Assembly: GCA_041687695.1 (NCBI GenBank)
Contig: JAWLBL010000018.1
Span: forward strand, 32,001 to 96,000
Direction of reading: 5' to 3'
Length of the DNA stretch: 64,000 nt
Source: Myxococcota bacterium
GTDB taxonomy: Bacteria; Myxococcota_A; UBA9042; PHBI01; JAWLBL01
Shown here: positions 1 to 64,000 of the stretch, in pieces
Layout: every line of letters begins with the position of its first letter
Numbering within the stretch: position 1 is the stretch's first letter
The notes under the pieces: generated by a model
Databases searched by the model: none
Told to the model about the DNA's origin: nothing
What the model saw: the letters and a program-made list of their open reading frames with translations, nothing else
Program-made: the position numbers and the translations under genes

Positions 1-1276
1 CTCGCCGGCCGACGCGCTGGCCCTGGGGCGGCTGCCGGTGGCGGCGTTCGTGCTGGACAGCGGCACGCCGACCAGCCACACGGCCATCATCGCGCGATCG
101 CTCGGCATCCCGGCGGTGGTCGGCCTGCAGAACGCGTCGGACCACATCGCCGAGGGCGACCAGATCATCGTCGACGGCGACGAGGGCGAGATCATCGTCC
201 ACCCGAGCGAGGACGAGGAGCTGCTGTACGAGCGGCGCGCGCGCCGGGCGCGGGTCTTCATGAAGACCCTGCGTCAGAACCGCGGGCAGCCGGCCGAGAC
301 GCCGGACGGGTCGCGCATGACCCTGCGGGGCAACCTGGACTTCATCGGCGAGGCCGACCGCATCCTCGAGTTCGGCGGCGAAGGGGTCGGCCTGTTCCGG
401 ACCGAGTTCCTCTTCCTCGACCGGCCGCAGCTGCCCAGCGAGGAGGAGCAGTTCCAGGTCTACGTCTCGGTGCTGCAGCGGATGAACCCGAACGTGGTCA
501 CCATCCGCACGCTGGACGTGGGGGGCGACAAGGTCCTGCCGGTCGAGCGCCTGAACGTCACCGCCTCGCCCGGCCTGCGCGCCATCCGCTACTGCCTGCA
601 CGACCAGACGCTGTTTCGCGCGCATCTGCGCGCGCTGCTGCGCGCCTCGGCCTACGGCAAGATGCGCCTGCTCATCCCGTTCATCTCGTGCATGTCCGAG
701 GTGGTCGCGGTCAAGCGCATCCTGGCGTCCGTCCGCGCCGAGCTGCTCGACGAGGGCCACCCGGTCGCCGAGCACGTCCCCCTCGGCTTCATGATCGAGG
801 TCCCCTCCGCGGCCCTCATCAGCGATCTCCTCGCCCGCGAGGCCGACTTCTTCTCGGTCGGCACCAACGACCTCATCCAGTACACGCTCGCGATCTCCCG
901 CGACGACCCGGCGCTCGACTACCTCTACCACCCGCTCGACCCGTCGATCCTGCGCGTCCTGCGCATGATCACCCGCTCGGCCCACGCCGCCGGCATCCCG
1001 GTCGCCCTGTGCGGCGAGATGGCGGGCGAGCCTCGCTACGCGCTGGTCCTGCTGGCTCTGGGCTTCACCGAGCTCAGCATGAACGCCCGCTCGATCCCGC
1101 TGGTCAAGGAGATCGTCCGCCGCACCCCGATGGCCGAGGCCATCAAGCTGCTGCAGCGCCTGATGCGCGAGAGCTCGGTCGCCGAGATCACCGACGTCGT
1201 CGATTCGTTCATGGTCGAGCGCTTCCCCGAGATCATCACGCCGCGCATCCGCGGGGCCCCGCGCCACATGCGATGA
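1..1276 (+). CDS. ptsI: Phosphoenolpyruvate-protein phosphotransferase (PTS enzyme I), 5' end truncated by the window edge
   Basis: TSHTAI phospho-His motif, GVGLFRTEFLF, IRTLDVGGDK, FSVGTNDLIQY, LCGEMAG; stop overlaps the next ATG (ATGA at 1273-1276). Confidence 0.93.
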   Translation, partial: SPADALALGRLPVAAFVLDSGTPTSHTAIIARSLGIPAVVGLQNASDHIAEGDQIIVDGDEGEIIVHPSEDEELLYERRARRARVFMKTLRQNRGQPAETPDGSRMTLRGNLDFIGEADRILEFGGEGVGLFRTEFLFLDRPQLPSEEEQFQVYVSVLQRMNPNVVTIRTLDVGGDKVLPVERLNVTASPGLRAIRYCLHDQTLFRAHLRALLRASAYGKMRLLIPFISCMSEVVAVKRILASVRAELLDEGHPVAEHVPLGFMIEVPSAALISDLLAREADFFSVGTNDLIQYTLAISRDDPALDYLYHPLDPSILRVLRMITRSAHAAGIPVALCGEMAGEPRYALVLLALGFTELSMNARSIPLVKEIVRRTPMAEAIKLLQRLMRESSVAEITDVVDSFMVERFPEIITPRIRGAPRHMR

Positions 1277-2787
1277 GCGCCGCCCCCGTGGCCCCGCCCG
1301 ACCCCCGGCCGCCGACGCCCACCGCGAACCGCATCGCCTTCTGGTTCGGCCCCCTGGCCGCGCTGGCCTGCGTCGTCGCTTCGCGCGTCGGCCTGCTCCC
1401 GGACGGGATGACCCCCGAGGCGATGGTGGTCACGGGCATCGCCGCCTGGATGGCCGCCTGGTGGATCTTCGAGGCCGTCCCCATCGCCGCGACCTCGCTG
1501 TTGCCGATGGTGGCCTTCCCGCTGCTGGGCGTCGCCCCGATGAAGGCCGTGGTGCAGCCCTACATGCACCCGTTCATCGTGCTGATGATGGCCGGCTTCA
1601 TGGCCGCGCTGGCCATCGAGCGCTGGAACCTGCACCGCCGCGTCGCCATGCACGTCCTGGCGCGCGTCGGCACCTCGCCGCCGCGCCTCGTGCTCGGGAT
1701 GATGCTGGCCATCGCCGTCATCTCGATGTGGATCTCCAACACCGCGGCCACGCTGATGCTGCTGCCCGTGGGCACGGCCCTGGTGCGCCGCGCCGAGCAG
1801 GACGCCGGCGAGACCGACCCCCGTTCGGTCCACCGCTTCGGGACCATCCTCTTTCTGGGCCTGGCCTACGCCTCCAGCCTGGGTGGCCTCGCGACGCCCA
1901 TCGGCACGCCGCCCAACCTCATCTTCATGGCGACCTACGGCCAGCAGTTCCCCGATCGCCCCGCGCTCACCTTCGTCGACTGGGTCCTGTTCGCCCTGCC
2001 CCTGGTGGTCCTCCTGCTGCCGCTGGTCTGGCTGTACCTGACCCGCGTCGTCGCCCCGCTGCCGCCCACCCTGCGCTTCGGCTCGCAGGACGTCCTGCAG
2101 CGCGAGCTGCGCGCCCTGGGCCCCATGGACCGCGACGAGCGCGCCGTCGCCCTCGTGTTCGGGGCCATGGCCCTGCTCTGGGTCACCCGCCAGGTGCGCG
2201 TGGGCGACACCCTCCTCGGCTGGGCGCCTGCGCTGGGGCTCGACGGGCTGGTCGACGACGCCACGGTCGCGGTCCTCGGCGCCGTCACGCTCTTCGTCTG
2301 GCCGTCGCGCACGCAGCCCGGCGAGCGGCTGCTCGACTGGCCGACCGCCCGCCGCATCCCCTGGGACGTGGTGCTTCTGTTCGGAGGCGGCGTCGCCCTG
2401 GCCGGCGCGTTCGAGTCCTCGGGCCTCAGCGCCTTCGTCGCCCAGCTGCTCGCCGGCCTCGCCGACCTGCCTGGCCTGCTGCTCGTCCTGGCGGTCTGCC
2501 TGGTCGTGACCTTCTTGACCGAGGTCACCTCGAACACGGCCACGGCGACCATCCTGCTGCCGGTCCTGGCCGCCTTCGCCCGGGCCGCCGAGCTCGACCC
2601 GCTGGCCGTCCTGGTCCCGGCGACCCTGTCGGCCTCTTGCGCCTTCATGTTGCCGGTCGCCACGCCGCCCAACGCCGTCGTCTACGGCACCGGCCGCGTC
2701 ACGATGCGCGAGATGGCGCGCGCCGGCGTGGCCCTGAACCTCTCGGTCGCCGTCGCGATCTCGGTCTACGCCTTCCTGGTCCTGTGA
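1273..2787 (+). CDS. SLC13/DASS family Na+:dicarboxylate/sulfate symporter
   Basis: Multiple TM helices; SMWISNTA, TPIGTPPN, TEVTSNTA, AFMLPVATPPNA motifs; ATG at 1273 coupled to ptsI stop (the longer ORF from 688 is a shadow extension). Confidence 0.9.
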   Translation: MSAAPVAPPDPRPPTPTANRIAFWFGPLAALACVVASRVGLLPDGMTPEAMVVTGIAAWMAAWWIFEAVPIAATSLLPMVAFPLLGVAPMKAVVQPYMHPFIVLMMAGFMAALAIERWNLHRRVAMHVLARVGTSPPRLVLGMMLAIAVISMWISNTAATLMLLPVGTALVRRAEQDAGETDPRSVHRFGTILFLGLAYASSLGGLATPIGTPPNLIFMATYGQQFPDRPALTFVDWVLFALPLVVLLLPLVWLYLTRVVAPLPPTLRFGSQDVLQRELRALGPMDRDERAVALVFGAMALLWVTRQVRVGDTLLGWAPALGLDGLVDDATVAVLGAVTLFVWPSRTQPGERLLDWPTARRIPWDVVLLFGGGVALAGAFESSGLSAFVAQLLAGLADLPGLLLVLAVCLVVTFLTEVTSNTATATILLPVLAAFARAAELDPLAVLVPATLSASCAFMLPVATPPNAVVYGTGRVTMREMARAGVALNLSVAVAISVYAFLVL

Positions 2788-3507
2788 CTACAGGGCTAGG
2801 CGCGCCATCACCGGCAGGTGCGTGCTGCCGACCGACGGGATCGCGGTGGCCGGGCCGACGACCTGCACCTCGTGCGAGACGAAGACGTGGTCGATGGCCC
2901 GCTCGGGCGCGCGCGCGGGGAAGGTCGGCTCGGGGTCGTCGCCGCCGGCGTTCTTCAGCGAGACCTCGAGCTGCCGCAGCACGGGGTCGTCCCAGGTCGT
3001 GCCGAAGTCACCCAGCACCAGGATGGGGCTGGCCTGGGTCTGCGCGTGCCGCAGGATGGCGGGGATCTGCGCCGCCCGGTCGACCTCGTTGACGCTCAGC
3101 TGCGTGACCAGCACGCTGACCGGCCCCTTGGGCGTCACCACCGTGCCCGACAGGATGCAGCGCTGCTCGTCTTTGCGTTTGGGCAGCCGGTGGCGCGTCC
3201 ACGGCCCCAGCGGAAAGCGCGACAGCAGCGCCACGCCCAGCCCGGGCCGGTCCTCGGCCGTCGGCGCGGGGATGCGCTCGGGCGGCGTCACCCCCGGCCG
3301 CACCGTCAGCGCCGACGCGAACCGGAAGTGGTTGAGCCCGCTCGCGCGCGCCAGCTTGGCCGCCTGGTGCCCGCCCTCGCCCTCGAGCCAGTCACACCCC
3401 ACCTCCTGGACGGCGACCACGTCGGCCTCGCCCATGAGGCCGGCGACGGTGGCCAGGTCGCTCTCGAGGCCCAGGTGGATGTTGTAGGTCATGACCGTGA
3501 ATTCCAT
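2788..3507 (-). CDS. Endonuclease/exonuclease/phosphatase (EEP) family protein with degenerate active-site motifs
   Basis: MTYNIH, VAVQEV, ALLSRFP, ILVLGDF, PTFPA, IDHVF, STHLPV follow the EEP motif order. Confidence 0.8.
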   Translation of the reverse strand: MEFTVMTYNIHLGLESDLATVAGLMGEADVVAVQEVGCDWLEGEGGHQAAKLARASGLNHFRFASALTVRPGVTPPERIPAPTAEDRPGLGVALLSRFPLGPWTRHRLPKRKDEQRCILSGTVVTPKGPVSVLVTQLSVNEVDRAAQIPAILRHAQTQASPILVLGDFGTTWDDPVLRQLEVSLKNAGGDDPEPTFPARAPERAIDHVFVSHEVQVVGPATAIPSVGSTHLPVMARLAL

Positions 3508-3639
3508 GGCCCTACGAATACCCCGGTTCGCGGCCCCGCGACAACCAGAGCAGAGCATACCGGCGCTCCCCCGTGACCGTCGTCGTCGCGGCCGGTGTGC
3601 ACCGCGTCCGTGGGCGCCTCGCCGGGACCCGCGCCGGCC

Positions 3640-5292
3640 TCAGGCCGCCTCGGAGACGCCACGGCCGGCCGCGCCCGCCCGCCCGGCGCCCGGCAGCTCG
3701 AGCACGAAGCGGGTGCCCCGCGCCCCGTCCGGCCGGGGGCTCTCGACCGCCACCTGTCCGCCGTGCTCGGTGACGATCTGCTGGGTCAGCGCCAGACCCA
3801 GGCCGGTGCCGCCGCTCTTGGCGGTCACGAACGGCTCGAACAGGCGGTCGCGCACCGACGGGTCCACCCCCGGGCCGGTGTCGTCGATGGTCACCCTGAC
3901 CCCACCCTGTCCCTCCGCGTCGCTCACGGTGAAGACCAGCCGGCGCTCGTCCGGCTGCTCGGCCATCGCCTCGACGGCGTTGCGGGCGATGTTCAGCAAG
4001 GCCTGCCGCACCTGGTCGGCGTCGGCGGGCACCGGCTCCCACCCCTGGCCCCGCTGGTCGACCAGCTCCCAGGCCACCCCCGCCGCGGCCAGCTCGCGGG
4101 TCAGGAAGGTCAGCAGCTGGCGCAGCACGTCGGCCACGTCGACCGGCGCCAGCTCGGGCCGCGGCAGGCGCGCGTAGCGCAGGTACTCCTCGGTGATGGC
4201 CTTGAGGCGCTGCACCTCGCCCTGGATGGCCTCGAGCAGGCTGCGCGCCTCGTCCGGGTCGCCGCCGTCCAGCTCCTCTTCGAGCATCTCGGCGTTCAAG
4301 CTGATGGAGCTGAGGGGGTTGCGCACCTCGTGGGTGATCTGCGCGGCCAGCTTGCCGATGGTGGCCAGGCGGTCGGCGCGCAGCAGCTCCTCGCGCTGGC
4401 GGGCCAGCTCGGCGTCGCGGGCGCGCAGCGCCTCGGCCATGGTGTTGAACTCGGCCGCGAGCTGCCCGATCTCGTCGTGCGAGGTCACCCGCACGTTCTC
4501 GTCGTAGTGGCCGGCGGCGATGCGGCGGGCGCCCTCGCGCAGGCGTCGGATGGGGCGCACCGTCAGCTGGCTGACGGCCAGCATCAGCAGCGACAGCAGC
4601 AGGGCCGCGCTGGCGATGAGGATGACGGCCAGGGTGGCGCCCTTCTCGTCGCTCTCGGCGCGCTCGTTCATCGCGCGGATGGGCAGCGCGAGGTCGCGCG
4701 AGGCCTCCATGATGGTCCGGTTGATGCGGCGCAGCGCGCGGATCATGCCGCGGGCCTCGGCCGACCCGGCGGTCAGGCGGCCCTCGTTGGCCCGCTTGAC
4801 CGTGCGCCGCGTCAGCTGTTCGAAGAGGGCGCGGCTGGTCAGCTCGGCGCCGTCGGCGCCGGTCGCCAGCTCGGGCAGGTCCTCGGAGGCGACCGCCTCG
4901 ACCAGCGCCCGCCCGGTCTCGAAGGCCTCGAGCTTGTCGACGATGCCCTCGAAGGCGCGGCGGTCGGAGGCGGCGACCTCGTCCGAGGCGGCCAGCACCT
5001 CGAGGCGCGCCCGGATGAGCGCCAGCTCCTCGAAGGGGTCCAGCGAGGGCAGCAGGCGCTGGAGCCACTGCGCGTCGGTCGAGCGCTTGAGCGTCAGGAA
5101 CTCCTCGGGGGCGCGCACGCGGCGCGTCAGCTCCTTGAGCTGCCCCGAGACGGGGATGACCTCTTGCCAGATGAGCGTGACCGACTCGCGCAGCGCGTTC
5201 ATCCGGTAGATGGTGAACGCGCACGCGGCCCCGAACGCGACGATGACGACCGCGAAGCCGAGGAAGATCTTTGTCGATACGCTGAGTTTCAA
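3640..5292 (-). CDS. Membrane sensor histidine kinase (2 TM, HAMP, HisKA, HATPase; NtrB/PilS-like)
   Basis: H-box THEVRNPL, N-box NIARNA, DTGPG, LFEPF, GTGLGL; HAMP DEIGQLAAEFNTM; TTG start at 5292 is inferred. Confidence 0.9.
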   Translation of the reverse strand: MKLSVSTKIFLGFAVVIVAFGAACAFTIYRMNALRESVTLIWQEVIPVSGQLKELTRRVRAPEEFLTLKRSTDAQWLQRLLPSLDPFEELALIRARLEVLAASDEVAASDRRAFEGIVDKLEAFETGRALVEAVASEDLPELATGADGAELTSRALFEQLTRRTVKRANEGRLTAGSAEARGMIRALRRINRTIMEASRDLALPIRAMNERAESDEKGATLAVILIASAALLLSLLMLAVSQLTVRPIRRLREGARRIAAGHYDENVRVTSHDEIGQLAAEFNTMAEALRARDAELARQREELLRADRLATIGKLAAQITHEVRNPLSSISLNAEMLEEELDGGDPDEARSLLEAIQGEVQRLKAITEEYLRYARLPRPELAPVDVADVLRQLLTFLTRELAAAGVAWELVDQRGQGWEPVPADADQVRQALLNIARNAVEAMAEQPDERRLVFTVSDAEGQGGVRVTIDDTGPGVDPSVRDRLFEPFVTAKSGGTGLGLALTQQIVTEHGGQVAVESPRPDGARGTRFVLELPGAGRAGAAGRGVSEAA

Positions 5293-5308
5293 GCGGCCTT
5301 GAGCGAGA

Positions 5309-6817
5309 TCACCCTTCGGTCGGCTTCCAGCGGATGATCGGGTTTCGGATGGCGCGGGTCTCGTCGAGGCGGCCGACCAGCGGCAGGTGCGGCGCCGTCT
5401 TGAGCTGCTCGGCATCCTCGCGGGCCGTCCGGTCGATGTCGAGCATCGCGCCGACGAAGCGGTCGAGCGTGGCCAGGCTCTCCGTCTCGGTCGGCTCGAT
5501 CATGATGGCGTTGGGCACGCAGATGGGGAAGTAGACCGTGGGCGGGTGGAAGCCGCGGTCGATGAGCCCCTTGGCGATGTCGCGGGTCTCGACGCCGGTC
5601 GCCTTGCGCTGGTTGCGGTCGGTCAGCACCACCTCGTGCATGCAGGTGCGATCGTGCACGACGTGGTAGGCCTCGGACAGGCGCACGCGCAGGTAGTTGG
5701 CGTTCAGGACCGCCATGTCCGTCGCCTCGGCCAGCCCCTCGCGGCCCAGCTCGCGGATGTAGGTGTAGGCGCGGACGTGCATGCCGAAGTTGCCGAAGAA
5801 CGCCTTGACGCGGCCGATGGTCTTCGGCCGGTCCAGGTTCAGGGTGAACCGGTCGCCGTCGCGCTCGACCCGCGGGACGGGCAGGTACGGCTCGAGCGCC
5901 GGCACGACGCCGACCGGGCCCGAGCCGGGGCCGCCGCCGCCGTGCGGGGTCGAGAAGGTCTTGTGGAGGTTGAAGTGCATCGCGTCGACGCCCATGTCGC
6001 CCGGGCGCGCGCGGCCGAGGAGCGAGTTGAGGTTCGCGCCGTCGCAGTACACGTAGCCGCCCTTGTCGTGGACGATGCGGGCGATCTCGGCGATGTGCGT
6101 CTCGAACAGGCCCAGCGTGTTCGGGTTCGTCACCATGATGGCGGCGACGTCCTCGTCCATGGCCGCGGCGACCGCCTCGGGCAGCACGATGCCGGTCTCG
6201 GACGACTTGATGGGCACCGTGTCGTAGCCGTTGAGCGTGCAGCTGGCCGGGTTGGTGCCGTGGGCCGTGTCGGGGATGAGGACCTTCTTGCGCGGACGCC
6301 CCTCGGTGGCCAGCAGGTGCGCGCGGATCATGTTGAGCGCGGTGAACTCGCCGTGCGCGCCGGCCGCCGGCTGGAGCGTGATGGCGGACAGGCCGGAGAT
6401 CTCGGCGAGGTAGCGCTCGAGCTCCCAGTACAGCCGCAGGGCGCCCTGCGTCCACGACTCGGGGGCCAGCGGGTGCAGGTCGGAGAACCCCGACAGGCGC
6501 GCGACGTCCTCGTTGATCTTGGGGTTGTACTTCATCGTGCACGAGCCGAGCGGGAAGAAGCCCGTGTCGATGGCGTAGTTCTGCTGGCTCAGGCGCACGA
6601 AGTGGCGGACGACCTCGGGCTCGGAGACCTCGGGCCAGGCGGGCCGCTGCTTGCGGCGCAAGCCCTGGGGGATGGCCACCTGGGCGTCCGGATCGCCCGT
6701 CACCTGCTCGACCGTGCCCGGCAGGCTGCAGCCGACGCGGCCGGGGGCCGAGGTCTCGAAGATGAGCGGCTCGCGGAAGGTCAGGCCGCTGGTGGCGAGG
6801 GGCTTGAAGTCCGACAT
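5309..6817 (-). CDS. gcvPB: Glycine dehydrogenase (decarboxylating) subunit 2
   Basis: PLGSCTMKYNP, QPAAGAHGE, AHGTNPAS, NLHKTFSTPHGGGGPG (PLP Lys), IEPTETES; GGAG RBS before ATG 6817. Confidence 0.95.
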   Translation of the reverse strand: MSDFKPLATSGLTFREPLIFETSAPGRVGCSLPGTVEQVTGDPDAQVAIPQGLRRKQRPAWPEVSEPEVVRHFVRLSQQNYAIDTGFFPLGSCTMKYNPKINEDVARLSGFSDLHPLAPESWTQGALRLYWELERYLAEISGLSAITLQPAAGAHGEFTALNMIRAHLLATEGRPRKKVLIPDTAHGTNPASCTLNGYDTVPIKSSETGIVLPEAVAAAMDEDVAAIMVTNPNTLGLFETHIAEIARIVHDKGGYVYCDGANLNSLLGRARPGDMGVDAMHFNLHKTFSTPHGGGGPGSGPVGVVPALEPYLPVPRVERDGDRFTLNLDRPKTIGRVKAFFGNFGMHVRAYTYIRELGREGLAEATDMAVLNANYLRVRLSEAYHVVHDRTCMHEVVLTDRNQRKATGVETRDIAKGLIDRGFHPPTVYFPICVPNAIMIEPTETESLATLDRFVGAMLDIDRTAREDAEQLKTAPHLPLVGRLDETRAIRNPIIRWKPTEG

Positions 6818-6857
6818 GGGAGGCTCCTGCACGGCGAAGGCGGCGGTCTCATAACAC

Positions 6858-6887
6858 GAACGCCCGCGCGGGACAGCGCGGGCGTTC
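6858..6887 (-). terminator. Probable intrinsic terminator/stem-loop downstream of the PPIase gene
   Basis: Perfect 12-bp stem GAACGCCCGCGC/GCGCGGGCGTTC with a 6-nt loop, followed on the minus strand by only a weak U-tract (GTGTTAT). Confidence 0.55.
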
Positions 6888-6920
6888 GGGGGAGATCACA
6901 TTGTCTCGGTCGCTGAGGGC

Positions 6921-8078
6921 TCAGTGCCCGTGCGAGTCGCCGCCCGGACGGCCCGGGCGCTCGCCGTGCGCGCTCGGCGGCGGCGGGTCCGCGATCATCT
7001 TCTCGATCTTGGCCTCGCGCTCGAGGTCCTGCAGGAGCTTTCGGCGCTCCTGGAAGAACTTCTTGTTCTTCAGGCTCTGCACGATCTGGTCCTTGACCTC
7101 GTCGAGGGGCTTCTTCCGCTCCTCGCGCTTGTCGGTGACCTTGATGATGTGGAAGCCGAAGCGGGTGCGGATGGGGCCCGAAACGTCGCCCGGCTTCATG
7201 TTGAAGGCCGCCTCCTCGAACTCCTTGACCATCTGGCCCTTGCCGAAGAAGCCCAGATCCCCGCCCTTGGGCGCCGAGGGACCCTCGGACGAGGCCTTGG
7301 CCAGCTCCTCGAAGTCCTTGCCGCCCTTGAGCTCCTTCTGCAGCTCCTTGATCTTGCCGAGCGCGGCCTCCTCCTGCTCCTTGGTCGGGTTCTCGGGGAG
7401 CTTGACCAGGATGTGGCTGGCCCGGACGCCGGCCTTCTCGACGTAGAACCGCTCGTTCTTGTCGTAGAAGTCCTTGGCCTCGGCCTCGTCGACGCCCAGG
7501 TTGCCCTTGGCCTCGATGAGCTTCTCGAGGGCGCGCTTTTCGTGCAGGCGCTCCTTGATCGACTCGACCGACACCCGGCCGTGGCGCAGGTAGTTCTGGA
7601 ACTGCTCGTCGGTCTGGAAGCGCTTCTTGTACTCCTCGAAGGCCGCGTCGATCTCGCCGTCCTCCACCTTGATGGACGCCTTCTCGACGGCCTGGCGGAT
7701 GAGCTCCTTCTCGATGAGGCGCTTCAAGATGTTCGACTCGATGCGCGCGAGCCGCTCGGCCGGGATCTTGGCGTTGCGCGCCGTGATCTTGTCCAGCTCG
7801 GCGTAGAACACCGCCGCGTCGATCGGCACCTCGTTCACCTTGGCCACCGGACCGGTCAGGCGCTCCTTGGCCTCGGGCGCGGCGGTCGGCGCGGTGGTCG
7901 CCGTCGGGGGCTCGGTGTGCTCGTCCGGCTTCGCCTTCGCGGTGCCCGGATCCGCCGCGGCGGCGGCCTTGGGATCGGCCTCGGCCGGCTTGGCGGCCGG
8001 CTCGGCCTTCTTTCCGCAACCGGCTACGCCGACGAGCATCGCCACCGTGCAGCCGATGGTGATGAGGGTGCGGTTCAT
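6921..8078 (-). CDS. Lipoprotein peptidyl-prolyl isomerase (SurA N-terminal + PpiC/parvulin; PrsA-like)
   Basis: Lipobox VAGC, VAKVN SurA-N motif, VRASHILVK, FEELAK, GGDLGFF, FGFHIIKV. Confidence 0.9.
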   Translation of the reverse strand: MNRTLITIGCTVAMLVGVAGCGKKAEPAAKPAEADPKAAAAADPGTAKAKPDEHTEPPTATTAPTAAPEAKERLTGPVAKVNEVPIDAAVFYAELDKITARNAKIPAERLARIESNILKRLIEKELIRQAVEKASIKVEDGEIDAAFEEYKKRFQTDEQFQNYLRHGRVSVESIKERLHEKRALEKLIEAKGNLGVDEAEAKDFYDKNERFYVEKAGVRASHILVKLPENPTKEQEEAALGKIKELQKELKGGKDFEELAKASSEGPSAPKGGDLGFFGKGQMVKEFEEAAFNMKPGDVSGPIRTRFGFHIIKVTDKREERKKPLDEVKDQIVQSLKNKKFFQERRKLLQDLEREAKIEKMIADPPPPSAHGERPGRPGGDSHGH

Positions 8079-8087
8079 GCTTGCTCC

Positions 8088-9080
8088 TTACCTGTGATCG
8101 GTTCGCGGGAGGCCGCCCTGGGCCTGCCGCCAGAGGGCGATCGGCACGTCTCCACGAGCGAAGACGAGGCCATTGAACGCCAGGAGGTCGATGAGTTCTT
8201 CCCGAAGCCCGTCCGCCCGAGGCGTCGCCGGGTCAGCCGACGTGTCGGAGCCCCGAGGGACGCCGACGGCTTGGCCGCGCAGCATCTTAGTGAGGTGCCC
8301 ACCCGTGTCAACGCACGCGCGGGACGCGTCGGCCCCGGCGAGCAGGGCTCCCACCCACCAGGCGACGTCGCCCAGCACCGTCCCGGTGACCCGGTAGCCC
8401 TCGACCAGCCCGTCCACGACCCGCTGCGCGAGGTCGGGCGCGAGCGCCGGGGGCGCGCCGAGCCGATGGCCCGACAGGACCTGGGCCAGGGATGTGAGCG
8501 TGGGGTCGACAGGGTCGTTCGCCTCCGACAGAGCCGTCGCAACAACACGCGCGCGCGTCAGAAAGTTCATCAGGTGCCCACCCGGCTGCGCGTCGACCTC
8601 CGGCAGGTGCCAGGCGTCCCGCGCCAGGAAGCGCTCGGCGGGCCCGTGTCGCGCGGCGAGGTCGGCCCAGGTCTCGGTCACCGGCCCGACCAGCGCGGCG
8701 ATCAGCGCGGCCGTCGACTCGGCGCCCCTGGCCGCCCCGACCATCCTCTGGCGGGTCGCCTCCCAGGCCTCGCGCGCCCAGACGTGGTCGGGCCCGACCG
8801 GGATCACCTCGGCCCCCGCCGCCAGCCGCTCGGTCGCCCGCGGCGTGTCCAGCCACCCACCCTCGGCCAGCGCCGTCACCCGCGCGTGGACCGCCAGCCG
8901 CGGCGCCTCGAGCGTCTGCACCAGCTGGGCGGGCCACACCGGCGCCAGCGCCAGCGCGGCCACCAAACGGGCCTCGAGGTCGTCCAGCCCGCGCCGCCGA
9001 CCCAGCGCCTCGTCGACCAGCGCCGCGGCCTCGACCCGCACCCCGGCCCGGAGCCCCGGCACCTGCGCCCGCAGCCTCAA
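8088..9080 (-). CDS. Hypothetical protein
   Basis: 330-aa ORF filling the gap between proB and the PPIase on the same strand; start overlaps the proB stop; no motif recognised. Confidence 0.55.
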   Translation of the reverse strand: MRLRAQVPGLRAGVRVEAAALVDEALGRRRGLDDLEARLVAALALAPVWPAQLVQTLEAPRLAVHARVTALAEGGWLDTPRATERLAAGAEVIPVGPDHVWAREAWEATRQRMVGAARGAESTAALIAALVGPVTETWADLAARHGPAERFLARDAWHLPEVDAQPGGHLMNFLTRARVVATALSEANDPVDPTLTSLAQVLSGHRLGAPPALAPDLAQRVVDGLVEGYRVTGTVLGDVAWWVGALLAGADASRACVDTGGHLTKMLRGQAVGVPRGSDTSADPATPRADGLREELIDLLAFNGLVFARGDVPIALWRQAQGGLPRTDHR

Positions 9081-10195
9081 CGTCCCTCGCCCTCCTCAAT
9101 GAGCACCATGTCGTTGCGGTGCACCACCGGGTCCACGCCCTCGACCTGCAGGATGTCCGCCGCCTCGGCCGTGCGACGGCCCGCGATGCGCGCCAGCTCG
9201 GCGTGCCCGTAGCCGACCAGGCCGCGCGCCAGCTCGCGCCCGTCGGGGCCGACCACGCTCACGGCGTCGCCCCGCGAGAACGGCCCCCGCGCCTCGGTCA
9301 CGCCGATGGGCAGCAGGCTGGATCCGCGCGTGCGCAGCGCCTCGGCCGCCCCGGCGTCGACCACCACCGTCCCGTGCACCTTGCTGAGAAAACCGATCCA
9401 GTGGCGCCGCCGGCCCACGCGCTTGGGCCGCGCGTGAAAGCGCGTACCGACCAGCTCGCCCGCCATGAGGCGCGTCAGCACGTCCGGCGCCGATCCGCGC
9501 GCCAGGATGAGCGGGATGCCCGCCTCGACCGCCAGGTGCGCCGCCTCGATCTTCGAGGCCATCCCGCCGGTCCCCAGCTGGCTGCCGGCGCTGCCCGCCA
9601 TCGCCCGCACGTTGGCGTCGATGGCCTCGACCTCGTGGATGGGCCGCGCGCCCGGCGTCGTCCGCGGGTCGGCGTCGCACAGCGCGTCGACGTCGCTCAG
9701 CAGGACGACCAGGTCCGCGTCCACCACCGTCGCCAGGGCCGCGGCGAGGCGGTCGTTGTCGCCGAAGCGCAGCTCCTCGGTCGCCACGGTGTCGTTCTCG
9801 TTGACGATCGGCACGGCGCCCATCGCCAGCGTCTCGAGCAGGGTGTGGCGGATGTTCAGGAAGTGGCGCCGGTGGCTGATGTCCTCGTGGGTCAGCAGGA
9901 TCTGCGCGCACGGCACGCCGAAGCGCCCGAACAGCGCCTTGTAGCGGCCCATGACGTCCGCCTGGCCGACGGCGGCCAAGGCCTGCTTGCGCGCCAGCTC
10001 GCGCGGGCGCTCGCTCAGCCCCATCGAGGCCATGCCCAGGGCGACCGCGCCGCTGGTCACGACCGCCACCTCGTGGCCGCGCTCGCGGAGCGCCTGCATC
10101 TGCAGGACCAGCCCCTCGAGCTCGGGCGCGACGACGGTCGTGCTGCCCAGCTTGACGACGATGCGCCGCGCGGCGCGGAGGTCGCGCGTGGTCAC
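9077..10195 (-). CDS. proB: Glutamate 5-kinase with PUA domain
   Basis: RIVVKLGS, VTSGAV, AAVGQ, PIVNENDTV, FGDNDRLAA, GTGGMASK, C-terminal PUA SLLPIGV...VVHRNDMV. Confidence 0.96.
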   Translation of the reverse strand: MTTRDLRAARRIVVKLGSTTVVAPELEGLVLQMQALRERGHEVAVVTSGAVALGMASMGLSERPRELARKQALAAVGQADVMGRYKALFGRFGVPCAQILLTHEDISHRRHFLNIRHTLLETLAMGAVPIVNENDTVATEELRFGDNDRLAAALATVVDADLVVLLSDVDALCDADPRTTPGARPIHEVEAIDANVRAMAGSAGSQLGTGGMASKIEAAHLAVEAGIPLILARGSAPDVLTRLMAGELVGTRFHARPKRVGRRRHWIGFLSKVHGTVVVDAGAAEALRTRGSSLLPIGVTEARGPFSRGDAVSVVGPDGRELARGLVGYGHAELARIAGRRTAEAADILQVEGVDPVVHRNDMVLIEEGEGR

Positions 10196-10199
10196 CGGG

Positions 10200-11480
10200 T
10201 CACGACTCGCGCGAGATCTGGGCGCCGAGCTCGCGCAGCTTGTCGTCGATGCGCTCGTAGCCGCGATCGATCTGCCGCACGTTGTAGATGGTCGAGGTGC
10301 CCTTGGCGGCGAGGCTGGCGATGAGCAGCGACATGCCGGCGCGGACGTCGGGGCTCTCGAGGCGCGTGCCGTACAGCTGCGACGGCCCGACGACCACGGC
10401 GCGGTGCGGGTCGCACAGGATGATGCTGGCGCCCATGGTGGTCAGGGCGTCGGTGAAGAACATGCGGCCCTCGAACATCTTCTCGAAGAACAGCACGGTG
10501 CCGTGGCACTGCGTGGCGACCGTGATGAGGATGGACATGAGGTCGGTCGGGAAGGCCGGCCAGGGCGCGTCGTCGATCTTGGGGATGGCGCCGTGCAGAT
10601 CGCTGCGGACCTTCATCGGCTGGCCCGGCGAGACGCGGACGCGGTCCTCGCCGACCTCGGGGCAGATGCCGAGCTTGGCGAAGGTGTGCAGGATCATGCG
10701 CAGCTCGCCGGGGCGCACGTCGGTGATGGTGATGTCCGACTGCGTGATGGCGGCGAGGCCCATGAAGCTGCCGATCTCGAGGTAGTCCGGGCCGATGGTG
10801 TGGGTCGTGCCGTGCAGGCGCCCGGCGCCGGTGATGCGCAGCGAGCTGGTGCCGATGCCGGTGACCTCGGCGCCCATGGAGACCAGCATGCGGCAGATGC
10901 CCTGCACGTGCGGCTCGCAGGCGGCGTTCATCAGCGTAGTCGTGCCCTTGGCCAGGGCGGCGGCCATGATGATGTTCTCGGTCGCGGTGACCGAGGCCTC
11001 GTCCAGGAAGATCTCGGTGCCGACCAGGCCCTCGTCGGTCGTCAGGTGATAGCCGTCGTCCAGGGACAGGCGGCCGCCCAGCGCCTCGAGGCCCAGAAAG
11101 TGCGTGTCCACGCGGCGGCGGCCGATGACGTCGCCGCCCGGCGGGGGCAGGGTCACCGAGCCCATGCGGGCCAGCATCGGCCCGGCGAACAGGATGGACG
11201 CGCGGATGCGGCGGCACAGGTCGGGGTCCAGGGTCGTGCCGGTCAGGCTCTCGGCGGTGATCCGGACGGTGCCGGGGGCGAGGCGCTCGATCTTGCAGCC
11301 GATGCTCTCCATCACCTCGAGCATGACCCGCACGTCGACGATGTCCGGCAGGTTCTTGAGGATGACCGGCTCGCTGGTCAGCAGGCAGGCCGCCAGCGCC
11401 GGCAGGGCCTCGTTCTTGCTGCCGCTGGGGCGGACGGTGCCGGACAGCGCGCGGCCGCCCTCGATGATGAACTTGTCCAA
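10200..11480 (-). CDS. murA: UDP-N-acetylglucosamine 1-carboxyvinyltransferase
   Basis: SGSKNEALP, RASIL, PGGDVIGRR, SVTATEN, NAACEPHV, PAFPTD, SPDVRAG, IDRGYE; TTG start. Confidence 0.95.
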   Translation of the reverse strand: MDKFIIEGGRALSGTVRPSGSKNEALPALAACLLTSEPVILKNLPDIVDVRVMLEVMESIGCKIERLAPGTVRITAESLTGTTLDPDLCRRIRASILFAGPMLARMGSVTLPPPGGDVIGRRRVDTHFLGLEALGGRLSLDDGYHLTTDEGLVGTEIFLDEASVTATENIIMAAALAKGTTTLMNAACEPHVQGICRMLVSMGAEVTGIGTSSLRITGAGRLHGTTHTIGPDYLEIGSFMGLAAITQSDITITDVRPGELRMILHTFAKLGICPEVGEDRVRVSPGQPMKVRSDLHGAIPKIDDAPWPAFPTDLMSILITVATQCHGTVLFFEKMFEGRMFFTDALTTMGASIILCDPHRAVVVGPSQLYGTRLESPDVRAGMSLLIASLAAKGTSTIYNVRQIDRGYERIDDKLRELGAQISRES

Positions 11481-11540
11481 GCTGGCCTCCTAGCCCGGCG
11501 TGGGACGCCGAGGCGACTGTAATCTGGCTCGGTTACGGCG

Positions 11541-12668
11541 TCACGAATCGGCGCCCGGGCCGAGGACGCCGCCGCGCACCGTGAACACGCGGGCGGTCTC
11601 GTCGGTCCGCCCGACCTGCACCCAGCGGCGGTCGGTGGTGGTGATGAAGACCTGGCCGCCGGCGCCGTCGAGGTAGCTCATCAGCTGCGCGTTGCGCGTG
11701 CGATCGAGCTCGCTGGAGACGTCGTCGAGCAGCAGGACCGGGAAGACGCCCAGCGCCTGGGCGATACGTTGCATCTCGGCGACCTTGAGGGCCAGCACGA
11801 AGGCGCGGTGCTGGCCCTGGCTGGCGAACTGGCGGACCGGGCGACCCGCCAGCGAGAAGTCCAGGTCGTCGGTGTGCGGACCGCTGGTCGTGTAGCCACG
11901 CCGCAGGTCCGTGTCGACCGTGGCGGCGAGCCGCTCGGTGAAGGCCGCCTCGAGGGCCTCCTCGTCGGCGCCCTCGCGCGCGCCGGGCAGGCCGACGTAG
12001 CGCAGGTCGCCCTCGAGCTTGCCGCCGGTCATGTCGCTCAGGACACGCTCGAAGAGCGGACGGAAGCTGTCGACGTAGGTCAGCCGGCGCCACAGGACCC
12101 GCGCCCCGCGCCGCGCCAGCTCCTGGTCGAACGAGGCCATCAGCGCCGGATCGACCGCGCGGCCGCCGGACTGCTTGAGCAGCTTGTTGCGGCTCTTGAG
12201 GGCGGTGGCGTAGGCCCGCGCCTCGTCGAGGTAGGCCGGCCACACGCCGAAGACGGCCCGGTCGAGCAGGCGCCGCCGCAGGGCCGGCCCCTCCTTGGTG
12301 ACCGCCAGGTCGTCGGGCCCGAACAGGACGACGTTGAGGTGCCCGAAGAAGCTCGACAGGCTGGTGACCGCCTTGCCGTCCAGCTCGGCGCGCCGGCCCT
12401 TGGCCGAGATCTCGACCGCGATGGTCCGGGTGACCTCGCGTCGGACCGCCTCGCCCCGCACCAGCGCCGTCGCGTGACCCCAGCCGATGAGCTCGGCCGA
12501 GCGGGCGTCGCGGAAGCTGCGGAAGGTGGCGAGGAGGTAGATGGCCTCGAGGAGGTTCGTCTTCCCCTGGCCGTTGTCGCCCTCGAGGATGTTGAAGCGC
12601 GGGTGCGCCTCGAGGGCGACGTGGTCCAGGTTGCGGAAGCGCTCGCAGGTGAGCCGGAGCAGCTGCAC
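11541..12668 (-). CDS. recF: DNA replication/repair protein RecF
   Basis: FRN, Walker A GDNGQGKTNLLEAI, RRRLLD, GPHTDD, SQGQHR, LLLDDVSSELD; lies downstream of dnaN. Confidence 0.96.
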   Translation of the reverse strand: MQLLRLTCERFRNLDHVALEAHPRFNILEGDNGQGKTNLLEAIYLLATFRSFRDARSAELIGWGHATALVRGEAVRREVTRTIAVEISAKGRRAELDGKAVTSLSSFFGHLNVVLFGPDDLAVTKEGPALRRRLLDRAVFGVWPAYLDEARAYATALKSRNKLLKQSGGRAVDPALMASFDQELARRGARVLWRRLTYVDSFRPLFERVLSDMTGGKLEGDLRYVGLPGAREGADEEALEAAFTERLAATVDTDLRRGYTTSGPHTDDLDFSLAGRPVRQFASQGQHRAFVLALKVAEMQRIAQALGVFPVLLLDDVSSELDRTRNAQLMSYLDGAGGQVFITTTDRRWVQVGRTDETARVFTVRGGVLGPGADS

Positions 12669-12723
12669 GGCCGTCGATCTCTCCGGCTGACGCGGACGGG
12701 GCTGGGGGACGCTCGGGCGAGCG

Positions 12724-13851
12724 TCAGATACGCATCGGCATGACGACGAAGAGCGCCCCGGGCTCGGCCGGCGACGACAGGACCGAGGCCCCGTACTCGT
12801 CGGAGAACTCGAGGACGGCCGTCTCGCCGCGGATGACGTTCAGGACGTCGAGCAGGTAGGTGTAGTTGAACCCGATGACCATCCCCTCGCCGTCGTAGTC
12901 GACGTCGAGCTCGTCGCGGCCCTCGCCGTAGTCGGGGTTCGAGGTCGTGAAGGCGAGGCGCCCGGGCTGCAGCTCGAGCTTGATGATGTAGGTCTTGTTC
13001 GAGGTCAGGATGGCGATGCGGCGGATGGCGCTGAGCATCCGCTGGCGATCGACCGTGATCTTGATGGGCGACGAGGCCGGGATGACGCGCTGGTACTCGG
13101 GGTAGTTGCCCTCGATCTGGCGCACCGTGAAGGTGGTCCCGCTGGCGCGGAAGAGGATCTGACCGCGGGCGAAGCCGACCTCGACCACGCTCTGGTCGTC
13201 GTCGAGCAGGCGGCGGAGCTCCTGGACGCCCTTCTTGTGGACGATGGCCTCGTGGGGCTTGCCGTCGTAGCCCTGCGCCTCGGTCTCGAGCTCGACCTTG
13301 GACAGGCGGTGGCCGTCCGTGGAGACGGCGGTCAGGCGGGCGAGGCCCTCCTCGCTGCCGGCGCCGACCTTGAGGAAGACGCCGTTCAGGTTCATGCGCG
13401 TCTCGTCGTCCGAGATGCTGAAGGCGGTCTTCTCGATGAGGTCCTTGAGCGTCCCGCGCGGGATGCCGATCCAGGTGACCTCGGAGGGGGTGGTCACGTC
13501 GGGGAAGTCCGACGCCGGGATGCCGGCCAGCTTGAAGCGGCTGCGGCCGGCGGTGACCTCGGCCCAGTGGTTGGGCTGGATCGACAGGCGGATGCTGGCG
13601 TCGTCGAGGCTCTTGACCACGTCGAACAGGCTCTTGCCGTTGACGCAGGCCGTGCCCGCCTGGAGCACCTCGCCGGCGACCTGGGCCTGCACGACGACGT
13701 CGTAGTCGGTGCCGACCATCTGGAGCCCCCCGTCGGTCGAGGCGAGCAGCAGGTGGCTCAGCACGTTCACCGTGCTCTTCTTGTCGACGACACCCTGGGC
13801 CTTCGACAGCGCGCCGAGGAAGGTGCTGCGGTCGAGCTTCAGCTCCAGCAT
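12724..13851 (-). CDS. dnaN: DNA polymerase III beta sliding clamp
   Basis: DETRMNLNGV, VSTDGHRL, YPEYQRVIP, IGFN..YLLDVL, C-terminal VVMPMRI. Confidence 0.97.
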   Translation of the reverse strand: MLELKLDRSTFLGALSKAQGVVDKKSTVNVLSHLLLASTDGGLQMVGTDYDVVVQAQVAGEVLQAGTACVNGKSLFDVVKSLDDASIRLSIQPNHWAEVTAGRSRFKLAGIPASDFPDVTTPSEVTWIGIPRGTLKDLIEKTAFSISDDETRMNLNGVFLKVGAGSEEGLARLTAVSTDGHRLSKVELETEAQGYDGKPHEAIVHKKGVQELRRLLDDDQSVVEVGFARGQILFRASGTTFTVRQIEGNYPEYQRVIPASSPIKITVDRQRMLSAIRRIAILTSNKTYIIKLELQPGRLAFTTSNPDYGEGRDELDVDYDGEGMVIGFNYTYLLDVLNVIRGETAVLEFSDEYGASVLSSPAEPGALFVVMPMRI

Positions 13852-14296
13852 GGGGACCCTCTCTTCAGAGACTCTTCATCATCAAAGGAGAGCCTCCATA
13901 GCAGATCCCAGAAGAGAAAGTAAGGGCTGTGGGCGGTGTGGAGCGGCGCCGGAACCACCCGTAAGCCCGAGACAATCGGGATCCTTTTCCCCGGGGATCG
14001 CGCGATCGATCCACAGGGGGACTTCCTGTGGATGACGCGGAGCGTCACGTCGCCCACCGCTCCTCCACAGGGCCGTCACCAGGATGTCAACGCGTTGTCC
14101 ACGGGGGCCTGTGGATCATCGGAGAAAGTCCCCAACGGACTGGGAAATCTTTCGCTCGGACTCCGAACGCAAGAAGGCCGATCGCGCGGGGGGCGCGTCG
14201 GCCTCGGGTGACCGCCGTCGGAGGGCGGTCGGCGCAGGTCGTCCGGCGGGACGCGGGGGTCCCGTCGGCGGAGTCACGCCACGGCTGGCAGGTGGA
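13852..14296. other. Probable chromosomal replication origin (oriC) between dnaA and dnaN
   Basis: DnaA-box-like 9-mers: 14007-14015 CGATCCACA(+), 14027-14035 TCATCCACA(-), 14061-14069 TCCTCCACA(+), 14095-14103 TTGTCCACG(+), 14110-14118 TGATCCACA(-), and two tandem boxes at 13928-13945(-) followed by GCCC and a locally AT-rich tract. Confidence 0.8.
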
Positions 14297-15646
14297 TCAG
14301 TGCGTCAGGCCTCGCCGGAGCCGCTCGATGCGGGCCTTCAGCTCGGGGTCGGCCTCGCGCAGCAGCTCGATGCGCTTCAAGGCGTTGATCACCGTGGTGT
14401 GGTCGCGCCCCCCGAACATCTGCCCGATCTGCGGCAGCGAGCCGTCGGTCAGCTCGCGCACCAGGTGCATCGCCACCTGGCGCGGGACGGTGATGTTGCG
14501 GTGGCGCTTGGGGCCCTTGAGATCGTTGACCGTCAGCCGGTAGTCGGCGGCGACCGCCTTGATGATGGCGTCGGGCGAGACGCGGCGCGCCTCCTCGCTG
14601 ACCAGGTCGCCCAGCACCTCTCGCGTCATGGCGATGGTGATGGGCGTTCCGAAGATGCGGGCGGTCGCCTCGAGGCGCATCAGCGCCCCCTCGAGCTCGC
14701 GCACGTTGGCCACGATGTGGCGCGCGAGCAGCATCGCGACCTCGTCGGGGAGGTCGCAGCCGTCGGCGTCGGCCTTGCGCTTCAAGATGGCGACCCGCGT
14801 CTCGAGCCCCGGCGGCTTGACGTCGGCGATGAGGCCCCACTCGAGGCGGGACTTCAGGCGATCCTCCATGTCGGGGATCGTGCGGGGCGGCTGGTCGCTC
14901 GTCAGCACGATCTGGCGGTGCGACGAGTGCAGCGTGTTGAAGACGTGGAAGAACTCCTCCTCGGTCCGGTCCTTGCCGGCGAGGAACTGGATGTCGTCGA
15001 CCAGCAGGAGATCGCACTCGTCGCGGTACTTGCGGCGGAAGTCGTGGACGCTGTCGGTGCGGATCGCGTTGATGAAGTCGTTGAGGAAGGTCTCGCTGGT
15101 GACGTAGCGGATGCGCGCGCGCGGGTTGCGCTCGGCGACCTCGTGGCCGATGGCGTGGAGCAGGTGCGTCTTGCCCAGGCCCACTCCCCCGTAGATGAAG
15201 AGGGGGTTGTAGCGGGTGCCGGGTCCGTCGGCGACGGCGCGCGCCGCGTTGAGCGCGAACTGGTTGGTCGGGCCGTCGACGAAGCTCTCGAACCGGTAGC
15301 GGGCGATGAGCTCGGGGCGCGGCGTCGGGGCGGCGGGCGCGGTGATCGTCGGCCCGGACCGGTCGGCAGGCGACGCCGGCGCCAGGGCGGCCGCCTGCGC
15401 GTCGTCACCCGGCGTGTCCCAGACGATGCCGTAGTCGGCCAGGCCCTCGCCGGCGAGCGCTTCGGCGATCGTTGGAAGCAGGTGCTCCTCGAGCCAATGC
15501 GCGTGCGACGCGTCGGGGACGCCCAGCACGATCTCGCGGCGCTGGTGATCGACCCGGTGGCACACGATCGGGGCGATCCAGTGCATGTAGTCGTACGGTT
15601 GAATGGTCGACTTCAGCTTGTCGACCGTTCTTTCCCAGACGTTCAA
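14297..15646 (-). CDS. dnaA: Chromosomal replication initiator DnaA
   Basis: [72 protein letters not shown] start. Confidence 0.98.
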
Positions 15647-16067
15647 AGGAGAACCCTTTCACTCGACGGACATGGACGGACGAGGCCATCGACCGCAGCT
15701 GCGGACCATGGCGAGCTCCTCCGTGACGTGGCTGGCGCTGTCCATGCAAAGACGATCGCGAGCGACCGCACGCATCTCCCCGGACAGGCGACGCACGACA
15801 CGGAGCTATTCGAGGCGACGGGTGGGTCGACGCGACCGAGCGCGGCGCGTGACCAGCTTGGTGAGGGGTAGCAGACGGTTCGGGAGGTCGGCAAGGGGCC
15901 CCGCGCCCGGGCGTGGTGACTTCGGGGCGAACCCCCGGAGATCGGGGCCGAATCGGGTTCACGGTGGTCGGGGGGTCGGGCCCGGTGATCCCCAGGTCGG
16001 ATCCGCCAGCGTGGATCGCTCAACGATCCCGGGCGGTTACGGTGGGGCCTCCGCGGCGCCTTTCTTC

Positions 16068-16098
16068 TTGACAGCCGGGCGAGGGGCGTGGTTAGTGT
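16068..16098 (+). promoter_or_regulatory. Putative sigma70 promoter of the rpmH operon
   Basis: Perfect TTGACA at 16068-16073 and TAGTGT at 16093-16098 (19-nt spacer, longer than optimal), about 60 nt before rpmH. Confidence 0.45.
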
Positions 16099-16156
16099 CG
16101 CCGCCTCTTTTGCCCCGGCGGCCCCCGACCGCCCCATCGAAGTCCCGGAGGACGCG

Positions 16157-16309
16157 GTGTCCAAGCGCACGTACCAGCCGAGCAACCGCAAGCGCAAGAA
16201 CAAGCACGGGTTCCGCGAGCGCAACTCGACCCACTCGGGTCGCAAGATCCTGGCCGCTCGCCGCCGTAAGGGCCGCAAGCGCCTGACGGTCACGACGCCC
16301 AAGAAGTGA
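16157..16309 (+). CDS. rpmH: 50S ribosomal protein L34
   Basis: (M)[21 protein letters not shown]...[27 protein letters not shown] start. Confidence 0.97.
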
Positions 16310-16773
16310 TCCCGCCGGGTGGGGTGGAGTCCGATCGGCCCAGCCATCGCTTCACACCCGAGCAACGCCTCCGCAAGCGCCGCGAGTTCCTCCGCATCCA
16401 GGACCGCGGCCGGCGGATCCACGGCCGACGCTTCATCTTCTCGATCCAACCCGGCGCCACCGACAAGGCCCGCATCGGCATCACGGTCTCCCGAAAGGTC
16501 GGCAACGCCGTCGTCCGAAACCGGATCAAGCGCTGGGTCCGCGAGGCCTTCCGCCAACACCCGGAGCTGTTCCGATACCCCATCGACGTCGTGATGACGG
16601 CCAAGCGGGGCATCGAGGACTTCAGCTACGCGGCCGTTCGGGACGAGCTCATCGATGTCATCACCCGCTACTACGAGTCGCCCGGCGAGGGCCGCCACCG
16701 CGGTGGTCACGGCCCTTCGCGCGCTCGACGCGGGCATCGGCCACGTGGCTCGGGTGCCGATCGCGCTGTATAA
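16306..16773 (+). CDS. rnpA: Ribonuclease P protein component
   Basis: [36 protein letters not shown] (RNR motif); follows rpmH. Confidence 0.93.
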
Positions 16774-16981
16774 GGCGCTCGTCTCGCCCTTCCTCCCGCC
16801 GGCCTGCCGGTTCCATCCGACCTGCTCGGCCTACGCCGACGGCTGCCTCCGCACCCACGGCTTCCTCCGGGGCGCCCTCCTCGGCGCCTGGCGCATCCTG
16901 CGCTGCCACCCCTGGTCCGCCGGGGGCGAGGATCCCGTCCCACCCCGCCCTCCCCTTCGCCCCTGCCGAGGACGCCCGTGA
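16703..16981 (+). CDS. yidD: Membrane protein insertion efficiency factor YidD
   Basis: [23 protein letters not shown]...HG...RILRCHPWSAGGEDPVP; GTG at 16703 inferred (ORF is open from 16655). Confidence 0.92.
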   Translation: MVTALRALDAGIGHVARVPIALYKALVSPFLPPACRFHPTCSAYADGCLRTHGFLRGALLGAWRILRCHPWSAGGEDPVPPRPPLRPCRGRP

Positions 16982-19113
16982 TGATTCGCCCAAGCGCGCG
17001 CGCGCTGATCGCGACCCTGACGGTCACGGCCGCCCTGATGGCCCCGCCAGGCCGCGCCCAGGAGGCGCAGAGCCAGGGGGCCGCCCAGGGCGACGGCGTG
17101 CAGGCGCCCGCCGGACCGGTGATCGAGGTGCCCGGCGAGGTGTCGCGGGCGCGGGTCGAGACCCCGACGGGGCAGCCGATCTCGGACGAGCGCGTCAAGG
17201 TGCGCGTCCCCAAGGCCGATCCCGCGGTCGAGTACGAGTTCACGAGCCGCGGCGGGACGACCCGCGCGGCGCGCATGCTGAACGAGCGCTACACGCGCGA
17301 CGCCCAGCCGGCCGTGCCGGGGGTTCCGGCCGAGAAGGTGGCCGGCGGGCCCATCGATCTGGTGATGACCTGGGACCCCGGGTTCCTGCCGTTCCGGCTC
17401 GAGTTCAGCGAGCTGGCGACCGGGAGCGCGATCACGACCGTCGTGCACCGGGCCCGCGGCGGCGCCCTGGTGGGCGGTCAGCTGCGGCCGCCCGAGGCCG
17501 CGGTCGACGTCGATCAGCGCGTGCGGCCCGGCGATCAGATCGTGATCACGGCGCCGGCCACCGTGGCGGGCACCTTCACCGTGCGCGACGTGGCCGTCGG
17601 CGGCTTCACGCCGGCCGAGACGCTGCCCGTCGCCGACGCGGCGGGCGTGGACTACGAGATCCGGCGCGTCGGTGATCTCAAGGCGCTGTGGGACGCCGGA
17701 CCGACCTTCGCGCGGGTGTCGCAGGGCACCGGCCTGCCGCTGGTCTACGTCTGGCCCGACCCGGCGACCACCGACTCGCCGGTGTATGTCGAGAAGCGCT
17801 TCAGCGCGACCGGCCGCCCCTACCAGCTCGAGCTGGCGGTGACCCTGCACAACGTCGGCGCGGTCGACCTGCGCCACCGCTTCGGGCTGCGGGTCACCGG
17901 GTGGCAGCACCCGTCGATCGGCCCGGGCGGGCTGTTCGAGATCCCGCTGCACACGCTGGCGGGCAGCTGCTGGACCGGCGGCGACCTCGAGCGGCACGAG
18001 TTCGGCTCGCTCGCCGAGGAGCCGCGCAGCTTCTCGACCGACACGTCCTGGGTCGGCGTCGACAGCCGGTACTTCGTCTCGGCGGTCGCCGGGCTGGATC
18101 TTCCGGACGGGCAGTGCGCGCTCGAGGCCAACGCGCAGACGCGCGTCGTCTCGGCGACGCTGTGGCTGCGGGGGGTCCAGACGATCAAGGGGGCGCCCAC
18201 GGCGTGCATCCCGTCGTGGATGGCGCAGCGGCAGCCCGATCGGGTGACCTGCGAGGCCGCGGCGCAGGCCCTGGGCCACCAGCCGACCGACGCGATGCGG
18301 GACATCCGGGCCAGCTGGCAGACCCGCCGGCCCGGCCTCGAGGGCGCCGCGCAGAAGGCGCTGGACGACGCGTGGCAGGCCCTCAGCGCCCGGTCGCGGG
18401 ACGCCTATCGCTTCCTCATCTACACCGGCCCCAAGGACCTCGACGTCCTGAGCCTGGCCGGTCAGAACCTGTCCGAGAGCCTCGACTTCGGCGTGCTGGG
18501 GGTCATCGGCGAGCCGATGCACCGGCTGATGCGCTGGTTCCACGACCTGACGGGCCACTGGGCGCTCGCCATCATCCTGCTGACGCTGCTGGTCAAGCTG
18601 CTGCTGCTGCCGCTGACCAACAAGAGCTTCCAGATGATGCAGAAGATGCAGAAGCTCAAGCCCGAGATGGACGCCCTGCGCGCCAAGCACGGCGAGGATC
18701 GGGTGAAGATCCAGCAGGAGATGATGGCGCTGTACAAGCGCTATCAGGTCAATCCACTGTCGGGCTGCCTGCCGATGGTCATCCAGATGCCGATCTGGCT
18801 CGCCCTGTACCACACCATCGGCTCGGCCGTGGAGCTGTACCACGCGCCCCTCGGGCTGTGGATCCAGGACCTCTCCGCGCCCGATCCCTACTACACCATG
18901 CCCGTTGTGCTCGGCGCCCTGATGCTGGTACAGAGCCACTTCACCACGACCACGCCGATGGAAGGCTTCCAGGGCAAGTTCCTGAAGTACGGCATGCCGG
19001 CCATGTTCAGCATCTTCATGCTGTTCCTGCCGAGCGGGCTCGTCCTGTACATCCTCGTCAACACCCTGCTGACCATCATCCAGAACATCATCATCCGGCG
19101 GCGCATGGCATGA
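16978..19113 (+). CDS. yidC: Membrane protein insertase YidC, long form
   Basis: YTGPK, LDFG, WALAIILLTLLVK, NPLSGCLPMVIQMPIW, WIQDLSAPDP, PSGLVLY. Confidence 0.95.
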   Translation: MMIRPSARALIATLTVTAALMAPPGRAQEAQSQGAAQGDGVQAPAGPVIEVPGEVSRARVETPTGQPISDERVKVRVPKADPAVEYEFTSRGGTTRAARMLNERYTRDAQPAVPGVPAEKVAGGPIDLVMTWDPGFLPFRLEFSELATGSAITTVVHRARGGALVGGQLRPPEAAVDVDQRVRPGDQIVITAPATVAGTFTVRDVAVGGFTPAETLPVADAAGVDYEIRRVGDLKALWDAGPTFARVSQGTGLPLVYVWPDPATTDSPVYVEKRFSATGRPYQLELAVTLHNVGAVDLRHRFGLRVTGWQHPSIGPGGLFEIPLHTLAGSCWTGGDLERHEFGSLAEEPRSFSTDTSWVGVDSRYFVSAVAGLDLPDGQCALEANAQTRVVSATLWLRGVQTIKGAPTACIPSWMAQRQPDRVTCEAAAQALGHQPTDAMRDIRASWQTRRPGLEGAAQKALDDAWQALSARSRDAYRFLIYTGPKDLDVLSLAGQNLSESLDFGVLGVIGEPMHRLMRWFHDLTGHWALAIILLTLLVKLLLLPLTNKSFQMMQKMQKLKPEMDALRAKHGEDRVKIQQEMMALYKRYQVNPLSGCLPMVIQMPIWLALYHTIGSAVELYHAPLGLWIQDLSAPDPYYTMPVVLGALMLVQSHFTTTTPMEGFQGKFLKYGMPAMFSIFMLFLPSGLVLYILVNTLLTIIQNIIIRRRMA

Positions 19114-20105
19114 GCAAGAACACCTACACGGGCAAGAACATCGAGACGGCCGTGGCGAACGCCGCCAAGAAGCTGGGCGTGGCGCCGGACGCGCTGAACT
19201 ACGAGGTCCTCGCCGGCCAGGCCGGCGGGTTCGCGCTGATCAAGGTCGTCGAAGGCGGCCCGAAGGCCACCGACCTCGTCGAGAAGCTGAGCGGTCCGGC
19301 GGCCGAGGGCGCTCCGGCGGCCGAGGGCGCCGAGGCGCGCGAAGAGGCGCCGCGCGAGGAGCGACGCGAGCGGCGCGAGGACCGTGGCGAGCGCGGTGAG
19401 CGCGGCGGGCGCGGCGAGCGCGGTGACCGTGGCGAGCGCGGTGACCGTGGCGAGCGCGGTGACCGTGGGGGCCGGGGCCGCGGGCGGCGCGACGACCGCC
19501 GGGGCGGCCGCGACGACCGTCGGGGCCGTGACCGCGATCGCGACGAGCGTCCGCGGCGTCGGCGCGACGACGAGCCGCTGCCCGTGCCGGCCGACGGGCC
19601 GACCGAGGTGCTGCTCGAGGTGGCCGAGGGCACGACCCTGAGCGAGATCGGCGAGGACGCACACGAGGTGATGCGGGACATCCTGACCGGCATGGGCTTC
19701 GGGATGCGCGTGGTCCTCACCGAGAGCGAGGACACGGTCCACTTCCAGCTCCACAGCGGCGTCTATCACGACGCGCTGGTGGCCAACGATCTCGAGGTGC
19801 TCGACGGCATCGAGTACCTCATCGACAAGATCGTGAACTTCGACGCCGAGGACCGGCGCCGCATCGTCGTCGACTCCGAGGGCTACAAGGAGCGCGCCGA
19901 CGTGGATCTGGGCGACTCGGCCCGCGAGCTGGCCCAGCGGGCCATGGACGAGGGCCGGACCCTGAAGATGGGCCCCCTCGACGCGCGCTCGCGCCGCATC
20001 GTCCACATCGCCCTGCGCGAGATCGACGGCGTGACCACGATGAGCGAGGGCGAGGGCGCCTTCCGCCGGGTCTGCATCATCCCGAAGAACCTGACCGAGG
20101 CCTGA
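19110..20105 (+). CDS. jag: Jag/KhpB/EloR RNA-binding protein (Jag_N, degenerate KH, R3H)
   Basis: Jag_N GKNIETAV..AAKKLG; IVVDSEGYKER; R3H RRIVH and MSEGEG..RRV; ATG overlaps the yidC stop. Confidence 0.88.
   Translation: MSKNTYTGKNIETAVANAAKKLGVAPDALNYEVLAGQAGGFALIKVVEGGPKATDLVEKLSGPAAEGAPAAEGAEAREEAPREERRERREDRGERGERGGRGERGDRGERGDRGERGDRGGRGRGRRDDRRGGRDDRRGRDRDRDERPRRRRDDEPLPVPADGPTEVLLEVAEGTTLSEIGEDAHEVMRDILTGMGFGMRVVLTESEDTVHFQLHSGVYHDALVANDLEVLDGIEYLIDKIVNFDAEDRRRIVVDSEGYKERADVDLGDSARELAQRAMDEGRTLKMGPLDARSRRIVHIALREIDGVTTMSEGEGAFRRVCIIPKNLTEA
19380..19468 (+). repeat. Intragenic 18-bp/9-bp tandem repeat encoding (DRGERG)n
   Basis: Repeated GACCGTGGCGAGCGCGGT units within jag. Confidence 0.85.
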
Positions 20106-20148
20106 TCGCCGGGCGCGCCGGGGGCGGGTCGATGGGCCCGTCCTCCCG

Positions 20149-21620
20149 GCCGGCTGGAAGAGGGTGTCGTATTGATGCCGGCGGAGGCGGCCCTGGAGTG
20201 CTCCGGCTTGCCGGAGCCCCGGCCCCGGCGGCTTGCCGCCGGGATCTGGCCGCCAGACCCGGCGCAGCAAGCTGCGCCGGATGGGGGCTCCACCAAGGTG
20301 GAGCACTCCGGTTGGGCTCTTGCGACACCTTCTGGAAGACGGCGGTCCCAGGGGGGTGACCGCTGGGATCGGCGGTGACTCGGCCGGCTGGAAGCCGGCG
20401 GTCCCAGGCGGGCGGCCGCTGGGATGGGCGGTGCGCTCGGCCGGCTGGAAGAGGGTGTCGTATTGATGCCGGCGGAGGCGGCCCTGGAGTGCTCCGGCTT
20501 GCCGGAGCCCCGGCCCCGGCGGCTTGCCGCCGGGATCTGGCCGCCAGACCCGGCGCAGCAAGCTGCGCCGGATGGGGGCTCCACCAAGGTGGAGCACTCC
20601 GGTTGGGCTCTTGCGACACCTTCTGGAAGACGGCGGTCCCAGGGGGGTGACCGCTGGGATCGGCGGTGACTCGGCCGGCTGGAAGCCGGCGGTCCCAGGC
20701 GGGCGGCCGCTGGGATGGGCGGTGCGCTCGGCCGGCTGGAAGCCGGCGATCCCAGGGGGCTGGCCGCTGAGTTCGGCGGTGAGCTCGACCGCCTGGAAGG
20801 CGGCGGTCCCGCGCCTGAGCGCAGGGATCGGCGGGGACTCGGCCGGCTGGAAGAGGGTGTCGTACTGATGCCGGCGGAGGTGGCCTTGGAGTGCTGCGGC
20901 TTGCCGGAGCCCCGGCCCCGGCGGCTTGCCGCCGGGATCTGGCCGCCAGACCCGGCGCAGCAAGCTGCTGCCGGATGGGGGCTCCACCAAGGTGGAGCAC
21001 TCCGGTTGGCCTTGCGATACCCTCTGGAAGCCGGCGGTCCCAGGGGCTGCAGTCCCTGCATCGTCGCTAACCCGGCCGGCTGGAAGAGGGCGATCCCAGG
21101 GGGCTGACCGCAGGGATCGGCGGTGACGCGGCCGGCTGGAAGAGGGTGTCGTATTGATGCCGGCTGGGCGGCCTTGGAGTGCTCCGGCTTGCCGGAGCCC
21201 CGGCCCCGGCGGCTTGCCGCCGGGATCTGGCCGCCAGACCCGGCGCAGCAAGCTGCGCCGGATGGGGGCTCCACCAAGGTGGAGCACTCCGGTTGGCCTT
21301 GCGATACCCTCTGGAAGCCGGCGGTCCCAGGGGCTGCAGTCCCTGCATCGTCGCTAACCCGGCCGGCTGGAAGAGGGCGATCCCAGGGGGCTGACCGCAG
21401 GGATCGGCGGTGACGCGGCCGGCTGGAAGAGGGTGTCGTATTGATGCCGGCTGGGCGGCCTTGGAGTGCTCCGGCTTGCCGGAGCCCCGGCCCCGGCGGC
21501 TTGCCGCCGGGAGCCGGCCGCCCAACCCGGCGCAGCAAGCTGCGCCGGATGGGGGCTCCACCAAGGTGGAGCACTCCGGTTGGGCTTTTGCGACACCGGC
21601 TGGAAGCCGGCGGTCCCAGG
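20149..21620. repeat. Mosaic palindromic (REP/BIME-like) array: five 175-178 bp modules and ten 54-57 bp modules
   Basis: 16 CTGGAAG sites (20154, 20332, 20388, 20445, 20623, 20679, 20736, 20793, 20847, 21024, 21080, 21136, 21311, 21367, 21423, 21600); long modules contain GGAGTGCTCCGG-CTTG-CCGGAGC ... GCTCCAC-CAAG-GTGGAGCACTCC. Confidence 0.92.
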
Positions 21621-21632
21621 CCGGCGTTCGGA

Positions 21633-22514
21633 TCAGGGCTTGGGGCGGCAGGCGCGGCGCCAGCGGGGCTCGACCGGCGGGTCGGAGACGCGCTCGAGGG
21701 GGACCAGCTCGACCTGGTCGCCGTTGGCCTCCAGGAACCGGCGCAGCGCCTCGACGGTCTCGGGGTACGGGTGGCCGATGGCGACCGCGTGGCCACGCGC
21801 CTGGGCGAGGCGCAGCGCTTGCTCGAGCTGGGAGACGATGGCGCCGACCTCGCGGTCGTTGTCCAGGAAGACGTCGCGCTCGGCGACGGGCCGGCGGCCG
21901 CGGGCCTGGCTGGCCAGCTGCGAGCGGCGGGTCGTGCGGCTGTCGAGGACGACGAAGTCGCGGGGCAGGAGGTCGACGACCTCGCGCATGACGCTCGGCT
22001 CGCGGGTGAGCCGGCTGCCCATGTGGTTGTTGAGGCCGATGGCGCCCGGGACCTCGGCCAGCGCGCGCGTCAGGACAAGCCGCCGCGTCTCGGGCGCGTC
22101 GTCCTGGCGGAGGAAGTTCGGCAGGGTCATGTGGTCGGCGCGCATGGGCTCCATCGGCTGGTGGACCAGCACCGAGGCGCCTCGCGCCGACAGCCAGCGC
22201 GCGTACTCGGCGCCCCAGCGCGAGCCGGGCAGGATGGCCCAGGTCAGCGGCGCGCCCAGGGCCCACAGGGGCTGCACCTGATCGGGGTGCAGGCCCAGGT
22301 CGTCGATGACCACGGTCAGCTTGGGCAGGCCGCGCGGCGCGCGCGGGGCGACGCCGTCGACGCCGTGTGGGACGAGGTCGACCTCTGGAGCCGCGGAGGC
22401 GAAGCGGCACAGGTCCGCGGCGGGCGGCGGCGCGGCCGGCGCGCCCGAGCAGCCGGTGACGAGACCAATCCAGGCCCACGCCGCGACCGCGCGGGCCGGA
22501 GTCAGCGCAGCCAC
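21633..22514 (-). CDS. Divergent polysaccharide deacetylase family lipoprotein (YibQ-like)
   Basis: VVIDDLG, LTWAILP, VLVHQPMEP, GLNNHMGS, LDSRT, RDVFLDN, VAIGHP; lipobox-like VTGC; downstream of envC as in the conserved envC-yibQ arrangement. Confidence 0.88.
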   Translation of the reverse strand: MAALTPARAVAAWAWIGLVTGCSGAPAAPPPAADLCRFASAAPEVDLVPHGVDGVAPRAPRGLPKLTVVIDDLGLHPDQVQPLWALGAPLTWAILPGSRWGAEYARWLSARGASVLVHQPMEPMRADHMTLPNFLRQDDAPETRRLVLTRALAEVPGAIGLNNHMGSRLTREPSVMREVVDLLPRDFVVLDSRTTRRSQLASQARGRRPVAERDVFLDNDREVGAIVSQLEQALRLAQARGHAVAIGHPYPETVEALRRFLEANGDQVELVPLERVSDPPVEPRWRRACRPKP

Positions 22515-23644
22515 GGCTTGGGGTCGACCGCTTTGCCGTCGACCCGGATCTCGAAGTAGAGCTTCTGGCCGGTGAGCGAGCCCGAGTCGCCCACCGTGCC
22601 CAGGACCTGGCCCGTCTTGACCTTGTCGCCCTGCTCCACCGAGATCTCGCCCAGGTGGGCGTACAGCGACATGTGGCCCTGGCTGTGGTCCAGGATGACC
22701 GTGCGGCCGAGGCCCCGCATCCACCCCGCGAAGGCGACGTAACCCCAGTAGATGCTGCGGACCTTGTCCTCGGACGGATCGGGCTGGATGTCGATGCCGC
22801 GATGGACCGTCTTGGTGCCGAACTTCGGGTGGGTGCGCACCCCGAAGCGGCCGACGATGGTGCCCTTGCGCAGCGGGATCAGGAACTTGCCCTTGTTCTC
22901 GGCGAACCACAGGCGGCCGCGCTTGTCGTCGCGCAGCTCCTCCACCTGCTGCACCAGCGCCTCGTCGACGGTCTCCATCTCTTGCGCGACCTTGGCCTGG
23001 AAGGCGCCGCGGTCCCGGACCGCGTCGAGCAGGGCCTCCTTCTCCTGCCGGTCCCAGCTCAGCTCCTGGAGCAGGTGCGCGATGGCCTGCTGCGTGTTGG
23101 CCAGGTTGCGGCGGCGGCGCTCGAGGTCCTCCTTGGCGACGCGCCAGCGCTCGAGCTGGTCGCGATAGCGGGCGAGGCGCTGTCGGTCGGCCTCGAGCAG
23201 GGCACCCAGCGCGCGGGCGCGGCGGAGGTAGCGGGCGTAGTCCTCGGAGCCCAACAGGACCTGGTAGGCCTCGGTGCGCTTGAGCTGACCCATCGCGCGC
23301 AGGCGCCGGCGGACCAGCTGGCGGGCGGCGTCGAGGGCGGCGGTCTGCTCGTCGAACTGATCGGTGGTGCGGGCGAGGTCCTTGTCGACGATGCGCTGCT
23401 GCTCGCGCAGGCGGTCGAGCTCGCCGGTGCGGCGGGCGATGTCGATCTCGAGGCTGTGGGCGGCGTCGAGGATGCTCAGCTCGGCGCGCAGCAGCCGGTT
23501 GATGTCCTCGGCGGGCGTGCGCGTGGCCGGCGGCTCGGGCTTGGTGACGACCAGCGTGTCCGGGTCGACCGCGGCCGTTGCGTCGCCCTTGGGCCCGGCG
23601 CCCACCAGCGCGAGCGCGAGCAGGACCGGCAGCAGGCTAGCCAC
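22502..23644 (-). CDS. envC: Murein hydrolase activator EnvC-like (coiled coil + degenerate M23/LytM)
   Basis: Signal peptide, long coiled coil, HRGID, YAHL; HxH motif replaced by KLY (QKLYFEIR); follows ftsEX. Confidence 0.82.
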   Translation of the reverse strand: MASLLPVLLALALVGAGPKGDATAAVDPDTLVVTKPEPPATRTPAEDINRLLRAELSILDAAHSLEIDIARRTGELDRLREQQRIVDKDLARTTDQFDEQTAALDAARQLVRRRLRAMGQLKRTEAYQVLLGSEDYARYLRRARALGALLEADRQRLARYRDQLERWRVAKEDLERRRRNLANTQQAIAHLLQELSWDRQEKEALLDAVRDRGAFQAKVAQEMETVDEALVQQVEELRDDKRGRLWFAENKGKFLIPLRKGTIVGRFGVRTHPKFGTKTVHRGIDIQPDPSEDKVRSIYWGYVAFAGWMRGLGRTVILDHSQGHMSLYAHLGEISVEQGDKVKTGQVLGTVGDSGSLTGQKLYFEIRVDGKAVDPKPWLR

Positions 23645-24554
23645 GGAGATAGCGCCCCACGCTCAGGGCCGAGCCGGCCAGGCCCAGGCACACGCCGCCG
23701 AGCAGCAGCCACGCGACCATGCCGGCGGGCATGAGATCGAGCTGCAGGTTCAGCAGGTGCTCCTCCTCGACGAAGGTGGCCAGCTTGCCGTGGATGAGCG
23801 CCACGATGAGCAGCGCCGTCGCCGAGCCGAACAGCCCCGCGAAGGCGCCCTCGAGGTAGAAGGGCGCTCGGATGTAGCCGTCGGTGGCGCCGACGAGGCG
23901 CAGGACCTCGATCTCTTGCTGCCGCGCGTACACGGCGAGCTTGATGGTCGAGAAGGTGAAGAAGACCGCGGCCGCCAGAACGATGAGGCAGATGATGAGG
24001 CCGGTGAGGCGGACCAGGTCGATGACCGCGAAGATGATGCGGATCTTCTCGGCGCCGTAGTGCAGCTCCTCGACCCCGGACACGCCCTGGAGCTCGCCCA
24101 GCCAGGCCGACAGCTTGTCGAAGTCGTCGCGGTGGCGCTGGCGCGGCTGGAGCTGGATCTCGATGGAGGGCTGACCGGGGATGGCCTCGGCGTCGAGGCC
24201 CTCGAGCAGCTCGGGCGTGATGAGCGCGAGGTTGCGGGCGCGGTCCTCTTCGCGGGTCATGAAGCGGACGGTCTCGACCTCGTCGCGGCCGGCGATGTTG
24301 TCGAGCAGGGTCTTGATGGTCGCGTTGTCGACGTCGTCGGCCAGGTAGACGGTGACGTTGAGATCGCTGGCGATGTCGTCGAGCAGCCGGCTGGCGTTGA
24401 CCATCACGAAGCCGAACAGGCCCACCAGGATGAGGCTGACGGCGATGGTGAGGACGGCGACCAGGGTCAGGACCTTGGCCGTCATCACGTTCTTCCAGGC
24501 CTCGCGGACGAAGAACAGGGCGCGGGACGACGAGGAGGAGGACGAGGTCATCAT
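23637..24554 (-). CDS. ftsX: Cell division permease-like protein FtsX
   Basis: 4 TM; TIKLAVYARQQEIEVLRLVGATDGYIRAPFYLEG. Confidence 0.93.
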   Translation of the reverse strand: MMTSSSSSSSRALFFVREAWKNVMTAKVLTLVAVLTIAVSLILVGLFGFVMVNASRLLDDIASDLNVTVYLADDVDNATIKTLLDNIAGRDEVETVRFMTREEDRARNLALITPELLEGLDAEAIPGQPSIEIQLQPRQRHRDDFDKLSAWLGELQGVSGVEELHYGAEKIRIIFAVIDLVRLTGLIICLIVLAAAVFFTFSTIKLAVYARQQEIEVLRLVGATDGYIRAPFYLEGAFAGLFGSATALLIVALIHGKLATFVEEEHLLNLQLDLMPAGMVAWLLLGGVCLGLAGSALSVGRYLRG

Positions 24555-25318
24555 CGGTCGAGGTCCATCTCGGCGGCCTCGGCCAGGGCGGCGGCGGCGC
24601 GCGCGCCCGGCGGGCGGGTGTCGGCCTGGCCCGGGGCGCCGGGCAGGACCTCGGCGGGGGCGCCGTCCTCGATGAGGAAGCCCTTGTTGAGCAGGACGAC
24701 GCGCTGGCCGAAGCGGTCCATCAGGCCGCGGTCGTGGGTCGCGACGATGACCGTGGTCCCGCGGGCCTGCACGTCGAGCAGCATCTGCATGATCTCGAGC
24801 GACAGGTCCGGGTCCAGGTTGCCGGTCGGCTCGTCGGCCAGCAGGATGGCCGGCTCGTTGACCAGCGCCCGCGCGATGGCGACGCGCTGCTGCTCGCCGC
24901 CCGACAGCCAGCTGGGCATCGACCGCGCGTAGCGCTCGAGCCCGACCATGTCGAGCACCTGGTCCACGCGCCGCTTGATCGACTTACGGGGCAGCCCAAG
25001 CACCTCGAGCGACACGGCGATGTTGTCGAAGACGTTGCGGTGGGCGAGCAGCTTGAAGTCCTGCCAGACCACGCCGATGTTCCGCCTCAGGAACGGGATC
25101 GACGAGCGCTTGAGGACCGCGAGGTTGCGCCCGGCGACGAGGATCTGCCCCTCGCTCGCCCGCTCCATCGCCATCAGCAGCTTGATGAAGGTCGTCTTGC
25201 CCGCGCCCGAGGGCCCCGAGAGGAACACGAACTCACCCTCGTGGATGTGGAGGGTGACGTCTCGCAACGCCTCGATTCCATTGGGGTAACGCTTGGTCAC
25301 ATGATAGAGCTGGATCAC
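24551..25318 (-). CDS. ftsE: Cell division ATP-binding protein FtsE
   Basis: GPSGAGKTT, PFLRRNIGVVWQDFKLL, LSGGEQQR, LADEPTGNLD, VATHD; GTG start at 25318 inferred. Confidence 0.94.
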   Translation of the reverse strand: MIQLYHVTKRYPNGIEALRDVTLHIHEGEFVFLSGPSGAGKTTFIKLLMAMERASEGQILVAGRNLAVLKRSSIPFLRRNIGVVWQDFKLLAHRNVFDNIAVSLEVLGLPRKSIKRRVDQVLDMVGLERYARSMPSWLSGGEQQRVAIARALVNEPAILLADEPTGNLDPDLSLEIMQMLLDVQARGTTVIVATHDRGLMDRFGQRVVLLNKGFLIEDGAPAEVLPGAPGQADTRPPGARAAAALAEAAEMDLDR

Positions 25319-25455
25319 GCGCCGGAAGCTAACACCAATCTTTTCGCGCGTCGACAGCGCCAACACGCCGCCGGCGCCCCGGTCGGGGTCACGGCGCGGC
25401 CGCGCGCCAAGGGTACGGGAGGTCCCCGAGGCCTGCAATCCTCTGGCGGCTTAGC

Positions 25456-25484
25456 TTGACACCCCAGATCCTGCGTGATAACCG
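25456..25484 (+). promoter_or_regulatory. Possible sigma70 promoter for the outer-membrane protein gene
   Basis: TTGACA at 25456-25461; only a weak -10 candidate (TGATAACC region). Confidence 0.3.
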
Positions 25485-25579
25485 CCGGCCGGTTTCCACG
25501 CACACGACATCCTCACGAAGGCGGCCCCCTCGGCGGACCGCGCCTTCGCCTCCCTCAAGCTCCCCACAGGAGAACTACC

Positions 25580-26965
25580 ATGGCGAATCGTCTGGCCGCC
25601 CTGGCCGCGTGCCTCGGCCTGGTCCTCTCGGCCTCCCCTGCCCTGGCCACCCAGGCTCGCATCGACTCGATGGGCGGCAGCTCGCGGTACATCACCGTCG
25701 AGGACGAGACGAACATCTTCTTCTTCCCGTCCCTGCTGGTCCGCTACGGCAACCTGGCCCTGGTGGACAACCTGAACGGGAACTCACTCGTCATCCCGGG
25801 CCTGAACACGCGCTTCGGCTTCCACTACATGATGGGCGAGGAGACCGTCCTCGCCATCTACGGTGGCCGCGTGAACGCGACCGGGCGCCCGGGCACGGAC
25901 TTCCGCTCGCGCTTCCTCGCCTCCGAGAACCCCTTCATCGGCGGCTCGTCGCTGGGCGTGGGCTTCACGGCCAGCCAGGCGGGCGGCGCCGGCGGCGGCA
26001 CCACCGAGGGCATGGCCGCCCAGGTCCCGACCGCCGCGTCGGACGCCATCGGCAACACCGATCTGAAGATGGGCCTCATCTTCGCCACCAAGTTCGGCCC
26101 GACCACCCGCTTCGGCGCCATGCTGAACATCATGGGTGACGACGCTGACGTCGAGCAGCCCTCCAACACCAACCAGACCGACCAGGGCGCGCTCCTCATC
26201 GACGCCGCCGTGGGCCTCGGCCTGGATCTGGTCGGCAGCGAGCTCGAGCTGACCCTGGGCTTCCAGTACGGCACCGTCGACGACTACCGCGACGCGGTGG
26301 TCGCCGCGACCGGCCAGTTCAACGATCTCGTCCAGCACTGGTCGGGCGAGCACATGGGCGTGCGCCTCGGCGGCCGCTGGGTCATCGAGATGACCGAGCG
26401 CCAGCGCCTGGTCCCCTACGCGACCCTGAACTACGGCACCCAGGACGTCCGCCACAACAACCTGCCCATCGGCGTGCAGCAGAACGGCTCGTGGAACGCC
26501 GTCGACTTCCAGGTCGGCGCCGACCTCCGCATGGAGCTGTTCGACGACGTGTTCGTCGTCCCGGGCCTGGGCATCCGCTACGCCCAGCACACCCTCGAGG
26601 GCGCCGGCAACGTCGACGACGACGTGGATCGCCTGGTCTCCTTCCCGTTCTACGGGATGGGCATCGACGTGAAGGTGTGGGAGTGGATGGACTTCCGCTT
26701 CGGCGCCAACCAGTTCGTCAACTTCCTGCGCCACTCGTCGACCACCTCGCCGCAGCCGGGCATCTCGATCACCAACGAGGACCGCGCCTCCGAGGTGCTG
26801 ACGACCGTGCACACGGGCCTCGGCTTCCACTTCCCGATCGCCGAGTCGGTCCTGAGCCTGGACATCAACGTCAACCCGACGTTCTGGCTCAACGGCCCCG
26901 ACTTCATCACCGGCAACGCCACGAACCCCTTCGGGCTCAACGCGGCCGTGAAGTACGACTGGTAG
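25580..26965 (+). CDS. Putative outer-membrane beta-barrel protein
   Basis: AGGAG RBS, Sec signal (..SPALA), amphipathic beta-strand pattern, C-terminal ..AAVKYDW beta-signal, strongly biased codons, own terminator. Confidence 0.75.
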   Translation: MANRLAALAACLGLVLSASPALATQARIDSMGGSSRYITVEDETNIFFFPSLLVRYGNLALVDNLNGNSLVIPGLNTRFGFHYMMGEETVLAIYGGRVNATGRPGTDFRSRFLASENPFIGGSSLGVGFTASQAGGAGGGTTEGMAAQVPTAASDAIGNTDLKMGLIFATKFGPTTRFGAMLNIMGDDADVEQPSNTNQTDQGALLIDAAVGLGLDLVGSELELTLGFQYGTVDDYRDAVVAATGQFNDLVQHWSGEHMGVRLGGRWVIEMTERQRLVPYATLNYGTQDVRHNNLPIGVQQNGSWNAVDFQVGADLRMELFDDVFVVPGLGIRYAQHTLEGAGNVDDDVDRLVSFPFYGMGIDVKVWEWMDFRFGANQFVNFLRHSSTTSPQPGISITNEDRASEVLTTVHTGLGFHFPIAESVLSLDINVNPTFWLNGPDFITGNATNPFGLNAAVKYDW

Positions 26966-26988
26966 TCGGTCCCTGGTCCTCGTGACCT

Positions 26989-27030
26989 GCGAAGGCCCGG
27001 TGGGAACCCCCCGCCGGGCCTTCGCGCTTT
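26989..27030 (+). terminator. Intrinsic (possibly bidirectional) terminator
   Basis: Stem GCGAAGGCCCGG...CCGGGCCTTCGC followed by GCTTT, between convergent genes. Confidence 0.75.
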
Positions 27031-27049
27031 CGAAGGTCCGCCCGAGCCG

Positions 27050-29452
27050 CTACTCGGGCACCCACAGCAGCTCGAGGCGCGTGACCTCGACTCTGGAGCG
27101 GTCGACGTGGACCGGCGCCAGACGGCAGGCCGCCAGCAGATCGACGGCGGTCAGCTCGAGCTCGGCCGCCTCGCGCTGCACCTCGCCCAGCGAGGCGTCG
27201 CGCATCTGCTTGGTCTGCCGGTACTTTTCGAGCTGCAGGCGCGCGCCGTCCCGGGCGCGGTCCAGGCGCGGCCCGGTCACCCCCTGCGCGGCCAGGGCCT
27301 CGAGCTCTCGCTTGGCCATGGCCAGCCCCTCCTGGTGCTCGGCCAGCCGGCGGTCCCACAGCGCGGCCTCGTGGGTCAGCCGCTCGCCCGCCGCGTGGCG
27401 GGTGCGCTCGCCCATGACGCGCAGCTCGTCGACCAGACTCGCTCGAAAGGCGTCCAGCGTCTGGCCCAGCTCGCCGTAACGGCCGCCGCCCTTCCACCTG
27501 GCGCAGTAGGGCACCATCAGCGGGGAGGCCAGCAGGCCGTCGGCGAAGCGCTGGCGCAGGACCAGCGGGGCGCCCTCGGGGCCCGAGAGCCACGGCGGCA
27601 GCGGGTCGAGCAGGGCGCCGTCCGGCGCGGCCTGGGTGACGAGGCGGTCGTCCAGCGTCAGCGGCGCGGACCAGACCAGGGCCTGCGGGCGGTCGGCCAG
27701 CGGGGCCAGGCGGGTGACCGTCAGGGTCTGGCGCGGGTGGTCGGCCGGGCGCCAGCGCACCTGCGCGGTGGCGAGCAGCGCCGGGTGGTACAGCGGCGCG
27801 CGCGGGTCGGTCAGCGAGACGACGGGCAGCTGGACGGCGTGGCGGATCGCGGGGTCGTCCAGCGCCTCGGGGAGGAGGAAGCGCTGCGGCAGCGTGGTGG
27901 CGCTGGTGCGGCGCGGCTCGGGCGTCGAAGCCAGCGGCGCCGGCCGGCGGGTCGGCGGGTGGAGCTGGACCTGCGGGGCGGCGGAGGGCGAAGGCGAGCC
28001 GGAACGGTTGGGTGCGGCCTCGGGCGCCTGCTCGGCCAGGATGGGCTCGGGCGCCTGGGAGAGGTTGTAGAAGCCGGCCTGCCGCAGCCGGCCCAGCTCG
28101 GCGCGGGTCAGCGGACCGCGCAGGTAGCTCATCGCGAAGCGGCTGCGGAAGACCTGGGGCCGGTCCAGCCAGCCGGCGTGCAGCAGGAACTGGCGGCGCT
28201 CGAGGCCGGCCAGCAGGCGGCCCAACGAGGCTCGGTCGGCGTTCGGCGCTCCGGTCGCCTCGGCGGTGACCAGGCCGTCCAGGATGCGGTCGCGGTCCTG
28301 GTCGGTCTGCAGCTTGCCGACCAGCCAGGTGCCGGCGTTGGACAGGGCCTTGTAGTCCAGATCCACGGGGTTCTGGGTGGCCAACACGACGCCCAGGCCG
28401 GCGGCGCGGGCCTGCTTGAGCAGGGTCAGCAGGGGCTGCTTGGACGAGGGGTTGCGGGGGTGCGGCGGCAGGAATCCGAAGACCTCGTCGAAGTAGAGCA
28501 GCGCGCGCAGGTCGCCCGAGCCGGGCTGGCGGCGCATCCAGGCGACCAGGCGCTCGAGCAGCAGGGTGACGAAGCTCATGCGCTCGGCGTCGCCGAGGTG
28601 GGCCAGGTGGAAGACCGAGGTGCGGGCGGCGCCGGCCTCGCGGGCCAGCAGGCGGTCGAGGTCGAGCGGGGCGCCCTCGCGCCAGGGGGCGAAGGACGGG
28701 CTGGCCAGCAGGGTGTTGAGGCGGGTCGCCAGCTGCACGCGGGCGCGCTCGGGGAAGAAGGTGTCGAGCTCGAGGGCGCCCAGGCGGGTGAAGGGCGGGC
28801 GCTCGAGGCCGCGGACCAGATCGGCGAGGGTGGCGCCCTGCCCTCGCTGCCAGTGGTGGGTGACCAGGTTGGACAGCAGGATGTGCTCGCGGGACTGCAG
28901 CGGGTCCGCGTCGACGCCGACCAGCTCGAGCAGGGCCGAGACGACGCCGGAGACCTGCTCGGCCCGGTCTTCGGCGCCGAGGTCGGCCCAGCCGGCGGGC
29001 GGGTCGAAGCGGTCGAGCAGCTTGACCGGGACCGAGGCCGACGAGCCGGGGGTGTAGACGGTGATGGCGGCGCGCTCGCGGAGCTGGCGGATCTCGTCCG
29101 GGCCGAGGCCAGAGGCGGCGAGGCCCTCGCGCCAGCGGGTCGCGACCGACTCGCCGTCTTCCGGGGCGTCGGGCGGCAGCCACTCGGCGAAGCGCTCGGC
29201 GGGGAGGTCGGGCCAGGACAGGGCCAGGTTGGCGAGGTCACCCTTGGGATCGATGGCCAGGACCGGGACGCCGGCGCGGGCGGCCTCTTCGAGCAGGGTC
29301 ACGCACAGGCCGGTCTTGCCGCTGCCCGTCATGCCCAGGCAGACGGCGTGGGTGGTGAGGGTGCGGGGGTCGACCTGCAGCCGCGCGGGGGCGGCCTCGG
29401 GCGCGGCGGGGTCGAGGCCAGGGGCTTGGAGGGTGCCGAGATACATGCTCAT
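27050..29452 (-). CDS. HerA/FtsK-superfamily (DUF87-type) P-loop ATPase with C-terminal coiled coil
   Basis: LTTHAVCLGMTGSGKT, AIDPKGD, LYFDEVFG, LLKQARAAG, LATQNPVDLDYK. Confidence 0.85.
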   Translation of the reverse strand: MSMYLGTLQAPGLDPAAPEAAPARLQVDPRTLTTHAVCLGMTGSGKTGLCVTLLEEAARAGVPVLAIDPKGDLANLALSWPDLPAERFAEWLPPDAPEDGESVATRWREGLAASGLGPDEIRQLRERAAITVYTPGSSASVPVKLLDRFDPPAGWADLGAEDRAEQVSGVVSALLELVGVDADPLQSREHILLSNLVTHHWQRGQGATLADLVRGLERPPFTRLGALELDTFFPERARVQLATRLNTLLASPSFAPWREGAPLDLDRLLAREAGAARTSVFHLAHLGDAERMSFVTLLLERLVAWMRRQPGSGDLRALLYFDEVFGFLPPHPRNPSSKQPLLTLLKQARAAGLGVVLATQNPVDLDYKALSNAGTWLVGKLQTDQDRDRILDGLVTAEATGAPNADRASLGRLLAGLERRQFLLHAGWLDRPQVFRSRFAMSYLRGPLTRAELGRLRQAGFYNLSQAPEPILAEQAPEAAPNRSGSPSPSAAPQVQLHPPTRRPAPLASTPEPRRTSATTLPQRFLLPEALDDPAIRHAVQLPVVSLTDPRAPLYHPALLATAQVRWRPADHPRQTLTVTRLAPLADRPQALVWSAPLTLDDRLVTQAAPDGALLDPLPPWLSGPEGAPLVLRQRFADGLLASPLMVPYCARWKGGGRYGELGQTLDAFRASLVDELRVMGERTRHAAGERLTHEAALWDRRLAEHQEGLAMAKRELEALAAQGVTGPRLDRARDGARLQLEKYRQTKQMRDASLGEVQREAAELELTAVDLLAACRLAPVHVDRSRVEVTRLELLWVPE

Positions 29453-29615
29453 GGCCGAGCATGCTGACAGAGGCGCGGTGCGATGCAAGCGGGGTGCGTC
29501 GGAGCGCGGGGACCCGTGGTTTGACTCGCCGGTGTGCGATCCGGAACATGCTTGCTTTTCAGGGATTGGTCTGAAAGAACCGAACGCCGATCCCCCACGC
29601 ATCGAGGTGACGAGC

Positions 29616-31625
29616 ATGCAGCGACCGCGCTGGGCAGCGCCCACCGGCAAGGCTATCGTGGTGGGGCTGACGTTGGCGATCTGGGCGCTGGGAAGCGGCT
29701 GCACCGACGGACCTACCGGGACGCCGAAGGACGACGCGAGCGACGCCGACCCGGTGGACGGCGACGTCAGCAAGCCGGAGCTCGAGCCGGGGCAGATCTG
29801 CTATCAGGGCGAGGTCAAGGCCTGCATCGTCGAGGGCGGCAAGGCCGCGATGATCTGCAACGCGTCGGGCACGGCCTTCGTGCAGGGCGACTGCAAAGGC
29901 CCGGACGGGCGCGAGGCGCTGTGCAAGGACGGCGCCTGCACGACCTGCTTCCCGGGCACCAAGAAGTGCCTGGACGAGGAGACGGTCGCGCAGTGCTCGG
30001 CCGACGGCAGCGCCTGGGAGCCGCTCATCCAGTGCCAGGGCGGCACCAGCGGCCAGGTGTGCACCGAGCGCCTCGGCCCGGCGGTCTGCGAGACGCTGTG
30101 CGCCATCAACGTGAAGTTCAACAGCTACATCGGCTGCGACTACTGGGCGGTCGATCTGGACAACGCCTTCGTCCCAGGCGGCAACGAGACCGGCTACTAC
30201 GACGCCGCGGGCGCGCAGTACGCCATCGTCATCGCGGTGCCGCCCGACTCGCCCCTGCCCTCGTTCGTCGACATCTACCAGATGGAGGGCGGCGAGCAGC
30301 AGAAGGTCGTCTGGGACTCGAACGGCGACCCGCTGCCGACGACCCCGCTGCAGCCGGGCGAGCTGCGCGTCTTCAAGATGCCCAAGCGCGACGTGAACGG
30401 GACCACCCAGGCCCCGCTCGCCTACCGCGTCGTCGCCTCGGCCCCCATCATCGCCTACCAGTTCAACCCGCTCGAGAACGCCAACGTCTTCTCGAACGAC
30501 GCCAGCCTGCTCCTGCCGGCCACGCTGCTGGGCCGCGACTACATCGTGATGACGCGCGAGCAGACCTTCGACACGCTGCGCGGCTTCATCACCGTCGTCG
30601 GCACCGACCCGCAGCCGACCGAGGTCTTCGTCGACTTCACGGCCGACACGCTGACCGGGACCATCTATCCCGGCACGGCGCGGCAGGCCCCCATCCCGCC
30701 CTACAAGCCGGGTGGCAGCGCCAAGTTCGTCCTCGAGCAGTTCGACGTCCTGAACATCGAGACCAACCGCCCCGGCGCCGACCTCACCGGCACCATCATC
30801 CGCGCCAACCGGCGCGTCGCGGTCTTCGGCGGGTCCGAGGCGTCGAACGCGCCGAACACCGCCGCCTGCGTCGACATCGACCCGGTGACCAGCAAGGGCG
30901 TGTGCGCCTGGGACCGCAAGACCAGCTGCAAGTCGGTCAGCGACTGCGTCTCGGCGGGCTTCAACACCTGCTGCGCCGACCACCTCGAGCAGCAGATGTT
31001 CCCGGTCAGCACCTGGGGCAAGACCTACGTCGCCACCAAGAGCTGGGACCGCAACATGGAGTCGGACGTCTGGCGCATCATGGCGGCCGAGGACAACACC
31101 AAGGTGTTCGTCGTCCCCCCGCAGCCGGGCATCAGCGTGCCCGTCCTGAACCGCGGCGAGTGGTACGAGTTCGAGAGCCGCCAGCACTTCGAGGTCCACG
31201 CCGACAAGCCCATCCTGGTCGGGCAGTTCCTGGCTGCGCAGGACGCGCCCGAGCCCAACGTCGGCGGCATCCCGCAGGCGGGCGACGCGGGCACGGGCGA
31301 CCCGGCCTTCATGCTGGCCATCCCCATCGAGCAGTACCGCTTCGACTTCGTCGTGCTGACGCCGGCCGAGTACGAGTTCAACTACATCAACGTCGTCGCG
31401 CCGACGGGATCGGTGGTCGAGGTCAACGGCGAGGAGATCCCCGCCGGCTACTTCGAGGTCATCGGCTCGGGCGACTACAGCGTCTACCGGCAGCAGGTCC
31501 CGCCGGGGGCGCACACCATCACGTCCAGCGAGCCGGCGGGCGTCATCGTCTACGGCTACGACCAGTACGTCTCGTACGGGTACACGGGCGGCCTGGATCT
31601 GGTCGAGATCAACAAGACATTCTGA
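29616..31625 (+). CDS. IgGFc-binding-protein N-terminal-domain lipoprotein with Cys-rich N-region
   Basis: Lipobox GSGC, SYIGCDYWAVDLDN, AYQFNPL, SNDASLLLP, CCADHLEQQMFP, GDPAF, SYGYTGG. Confidence 0.85.
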   Translation: MQRPRWAAPTGKAIVVGLTLAIWALGSGCTDGPTGTPKDDASDADPVDGDVSKPELEPGQICYQGEVKACIVEGGKAAMICNASGTAFVQGDCKGPDGREALCKDGACTTCFPGTKKCLDEETVAQCSADGSAWEPLIQCQGGTSGQVCTERLGPAVCETLCAINVKFNSYIGCDYWAVDLDNAFVPGGNETGYYDAAGAQYAIVIAVPPDSPLPSFVDIYQMEGGEQQKVVWDSNGDPLPTTPLQPGELRVFKMPKRDVNGTTQAPLAYRVVASAPIIAYQFNPLENANVFSNDASLLLPATLLGRDYIVMTREQTFDTLRGFITVVGTDPQPTEVFVDFTADTLTGTIYPGTARQAPIPPYKPGGSAKFVLEQFDVLNIETNRPGADLTGTIIRANRRVAVFGGSEASNAPNTAACVDIDPVTSKGVCAWDRKTSCKSVSDCVSAGFNTCCADHLEQQMFPVSTWGKTYVATKSWDRNMESDVWRIMAAEDNTKVFVVPPQPGISVPVLNRGEWYEFESRQHFEVHADKPILVGQFLAAQDAPEPNVGGIPQAGDAGTGDPAFMLAIPIEQYRFDFVVLTPAEYEFNYINVVAPTGSVVEVNGEEIPAGYFEVIGSGDYSVYRQQVPPGAHTITSSEPAGVIVYGYDQYVSYGYTGGLDLVEINKTF

Positions 31626-31692
31626 GGGCGATCCGGGACCCCGGCCGGCGCGTGGGGGCGTCGGCCGGCGGCGGGGCGCGTGGGAGGGAGCG

Positions 31693-34600
31693 ATGGAGCG
31701 CTGGCGCACGGGGTGGGGACGTTGGCTGGCGTGTGCGCTCGTCCTGGCGGCGTGCTCGGACGCCGACTCGGGCGCGACCGGGTCCAAGGGCGACGACGTC
31801 GCGGTGGGCGATGACGCGACCAGCGGCGACGACGCGGCGGCGACGCCGGAGGCCGGCGGTGACGCGGGCGCCGAGGACTCGGGGCCGGTCAAGGTCGACG
31901 TGCCGGTCGTCACGACGCTGACGCTCACGTCGGTGCAGCCCGACACGGGCCGCGCCACCGGCCTCGAGCAGGTCGAGCTGGTCGGGACGGGGTTCAACGA
32001 CAACGTGCAGGTCTACTTCGGCGAGAGCCTGGCCCAGGACATCTTCGTCCTGGACGACCGGCGCATCGCCGCGCTGACGCCGCCGCGGGTGCCCGGCCTG
32101 GTCGACGTGCGGGTCACCGACCCGGTGGCCGAGACCTCGGCCGTGCTCGACGACGCCTACCTGTACTTCAACCCGGTCATGGTGGCCGCGGTGGACCCGC
32201 CCAGCGGGTCGCTGCTGGGCGGCGAGCCCATCACCGTGACCGGCACCGGCTTCGTCCCGGGCACGGTGGTCATCATCGGCACACGCGCGGCGCTGTCGGT
32301 CGAGGTGCTCGACGACGGGACGCTGCTGGCGGTGACGCCCGAGGGGACCACCGCGGGCCCGGCGGACGTGCACGTGTCGAACGGCCTGGGCATCGGCACG
32401 CTCGAGGAGGGCTACACCTACACGACGGCGCCGGTGGTGACTGGGGTCGCGCCGCCGGTGGGCCTGCTGGCGGGCGGCACCAAGGTCGAGGTGACCGGCG
32501 TCGGCTTCAGCGAGCCGCTGGCGGTCAGCTTCGGCGGGCGGCCGCTGGAGGACGTCGAGGTCATCGGGACCGAGCGCATCGTCGGGCGGACGCCGTCGGC
32601 GGACGCGGCCGGCACGGTGGACGTGCTGGTCTCGACCACGGTGGGCAGCGCCTTCGCCGAAGACGCCTTCACCTACGTGGGCGACCTGGCGCCCGGCGAG
32701 CAGGTCCAGATCCTGGCGGTCACCCCGGCCACGGGCCCGGCGGGCGGCGGCAACCAGGTGACCGTAGTCGCCAAGGGGCTGACCGGAGAAGGCGCGACCA
32801 CGGTCACCTTCGGGGGCGCGGCGGCGCAGGTCCTGTCGGTCGACCCGCAGGCGCACGCCGTCGTGGTCGAGGTGCCGCCCGGCGCGGTCGGGCCGGTCGA
32901 CGTGACGCTGGCCAACGCCAACGGGCAGGACACGCGGGTCGCGGGCTACCGCTACCAGGCCTTCGTCAAGGTCTACGAGGTGACGCCCTCGTTCGGGCCG
33001 GTCGCGGGCGGCACGGCGGTCACGCTGAAGGGCGTGGGCTTCGAGCCGGGCGCGCAGGTGCGCATCGGGGCGCTGCCGGCGGCCAGCGTGCAGGTCGTCG
33101 ACGACCAGACCATCACGGCGGTGACCGCGGCGGGCAGCCCGGGGCTGGCCAACGTGACGGTCACCCAGGGCGCGCTGCAGGACGTGCTGGTCGGCGGCTA
33201 CGCCTACCAGGGGCCGATGGCGCTGTGGGTCGTGGCGCCCAACCAGGGTGGCCAGGCCGGCGGCACGCTGGTGACGCTGATGGGCTCGGGGTTCCCGACC
33301 GACGCGCAGGTCCTGGTCGGCGGCAAGCCGGCGACGCACGTGCAGGTGCTGTCGTCGTCGCTCATCCGCTGCAAGACCCCGCCGGGCGACATCGGCACCG
33401 TCGAGGTGACCGTGCAGAGCGCGCTCAAGGGCTCGGTGTCGCTGCCGAACGCCTACACCTACTACAACCCCGAGAGCAGCTTCGGCGGCACCTGGGGCAA
33501 GCCGGTCAAGGGCGACGTCAACGTGACGGTGCTCAACGGGGCGGACGGCTCGGCCATCCCCGACGTCTTCGTGATGCTGTGGACCGACCCGACGACCCCG
33601 TACCAGGGCTACACGAACCAGAACGGGCAGATCACCTTCAGCGGCCCGGATCTGATGGGCGAGCAGATGGTGTCGGCCTCGAAGGAGGGCTTCGCCTCGA
33701 ACTCGGTCGTCGAGTACGACGCGACCAACGTCACGCTGTACCTGAACCCGACCGCCATGGGCTCGGGAGGCCCGCCGCCCAGCGTCCCGGCGCCGATCTA
33801 CAAGGGCCAGGTCGTCAACGCGACCAAGTACATCCCGGTGCCCTGGGGTCAGTGCAACGACAAGGGCGCCACCGCGGGCGCGCTGTGCGGCGCCTGCACC
33901 ACCAGCGCCGACTGCGCGGGCGGCCTGACCTGCAACGCCCTGCCCAACCAGGGCAGCTTCTGCACCTCGCACTGCCAGGACTCGGGCGACTGCCCCAGCG
34001 GCTACATGTGCTACCCGCTCAACGGCGTGCCCGAGCAGCAGTGCGTGCCGGCCTCGGGCCGCGTCACGGCCTTCTGCGACTTCACCAAGCCCACCGTCTT
34101 CAGCCAGGACTACGTCCCGCCGCCCGGGCTCGAGGTCCTGCCCGACTTCTCGTTCGAGATGCCCGTCCCCATCGGCGAGTTCGCCGTCTTCTGCTGGGGC
34201 GGCATCTACAACGACGACCTCGCCCAGTTCACGCCCTACGCCCTGGGCCTGCACCGCCACGTGTTCGCGCAGCCCGGCGAGCAGCTCGGCGGCGACATCG
34301 TCTTGAACCACGCGCTCAAGAGCGAGATCACGCTGCGCCTCGACGACCCGCCGCGCGGCCCGAACGGCCCGGACTTCAACTACGCCTTCGTCCACCTGAA
34401 CCTTGGCAGCGACGGCACCCTCGAGTTCCTGCACCAGCCGTTCAGCTTCGGCGTCGACGAGCCGCTGGTCTTCCAGTGGATGCCCAAGGCGCTGACCGGG
34501 GATCTGTACGACGCCAGCTACACCTTCCTGGCCGGCGCCTTCTCGATGACCGAGGACAACCTGCCGTACTCGCTGACGCTGCACCAGGGCATCCGCAAGG

Positions 34601-35811
34601 TCGAGGACGACACGATGTACGTCTGGGAGGCCAGCGGCTGGACCCCGCGCGCGACCGGCATCACCAAGAACATCAATGCCTTGTGGGCCACCTCGGCCAC
34701 GCAGATGGTGGGCGTCGGCTCGGACGGCCTCATCGTGCGCTCGCTGGGCAGCGCCTGGGCCGCCCAGCCGTCGGGCACCACCAGCCACCTGCGGGGTGTG
34801 CACGCCCTGCCGGGCGGGGCGGCCATCGCCGTCGGCGACAAGGGCGTCGCGACCCACTTCGGCGGCGAGACCTGGCAGGTCGTCCCGACCGGCGGCACCG
34901 CGAACCTCGAGGGCGTCTGGATGTTCTCGCCCAGCGACGCGGTCGCGGTCGGCTGGTACACGCTGCTGCGCTGGGACGGCGCGACCTGGACCAAGGACCC
35001 GTCGTTCGTCACCAGCAAGAACCTGCGCGCCGTCTGGGGCAGCTCGCCCGACGACATCTGGGCGGTGGGCTTTTACGGCCAGGCCATCCACTGGGACGGC
35101 GTCGCCTGGAGCAACGTCCCGACCGGCACGACCCAGAACCTGCGCGGCGTGTGGGGCTCGGGGCCGGACGACGTGTTCATCGTCGGCGAGGGCGGCACCA
35201 TCCTGCGTTGGGACGGGACCGCGCTGACCCCGATGGCGGTCGACACGCAGCGCACGCTCGAGGCGGTGTGGGGCTCGGGGCCCGAGGACGTCTACGCGGT
35301 GGGCGCGCGCGGCACCATCCTGCGCTGGGACGGCGTGCAGTGGCACGACGAGAGCCCGAGCGACTACGACGCGACCTTCCTGGCGGTCGGCGGGGCGGGC
35401 GGCGCGGTGGTCGCGACCGGCACGCACGAGCTGCTGCTGGGGCCGATGCTGCGGGTGCCCGAGAACATCAAGCCGGCCGACGGCGGCGTCATGGGCGACA
35501 AGTACGAGCTGTCGTGGACGGTGCAGGACGGGCCGCAGCCGCACTTCAGCTACGTCGAGGTGGCCGTCCCCGGGATGATGGGGCCGGTGCCCGAGTGGAT
35601 CACCATCAACGACTGGAAGGTCACGAACCTGCTGCTGCCCGACTTCCCGAACATCGAGGGCACGCCCGGCATCGCCCCAGGCTTCAAGTACCTGACGATC
35701 CTGCGGGTCTACAAGGAAGGCTTCGACATCGACAACTACAGCTACATGGATCTGTCGACGCTGACGTGGCGGTCGTGGGCCCAGGACGCGACGACGTTCA
35801 CGAAGAAGTAG
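31693..35811 (+). CDS. Large lipoprotein: 6 IPT/TIG domains, Cys-rich module, beta-propeller-like repeats
   Basis: Lipobox LAAC, Asp-rich linker, six repeats of V.P..G...GG..V...G.GF, cluster of Cys at about aa 720-795, repeated LRGVWGSGPDDVF-type blades. Confidence 0.85.
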   Translation: MERWRTGWGRWLACALVLAACSDADSGATGSKGDDVAVGDDATSGDDAAATPEAGGDAGAEDSGPVKVDVPVVTTLTLTSVQPDTGRATGLEQVELVGTGFNDNVQVYFGESLAQDIFVLDDRRIAALTPPRVPGLVDVRVTDPVAETSAVLDDAYLYFNPVMVAAVDPPSGSLLGGEPITVTGTGFVPGTVVIIGTRAALSVEVLDDGTLLAVTPEGTTAGPADVHVSNGLGIGTLEEGYTYTTAPVVTGVAPPVGLLAGGTKVEVTGVGFSEPLAVSFGGRPLEDVEVIGTERIVGRTPSADAAGTVDVLVSTTVGSAFAEDAFTYVGDLAPGEQVQILAVTPATGPAGGGNQVTVVAKGLTGEGATTVTFGGAAAQVLSVDPQAHAVVVEVPPGAVGPVDVTLANANGQDTRVAGYRYQAFVKVYEVTPSFGPVAGGTAVTLKGVGFEPGAQVRIGALPAASVQVVDDQTITAVTAAGSPGLANVTVTQGALQDVLVGGYAYQGPMALWVVAPNQGGQAGGTLVTLMGSGFPTDAQVLVGGKPATHVQVLSSSLIRCKTPPGDIGTVEVTVQSALKGSVSLPNAYTYYNPESSFGGTWGKPVKGDVNVTVLNGADGSAIPDVFVMLWTDPTTPYQGYTNQNGQITFSGPDLMGEQMVSASKEGFASNSVVEYDATNVTLYLNPTAMGSGGPPPSVPAPIYKGQVVNATKYIPVPWGQCNDKGATAGALCGACTTSADCAGGLTCNALPNQGSFCTSHCQDSGDCPSGYMCYPLNGVPEQQCVPASGRVTAFCDFTKPTVFSQDYVPPPGLEVLPDFSFEMPVPIGEFAVFCWGGIYNDDLAQFTPYALGLHRHVFAQPGEQLGGDIVLNHALKSEITLRLDDPPRGPNGPDFNYAFVHLNLGSDGTLEFLHQPFSFGVDEPLVFQWMPKALTGDLYDASYTFLAGAFSMTEDNLPYSLTLHQGIRKVEDDTMYVWEASGWTPRATGITKNINALWATSATQMVGVGSDGLIVRSLGSAWAAQPSGTTSHLRGVHALPGGAAIAVGDKGVATHFGGETWQVVPTGGTANLEGVWMFSPSDAVAVGWYTLLRWDGATWTKDPSFVTSKNLRAVWGSSPDDIWAVGFYGQAIHWDGVAWSNVPTGTTQNLRGVWGSGPDDVFIVGEGGTILRWDGTALTPMAVDTQRTLEAVWGSGPEDVYAVGARGTILRWDGVQWHDESPSDYDATFLAVGGAGGAVVATGTHELLLGPMLRVPENIKPADGGVMGDKYELSWTVQDGPQPHFSYVEVAVPGMMGPVPEWITINDWKVTNLLLPDFPNIEGTPGIAPGFKYLTILRVYKEGFDIDNYSYMDLSTLTWRSWAQDATTFTKK

Positions 35812-35817
35812 GGTCGG

Positions 35818-37776
35818 ATGCTGGGATTCGAGGCGCGGTGGGGCCGCGGGGGCGGGCTGCGGGCCGCCCGTCGGTGGGGTCGGCTGGGCGGGTTCGCGTG
35901 GGCGGGCCTGCTGCTCGCCGGCGCGGCCTGCGGTGACGAGGCCGGGCCGCGGGATGTCGAGGACGTGGCCGAGGTCCAGGACGTCGTGGACGACGGGGTC
36001 GACGACATCGCCGGCGACGCGGCGGACGGCTTCGGCGACACTGGCGGGGACGTCGCGGACGTCGACGCCACGCCGGGCGCGTCGTGGCGGGCCGTGTCGC
36101 TGGGCGATGTGGGCCAGATCGGCGGGATGACCCTGGTGGCGCCCGACCAGGGCTACGCCGTGTCCGGGCCGCGGGTCCTGCGCTGGGACGGGCGCAGCTG
36201 GTCGGCCTGGGGTCAGCCTGGCGAGGCGCGGCTGCGCGGCGTGTGGGCCGGCGACGGCGTGGTGGTCGCGGTGGGCGACGACGGGACGGTGGCGCGGCGG
36301 GCGACGGACGCGCTGGGCTGGACGCTCGAGGCGTCGGGGACGCCCGTGGACCTGCACGCGGTGTGGGGCCAGGGGCCGGAGACGCTGTGGGCCGTCGGCG
36401 ACCAGATGACGGTCCTGGCTCGGGGCGGGGACGGCTGGAGCGTCGAGAAGACGGGCGGCTCCGGGGCCCTGCTGGCGCTGTGGGGCGACCCGCAGGTGGC
36501 CGGGGCGGGCAGCCTGTTGGCGGTCGGCACCGGCGGGCGGCTGGTCCGCTACGAGGGCGGCGAGTGGGTGACCCAGCAGATCGCCGCGAACGCCGTGACG
36601 CTGCACGGGGTGTGGGGCGCGGGCGCGCTGCGGGTGGCGGTCGGCAGCGACGCGACGGTGACCGTGAAGGCCAGCGCCGGCAGCCCATGGCAGGGGCAGA
36701 GCTCGAACGACACCAGCGCGCGGGATCTGTTCGCGGTGACGGGCGCGGCGGCCGACGACGTGGCGGCCTTCGGGGCCTCGGGCGCCATCGTGCGCTTCGA
36801 CGGGGCCAAGTGGAGCGTGGTCGCCGCGGCGGGGCCGAACAGCGCCGGGGCGGAGCTGGTGGCGGGCGGGTTCGCGCGGCAGGGGCTGGGCAGCCCGACC
36901 TGGATGGCGCTGGGGCGCGCGGGCGGCGGGGTGCGCTGGAGCGGCAGCGCCTGGGTGGACGTGGCGACGCGGCCGACCGCGGCCATCACCGGGCTGGCGG
37001 CGGCGCCGGACGGGACGCTGTGGGCGTCGGGCGGCGGCGGGTTGGCGTTCGCGCGGGTCGGCGGGGACTGGACCTCGGTGGAGCTGGGCACGTCGGCGGA
37101 CCTGCACGACGTGGCGGTCGCGGGCGACGGGTCGGTGTGGTGGGTCGGCGACGGCGGGACGGTGCTGCGGCGCGAGGCCGACGGGGCGGTGACGCAGGTG
37201 GCGACCCCGGTGCCGGCGCAGCTGCTGGCGGTGGCGGCGGACGCGCAGCAGGTCGTGGTGGCCGGCAAGGGCGGGACCCTGCTGACCGGGGCGCTGGACG
37301 CGACGGCGCTGACGCCGTGGGCCAGCGGGACGGTGGCGGATCTGCGGGACGCGGCCTTCGACGCCGCGGGGACGCTGTGGCTGAGCGGGGCCTTCGGGAC
37401 ACTGCTGCGCGCGCCCGGTGAGGGGCTGCCGCAGGCGGTGCCCAGCGGGGTCGGTGGCGGGCTGAACGGGCTGGCGGCCTTTGGCGACGGCGTGCTGGCG
37501 GTCGGCGACGGCGGTGTCGTGCTGCGGGCGACCGGCGACGGAGCGACGGTGCTGCACGAGCAGCCGGGGCTGTTCCTGTACGGGGTGGGCGCGGCGGGCG
37601 ACGCGGCGCTGGCGGTCGGCTGGAACGGCGCGATCCTGCGCTGGGACGGGCAGGCGTTCGTGGCCGAGGCGGCGCCGACGCAGGCGGTGCTCGAGGCGGT
37701 GTGGCTGGGGGCGGACGAGACGATCGCGGTGGGTCGCGGCGGGGCGCTCATCGAGCGCGTGGAGGCGGGCCGGTGA
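35818..37776 (+). CDS. Lipoprotein with multi-bladed beta-propeller repeats
   Basis: Lipobox GAAC, Asp-rich linker, repeated L..VWG....AVG..G motifs. Confidence 0.78.
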   Translation: MLGFEARWGRGGGLRAARRWGRLGGFAWAGLLLAGAACGDEAGPRDVEDVAEVQDVVDDGVDDIAGDAADGFGDTGGDVADVDATPGASWRAVSLGDVGQIGGMTLVAPDQGYAVSGPRVLRWDGRSWSAWGQPGEARLRGVWAGDGVVVAVGDDGTVARRATDALGWTLEASGTPVDLHAVWGQGPETLWAVGDQMTVLARGGDGWSVEKTGGSGALLALWGDPQVAGAGSLLAVGTGGRLVRYEGGEWVTQQIAANAVTLHGVWGAGALRVAVGSDATVTVKASAGSPWQGQSSNDTSARDLFAVTGAAADDVAAFGASGAIVRFDGAKWSVVAAAGPNSAGAELVAGGFARQGLGSPTWMALGRAGGGVRWSGSAWVDVATRPTAAITGLAAAPDGTLWASGGGGLAFARVGGDWTSVELGTSADLHDVAVAGDGSVWWVGDGGTVLRREADGAVTQVATPVPAQLLAVAADAQQVVVAGKGGTLLTGALDATALTPWASGTVADLRDAAFDAAGTLWLSGAFGTLLRAPGEGLPQAVPSGVGGGLNGLAAFGDGVLAVGDGGVVLRATGDGATVLHEQPGLFLYGVGAAGDAALAVGWNGAILRWDGQAFVAEAAPTQAVLEAVWLGADETIAVGRGGALIERVEAGR

Positions 37777-37787
37777 GGGGATGGCGG

Positions 37788-40361
37788 ATGAAGGCGTGGG
37801 CGCCCTGGCTGGCGGTGGCGGTGGCGGTGGGGCTCGTGGGCCTCGGCGGGTGCTCGGACGACGCGGCGGGCGGTGGGCCGGCGGACGCGCTGGTCGACGT
37901 GAAGGGTGACGACGGGGTCGAGGACGCCGGCGGCGACGTGGGCGGCGACGTGGGCGGCGGGGAGGTGAGCGAGGACGCGGCGGACGGCGGTGACGTCGCC
38001 GACGTGGGGCCGACGCTGGTGCCGCGGCTGGTGCAGGACAAGACGCAGCTGCCGCAGGAGTTCGTGTTCAAGGGGGTGTGGGCCGGGGCGCCGGGGGCCG
38101 GCGTGGCGGTCGGCAACGAGGGCGTGGTCGCGCGGCGCGAGGCGGACGGGCGCTGGAAGGTGGTCGGGCTGGGGACGGGCGCGGATCTGCTGAACGCGGT
38201 GAGCGGGACCGGGCCGGACGACCTGTGGGCGGTCGGCAAGGACGGCGTCATCCTGCACGGGACCTCGGACGGGTTCGGGCAGAGCGGCGAGAGCTGCGCG
38301 GTCGACGCGGACTGCGCGGGCGGGGACCCGTGCGTGACGGCGCAGTGCGTCCAGGGCGGGTGCGTGTCGAACCCCAGCCTGGCGCCCGGGTGCTGCGGCG
38401 CGCCGGCGGGCGTGTTCGGGTTCGACAGCGGCAAGCTCGAGGGCTGGGTGGTGACCAAGGGGACCACGCCGGTGACGTGGCACGTGGTGAGCCGCGCGGG
38501 GCGGCACACCAGCCCGTCGCACGCGCTGTACTTCGGCGACCCGTCGAAGAACCCGCCGAACTTCACGGGGACGGGCATCGTCAGCGGGGTGGTCGAGTCG
38601 CCGGTCATGAAGCTGCCGGCGGCGGGCAGCGCGGTGCTGACGTTCCAGCTGTTCATGGACACCGAGTCGGGGACCTCTTGGGACAAGCTAGAGGTCTTCG
38701 TCAAGCTGGGCGGGGCGCAGACGCTGGTGTGGGACAAGGCGCAGCTGCCGGGGATGCCGACCGGCGGGTTCGTGCCGGTCGAGCTGGATCTCTCGGCGTG
38801 GATGGGCCAGAGCGTCCAGGTGGTCTTCGCGTTCGACTCGGTCGACAGCGCCGGCAACGGCGGCGAGGGCGTGTACGTGGACGACGTGCGGGTCGACACG
38901 ACCTGCAGCGAGGGGGTCGGCGGGTCGCTGGGGACGCTGTGGGGCGTGCACGCGGTGACGCCCGAGGACGCGTGGGCGGTCGGGCTGCAGGGGACGATGG
39001 CGCGCTGGGACGGGCAGCGGTGGCGGAACGTCGGCGGCGCCGAGGGTGTCGGCAAGAGCTGGCGGGGCATGGCCGGCGGGGCGGACACGCTGGTGCTGGT
39101 GGGCGACGGCGGGGCCATCACGGTGTCCGACGGCGGCGTGCTGAGCGACGTGGCGAGCCCGACGACGGCGACGCTGTACGACGTGCACAGCGCGGACGGG
39201 CAGACGTTCTGGGCCGTCGGGGCCAGCGGGACGGTGCTGAAGGGTCAGGGGACCGAGTGGAGCCTGGTCGAGGCGCCGGCCAAGGTGGATCTGCACGCGG
39301 TGTGGGTGCGCGCGGACGGAGAGGTGTGGGTCGTCGGGGACGGGGCGACGGCGCTGCGCGGGGGGGACGGCGGCTGGGAAGAGGTCGACGTCCCGACGTG
39401 GCGGGATCTGCGGGCCGTGTGGATCTCGGACGTCGGGCTGGTGACCATCACGGGGGCGGACGGCGTGCTGGTGCAGGGGCCGGTGGAGGGGCCGCTGGAT
39501 GCGTCGGTGACGCTGGCGGCCGGCGGCGAGCTGTCGGACGCGTTCGGCTGGGGCGAGACGGTGCTGCTGGTCGGCAACGACTCGAAGGTGTTCCGGTTCG
39601 CCGGGAAGTGGGCGGCCGAGAAGCCGGGGACCAGCCAGCACCTGCGGTCGGTGTGGGGCACGGGGCCGGACGACGTGTGGGCGGTCGGGTGGCTGCTGGG
39701 GACCCTCCTGCACTGGGACGGGCAGGCGTGGACCAAGCACGAGGCGCCGACCAGCGACCCGCTGGAGGTGGTCTGGGGGCGGTCGAAGACCGAGGCCTAC
39801 GCCGCGGGGGCCAACGGGACGCTGCTGGCGTGGGACGGAGAGGTCTGGCGGGTGACGTCGGCGAAGACGGACCAGAACCTGCGGGCGGTGTTCGGGCGGG
39901 CCTCGGACGACGTGTGGGCCGTGGGCGCGGGCGGCACCATCATGCACTACGGCGGGCTCGGCTGGGCGCCGTCGCCCATCGCGCCCATCATGACCGCGGA
40001 CGGCAAGGAGCAGGAGATCACCAGCGCCCTGCACGCGGTCTGGGCGGCGGCCGAGGACGACGCCTGGGCGGTGGGCGCGGACGGGCAGGTGCTGCGCTGG
40101 GACGGCGTCGTCTGGACGTCGGTCGACCCCGGGTTCGGGGTGACGCTGCGCGGGGTCTACGGGCTGTCGGCCGACGAGGTGTGGGCGGTCGGCAACGAGG
40201 GCCACGTCATCCGCTGGGACGGCGAGACCTGGACGCCGGTGCCGACGGGGTCGGTCGCGACGCTGTACGCCGTCCACGGCGACGGCGACGGACACCTGCT
40301 GATCGTCGGCGACCTCGGGACGGTGCTGCGCCTCGAGTGGGTGGCGGCCGAGTCCGAGTGA
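37788..40361 (+). CDS. Lipoprotein with propeller repeats, Cys-rich knot and MAM-like jelly-roll domain
   Basis: Lipobox LGGC, Asp-rich linker, C..DADC...DPC...C..G.C, LYFG...MDTE...DKLEV...LDLSAW...GVYVDDVRV, many VWG..DDVWAVG blades. Confidence 0.8.
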   Translation: MKAWAPWLAVAVAVGLVGLGGCSDDAAGGGPADALVDVKGDDGVEDAGGDVGGDVGGGEVSEDAADGGDVADVGPTLVPRLVQDKTQLPQEFVFKGVWAGAPGAGVAVGNEGVVARREADGRWKVVGLGTGADLLNAVSGTGPDDLWAVGKDGVILHGTSDGFGQSGESCAVDADCAGGDPCVTAQCVQGGCVSNPSLAPGCCGAPAGVFGFDSGKLEGWVVTKGTTPVTWHVVSRAGRHTSPSHALYFGDPSKNPPNFTGTGIVSGVVESPVMKLPAAGSAVLTFQLFMDTESGTSWDKLEVFVKLGGAQTLVWDKAQLPGMPTGGFVPVELDLSAWMGQSVQVVFAFDSVDSAGNGGEGVYVDDVRVDTTCSEGVGGSLGTLWGVHAVTPEDAWAVGLQGTMARWDGQRWRNVGGAEGVGKSWRGMAGGADTLVLVGDGGAITVSDGGVLSDVASPTTATLYDVHSADGQTFWAVGASGTVLKGQGTEWSLVEAPAKVDLHAVWVRADGEVWVVGDGATALRGGDGGWEEVDVPTWRDLRAVWISDVGLVTITGADGVLVQGPVEGPLDASVTLAAGGELSDAFGWGETVLLVGNDSKVFRFAGKWAAEKPGTSQHLRSVWGTGPDDVWAVGWLLGTLLHWDGQAWTKHEAPTSDPLEVVWGRSKTEAYAAGANGTLLAWDGEVWRVTSAKTDQNLRAVFGRASDDVWAVGAGGTIMHYGGLGWAPSPIAPIMTADGKEQEITSALHAVWAAAEDDAWAVGADGQVLRWDGVVWTSVDPGFGVTLRGVYGLSADEVWAVGNEGHVIRWDGETWTPVPTGSVATLYAVHGDGDGHLLIVGDLGTVLRLEWVAAESE

Positions 40362-40512
40362 CCCGCCCGCTGGGCCGCTCGCGTCCGGGTCGGCCGGCGA
40401 GAGCGGCCTCGGGTCGATAGGCTCGGGCCCCCGGTTGCGGGCGGTTCTCGAGGGCCGCCGATGCAGCCGCCGGTTCGAACGGGGGCTACCGGCCTCGGAC
40501 CGGAGCGCCGCG

Positions 40513-40680
40513 ACGGACCTCAGCCGCCTCGCCTTCCCTCACACCGACGAGCACCTCGCCATCCACGCCTCGGCCCGGGAGTTCGCGCACGACGTGGTGC
40601 GCCCCGGGGCCGCCGAGCGGGACCGCACGGGCCCTACCCGCTCCAGCACCTGCCAGCCCTTGCGGAGCTGGGGTTGCTCG
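40513..40680 (+). pseudogene. Remnant of the 5' end of an acyl-CoA dehydrogenase gene
   Basis: TDEHLAIHASAREFAHDVVRPGAAERDRTG, then a frameshift to PYPLQHLPALAELGLL, matching the ACAD N-terminal helix pattern; ACG in the start position after GGAG; no downstream domains. Confidence 0.6.
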
Positions 40681-40755
40681 CCTCCGAGACCCTGGGCCGC
40701 AGCGTCCTCGACGCTGCTCTAGCCGGCGGGCTCCTCGGGCTGCGCGCCCTCGTGG

Positions 40756-41649
40756 TCAGGCTTTGGACGCCAGCGCGTCGGCGAGCAGGTCGAAGACCAC
40801 GCGCACACGGCGGCTGGTGCGCACCTCGCGGTGGGTGGTCAGCCACATCGGGACCGGGAACGGCGGTAGGTCGGGGAGCGCACGGCGGACGGCCGGCTCA
40901 GCGTCGCCGATCGCCTCCATCATCACGCCGATGCCGGCGCCGGCCTTGACCAACGCCCACTGGACGAGGTGGTGGCCGCTCACGATGGGGAAGCTGCGCG
41001 GGTTCACGCGTAGGCCCAGCGCGTTGAGACCGTTCATGAGCACGTCCTCGTCGTCGAAGCCGAGGAAGTCGCCGCGTGAGAGCGCCTCGGGCGTCATGGG
41101 GTCGCCCAGGCGTTCGAGGTAGGTCGGCGCGGCGTAGAGCCGCGCGTAGTCGTCGCGGATCTTGCGCGCGACGAGCTCGGGGTCGCTGGGCCGGACATTG
41201 CGGACGGCGATGTCGGCCTCGCGTCGGCGCAGGTCGCTGGTCAGGTTCGAGGCGACCAGCTCGATCTCGATGCCCGGGTGGCGCTCGCGGATCCGGACGA
41301 TGATGGGCGGCAACAGGAAGGCCGAGACGACCTCGCTGGCGGTGATGGAGACCCGCCCCTCGAGCGAGAGCGCCTGCCCGGCGGCGACCCGCGACACCCG
41401 ACCGGCCGCCTCCCCCATCGCGCGCACGTGCTCGACGAGCTCGAGCCCCGTCGCGGTGAGCGCGATGCCGCGACCGACGCGCTCGACCAACGCGACGCCG
41501 AGCTCCTCCTCGAGCGCGGCGATCTGGCGCCCTACCGAGGGCTGGGACGTCCCCAGCGCCCGCGCCGCGGCCGAGAACGAGCCCTCCTCGGCGGTCACCA
41601 GCAGCGCCCGCGCTCGGTTCCAGTCGAAGCCGACGTGCCGCCAATCCAT
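40756..41649 (-). CDS. LysR-family transcriptional regulator
   Basis: FDWN..RALLVTAEEGSFSAAARALGTSQPSVGRQIAALEEELG HTH; DLRRREADIAVR. Confidence 0.95.
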   Translation of the reverse strand: MDWRHVGFDWNRARALLVTAEEGSFSAAARALGTSQPSVGRQIAALEEELGVALVERVGRGIALTATGLELVEHVRAMGEAAGRVSRVAAGQALSLEGRVSITASEVVSAFLLPPIIVRIRERHPGIEIELVASNLTSDLRRREADIAVRNVRPSDPELVARKIRDDYARLYAAPTYLERLGDPMTPEALSRGDFLGFDDEDVLMNGLNALGLRVNPRSFPIVSGHHLVQWALVKAGAGIGVMMEAIGDAEPAVRRALPDLPPFPVPMWLTTHREVRTSRRVRVVFDLLADALASKA

Positions 41650-41661
41650 GCGAGAATGCAT
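41648..41661. promoter_or_regulatory. Candidate LysR recognition site overlapping the lysR start codon
   Basis: ATGC-GAGAAT-GCAT dyad in the divergent lysR/oxidoreductase spacer. Confidence 0.4.
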
Positions 41662-41781
41662 ATCACACAGGCCCATTTGGGCAATGTTGAAAACACGCAC
41701 GCATGCCTAAGCTGTCCTCATCGAGCGGTCACGAGCTGACGCGCTCGAACTCGCCCCCCATTGCAGGCAGGAGAGACAACG

Positions 41782-42783
41782 ATGAAGGCCATCATCCAGA
41801 CCCGCTACGGTGCCCCCGACGTCCTGACCCTGGCCGAGGCCGATCGTCCCACCACGGGTGACCACGACGTGCTCGTGCAGGTCGCCGCCAGCCCGGTGAC
41901 TCAGGGCGACCGCCGCCTGCGCGCGGCCGACTTCCCGGGTATCGCCTGGCTCCCCGGACGCATGATGATGGGCCTGCTGCGCCCGAAGAATCGCGTGCCG
42001 GGCACGGTCTTCGCCGGGACGGTCGCGGCCGTCGGCGCCTCGGTGACCCGCTTCGCGCCGGGCGACACCGTGTTCGGCATGTGTTCGGCCGGCGCGCAGG
42101 CCGAGTACGTCGCCGTGGCCGAGGACGGCGTCATCGCCCGCGTCCCGGCGTGCCTGGACCTCGCCGAGGCGGCCGCCCTCCCCTATGGCGCGCTGAGCGC
42201 GCTGACCTTCCTGCGCGACCTCGGGCAGGTGCAGCCCGGGCAGCAGGTGCTGGTGGTCGGGGCCGCCGGCGGCGTCGGCCGCTACGCGGTGCAGCTCGCC
42301 CGGCATCTGGGCGCCACGGTGACCGGCGTCTGCAGCACCGCCGACGTCGCGCTGGTCCGCGGCCTCGGCGCGCACCATGTCATCGATTATCGCGACGAGG
42401 ACTTCACGGATCGGGCAGGCCGAGGCTACGACGTCATCCTCGACACGTCGGGCACCGCACGTTTTCGCACCAGCCGCCGCGTGCTGACCCCGACCGGGCG
42501 CTTCCTCTCGCTCGAGATGAGCGCGGGGCTGTTCGCACACATGGCCTGGACGGCGCTGCGCGGTGGGCAGCGGGCGATCTTCGGGATCTCGCAGCCGACC
42601 GCCGCCGACCTCGAGACCATTGGCGCGCTCGTCGACGCGGGCGCCCTGTCGCCCACCCTCGATAGCACCTTCCCACTGGCGCTCACCGCCGAGGCCCATG
42701 CGCGCGTCGAGCGTCACCGCCCGCGCGGCGAGGTCGTGGTCACGGTGGCCCCTCCGGTCGCGGCGCTGCGTGCCGCCGCGTGA
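41782..42783 (+). CDS. NAD(P)-dependent MDR-family oxidoreductase (zinc-independent, quinone-reductase-like)
   Basis: MKAI...YGAPDVL, AAALPYG, GAAGGVG, VIDY; AGGAG RBS; divergent from lysR. Confidence 0.9.
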   Translation: MKAIIQTRYGAPDVLTLAEADRPTTGDHDVLVQVAASPVTQGDRRLRAADFPGIAWLPGRMMMGLLRPKNRVPGTVFAGTVAAVGASVTRFAPGDTVFGMCSAGAQAEYVAVAEDGVIARVPACLDLAEAAALPYGALSALTFLRDLGQVQPGQQVLVVGAAGGVGRYAVQLARHLGATVTGVCSTADVALVRGLGAHHVIDYRDEDFTDRAGRGYDVILDTSGTARFRTSRRVLTPTGRFLSLEMSAGLFAHMAWTALRGGQRAIFGISQPTAADLETIGALVDAGALSPTLDSTFPLALTAEAHARVERHRPRGEVVVTVAPPVAALRAAA

Positions 42784-42828
42784 GACCGACGCTTCGAACC
42801 GCCCAAGGCAGCGTGGGCGGCTGGAGGC

Positions 42829-43584
42829 TCAGGTCCGGCGGCGGCGCAGGATGACGGCGAGCGCACCCAGCAAGGCCGCCCACGCTCCAGCCCCTCCAGC
42901 GCCCGCGCCGCAGCCTTGGGCCGAGCCGACGTCGGCCGGGCCGGTCTGCGTGACGCCGCCCTGCTCGACGGTGGGGGTCGGACCGCGGACCTCGTCGTCG
43001 TCGGAGGGCGTGTCCCCCTCGGGCGGCGCCTCGGCCGCCGCGTCGTCGCCCGGGGTGTCGCTCTCGACGGGGCCGACGTCGGCGCTGGCCGCCGCGTCCT
43101 GGTCCGTCGTGCCCATGAAGCCGTCGTCCGTCGCGCCCGCGTCTTCGCCGCTCGGCGGGACGAAGGTGGCCGGCGGCCCGCCCGCGTTGGCCGACACGCA
43201 GTCGTACCAGCCGTTGTCGGCGTCCCAGCCGCACGCCTCGCCCTCGCCGCAGGTCTGCACGGCCAGCTCGCCCCGCTCGGTGCACCACACGACGTTGTTG
43301 CCGGTCGTGCAGGCGCCCTCGGGCGGGACGTCCGCGCACGCGGTCATCGCCTTGTCGATGCAGCCGTAGCCGCCGCCGAAGGCCTCGTGCTTGGCGCAGA
43401 TCTCGTCCTCGGGGCAGGTCGCCGTCACCACGGCGCCGTTCGAGCACCACTGGACCGTCTGGCCGTCCAGGCACTTGCCGGTCTCGGGGACGCCCATACA
43501 GGCGCCCGCGTGGGCCGGCGCGGCCGCGAGGGTCAAGCCGAAGGCGAGCCCGACGCCGGCCAGGGTCTTACCGAAATTGCGCAT
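42829..43584 (-). CDS. Secreted Cys-rich protein with MYXO-CTERM-like sorting signal
   Basis: Signal peptide ..PAHA; two Cys-rich repeats (G.C..G..V.WC..G.....C...E.C); acidic linker; GC..G..TM-RRRR C-terminus. Confidence 0.75.
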   Translation of the reverse strand: MRNFGKTLAGVGLAFGLTLAAAPAHAGACMGVPETGKCLDGQTVQWCSNGAVVTATCPEDEICAKHEAFGGGYGCIDKAMTACADVPPEGACTTGNNVVWCTERGELAVQTCGEGEACGWDADNGWYDCVSANAGGPPATFVPPSGEDAGATDDGFMGTTDQDAAASADVGPVESDTPGDDAAAEAPPEGDTPSDDDEVRGPTPTVEQGGVTQTGPADVGSAQGCGAGAGGAGAWAALLGALAVILRRRRT

Positions 43585-43659
43585 GAACACCTTTGTGCCG
43601 ATCCGACGACGCGATTCGAAGTCTAGCCAGCGCGCGCCGCTGAGATCAAAAGCGCGTGC

Positions 43660-44826
43660 TCAGAGCGTGACCGCGCAGAAGGCCTCGTAGTCCACCAGCT
43701 CGGTGATGGTCCGGTGCTCGCTGCAGACGGGGCAGCGCGGATCCTTGCGGATCTTCAGCTCGCGGAAGCTCATCTTCAGGGCGTCGAAGCTGACCAGACG
43801 CCCGACCAGCGGGTCGCCGGCGCCGAGCAGGAGCTTTTGCACCTCGACGGCCTGCATGGTGCCCACGACGCCGCAGATGGCCCCCAGCACGCCCGCCTCG
43901 GCACAGCTCGGCGCCAGCTCGGGCGGCGGCGGCTCGGGGTACAGGCAGCGGTAGCACGGCCCACCGGGCGCGCCGAAGATCGTGCACTGCCCGTCGAAGT
44001 GGAAGATGGACCCGTGGACGTTGGGGATGCCCAGGAACACGCAGGCGTCGTTGATGAGGTAGCGGGTCGGGAAGTTGTCCGTCCCGTCGACGACCAGGTC
44101 GTAGTCCCGGAAGATCTCCATCACGTTCGAGCTGTCGAGGCGCGTCTGGTAGGTGCGCACCTCGACGTCGCTGTTGAGGCGCCGCAGCGTCTCCTTGGCG
44201 GACTCGACCTTGGGCACGCCGACGGTCTTCTCGTTGTGCAGGATCTGCCGCTGCAGGTTGGTCAGATCCGCCTTGTCGTTGTCGATGATGCCGATGGTGC
44301 CGATGCCCGCGGCCGCGAGGTACAGGGTCGTCGGCGAGCCCAGCCCCCCCGCGCCCACGCACAGCACCTTGGCATTGAGCAGCTTGGCCTGCCCCTCCTC
44401 GCCCACCTGCGGCAGGATCATCTGCCGCGAGTAGCGGCTCATCTGCTCGCGCGTCAGCCGCCGCGGGTGGTCCAGCGGCAGCCCCGCCCGGCTCCACGCC
44501 CCGACCCCGCCGGCCACGCTGACCACGTCCGCGTAGCCCAGCTCCTGCAGGCTCAGCGCCGCCAGCGCGCTGCGTGTCCCGCCCGCGCAGTAGATCGCCA
44601 CCGGCGCCGCCCGGTCGGGCACCAGCCCCTCGATCTTCAGCTCGACGAACCCGCGCGGGATGGTCTTGGCGCCCGGGACGATGCCGTTGTCGACCTCGTC
44701 CGGCTCGCGCACGTCGATGACCGTCAGCGCTTCGCCCGCGTCGAGCTTGGCCTTCAGATCGTGGACCGAGATCTCTCGGATGCGCGCCTTGGCCTGCGCG
44801 AGGTAGTCCTGGAACGACGTCGCCAT
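43660..44826 (-). CDS. moeB: Rhodanese-MoeB fusion (MoeB/MoeZ-type E1-like adenylyltransferase/sulfurtransferase)
   Basis: N-terminal rhodanese IDVREPDE, YCAGGTRS; RYSRQ, GAGGLGSP, NLQRQ, DGTDNF, PCYRC, SCAEAGVLG, CPVC. Confidence 0.9.
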   Translation of the reverse strand: MATSFQDYLAQAKARIREISVHDLKAKLDAGEALTVIDVREPDEVDNGIVPGAKTIPRGFVELKIEGLVPDRAAPVAIYCAGGTRSALAALSLQELGYADVVSVAGGVGAWSRAGLPLDHPRRLTREQMSRYSRQMILPQVGEEGQAKLLNAKVLCVGAGGLGSPTTLYLAAAGIGTIGIIDNDKADLTNLQRQILHNEKTVGVPKVESAKETLRRLNSDVEVRTYQTRLDSSNVMEIFRDYDLVVDGTDNFPTRYLINDACVFLGIPNVHGSIFHFDGQCTIFGAPGGPCYRCLYPEPPPPELAPSCAEAGVLGAICGVVGTMQAVEVQKLLLGAGDPLVGRLVSFDALKMSFRELKIRKDPRCPVCSEHRTITELVDYEAFCAVTL

Positions 44827-44925
44827 GGTGACCTTGCCCTCCGAATGGGGACCCACGGGGTCCGACAGGGGCAGGGAAGGTAGCCACTGGCGCGCCCCGA
44901 AGCAACCGGGCTATGGTCGCGCCCC

Positions 44926-46617
44926 ATGGACACGGCCCACCCGCAGCACCGCTACCTCCGGCCGCCGCCCTGGGCCGCCGCGCCCCCCGACCCGGCCCCG
45001 GCCGACCCCGACCGGCTCCCCCTCGACCGCCTGGCCGCCGCGCCCTCCCCCTCTCCCGCCGCCCGCGCCGCCGCCGCCGCCGTCGACCCCTTCGCCGCCC
45101 CCGACCCGGCCGCCGCCACCCTGCGCCGCGCCGTCGCCGCCGCCCGCGCCCTCCCCGCCGCCTCCGTCTTCCCGACCGCCGGCGCCCGCGACGCCCTCGC
45201 CCTCATCACCCGCACCTGGCTCCGCCCCGGCGACCGCGTCGCCGTCGCCCTCCCCGACGCCGCCCCCGCCCTGCCCCTCATCCTGGCCGCCGGCGCCGCC
45301 TACGTCGACGTCGGCCGCGACGCCGCCTTCGCCCTCCGCGACGACGCCCTGACCCGCGTCCTCGCCGACCAGCCCATCCGCATGGTCCTCCTCGGCGCCC
45401 CGCCCCTCCCCGCCGGCCCCCCTCCCTCGCCGGCCCTCCTCGCCGCCCTCGCCGCCCGCCCGCTCCTGCTCGTCCTCGACGCCTCCGCCGCCCCCTACGC
45501 CTCCGCCGCCCCCGTCGACCCCGCCTGGGTCGCCGCCCTCCCCAACGTCCTGCTCGTCGAGACCGCCACCCTCTGGGGCGGCCTCGCCGGCGCCAAGGCC
45601 GGCTGGGTCCTCGCCCACCCCGATCGCGTCGCCGACCTCTGGCGCCTGCGCCCCTCCGCCGCCCTCTCTCCCGCCGCCGAGGCCGCCGCCGCCGCCACCC
45701 TGGCCGACCCCGCCCCGGTCGCCGCCCGCGTGGCCGCCACCAACGCCGCCCGCGACGCCCTCGCCCTCGCCCTGTCCGCCCTGCCCGGCCTGCAGCTCGC
45801 CCCGGCCTCCGGGCCCGCCCTCCTGGTCCGCCGCCCCGGCGTCGACGCCCAGCCGTTGGCCGCCGCCCTGTCCGACCACGGCCTCGCCGTCGCCACCGAC
45901 CCCCACCCCGCCTGGCGCGACGGCGTCCGCCTGGCCATCCCCGCCGCCCCCCAGATCCCCCGCGTCGTCGCCGCCTTCCGCCGCGCCCTCGCCGCCCTGC
46001 CCGTCGCCCTGTGCCTGGCCCTGGCCCTGCCCTTCGCCGGTTGCCGCGACGCTCAGCCCACGGCCCCGCCGCCGGCCGCCCCCGCGCCCTCCCCCAGCGC
46101 GCCGGCCGCCCCCGCGCCCTCCCCCAAGCCGCTGGTCGCCTCGCCCCCCCAGGGCCCCGCGCCCGATCCCTCCACCATCCCGCCCGACCTCCGCAAGCGC
46201 CTCAACGCCCCGGTCGTCGTCGGCGGCTGCGGCCCCCACTGCGCCACCGCCGAGGACGCCCTCACCGGCTTCCTCGCCTCGCTGGCCGCCCCCGACGCCG
46301 GCGTCCGCCTCGCCCGCCACCTCGACACCTCGACCCTGGTCCTCGACGGCCAGCCGGTCGGCGACGCCCTGGCCGACCTCTGGCTCGCCGGCCGCCTCCC
46401 CGAACGCCAGGCCCGCGTCGACGCCCTGGTCGCCGACCTCCGCGCCTCCGCCGCCGGCGCCTCCGAGGGCGCCCTGGTCGAGGCCTCCAACCAGGCCCAC
46501 CTCGAGGCCCAGCCCAGCCGCGCCACGGCGACCGTCACCCTGCCCTCCGGCGCCACCTGGCGGGTCGCCTTGCACCGCCGCGGGCTCGAGTGGCTGGTCA
46601 AGGAAGTGAAAAGGTGA
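44926..46617 (+). CDS. HisC-like PLP-fold domain (degenerate) fused via TM/lipobox to an extracytoplasmic domain
   Basis: TAGARDAL, LRPGDRV, LLVLD...Y, PNVLLVET...GLAGAKAGW, VRLAI follow class I/II aminotransferase motif order; then RR-hydrophobic-FAGC and a Pro-rich linker. Confidence 0.6.
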   Translation: MDTAHPQHRYLRPPPWAAAPPDPAPADPDRLPLDRLAAAPSPSPAARAAAAAVDPFAAPDPAAATLRRAVAAARALPAASVFPTAGARDALALITRTWLRPGDRVAVALPDAAPALPLILAAGAAYVDVGRDAAFALRDDALTRVLADQPIRMVLLGAPPLPAGPPPSPALLAALAARPLLLVLDASAAPYASAAPVDPAWVAALPNVLLVETATLWGGLAGAKAGWVLAHPDRVADLWRLRPSAALSPAAEAAAAATLADPAPVAARVAATNAARDALALALSALPGLQLAPASGPALLVRRPGVDAQPLAAALSDHGLAVATDPHPAWRDGVRLAIPAAPQIPRVVAAFRRALAALPVALCLALALPFAGCRDAQPTAPPPAAPAPSPSAPAAPAPSPKPLVASPPQGPAPDPSTIPPDLRKRLNAPVVVGGCGPHCATAEDALTGFLASLAAPDAGVRLARHLDTSTLVLDGQPVGDALADLWLAGRLPERQARVDALVADLRASAAGASEGALVEASNQAHLEAQPSRATATVTLPSGATWRVALHRRGLEWLVKEVKR

Positions 46618-46690
46618 AAAGGGGTCAGGTCTAATCATTTGTCATTTTCCGGCACGGAAAATGACAAATGATTAGACCTGACCCCTTTTC
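46616..46690. repeat. Perfect 36-bp inverted repeat (REPIN-like; likely also a bidirectional terminator)
   Basis: GAAAAGGGGTCAGGTCTAATCATTTGTCATTTTCCG-gca-CGGAAAATGACAAATGATTAGACCTGACCCCTTTTC, AT-rich, fills the gap between convergent genes. Confidence 0.9.
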
Positions 46691-46695
46691 TTCTT

Positions 46696-48075
46696 CTACT
46701 TGCCGATACAGAACGCCGCGAAGAGCCGGTCCAGCACGTCCTCGATGGTGGTCAGCCCGACCAGCTCGGCCAGCGCGTCGGTGGCTTCCTGCACGTCGAC
46801 CGCCACCAGCTCGGGCGGCAGCCCCTGCACCAGCCCCTCGGCCGCCCGCGCCAGCGCCTCGGCCGCCGTCGTCAGCGCCACCCGGTGCCGCTCCCGCGCG
46901 ATGGTCAGCCCGCCTCCGCCCGCCGCCGCCCCGCCCAGCGCCCGCACCATCGCCTCGCGCAGCGCCTCCAGCCCTTCGCCGCTCACCGCGCTGACCCGCA
47001 CCCCGCCCGGCGCGGTCCTCGCCCCGGGCAGGTCCGCCTTGGTCGTCACCAGCACCGTCGGCACGTCCGCCGGCAGCCCCGCCCGCAACCCCTCGGCCTC
47101 CGCCGCCGCGTCGCCCTCCCCCGACCCGTCCAGCACGACCAGCACCAGCTCGGCCTGCGCCGCCTGCCGGTGCGTCCGCTCGACCCCCGCCGCCTCGACC
47201 ACGTCCAGCGCCTCGCGCACCCCGGCCGTGTCCACCACGACCACCGGCACGCCCAGCACGTCGACCGCCTCCTCCAGCGTGTCCCGCGTCGTCCCCGGCA
47301 GCGCCGTCACGATGGCCCGGTCCGCCCCGCACAGCGCGTTGAACAGGCTGCTCTTGCCCGCGTTCGGCGCCCCCAGCAGCACCACTCGCGCCCCGTCGCG
47401 CAGCAGGTGCCCGCGCCGCCAGGTCCCCGCCAGCCCCGCCAGCTCGGCCCCCAGCGCCCGCGCCTCGGCCGCCAGCCCCGCCGGGTCCATCAGCGGCACG
47501 TCCTCCTCGACGAAGTCGATGTTCACCTCCAGCCGCGCCCGCAGCCCCAGCAGCCGCTCGCGCGCCCCCATCGCCGCCTCGTACAGCGCCCCGCGCAGGT
47601 GCTCGCGCGCCAGCCGCAGCGCCCGCTCCGTCTGCGCCGTCACCATGTCGGCGATGGCCTCGGCCCGCGTGAGATCGATGCGCCCGTTCAGGAACGCCCG
47701 CCGCGTGAACTCGCCCGCCTCGGCCAGCCGCGCGCCCGCCTCCAGGCACACCGCCAGGCACTGCCGCAGGTTCAGCGCCCCCCCGTGCACGTGCAGCTCG
47801 ACCACGTCCTCGCCCGTGAACGAGCGCGGCCCCGGCATCACGACCAGCAGCCCCTCGTCCAGCGCGCGCCCGGCCGCGTCGCGCCACCACCCGTGGTACA
47901 GCCGCCGTGCCTCGACCCGCCGCGGCAGCCCGCGGAAGTGTCGCCGCGCGATGGCCACCGCCTCGGGCCCGCTCATCCGCACGATCCCGACCCCGCCACC
48001 GGCCGCGCTGGCGACCGCCGCGATGGTGTCTACCCCCTGCTCCGAACCCTGCTCCGACCCGCGCGATGGTTTCAT
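46696..48075 (-). CDS. mnmE: tRNA modification GTPase MnmE/TrmE
   Basis: DTIAAVAS, GIVRMSG, PRSFTGEDVVELHVHG, GEFTRRAFLNG, GAPNAGKSS, PGTTRD, DTAG, C-terminal FCIGK. Confidence 0.96.
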   Translation of the reverse strand: MKPSRGSEQGSEQGVDTIAAVASAAGGGVGIVRMSGPEAVAIARRHFRGLPRRVEARRLYHGWWRDAAGRALDEGLLVVMPGPRSFTGEDVVELHVHGGALNLRQCLAVCLEAGARLAEAGEFTRRAFLNGRIDLTRAEAIADMVTAQTERALRLAREHLRGALYEAAMGARERLLGLRARLEVNIDFVEEDVPLMDPAGLAAEARALGAELAGLAGTWRRGHLLRDGARVVLLGAPNAGKSSLFNALCGADRAIVTALPGTTRDTLEEAVDVLGVPVVVVDTAGVREALDVVEAAGVERTHRQAAQAELVLVVLDGSGEGDAAAEAEGLRAGLPADVPTVLVTTKADLPGARTAPGGVRVSAVSGEGLEALREAMVRALGGAAAGGGGLTIARERHRVALTTAAEALARAAEGLVQGLPPELVAVDVQEATDALAELVGLTTIEDVLDRLFAAFCIGK

Positions 48076-48111
48076 GGCGCGCCAACCTAGCACCAAGTAG
48101 ACTCTGCCGGC

Positions 48112-48681
48112 ATGGACAACCGGGGCGAAGAGCTGTTCGACGACGCGCTGGACGCCCTCGACGAGGGCGCGCTGGTCAAGGCCTGCCGCCTGCTCGAGCA
48201 GGTCGTCGCCCTGGACCCCACGGACGTCGAGGCGGCCAACCTGCTGGCCCGCACCTACCGCGACCGCGAGCAGCCCGAGGTCGCCGAGCGCACCCTGGCG
48301 CGGCTGTGCGAGGTCGTCGTCGACGACGTGCCGAGCCTCATCGAGTTGGCCGACGTGCGCCTGGCGCTGGGCGACCCGCGTGGGGCCTCGGTGCCCATCC
48401 GGCGGGCCCTGATGCTGCAGCCCAACAACGCCGAGGTGCTGTCGCTGTTGGGCAACGCCTTCCAGGATCTGGGCCACCGTGACGAGGCCGCGCGCGCCTA
48501 CCAGGCCAGCCTCGACTCCAACCCCTTCGCGGGCGAGGTCTGGTACAACCTGGCGCTGGTCCACGACCAGCGCGGCGACACGATGGCCGCCGCCCAGGCG
48601 TGGCGTTCGTTCCTCAGCTGCGGCCCGGACGACGAGGACCGGGCCTTCGCTCTGGCCGAGCTGGCGCGACTAGAAAGCTAG
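48112..48681 (+). CDS. TPR-repeat protein
   Basis: Tandem 34-aa-type repeats (LDPTDVEA..LLA, QPNNAEV...LG, NPF..EVWYNLA). Confidence 0.8.
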   Translation: MDNRGEELFDDALDALDEGALVKACRLLEQVVALDPTDVEAANLLARTYRDREQPEVAERTLARLCEVVVDDVPSLIELADVRLALGDPRGASVPIRRALMLQPNNAEVLSLLGNAFQDLGHRDEAARAYQASLDSNPFAGEVWYNLALVHDQRGDTMAAAQAWRSFLSCGPDDEDRAFALAELARLES

Positions 48682-48974
48682 CCCTCGTCGCTGGCCTCGA
48701 GCCAGCGGGTCAGCACCTCGACCAGCTGCCGCGCCTGATCGTCGCTCGAGATGTTGAACTTGGCCTGCTGGCGGTAGACCCCGTCGCGCTTCTGGTAGCG
48801 GCGGATGGTGTACTTGGACTTGCTCATCTCTTCTTTGCGGCGATCCCACTCGCGGTACTTGAAGAGGATGGTGGTCCACGAGCCCTTCGAAAGGATGGCC
48901 TTGTCTAGCTCCTCGACCAGGACCTGGCCGCCCTCTTCATAGGTGACGGACAGATCTTCGGCGTTCTCGACCAT
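48678..48974 (-). CDS. Small hypothetical protein
   Basis: 98-aa ORF with AGGA RBS, good codon bias and a globular basic/aromatic composition. Confidence 0.7.
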   Translation of the reverse strand: MVENAEDLSVTYEEGGQVLVEELDKAILSKGSWTTILFKYREWDRRKEEMSKSKYTIRRYQKRDGVYRQQAKFNISSDDQARQLVEVLTRWLEASDEG

Positions 48975-49016
48975 GTGCTGGGGTCCTGTCGGCAGGTGGG
49001 GCCCTGAGGGCCAGGG

Positions 49017-50237
49017 TCAGATCAGGAGGAAGGCGGCGGCGGCGGCCGCGGCGACGGCGAGGGCGACGCCGACCAGCGCGAGCTTGGGCCAGCCCGCCTT
49101 CTGTTCGGTCGTCCGGAACTTGAACTGGGGCTGCAGCTGGGTCGGCGACTTGCCGGCGGCCCGGCGGGCGGCGGCGGCGGCGGCGGCGGCGGCGGCCGCG
49201 TCGGCGGAGACCTGTGAGGTGGGGCGGGTGACGATGGTCGCGGAGCGGGCGGTGGACATGGTGGGCTCGGCGACGACCTCGGCGACGGCGGCCGGATCGG
49301 TGACCGGGCGGGGCTCGCCGTTGAGGACGGCGATCGCCTCGGCCGGATCGCCGGCGGCGTCGAGCGCGTCGAGGAAGGCCTCATACGGCTTGAAGGGGCT
49401 GTTGCCCAGCGAGATCGAGATCTGCTCGGCCGGCTTGTCGGCCGCCCAGGCCGCGACCATGTCGAAGGTCGGGAACGACAGCACCAGCCCGGAGCGCATG
49501 CGCATGCGCCAGATGGTCGAGTCGCGCCGCGGGCCCGTGTCGTCGCCCGACGACGGGACGATGGGATCGGCCGGCGGGACGGCCCCCACCTGACCCACCG
49601 GCTCGTTCATCGGCTGCGGGGCGATCGGCGGGGCGGTGACCTGCGGCGGCGCGGGGGCGGGCTCGGGACGGGGCGCCGCGGGGGTCGGCTGCGGGCGCGC
49701 GGCCGCAGCGTTGCTGGTCGGCGCCTTCAGCCCGCCGAAGCCGCCGCCGCCGGCCATCATCTCCTCGAGCAGCCCGGCCGGCAGCTGCATCTCCATCGTG
49801 GCGGCGCCCTCTTCCATCGGGCCCGCCTCGAACCCGCCGTCGCCGTCACCGTCGAACGAGTCGTCGACGGTGGTGTCCCCGGCGATCTTGTACGAACCCA
49901 GCCTGTCGGTGCTCTTGGGCGTCCGCGGCGCCGGCGGCTGGCGCGAGCTGGGCATGGACAGCCCGCCCAGGCCGGCCTTCAGCTCGCTCGCGAGCTGCGT
50001 CGGCAGCTCGATCTCCATGGTCGCGCCCCCCTCCTCGGCGGGGCCGGGCGCGGCCACGGGCGGGCTCTTCACGGCGGCCATGGCGGGCTGGGTCGCGGCC
50101 TTGACGGCGGCCTTGACCGACGAGGTCACCGGCTGCGAGGCCCCGCAGGTCGGGCAGGCGACGCTGCTGGCGTTGACCAGGCGAGCGCCATCGACCTGGA
50201 AGGTGCCCCAACAGCTGACGCAGATGAAATCCTTCAC
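49017..50237 (-). CDS. Zn-ribbon protein with disordered linker, small globular domain and C-terminal TM
   Basis: CVSC...CPTC at the N-terminus, Pro/Ala-rich linker, WRMRMRSGLVLSF domain, C-terminal hydrophobic anchor. Confidence 0.7.
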   Translation of the reverse strand: MKDFICVSCWGTFQVDGARLVNASSVACPTCGASQPVTSSVKAAVKAATQPAMAAVKSPPVAAPGPAEEGGATMEIELPTQLASELKAGLGGLSMPSSRQPPAPRTPKSTDRLGSYKIAGDTTVDDSFDGDGDGGFEAGPMEEGAATMEMQLPAGLLEEMMAGGGGFGGLKAPTSNAAAARPQPTPAAPRPEPAPAPPQVTAPPIAPQPMNEPVGQVGAVPPADPIVPSSGDDTGPRRDSTIWRMRMRSGLVLSFPTFDMVAAWAADKPAEQISISLGNSPFKPYEAFLDALDAAGDPAEAIAVLNGEPRPVTDPAAVAEVVAEPTMSTARSATIVTRPTSQVSADAAAAAAAAAAARRAAGKSPTQLQPQFKFRTTEQKAGWPKLALVGVALAVAAAAAAAFLLI

Positions 50238-50446
50238 GCGGCCCCACGCCTCTCAGTCGGGAAGGCCCCAGAGCCTTCCCCCGGCCCCGGCCGTCCTCCG
50301 TCGCGGCACGTTCGCCGCATCGACCCGGCTTCTGTAGCACGCCCCCCGCCAGCCTCGCAAACACCGAGACCCGGCCGCGCCATCGTCGCCCGTGACCGCG
50401 CGACCCTCTGGCGACCGCGCCCCCGGCCGCGTTACTCTGCATCGCC

Positions 50447-52246
50447 ATGCAGTCCCGCTACACCCTCGACTACCTGCTCCAGCTCCTCGTCCGCCGCGGC
50501 GTGTTGAAACCCGCCCAGGCCGAGGAGGTCGCCGTCCGCGAGAGCGGCCAGCGCTACCGCCTGGAAAAAGAGGCCGGCGTGGCCGGCGGCCGCCCGGGCG
50601 CCTCCGAGATCTCGCCGGGCGAGCTGCTCGCCAGCTTCGAACTCGCCCTGCCCGACGGCTCGGTCCTGACCGAAGACCGGATCATGGCGGTGATGGCGCA
50701 GGAGGAGGGCCTGCCGTACCTCAAGATCGACCCGCTCAAGCTCGACGCGCAGCTCGTCACCAGCACGATGTCGCGCCCCTTCGCCAGAAAGCACCGCCTG
50801 CTGCCCCTGTCGCGCCGCGGCTCGGTCCTGCGCGTCGCCACCGACGACCCGTTCAACCTCGAGGCCTTCGAGTCGCTGCGCACCCTGACCGGCGCCGGCG
50901 TCGAGGTGGTGCTGTCGAGCAAGACCGACATCGTCCGCTTCATCCGCGAGATCTACGGCTTCCGCCGCAGCCTGGCCGCAGCCGAGGCCGACCTCACCCG
51001 CGGCCCCGACCTCGGCAACCTCGAGCAGCTGGTCAAGCTCAAGTCCTTCGACGAGATCGAGGCCACCGACAAGCACATCGTCAACGCGGTCGAGTACCTG
51101 CTGCACTACGCCTTCGAGCAGCGCGCCAGCGACATCCACATCGAGCCCAAGCGCGAGATCGCCCTGGTCCGCCTGCGCATCGACGGCGTCCTGCACACCA
51201 TCCAGCGCGTCCCGCGGGTGGTCCACAACGCCATCGTCAGCCGCATCAAGACCCTGGCGCGCCTCGACATCGCCGAGAAGCGCCGCCCCCAGGACGGCCG
51301 CATCAAGACCGCCCACCAGGCCAACGGCGGCGGCGAGGTCGAGCTGCGCGTGTCCACCCTGCCGGTGGCCTTCGGCGAAAAGCTCGTCATCCGCGTCTTC
51401 GACCCGATGATCCTGCTCCAGGACATCGAGGCCCTGGGCTTCGGCGCGGCCGAGCTCGAGCGCTTCCAGGGCTTCCTCGCCCGCCCCCACGGCCTGGTCC
51501 TGGTCACCGGCCCGACCGGCAGCGGCAAGACGACCACCCTGTACTCGGCCCTGCAGGTGCTGGCGACCGAGCAGGTCAACGTCACCACCATCGAGGACCC
51601 CATCGAGATGGTGGTCGAGGAGTTCAACCAGACCTCCATCATGCCCAAGGCGGGCATCACCTTCGCCTCGGCCCTGCGCACCCTCTTGCGCCAGGACCCC
51701 GACATCATCATGGTCGGCGAGATCCGCGACGCCGAGACCGCCGAGCAGGCCATCCAGGCGGCGCTCACCGGCCACCTGGTCCTGTCGACCATGCACACCA
51801 ACGACTCGGCCGGCGCCGTCACCCGCCTCATCGAGCTGGGCCTCGAGCCCTTCCTGGTCGCCTCGACCCTGACCGGCGTCATCGCCCAGCGCCTGGTGCG
51901 CAAGGTCTGCGAGGCCTGCAAGGTCCAGACGACCCTCACCCGCGAGCAGATCCTGGCCCTGGGCATGCCGCTGGCCGACGACGGCCCCGCCCCCACCCTG
52001 CCCGTCTGGTACGGCAAGGGCTGCGTCGAGTGCCGCCACACGGGCCTGCGCGGCCGCATCGGCGTCTACGAGGTCATGCCCGTGAGCGAGCGCGTCCAGC
52101 GCCTCGTCCTCCAGCGCGCCCCCTCCCTCGAGCTGATGAAGGTCGCCCGCCAGGACGGCATGATGACCCTGCGCGAGTCCGCCATCCAGAAGCTCGCCGA
52201 GGGCGTCACCTCCTTCGAAGAGGTCATCCGCGTCACCGCCGAGTAG
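50447..52246 (+). CDS. GspE/PilB-family secretion/pilus assembly ATPase
   Basis: ASDIHIEP, LDIAEKRRPQDGR, GPTGSGKTT, TIEDPIE, LRQDPDIIMVGEIRD, TGHLVLSTMH, CEAC/CVEC Zn motif. Confidence 0.93.
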   Translation: MQSRYTLDYLLQLLVRRGVLKPAQAEEVAVRESGQRYRLEKEAGVAGGRPGASEISPGELLASFELALPDGSVLTEDRIMAVMAQEEGLPYLKIDPLKLDAQLVTSTMSRPFARKHRLLPLSRRGSVLRVATDDPFNLEAFESLRTLTGAGVEVVLSSKTDIVRFIREIYGFRRSLAAAEADLTRGPDLGNLEQLVKLKSFDEIEATDKHIVNAVEYLLHYAFEQRASDIHIEPKREIALVRLRIDGVLHTIQRVPRVVHNAIVSRIKTLARLDIAEKRRPQDGRIKTAHQANGGGEVELRVSTLPVAFGEKLVIRVFDPMILLQDIEALGFGAAELERFQGFLARPHGLVLVTGPTGSGKTTTLYSALQVLATEQVNVTTIEDPIEMVVEEFNQTSIMPKAGITFASALRTLLRQDPDIIMVGEIRDAETAEQAIQAALTGHLVLSTMHTNDSAGAVTRLIELGLEPFLVASTLTGVIAQRLVRKVCEACKVQTTLTREQILALGMPLADDGPAPTLPVWYGKGCVECRHTGLRGRIGVYEVMPVSERVQRLVLQRAPSLELMKVARQDGMMTLRESAIQKLAEGVTSFEEVIRVTAE

Positions 52247-52302
52247 CGCCTCCGCTTGACGCCGCCCCTCCGCCGCCCTCTCCTTCCCGGAGGAGCCCCG
52301 CC

Positions 52303-53616
52303 ATGGAAACGCCCTCCACGCCCGCCCCCGAGCCGCCGGTCTGGTACCTCGGCGCCATCGAGCTCGAGAACGTCGGCCCCTTCGGGCCCCGCCAGCGCCT
52401 CGAGCTGACCACCGCCGACGGCCGCCACGCCCAGTGGACCGTGCTGCTGGGCGACAACGGCGCAGGCAAGACGACGGTGCTGCAGGCCATCGCGGCCGTG
52501 ACGGCTCCGGTCGACATGCCCGACTCCTACCTTCTCCCGGTGTCCCGCTGGGTTGAACGCGCAAAGCGAGTTCGGTGTGAAAGCGGAGCCGTCGCGCTCA
52601 AGCTCGACGTATACCGAGGTCGTGACCTGGACGAGATGCTGGGTCGCCATCTGGTGGAGTTCGACCTCGAGCCGCGCGGCTTCACTCGAAACCGCGCTCC
52701 CGTCGACGCCCCGTTGATGGTTGGATACGGGGCCTCTCGGCGCGGATTTCCGACCTCGATGACGGCAAGGGAACTGGAGACGCCTGTCGCCAGCCTCTTC
52801 AACCCCGAAGCCAACCTGATCGACCTGCAGGAGTGGTTCCTTCGCACCGAGTACGTCTCGCTGAAGGAAGGCCCCGGCGGCCCGGCGTCCAAGCGGCTCG
52901 AGCAGGTCAAGCAGCTCGCCATCGAGCTGCTCCCCGAGGTGCAGGACATCCACATCACCGGCCCGGGCGGGCGCAGCGCCGCGAACCCGGACATCTTCGA
53001 GTACCCGCTCCTCTTCGACACCCCCTACGGCCGCGTCGGCTTCGACCAGCTCAGCCTGGGGTATCAGACGATGCTGACCTGGGTGGTCGACCTGGCCGCC
53101 CGGCTGACCGAGCGCTACCCCGACAGCCCCAACCCGCTGGCCGAGCCCGTCATCGTGCTGGTCGACGAGATCGATCTCCACCTGCAGCCCAAGTGGCAGC
53201 GCGAGATCACCAGCTTCCTCTCGGCCCGCTTCCCCAGGGCCCAGTTCATCGTCACCGCCCACAGCCCGCTCATCGTGCAGTCGGCCCCCGACGCCCGCAT
53301 CGCCCTGGTTCGCCGCGACGGCGACCACGCGGTCATCGACCCCGCCCCCGACCGCGTCGCCCGCTGGCGCATCGACCAGATCCTCACCAGCGAGCTGTTC
53401 GGCCTCGACACCGCGCTCCCACGCGAGACGGAGCGTCTGCTGGAAGAGCGTGCCGAGCTGCTGTCCAAGGCGCAGCCGAGCCCCGACGAGCTGCGTCGCG
53501 CCGAGGAGATCGCCGCTGAGCTGGACCGCTCGGAACCCGAGCGCGAGCAGAGGCAGGCCGAGTTGCTGCGCCGCGCGGCCGAGCTGGTCAAGAAGCACAA
53601 TCTCGACAAGCCATGA
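52303..53616 (+). CDS. ABC-type AAA ATPase (AAA_21/AAA_15, PtuA-like), putative defence sensor
   Basis: GGAGGAG RBS; LENVGPF, Walker A GDNGAGKTT, GYGASR, LSLGYQ, Walker B IVLVDEIDLHLQP, QFIVTAHSP. Confidence 0.88.
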   Translation: METPSTPAPEPPVWYLGAIELENVGPFGPRQRLELTTADGRHAQWTVLLGDNGAGKTTVLQAIAAVTAPVDMPDSYLLPVSRWVERAKRVRCESGAVALKLDVYRGRDLDEMLGRHLVEFDLEPRGFTRNRAPVDAPLMVGYGASRRGFPTSMTARELETPVASLFNPEANLIDLQEWFLRTEYVSLKEGPGGPASKRLEQVKQLAIELLPEVQDIHITGPGGRSAANPDIFEYPLLFDTPYGRVGFDQLSLGYQTMLTWVVDLAARLTERYPDSPNPLAEPVIVLVDEIDLHLQPKWQREITSFLSARFPRAQFIVTAHSPLIVQSAPDARIALVRRDGDHAVIDPAPDRVARWRIDQILTSELFGLDTALPRETERLLEERAELLSKAQPSPDELRRAEEIAAELDRSEPEREQRQAELLRRAAELVKKHNLDKP

Positions 53617-54872
53617 TCCGCATCGAGCGTCCCGGTGCGCCAGACGTCCTTCGCGAGCGCGCCGAAGCTGCGACGAACCGGCTGCGGGAGGTCCACGCCG
53701 CCGACCCCGATGGGGTCGCATCGGGCACGACCAGGCTGCCCTTCGAGGCCGCCCTCTATGGCCACGCTGAAGTGAAGAAGGCGCTCGTGGCTGCGCAGAA
53801 CGGCAAGTGCGCCTACTGCGAGTCCGAGGTCGAGTCCGTCGCCTACGGCGATGTCGAGCACTTCCGACCCAAGGCGGGCTGGAAACAAGCAGATGGCGAC
53901 CCGCTGGCCCGACCTGGCTACTTCTGGCTGACCTACGAGTGGGACAACCTGCTGTTCGCCTGCGAGCGTTGCAACCGCGAGTACAAGCGCAACCTGTTCC
54001 CGCTCGAGGACCCCGAAAGCCGCGCCAGCTTCGCGACCGAGGACCACGGCGACGAGAGGCCGCTGTTCATCGATCCGAGCCGCGAGGATCCGCAAGCCCA
54101 CATCGGGTTCCGGCAATGGGACGCATTCGCTCGCGACGCGAGCCGACGCGGCAGGACCACCATAGATGGCCTGGGGCTCAATCGGCCGAGGTTGCTCGAC
54201 GAGCGCAGGAGAGCATGGAAAGCGCTGCGACAGATGCTCGAAGCTCTTGCCACCCTCTCGAAGCGGCCGGATGACCCTGAAGCCCTCAGGCTCATCGAGG
54301 AACTCGCGGCTGAACTCGAGGCCGCCGTGCAGCCATCGGCCCCGTTCACGGCCATGGCGCGGTGCGCCCTGCGGGACCTCGCGCCATGGACCCTTGCTGG
54401 ACCCCTCGCGGAGAAGTCGTTCATCTCCGCGGACCCCTCGCGAGGGGTCGCAAAGCTCGTCGGGAGCTTCCTCGGCCCCTGCCGAGGGGTCGGAGGAGCT
54501 CGCCGGGAGCTTCCTGGACCCCTGCCGAGGGGTCGGAGGAGCTCGTCGGGAGCTCTCTGGACCCCTGCCGAGGGGTCGGAAGGCTTGCCGGGAGCTCTCT
54601 GGACCCCTGCCGAGGGGTCGGAGGAGCTCGTCGGGAGCTCTCTTGACCCCTGCCGAGGGGTCGGAGGAGCTCGTCGGGAGCTCTCTGGACCCCTGCGAGG
54701 GGTCGGAAGGCTTGCCGGGCGCTCTCTGGACCCCTCTGCTGGGCCGCGGGGGCCGCAATTCCTGACGGTGGCGGCTGGCGGGCCTATGATGCGCGGCGCA
54801 ATCCTTGGGGGAGAACCGCATGCGCCTCGCTCTGGCCGTCGCCTTGGCCTTCTTCGCGCTCGCCGGCTGTGA
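53613..54872 (+). CDS. HNH endonuclease (PtuB/TIGR02646-like); core about 255 aa, frame then continues through a repeat array
   Basis: KCAYCE, DVEHFRPK, YFWLTYEWDNLLFACERCN, IDP..EDP, TIDGLGLNR; ATGA overlap with the ATPase stop. Confidence 0.85.
   Translation: MIRIERPGAPDVLRERAEAATNRLREVHAADPDGVASGTTRLPFEAALYGHAEVKKALVAAQNGKCAYCESEVESVAYGDVEHFRPKAGWKQADGDPLARPGYFWLTYEWDNLLFACERCNREYKRNLFPLEDPESRASFATEDHGDERPLFIDPSREDPQAHIGFRQWDAFARDASRRGRTTIDGLGLNRPRLLDERRRAWKALRQMLEALATLSKRPDDPEALRLIEELAAELEAAVQPSAPFTAMARCALRDLAPWTLAGPLAEKSFISADPSRGVAKLVGSFLGPCRGVGGARRELPGPLPRGRRSSSGALWTPAEGSEGLPGALWTPAEGSEELVGSSLDPCRGVGGARRELSGPLRGVGRLAGRSLDPSAGPRGPQFLTVAAGGPMMRGAILGGEPHAPRSGRRLGLLRARRL
54432..54735. repeat. 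Tandem array of seven 41-43 bp double-hairpin units
   Basis: Units start at 54432, 54474, 54517, 54560, 54602, 54645 and 54688 (partials at 54400 and 54729); consensus GACCCCT-GCCG-AGGGGTC GGAG GAGCTC-GTCGG-GAGCTC TCTG. Confidence 0.92.
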
Positions 54873-57018
54873 CAAGCCGGCCCCGCCGGCCTATCCGCTC
54901 GCCGAGGGGGCCGCCGAGGTGGCCGACCCGGGGGTCGAGCTGGGGCTGGGGACCTCGCTGGCCGCCCTGCCGGTCGAGCAGGTCGCCACGGCGACGCAGG
55001 ACGGCGCCACCGCCCGCCTGGCCTACGACGGGGCGCGGCTGCTGCTCGAGCTGCAGGGCCTGCCGCCCGCCACGCCCGAGTGCCCGGTGGTCGCCTACCT
55101 GGCCCAGGACGCCGGCGGGACCCGCTGGGAGTACCGCTTCACCGGCGGCGACCCGGTCACCTACCTGAACGGCGGCCTCTTCGGCGGCAAGGCCCCGCGC
55201 AGCCGGGTCGAGGGCGAGGTGCGGCGCTTCTACCTGCCCACCCTGCCGGGCGACTTCGCCCTGCAGGTCGTCGGCCCCGCCTCGCCCGGCGCCGCCGAGT
55301 GCGTGCACGCCCCGCTCATCCCCGCCGTGACCGGGCGCCTGACCCCGCAGGGCGGCCTGACCTGGGCCCCGGCCGCGGACCCGGTGGTGGTCGGCGTGCG
55401 ACTTGCCAAGGACGGCCCGGCCTCGACCGACGCCGGCCGCTACTCGGTCGGCGACGCGCTGGTGCTGGTCGGCGCCAACCTGGCCCAGGTCGACGCCGCC
55501 CGCTTCGGCGACACCGAGGCCCCGGCCACCGTGCTGGCCCCCTGGGCGGTCCAGACCACCGTCGCCGGCGGCGGCGACAGCGAGACCCTGGCCGTCCGCA
55601 CCCCCGCCGGCTGGACGCGCGGGGTCCGCGCCCCGGTCGACGGCACCGTCGCCCGCATCGGCGACGCGATGGGCGCCCTCTCCGGCGCCATCTGGGACAC
55701 CTGGCTGGTGGTGCTGCTGGTCGGCGCCGGGATCATCCTCACCGTGGTCAACGGCTTCCCGCAGCTGCGCGGCTTCCTCCACGCCCTCCGCGTCGTCCGC
55801 GGCCACTACGACAAGCCCGACGAGAAGGGCGAGATCAACCACTTCCAGGCGCTGACCGCCGCCCTGTCGGCCACCGTGGGCCTGGGCAACATCGGCGGCG
55901 TCGCGGTCGCCGTCACCACCGGCGGCCCGGGCGCCATCTTCTGGATGTGGGTCTCGGGCTTCCTCGGCATGGCCACCAAGTTCAGCGAGTGCACCCTGTC
56001 GACCGCCTACCGCGAGGTGCGCGACGACGGCACGGTCGCCGGCGGGCCCATGTACTACATCAAGAAGGGGCTGGGCGGCGTCATGACCCCGGTCGCCTTC
56101 CTCTACGGCCTGTTCATCACCATCTCGAGCTTCGGCGGCGGCAACATGTTCCAGGCCAACCAGGCCGCCGCCATCTGGGAGCAGAGCTGGGGCATCCCCG
56201 CCTGGGGCACCGGCCTCATCCTGGTCGCCCTGGTCGGCGCCACCATCATCGGCGGCATCAAGCGCATCGGCCGCGTCACCGACAAGCTGGTCCCCACCAT
56301 GTGCGGCCTGTACGTGCTGGCCGCGCTGCTGGTCATCTTCACCCACATCGACATGGTCCCGGGCCTGTTCGCCTCCATCTTCACCGAGGCCTTCAGCGTC
56401 TCGGCCGCCATCGGCGGCACCCTGGGCGTCGTCATCAAGGACGTCCTCATCAGCGGCTTCCGCCGCGCCTCCTTCTCCAACGAGGCCGGCTTCGGCTCCG
56501 CCGCCATCGCCCACGCCGCCGTCAAGACCGACGAGCCGGTCCGCGAGGGCGTCGTCGCCCTGCTCGAGCCCTTCATCGACACCATCGTCATCTGCACGAT
56601 GACCGCCCTGGTCATCCTCATCAGCGGCGCCTGGACCCAGCAGGGCCTCGACGGCGTGCAGCTGACGGCGGTCGCCTTCGACTCGGCCTACGTCGGCTTC
56701 GGCAGCCTGCTCGTCCCCATCGCGGTCTTCCTCTTCGCCGTCTCGACCATGATCTCGTGGTCCTACTACGGCGAAAAGGGCGTCGAGTACGTCTTCGGCC
56801 GCCGCGCCATCCCCATCTACCGCGTCCTGTTCGTCGGCCTCATCTTCATCGGCGCCATCTGGAAGCTGGGCCCGGTGCTCGACTTCTCCGACGCCGCCTT
56901 CGGCGTCCTCGCCGTCCCCAACATCATCGCGGTCCTGCTGCTCATCCCCAAGCTCCGCACCCTGGTCGGCGACTACTTCGGCCGCCTCCGCTCCGGCGCC
57001 ATGCGCGAGTACAAGTAG
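54820..57018 (+). CDS. Alanine/glycine:cation symporter (AgcS/AlsT) with N-terminal lipoprotein extension
   Basis: FQALTAALSATVGLGNI, GGPGAIFWMW, GGPMYYI, FSNEAG.GSA, EPFIDTIVICT, SWSYYG; lipobox LAGC plus about 270 extra aa. Confidence 0.92.
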   Translation: MRLALAVALAFFALAGCDKPAPPAYPLAEGAAEVADPGVELGLGTSLAALPVEQVATATQDGATARLAYDGARLLLELQGLPPATPECPVVAYLAQDAGGTRWEYRFTGGDPVTYLNGGLFGGKAPRSRVEGEVRRFYLPTLPGDFALQVVGPASPGAAECVHAPLIPAVTGRLTPQGGLTWAPAADPVVVGVRLAKDGPASTDAGRYSVGDALVLVGANLAQVDAARFGDTEAPATVLAPWAVQTTVAGGGDSETLAVRTPAGWTRGVRAPVDGTVARIGDAMGALSGAIWDTWLVVLLVGAGIILTVVNGFPQLRGFLHALRVVRGHYDKPDEKGEINHFQALTAALSATVGLGNIGGVAVAVTTGGPGAIFWMWVSGFLGMATKFSECTLSTAYREVRDDGTVAGGPMYYIKKGLGGVMTPVAFLYGLFITISSFGGGNMFQANQAAAIWEQSWGIPAWGTGLILVALVGATIIGGIKRIGRVTDKLVPTMCGLYVLAALLVIFTHIDMVPGLFASIFTEAFSVSAAIGGTLGVVIKDVLISGFRRASFSNEAGFGSAAIAHAAVKTDEPVREGVVALLEPFIDTIVICTMTALVILISGAWTQQGLDGVQLTAVAFDSAYVGFGSLLVPIAVFLFAVSTMISWSYYGEKGVEYVFGRRAIPIYRVLFVGLIFIGAIWKLGPVLDFSDAAFGVLAVPNIIAVLLLIPKLRTLVGDYFGRLRSGAMREYK

Positions 57019-57090
57019 CCGAGACTCGTCTGGTGGAAGCAGAGCGCTTTGGTGGATACTATGCGCCATGAGCGTCGATGGAGTCGTGTC

Positions 57091-57369
57091 ATGGCTTTGA
57101 ACATCAAGAACGCCGAGGTCGAACGGCTGGTGGACGAGGTCGCCGCGATCACCGGCGAGACGAAGACCGAAGCCGTCAGGCGGGCGCTCGAAGAACGCGC
57201 GCAGCGTCTGTCGCTCCGAAGCCGGCGACCTCGCACGTTGGAAGAGGCGCTCGCGGTCCTCCAGCGGGACATCTGGTCGATGATTCCCAGCGACAAGCTC
57301 GGCAGACCGCCGCTGACGCGCGAGGAAGAGGACGAGATCCTCGGCTTCGACCCGGACACCGGGACGTGA
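57091..57369 (+). CDS. vapB: Type II antitoxin VapB (Rv0623-like RHH)
   Basis: MALNIKNAEVERL....A..TGETKTEAVRRAL; GTGA overlap with the PIN gene. Confidence 0.88.
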   Translation: MALNIKNAEVERLVDEVAAITGETKTEAVRRALEERAQRLSLRSRRPRTLEEALAVLQRDIWSMIPSDKLGRPPLTREEEDEILGFDPDTGT

Positions 57370-57752
57370 TCCTCGACTCCTCGGCCGTGGTTGCTGTCGT
57401 GCTGGGTGAACCTGGCCACGAGCAGCTGGTAGCCAAGCTCCTCACGGCGGAGGTGATTGGCATCGGAGCGCCTACCCTGGTGGAGGTCTCGACCGTTCTC
57501 CTGGCCCGCCTCGGAACCGACCCGCTCGTCGTCGTGTCCAGGTTCCTCGCCGGGTATGCCGTCGAAGTCATCGAGTTCACAGATCTTCATTGGCGCGAAG
57601 CCGCTTCGGCCTACTTGCGATTTGGGCGTGGGCGACACCCTGCGAAGCTGAACTACGGTGACTGCCTGAGCTATGCGACGGCGAGCGTGGCCCGAAAGCC
57701 CCTGCTGTGCATCGGCAATGACTTCCCGCAGACCGACCTGTCCCTGGCCTGA
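57366..57752 (+). CDS. vapC: Type II toxin VapC (PIN-domain RNase)
   Basis: ILDSSAVVA, E in PTLVE, FGRGRHPAKLNYGDCLSYA, GNDFPQTD. Confidence 0.92.
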   Translation: MILDSSAVVAVVLGEPGHEQLVAKLLTAEVIGIGAPTLVEVSTVLLARLGTDPLVVVSRFLAGYAVEVIEFTDLHWREAASAYLRFGRGRHPAKLNYGDCLSYATASVARKPLLCIGNDFPQTDLSLA

Positions 57753-57820
57753 GCGATCGACTGGAGCGCGCTCGCGCGGACTCGCTGGATCGCCGCCGCT
57801 CGCGGCGGCCGAGCATGGCC

Positions 57821-58480
57821 CTACCGCGCCTCGAACAGCGCGTTGACCCGGCCCGCGCCCGACAGGGGCAGCCGGAACGAGTCGACCTTCCAGGCGTCGC
57901 GGGTCAGGTCGGGGTCGCCGGCGCCGCCCAGGCTGACCAGGACCAGGCCGCCGGGGCCGACCAGCTCCGAGCCCACGCGCAGCCACTCGGCGGGGGCGAA
58001 GGTGGCGCGGCTGAGGGCGCCTCTGGGGGCGCCGTCGGGTCCAGGGCCGGCCTCGAGCTCCTCGACGCGCACCTGACGCACGCTGACGTTCTTGAGCTTG
58101 AGCGCCGCGGCCGCCTGGCTGGCGAAGGCGATCTTCTTGCCGATGGGCTCGACCAGCGTCAGGCGCAGCGCGGGCCGAGCGACGGCCAGCACCAGCCCCG
58201 GGAAGCCCGGCCCGGTTCCGACGTCCCACCACGCCTGGGTGCGGGCGGCGACCTCGGGGTCGTCCAGCAGCCGCAGGACCGCCAGGCTGTCGTGCACGTG
58301 CCGGTCGATGGCCTCCTCGGTGGTGCACGGGGCCACCAGGTTGATGCGCTGGTTCCACTTGAGCAGCAGCGCCGTCAGCTCGCTCAGCGCCTCGGCCGCC
58401 GCCTGATCGAGCGGGACGTCCAGCGCCTCGGCCCCCTCGGCGATGAGCGCCGTCGGGTTCGCCCCGCGCCCGCCCCTCAT
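57821..58480 (-). CDS. rsmG: 16S rRNA m7G527 methyltransferase
   Basis: KWNQRINL, RHVHDSL, DVGTGPGFPG, TLVEP..KKIAF, RVEE, SRA. Confidence 0.9.
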   Translation of the reverse strand: MRGGRGANPTALIAEGAEALDVPLDQAAAEALSELTALLLKWNQRINLVAPCTTEEAIDRHVHDSLAVLRLLDDPEVAARTQAWWDVGTGPGFPGLVLAVARPALRLTLVEPIGKKIAFASQAAAALKLKNVSVRQVRVEELEAGPGPDGAPRGALSRATFAPAEWLRVGSELVGPGGLVLVSLGGAGDPDLTRDAWKVDSFRLPLSGAGRVNALFEAR

Positions 58481-60432
58481 GGCGCGACCCCGGTCTCGCT
58501 CCCCTGCGCCGCCGCCGCCGCCGCCCCGTCGCGGATGGCCCCCTCCAGCTGCGCCGCCAGCTCGGCCCGCGCCGCCTCGGGCGCCTTGGCCACGATCTCG
58601 TCCTTGAGCTTGGTCGCCTCGTCGGTGCGCGCCGTCATCGCCAGCACCGCGATCATCATCGGCGCCGCCATCGCGTCCTGCGGGTCCTTGGCCATCGCCT
58701 CGCGCAGCAGGCCCTCGCCCTCCTCGACCAACCCGTTCTCGAGCAGGACCTGCGCCACCGTCGACCGCAGCCCCACCGCCTTGACCACCGCCTCGCGCGC
58801 CGCCGTCGCGTCGCGCTTGCGCGCCACGTCCGCCAGATAGCGCAGCATCAGCGCGTCGACGTTGGCCGGCTCGGCCTTCAGCACCGCCGACAGGTGCGCC
58901 TCGGCCGCCGCGTCCTGCCCCTCGTCCAGCTCGAGCTGCGCCGCCAGCAGCCGCGCCTGCCCGTCCTCGCCGAAGCGGTCCAGGTGCGACTTCAGCAGCT
59001 CGCGCGCCTTGGCGGGCCGCCCCAGGGTCTTCTCGAGCTGCGCCATTGCCGGCCGCAGATCCGCCGACCCCGGATCACCGGCCAGCGCCCGCTCCAGCGC
59101 GGCCAGCGCGTCCGCCGCCCTGCCCTGCCGGAACAGCGCCGTCCCCAGCGCCCGATGGATCTCGGCCCCGCCGCGCACCTTCCCGGCGCCCTCCTGCAGC
59201 GCGTCCAGCGCCTCCTCGCCGCGCCCCAGCTCCGTCAGAAAGCCCGCCAGCACCAGCCACGAGGCCTCCTCCTCGGGGTGGACCTGCGCCTCCTCGCGCA
59301 GGAGCGTCTCGGCGTCCTGGTGCCGGTCCTGGATGACCGCGATGCGCGCCCGCATGGTCCGCAGCCCCGGCGCCTTGGGGTCGGCCTTGTCGGCCGCGGC
59401 CAGGTGCGCCTCGGCCGTCTCGATGAGCTTGGGCACCTCCTCCTTGGGCGTCAGCCCGGCCCGCTCGAGCGCCAGCTGCGCCAGCATCACCCAGGCCTCA
59501 CCCAGCCCCGGGTCCAGCTCGGTCGCCTTGGCCAGGTGCTGGTGCGCCTTGAACGACTGCTGCGCCTGCATGGCCGCGATGCCGACGGTGAACCAGCTCA
59601 TCCCGTCGCCCTTGCGCGCCGCCGCCGCCTCCATGGTGGCCAGGCCCATCTCGGTCAGGCCGTTGGCCAGCTGCACCTGCCCCTGGAGCAGCTCGAGCGC
59701 CGCGTCCTGCCCGTCCAGCTGCCGCGCCTGTCCGATGGCCCGCGACGCCTGATCCCCGTCGCGCAGCGCCATCGCCCCAAGCGTCCGCCAGGCCAGCACC
59801 TGCCCCATCCAGCCGATCTCGTCGAGCGGCCGCACGCGCGCCTCGTCGACCGGGCCACCGTCCACGGCCCGCCACGGCCCGCCGCCCACCTTCAGCACGT
59901 ACCGCCGCCGCCGCAGGTCGGTCGCCGCCCGCGGCGCCGCCTCGTCCACGCCCACCCGCGCCTCGACCCCGCGCGCCTTCAGCAAGGCCCGCGCCAGCGA
60001 GGTCACCTCGAGCGGCCCGGTCGGCGGCGCCTGCTGCCCCGCCAGCGCCATCGCCAGGTGCCCGGCCGCCCGCGGCGCGCCCAGCGGCTCCTCCATCTCG
60101 TGCAGGGGCGGCAGGTGCCCGGCCTCGATGGCGGCCTTCACCGCCGCCAGCGCCGCCTCGGGGCCCTCGGCCAGCTTGGCCGCCGCCGCCTTCACCGCCT
60201 CGTCGACCTGGTCGGGCCGCGCCCGCAGGTCCTCGGGCAGCTGGGCCAGCGCCGTCTGCGTCGGGTCGGCCGTCGCGCGGGCGCCCGGCCCGACCATGCT
60301 GGCGGGCGGCTCGGTGGTGCGGTTCATCAAAAACCACACCAGGGCCCCGCTGGCGCCCAGGATCAGCGCCAGGATGGCGATCACCAGGGCGCCGTTGCGA
60401 CGTTGCGGCTCGGAGGGGGCGGACGGGGTCAT
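58477..60432 (-). CDS. Membrane-anchored TPR-repeat protein
   Basis: N-terminal TM followed by many helical repeats (ELDPGLGEAW, HPEEEASW, GDPGSAD, AEPANVDA). Confidence 0.75.
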   Translation of the reverse strand: MTPSAPSEPQRRNGALVIAILALILGASGALVWFLMNRTTEPPASMVGPGARATADPTQTALAQLPEDLRARPDQVDEAVKAAAAKLAEGPEAALAAVKAAIEAGHLPPLHEMEEPLGAPRAAGHLAMALAGQQAPPTGPLEVTSLARALLKARGVEARVGVDEAAPRAATDLRRRRYVLKVGGGPWRAVDGGPVDEARVRPLDEIGWMGQVLAWRTLGAMALRDGDQASRAIGQARQLDGQDAALELLQGQVQLANGLTEMGLATMEAAAARKGDGMSWFTVGIAAMQAQQSFKAHQHLAKATELDPGLGEAWVMLAQLALERAGLTPKEEVPKLIETAEAHLAAADKADPKAPGLRTMRARIAVIQDRHQDAETLLREEAQVHPEEEASWLVLAGFLTELGRGEEALDALQEGAGKVRGGAEIHRALGTALFRQGRAADALAALERALAGDPGSADLRPAMAQLEKTLGRPAKARELLKSHLDRFGEDGQARLLAAQLELDEGQDAAAEAHLSAVLKAEPANVDALMLRYLADVARKRDATAAREAVVKAVGLRSTVAQVLLENGLVEEGEGLLREAMAKDPQDAMAAPMMIAVLAMTARTDEATKLKDEIVAKAPEAARAELAAQLEGAIRDGAAAAAAQGSETGVAP

Positions 60433-61166
60433 CAGGGGCTCCCAGACAAGGCGTCCCGCAGCGCCTGCGGGCGGTTGGTGACGAGCGTTCGGACCCCCAG
60501 CGCGAGCAGGCGCCGCGCCTCGTCGGGGTCGTCGACGGTCCAGGCGCGGAACAGGCGCCCGGGCGCGGCGTATTCCGCCAGGTGCGTCGCCGTGACCAGC
60601 GCGTGCGCGGGGTGCAGGTCGACCACCGCGCCGCCCGGCAGGTAGCGCAGCGCGGCCAGGGCGGCCAGGTCTTCGTACAGCAGGGCCATGCGGCCTGGGG
60701 CGCGGTGGGTGATGGCCAACGCCAGCACGCGTGGGTCGAAGGTCGACACGACCAGCGCTACGCCCGGGATCGCCGCGGCGCGCGTCAGGTGCGGCAGGGT
60801 CGCCTCGACCAGCGCCTGCGGCCGCGGGGTCGTCTTCAGCTCGACGTTCAGCACGAAGGACCCGGCCGGGTCGACCCGCTGGGTCAGCAGATTCAGCACC
60901 TGCTCGAAGCTGGGGATGGGCTCGCCGCCGACGCGTCGCTGCCCCAGCGCCTGCCAGGGCGTCGCCTCGAGGTCGCCGGGGGCCCCGGTGAGGCGGGTCA
61001 GATCCCGATCGTGGAAGACGACCGGCACGCCGTCGACCGTCAGGTGGACGTCCAGCTCGACGCCGTCGGCGCCCTCGTCGAAGGCGCCGGCGAAGGCCCG
61101 CAGCGTGTTCTCGGGGTGCGCCGCGCTCGCGCCGCGGTGCGCCAGCAGGACGGCGGCTCGAGACAT
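60432..61166 (-). CDS. Glycerophosphodiester phosphodiesterase
   Basis: AHRGAS..HPENTL.AF, GVELDVHLT.DGVPVVFHD, NVELK, AWTVDD, TNRP. Confidence 0.93.
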   Translation of the reverse strand: MSRAAVLLAHRGASAAHPENTLRAFAGAFDEGADGVELDVHLTVDGVPVVFHDRDLTRLTGAPGDLEATPWQALGQRRVGGEPIPSFEQVLNLLTQRVDPAGSFVLNVELKTTPRPQALVEATLPHLTRAAAIPGVALVVSTFDPRVLALAITHRAPGRMALLYEDLAALAALRYLPGGAVVDLHPAHALVTATHLAEYAAPGRLFRAWTVDDPDEARRLLALGVRTLVTNRPQALRDALSGSP

Positions 61167-61182
61167 GGAGGGTCGCCTCCGA

Positions 61183-63756
61183 TCAGTAGTGGCGCTGGGT
61201 CTGGGGGCGCGGCGAGCGGAAGACCAGCAGATCCGTCTGGTGCAGCACGAAGATGACCTGCAGCAGGGTCAGCCGGTCCTCGGGGTTGCGGCCGAAGCGC
61301 TCGAGCACCTCGCGCAGGGTCACGCCGGTCTCGAGGTAGGTGTAAAAGCGCAGCTCGCGCGAGTTCAGGCGCAGGTTGTTGTGGGTGATGTGCGGGTTCT
61401 GCTGCATCACCATGGTCTGGTCGAGGTAGTCCGAGAAGATGTCGCGCATGGTCGCGAGGTCGAACTGGGTGCGGACCCCGGCGGTCAGCAGCTGGATGGC
61501 GTCCTCGCCCAGCGGGATGACGTCGTCGGGCGGGCCGTAGCCCTCGAGGAACTCGTACCAGCCCTCCTTCCAGGCGAAGACCTCGAGGAAGCGCTGCCGG
61601 AACTGGAACTCGACCACCCGGTAGAGATCGTGCGGCTTGAGCAGCCCCATGGAGACCAGCGCGTCGCCCAGGCGGCCGCCGCGCTCCTTCATGAAGCCCA
61701 GGGCGGCGTTGATCTGCGGCGGCTGGATGAGGTTGCGCTCGAGCATGAAGTTGGCGAGCAGCTCGCTCTTGATGTTCGAGTTGATGTGCACCGGCACGCC
61801 GTGCTGGAAGTAGATCTCCTTGAGCGCCATGCCGCGCATCAGCTTGAGCTTGCCGACGACCTTGTTGACGGCCAGCTCGTACAGCAGCTGCGGCGTGCGC
61901 ACCTGGCTGACCGGCCCCTCGTACAGCGGCTGCTCGGGCTCGACCTCGAAGACCGCCGGCTCGATGTCGGGCAGCGGGCTCTCGCTGATCGGCATCCACG
62001 GCCCGCCGTCGACGCTGATGAGCTCGCGGGGCGAGACGGAGCGGCTGCGGAGCAGGTGCAGCAGGTTGTTGTAGGTGATGGGGCCGAAGGTCGCGTCGTC
62101 GCCCTTGACCCGGAAGGACGAGCCGCGCAGCTCTTCGGCCAGCTGGGCCGGCGTGGGCGTGGGGCGGGCCGGCGCGACGATGGCCGGGGTGGCCTCCGCG
62201 GCCGGCTCCGGCGCGGGCGCCTCGGCCTCGGCTTCGGCGGCCTTGGCCTCTGGCTCGGCGCCCTTCGCCTCAGGCTCGGCGGCCTTCGCCTCGGGCTCGG
62301 GTTCGGGCTCGTCGGCCTTGGCCTCGGGTTCGGGCTCGTCGGCCTTGGCCTCAGGCTCGGTGGCCTTCGCCTCGGGCTCGGCGGCCTTCGCCTCGGGCTC
62401 GGCTTCGGGCTCGGCGGCCTTGGCCTCTGGCTCCGGCGCGGGCACCGCCGCCAGGACCGGCCGCGGGGCAGCTTCCACCTCGGGCGCGGCCTCGCCACCC
62501 ACCTCGTGCTCTGCGTCGAGCAGCGCCGGCATCGCGTCGTCGACCGGGGTCGGCTCGTCGTCGAGCGCCTCGTCGTCGGCGTCCTCGTAGGCGTCGCCCC
62601 CCGCGGGCTCCTCGTCGCGCTCCTCGTCCGCCGGCGCCTCGTGCGGCTCGGCCTCGTCGGCCGCCTCGTCCGCGCCCTCGGCGGCGTCCTCTTCGCCGTG
62701 CGCGATCTCGTCGTCGCCCTGGCCGTCGTCCGCCGCCTCGCCCGCGCCCGGGCGCGCCACGTAGATGGGCCGCGGCGCCTCCTCCTCGCCTTCGAGCGCC
62801 TCGCGCATGAACTGCGCGACGTTGCGGTTGGTCACGCGGATGCGGTGCTCGAACAGGTAGTCGAGGATCGCCTCCTGCAGATCGGTCCCGGTCTGGTAGC
62901 GCTCGTCCGGGTCCTTGGCCAGCGCCTTGCGGATGATGTTCTGGATGCCGTCCGGGACGTACGAGTGCTTCTCGAGCTTCTTGTCGATGCGCACGTCGCG
63001 GATGTTGATGAGCGTCTGGATGTCCGTCTTGCCCAAGAACAGCCGGCGCAGGGTCAGGATCTCCCACAGGATGATCCCCATCGCGAAGATGTCCGACCGG
63101 TGGTCGATGTCGTCGCCGACGACCAGCTCGGGGGACATGTAGCCCAGCTTGCCCTTGAGGGCGCTGGACTTCTTCTTGCGCTTGCCGCTGGTCTCGAGGT
63201 CGGCGCGGGCGACGCCGAAGTCCATGACCTTCACGTCGCCGTCGAGGCTGATGAGGATGTTCGACGGCGAGACGTCGCGGTGGATGATGTTCAGCGGGCG
63301 GCCGCGGTGGTCGGTCGCGGCGTGGGCGTAGGCCAGGCCCTTGGCGGCCTCGGCCACGACGAACAGGCCGATCTCGAGCGGCATCTGAAGGCCCTTGCGG
63401 GCGCAGGCGGCGAGGAGCTTGAGCAAGTCCGCGCCGTGCACGTACTCCATCGCGATGTGGTAGCCGCCGTCGATCTGGCCCAGCTCGAAGATCTGGACGA
63501 TGTTGGCGTGCTGCAGCAGCGAGCTGAGCTTCGCCTCGGCGATGAGCATCTCGATGAACGCCGTGTTCTTGGCGTAGGTCGGCAGGATGCGCTTGACGAC
63601 CAGGATCTTCTCGAAGCCCTCGGGCCCGGTGACGCGCGCCTTGTAGATCTCGGCCATGCCGCCGGCGCCGATCTTCTCGAGAAGCTCGTACTTCCCGTAG
63701 CGCTGGCCGGGCTGGAGCTCGTGAGCGAGCGCGGAGTGGCTATCGGGGCCGTTCAA
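61183..63756 (-). CDS. Cytoplasmic Hanks-type Ser/Thr protein kinase with acidic linker and C-terminal DUF4388/PATAN-like domain
   Basis: IGAGGMAEIYKA, VVKRIL, HRDVSPSN, DFGVA, GKLGYMSPE; C-terminal G.L.L......KEIYF..G, GRLGDALV, FAWKEG.YEF; no TM seen. Confidence 0.9.
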   Translation of the reverse strand: MNGPDSHSALAHELQPGQRYGKYELLEKIGAGGMAEIYKARVTGPEGFEKILVVKRILPTYAKNTAFIEMLIAEAKLSSLLQHANIVQIFELGQIDGGYHIAMEYVHGADLLKLLAACARKGLQMPLEIGLFVVAEAAKGLAYAHAATDHRGRPLNIIHRDVSPSNILISLDGDVKVMDFGVARADLETSGKRKKKSSALKGKLGYMSPELVVGDDIDHRSDIFAMGIILWEILTLRRLFLGKTDIQTLINIRDVRIDKKLEKHSYVPDGIQNIIRKALAKDPDERYQTGTDLQEAILDYLFEHRIRVTNRNVAQFMREALEGEEEAPRPIYVARPGAGEAADDGQGDDEIAHGEEDAAEGADEAADEAEPHEAPADEERDEEPAGGDAYEDADDEALDDEPTPVDDAMPALLDAEHEVGGEAAPEVEAAPRPVLAAVPAPEPEAKAAEPEAEPEAKAAEPEAKATEPEAKADEPEPEAKADEPEPEPEAKAAEPEAKGAEPEAKAAEAEAEAPAPEPAAEATPAIVAPARPTPTPAQLAEELRGSSFRVKGDDATFGPITYNNLLHLLRSRSVSPRELISVDGGPWMPISESPLPDIEPAVFEVEPEQPLYEGPVSQVRTPQLLYELAVNKVVGKLKLMRGMALKEIYFQHGVPVHINSNIKSELLANFMLERNLIQPPQINAALGFMKERGGRLGDALVSMGLLKPHDLYRVVEFQFRQRFLEVFAWKEGWYEFLEGYGPPDDVIPLGEDAIQLLTAGVRTQFDLATMRDIFSDYLDQTMVMQQNPHITHNNLRLNSRELRFYTYLETGVTLREVLERFGRNPEDRLTLLQVIFVLHQTDLLVFRSPRPQTQRHY
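62215..62435 (-). repeat. Intragenic about 21-bp tandem repeats encoding (EPEAKAA/D)n
   Basis: Repeated GGCCTT(C/G)GCCTC(G/A)GGCTCGG units in the kinase linker. Confidence 0.8.
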
Positions 63757-63961
63757 GGCTCTTCACCAGCTCGAGGGCGCTCTCGCAGGCCCTCTTGTCC
63801 TCGGAGGAGGCCTTGGCCGCCTTCTCACGGATGCTCTTGCACTCCTCGGAGTCCTCGCCCGCCGTCTGGCAGGCGACCTCGGCGAGGTCCTCACACGGGT
63901 TACCGCAGCCGGTCGTGGTCGCGAGGGCCAGGGCAGCGATGAGACCGGTGAATCGACGCAT
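63740..63961 (-). CDS. Small Cys-rich lipoprotein
   Basis: MRR-hydrophobic-TTGC lipobox, then PC..LA..AC.......EC.......AC; overlaps the kinase start. Confidence 0.7.
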   Translation of the reverse strand: MRRFTGLIAALALATTTGCGNPCEDLAEVACQTAGEDSEECKSIREKAAKASSEDKRACESALELVKSLERPR

Positions 63962-64000
63962 GCGGTGTTCTTTCCGATGGGGTCCGGGAGGTGGGGCCCG

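Follow-up and report, generated by a model that had tools for sequence, protein, structure and literature searches.

A short intergenic region of a Myxococcota genome raises the question of how a palindrome array in which every module meets its neighbor at the same heptamer came into being. The region lies at positions 20149–21620 of the window, by which we mean the whole 64,000-nucleotide stretch analyzed here (contig JAWLBL010000018.1), and contains 16 CTGGAAG heptamers, which start at positions 20154, 20332, 20388, 20445, 20623, 20679, 20736, 20793, 20847, 21024, 21080, 21136, 21311, 21367, 21423, and 21600. The spacings between them (178, 56, 57, 178, 56, 57, 57, 54, 177, 56, 56, 175, 56, 56, and 177 bp) define long (L) and short (S) modules in the order L-S-S-L-S-S-S-S-L-S-S-L-S-S-L, and the count, lengths, and order given by the first-pass annotation proved exact. 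That annotation proposed that the modules had been excised, inserted, and amplified by an HUH enzyme through strand exchange at the heptamer, as a cassette-like system. In our analysis the array is explained by known parts: it is a variant of known selfish DNA and not a new cassette system. With a probability of roughly 0.85, it consists of tandem REP-like hairpins, five of which were split by a MITE served by an IS1182 element, and which were multiplied afterwards by unequal recombination. No cellular function of the array is needed by this explanation.

The array occupies the entire gap between two convergent genes, a jag/eloR-like gene (19110–20105, plus strand; match to NF041568 below the curated cut-off) and a divergent polysaccharide deacetylase gene (21633–22505, minus strand; PF04748). 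A low-complexity repeat of Arg, Gly, Asp, and Glu, built of RGERGD units, lies within the jag gene at 19370–19570 and has a different length in the contigs of a relative. A dnaA gene is located at 14297–15646 and three DnaA-box-like 9-mers at 14027–14118, whereas the window-wide number of such 9-mers, eight, does not exceed chance expectation, being reached in 9 of 100 shuffles. The proximity to oriC to which attention had been drawn is incidental to the array, because its modules are repeats dispersed over the whole genome in 117 clusters. There were no Rfam matches at E ≤ 1 in 19900–21900, and neither sigma-70 promoters nor intrinsic terminators were found in 20050–21700. Long open reading frames running across the array are products of GC-rich in-frame repeats and were not accepted as genes, and a CRISPR array was ruled out by spacers that are repeated and homologous.

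The short module consists of a dispersed REP-like hairpin and a spacer. The hairpin that had been seen around CTGGAAG is real, but its outer C and G pair with each other, and the loop is therefore only the 5-nt TGGAA; at the junctions of long modules, these outer G and C are part of the ends of the inserted element itself. On the plus strand, the hairpin of the array reads GCCGGC-TGGAA-GCCGGC-G[GA]TCCCAGG. With up to two mismatches allowed, its right half is matched at 265 sites of the genome (7.97 Mb), far above the chance level indicated by the 20 matches of the reversed pattern; the 265 sites make up the 117 clusters, and 144 of them are empty, 93 abut a MITE end, and 28 are of other kinds. 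Within the window, 11 right halves lie in the array and none elsewhere. The sequence is thus a high-copy short palindrome, as are canonical REPs, and it is intergenic in this array. All 148 neighboring pairs within 400 bp are in direct orientation, and no inverted doublet of the REPIN build occurs among them. The two most frequent tags are GGAT-C (n = 116) and GGAC-C (n = 53), and not the GT[AG]G tetranucleotide that stands at the stem foot of canonical REPs as described in the accessible text of PMC6006769; the hairpin is therefore classified as a REP-like variant. The ends of its tandem runs are equally characteristic. After exclusion of ends adjoining a MITE or a contig edge, 32 tandem runs provided 18 usable left ends and 16 usable right ends. 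On the left, identity to the neighboring unit is 17–18/18 until six bases before the loop and 6–12/18 beyond; on the right, it is 14–16/16 up to +15 past the loop, 12/16 at +17, and 4–9/16 beyond. Beyond the outer edges of the left arm and the tag, neighboring units are no longer alike, indicating that the runs begin and end on whole hairpins rather than at the loop.

The long module is a MITE of 170–173 bp, and its near-complementary ends, noticed already in the first-pass annotation, are inverted repeats of one another. It is short, gene-less (too short to encode a transposase), and dispersed, with 169 non-overlapping matches in the genome, 109 of which are at least 150 nt long. When 88 partial, contig-end, or end-deficient matches were set aside, 81 complete copies were left, and both ends of these carry 12-bp terminal inverted repeats, GAGG[GC]TGTCG[CT]A. 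An exact 5-bp target duplication flanks 51 of the 81 copies and a duplication with one mismatch flanks 23 more, whereas exact duplications of 4, 6, or 7 bp flank none and one of 3 bp flanks a single copy. The duplicated loop reads TGGAA in 44 copies, TTCCA in 26, and otherwise in 11, which shows that the element was inserted in both orientations, and the two orientations are mixed together on the tree. Variant targets yield variant duplications (AAGTA, TATGG, TTTCG, and TCGAA). The combination of a target-derived 5-bp duplication, terminal inverted repeats, and both orientations is the signature of a DDE transposase rather than of HUH strand exchange. HUH transposition is not known to make a target duplication, and neither the absence of a duplication nor the polar insertion expected of an HUH cassette was found for the long module. 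Target duplications are a general product of DDE transposition (PMC5678879). CTGGAAG recurs at every junction since G is the first base of the MITE and C the last. Elsewhere in the genome, three copies at a spacing of 241 bp on C21 are MITEs with TTCCA duplications, and at C18:16256–16936 four tandem 174-bp MITE copies lacking the left end follow three empty hairpins. A separate 164-bp element, present at C26:72619–72782 and in at least eight other near-full copies, has the ends GAGGCTGTAGTGAATAA...TTATTCACCACAGCCTC and CTAGC on both flanks, and looks like a second, CTAG-targeting IS1182-type MITE.

Read in this way, the whole array (20149–21620) resolves into 11 REP-like hairpins in direct tandem, 10 short spacers, and five MITE insertions, and the 11 hairpins remain once the five MITEs are taken out. 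On the plus strand, the left arm of the first hairpin and its loop TGGAA, the first copy of the target duplication, occupy 20149–20159, and are followed by MITE copy L1 (20160–20332, 173 bp), which has the ends GAGGGTGTCGTA...TGCGACACCTTC and TGGAA on both flanks. Copy L2 (20451–20623) is identical to L1, and L3 (20853–21024, 172 bp), L4 (21142–21311, 170 bp), and L5 (21429–21600, 172 bp) follow on the same strand. An unoccupied hairpin lies at 20383–20408 (minus strand), and others are centered at 20679, 20736, and 20793. The many junctions with mismatched arms that had been reported are real: over the 6 bp outside TGGAA, pairing is 6/6 at three junctions, 5/6 at two, 4/6 at four, and 3/6 at seven. 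The right end of L5 closes with GGC, which gives a matched stem again at that junction, and in the hairpin centered at 20793 (20788–20805) both arms have changed with pairing kept. Four MITE ends (21589–21611 in the window, and one each on C3, C27, and C30) have arm-like last bases that restore a matched stem. Together with the paired arm changes at 20788–20805, these ends suggest template-switch repair or selection for the hairpin. A chimeric hairpin whose right arm opens with GAGGG, like a MITE end, is located at 21075–21100 (plus strand), with a second copy centered at 21367. These two are the only ones in the whole genome, and each is likely to be the scar of a deleted MITE.

Two tandem duplications probably account for the further growth of the array. 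The first, of 291 bp, spans 20147–20742 (plus strand) with an exact match of 305 bp and produced L2; its crossover fell within the 14 bp CGGCCGGCTGGAAG common to two hairpins, loop included, a position that fits exchange at the loop and equally well plain recombination between repeats. The second, of 287 bp, spans 20970–21512 (plus strand) with an exact match of 256 bp. Copy L4 is a hybrid, whose diagnostic sites in the 5′ part are those of L5 and in the 3′ part those of L3, bar one single-base insertion in L3 that appears to be a later event; the switch lies between alignment columns 45 and 85. The crossover of the 287-bp duplication therefore lies within the MITE. In a tree test, a single clade of the five MITEs of the array was neither established nor rejected (p-AU 0.36). 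A feasible model has three steps. The hairpin would have dispersed over the genome, probably with the help of the RAYT-like enzyme of contig C22, whose gene it flanks, and would then have formed tandem runs of 54–57 bp. A DDE transposase may next have recognized the palindrome GCCGGC-N5-GCCGGC, where a 5-nt staggered cut across the loop would admit the MITE in either orientation and duplicate the loop, as the insertion signature suggests. The diagnostic sites suggest that at most three insertions (L1, L3, and L5) were followed by the two tandem duplications, one with its crossover in the 14-bp hairpin half and the other with its crossover inside the MITE.

A profile search with PF01797 gave 11 matches in this genome. 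None of the Y1 transposases is encoded on this contig, in line with the earlier remark that the window encodes no enzyme. A search for an HUH gene flanked by the hairpin, as that annotation had recommended, led to the RAYT-like gene on C22 (locus L008), which has one inverted hairpin copy upstream and five matched copies downstream, the 3′ units being 57–58 bp each. Its match to PF01797 is above the cut-off and its product contains the MPNHVH and YVEDNP motifs; the NF047646 score is 73.8 against a cut-off of 80, and no ATG, GTG, or TTG precedes the conserved N-terminal motif. In view of the low score and the missing start, the gene may be inactive, as far as its sequence tells. The translated hairpin motif occurs in 11 of the 120 homologs listed for this gene, so the pairing of gene and hairpin recurs. 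Four related RAYT-like genes are present (C15:152057, C26:55275–56171, C47:3–674, and C54:320–976), three of which have an HRWPH or PRWPH motif; GGAG-tagged repeat arrays lie beside those on C15, C26, and C54, and none was seen beside that on C47. Longer Y1 transposase genes or fragments on C40, C48, C53, C59, and C61 carry short repeats at their ends, for example GACTTGACCCC and GGGGCCACGTCC, with no hairpin array seen. Presumably, they resemble RAYT group 1/subclass 2.1.

These observations allow the competing explanations to be weighed. Two observations favor a cassette system in which a RAYT excised, circularized, and reinserted long as well as short modules at the loop: the RAYT-like gene on C22 is flanked by the hairpin, and the crossover of the 291-bp duplication lies in the 14 bp that contain the loop; the chimeric junctions, two with a MITE-like right arm and four with a hairpin-like MITE end, could also be read in this sense. 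However, the duplicated pentamer varies with the target, the element occurs in both orientations, its ends match those of a DDE element, the runs of short modules end on whole hairpins, and the 287-bp crossover lies inside the MITE. The idea that a circularized module would restore a matched hairpin is sound insofar as the two terminal inverted repeats would then enclose one copy of the duplication, but the predicted circle junction occurs zero times in the assembly. Breakpoints fall at the loop where MITEs entered, and the 291-bp crossover lies within CGGCCGGCTGGAAG, which includes the loop, but the other crossover and the run ends lie elsewhere. Strand exchange by an HUH enzyme is thus very unlikely to have built the array. 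The genome-wide counts that had been proposed as a check (265 hairpin sites and 169 MITE-family matches) show both modules to be dispersed, and the comparison of the hairpin with REPs that had been drawn holds. Another possibility is that number and order of the modules are in part an artifact of assembling a repeat-rich metagenome. The first two units are identical over 305 bp, hairpin or MITE motifs stand at 27 of 126 contig ends, and the array is covered by none of the four sequencing runs examined, from a list of six that share a small part of the sequence and include no RNA run. On the other hand, the window contains no N, the copies differ at diagnostic sites, and dozens of unique loci, as well as other genomes, show the same junction between MITE and loop, which leaves at most the number of units in doubt and makes an artifact exceedingly improbable. 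In a relative (runs X1 and X2; 49–50 differences over about 600 bases of jag), contigs join position 20108 to 21739 with 175 letters between, indicating that the array is missing at that site, at a likeness of 80% at which joints can come from other organisms; the X1 contig has 80 letters on its short side and matches both flanking genes.

In another alternative, the long module is a MITE as described but was moved by a different DDE family with similar ends (IS5/IS4-like). No partner transposase of the IS1182 or IS4/5 type was found in this genome (99% complete, 63 contigs), which gave zero matches to PF05598, PF13751, PF01609, NF033551, and the protein of L034, the IS1182 element described below; the enzyme that moves the MITE is thus a putative one. 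Among 36 IS1182-family loci from relatives, 10 have both a duplication and ends within three mismatches of those of the MITE, and all 10 duplications are of 4 bp (eight CTAG, and two in hairpin loops, at L034 and L029); no 5-bp duplication occurs among the 36. The autonomous element L034 (G173, same class) is 1802 bp long and encodes a transposase with DDE_Tnp_1_6 and DUF772 domains (NF033551, 283 bits against a cut-off of 270). Its ends match the 12-mer of the MITE at 11/12 and 12/12 positions, in an end comparison that covered IS1182 loci only, and its duplication is the loop GGAA of a hairpin adjoining a Y1-transposase-like frame. The element stands between this minus-strand frame and a GTAG-tagged palindrome (L034:600–1170 and 2976–3030), and its site is inside a REPtron-like locus. 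At L081 (G193), a right end identical to that of the MITE adjoins a hairpin arm. Same-ended MITEs with different interiors and 5-bp duplications lie in hairpin loops in G010 (142–143 bp), G399 (254 bp), and G009 (120 bp); in a further one, in G204, the duplication is imperfect. In G009 and G010, both of which have such MITEs, the IS1182-like fragments show no matching ends, and G010 has no match to PF05598 and one to PF01609. The IS1182-like fragment L124 (G010:C23), which ends in CTAG and is interrupted by one internal stop, neighbors a dnaA-like gene; an empty hairpin of the kind into which the G010 MITE inserts precedes the fragment. The exact 23-base junction pattern gave two matches in a collection of genome contigs, not independent of the loci already counted, and none in metagenome contigs. 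Of three loci related to L034 that a search identified, one is identical to it and two are weak matches, and a plasmid search gave one match of 32.5% identity. The right-end 14-mer is matched in 18 of 107 same-class genomes; 25 right-end loci from other genomes comprised one complete MITE, two IS1182 elements already known, and 22 with no partner end under the filter, several of which look like coding sequence. Since the searches yielded no autonomous element with a duplication of 5 bp, the assignment to IS1182 is likely only. One difficulty is the contrast between the 5-bp duplication here and the 4 bp of all 10 matching elements, and the lack of a partner in this genome, G009, or G010, as well as the reports of REP targeting by the IS3, IS110, IS4, IS256, and IS5 families (PMC1525189), would also suit a different family. 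Against this, L034 closely matches the terminal 12-mer and likewise targets loops, and a mover outside IS1182 appears improbable. Thus, the MITE is likely moved in trans by an IS1182-family DDE transposase, as its ends and targets suggest.

The interior of the MITE is itself REP-like. Copy L1 contains two GGAG-tagged palindromes, B1 (20194–20216, plus strand; present also in L2–L5) and B2 (20287–20309, minus strand), which is inverted relative to B1. The two pair in the fold and form an inverted doublet, as in a REPIN, within a long rod of −67.3 kcal/mol (DNA parameters, without a shuffle control). The same build is common to the repeats beside the RAYT-like genes on C26 and C54. In the frequent variant of the palindrome, both arms are altered together (111 against 48 copies). 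Nearly all genome copies are within MITE matches (B1, 165/168; B2, 107/107), and free copies are almost absent. A second same-ended MITE family with the same loop target is represented by two copies of 217–218 bp (C32:13928–14145 and C45:457–673), in which a stretch of 80 nt has about 80% identity (E 1e-14) to the unit repeated next to the RAYT-like gene on C54, as repeated capture of cargo would predict. The main MITE interior matches the C54 unit weakly: the window copy scores 33, a value reached by 2 of 200 shuffles, and two variant copies score 48 and 49 (0/200). None of the three copies exceeds shuffles against the C15 unit, and one of three does so against that of C26. It is plausible that the MITE captured a REP as cargo. 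It is also tempting to speculate on a three-tier parasite, in which a RAYT lays hairpin pads and an IS1182-ended MITE lands in their loops, carrying the REP doublet of a second RAYT family; we regard this as possible but rather doubtful. The near confinement of B1 and B2 to MITEs fits the DDE-driven spread of REPs that such a parasite would entail.

The components have counterparts in published systems, as far as the accessible parts of the papers describe them. Hairpin targeting by IS1182 elements (PMC5678879; PMC4923244, both with reference to Siguier et al., 2015, on the palindrome targets of this family), IS1182-related MITEs (PMC11578231), insertion of IS elements at the symmetry axis of REPs (PMC1525189), and tandem REP arrays (PMC3116915) have all been published. 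IS1272/TnSha1 of the IS1182 family targets hairpins, as does the present MITE, and the duplication of the loop alone corresponds to pathway c in the model figure of PMC5678879. By contrast, IS1272 deletes the stem-loop and makes no duplication, whereas the element described here is non-autonomous, produces a 5-bp duplication, and targets mostly one REP-like family. MITEPye1 of Paracoccus yeei (IS1182-related; PMC11578231) is likewise short and gene-less, with IS1182-like terminal repeats, a target duplication, an intergenic location, and a long hairpin fold. It differs in its 4-bp repeats and 1–3 copies per chromosome, against 5 bp and 81 complete copies (169 matches) here, and the accessible text describes no REP targeting for it, whereas REP-like loops and a REP-like interior are found here. 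ISPsy8 (IS3) and ISRm22 (PMC1525189), as well as IS1397 and IS621 (PMC3184786), interrupt REPs at the symmetry axis and leave a short direct repeat, in many cases within clusters of REPs, as this MITE does; however, these elements are autonomous and belong to other families, and IS1182 is not among the five listed in the available part of PMC1525189. As in REP/REPIN systems with a RAYT (TnpA-REP; PMC6006769), a high-copy palindrome flanks a Y1 HUH gene in inverted orientation, but those systems have the GT[AG]G tag, whereas the present hairpin has GGAT or GGAC and no inverted doublets. Its RAYT is likely to belong to subclass 2.4 of Quentin et al. (PMC6006769), judging by the description in the accessible part of that paper. 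The tandem REP arrays of Pseudomonas fluorescens SBW25 are evenly spaced, like this one (PMC3116915).

In the literature readable without subscription, ISfinder and supplementary files not included, we found no description of an IS1182-type MITE that lies in REP loops and carries REPs. With 93 of 265 hairpins abutting a MITE end, this genome provides a well-counted case of a MITE landing in REP-like loops, and the L034 transposase is a concrete reagent for studying how an IS1182 enzyme picks hairpin loops. If the three-tier arrangement were true, these REPs would owe their dispersal to a DDE enzyme instead of their own RAYT, and the MITE could serve as a substrate for both a DDE and an HUH enzyme. 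If the MITE indeed captured its REP cargo, hitchhiking on a DDE element would be a second route of REP dispersal, which would bear on how REPs spread.
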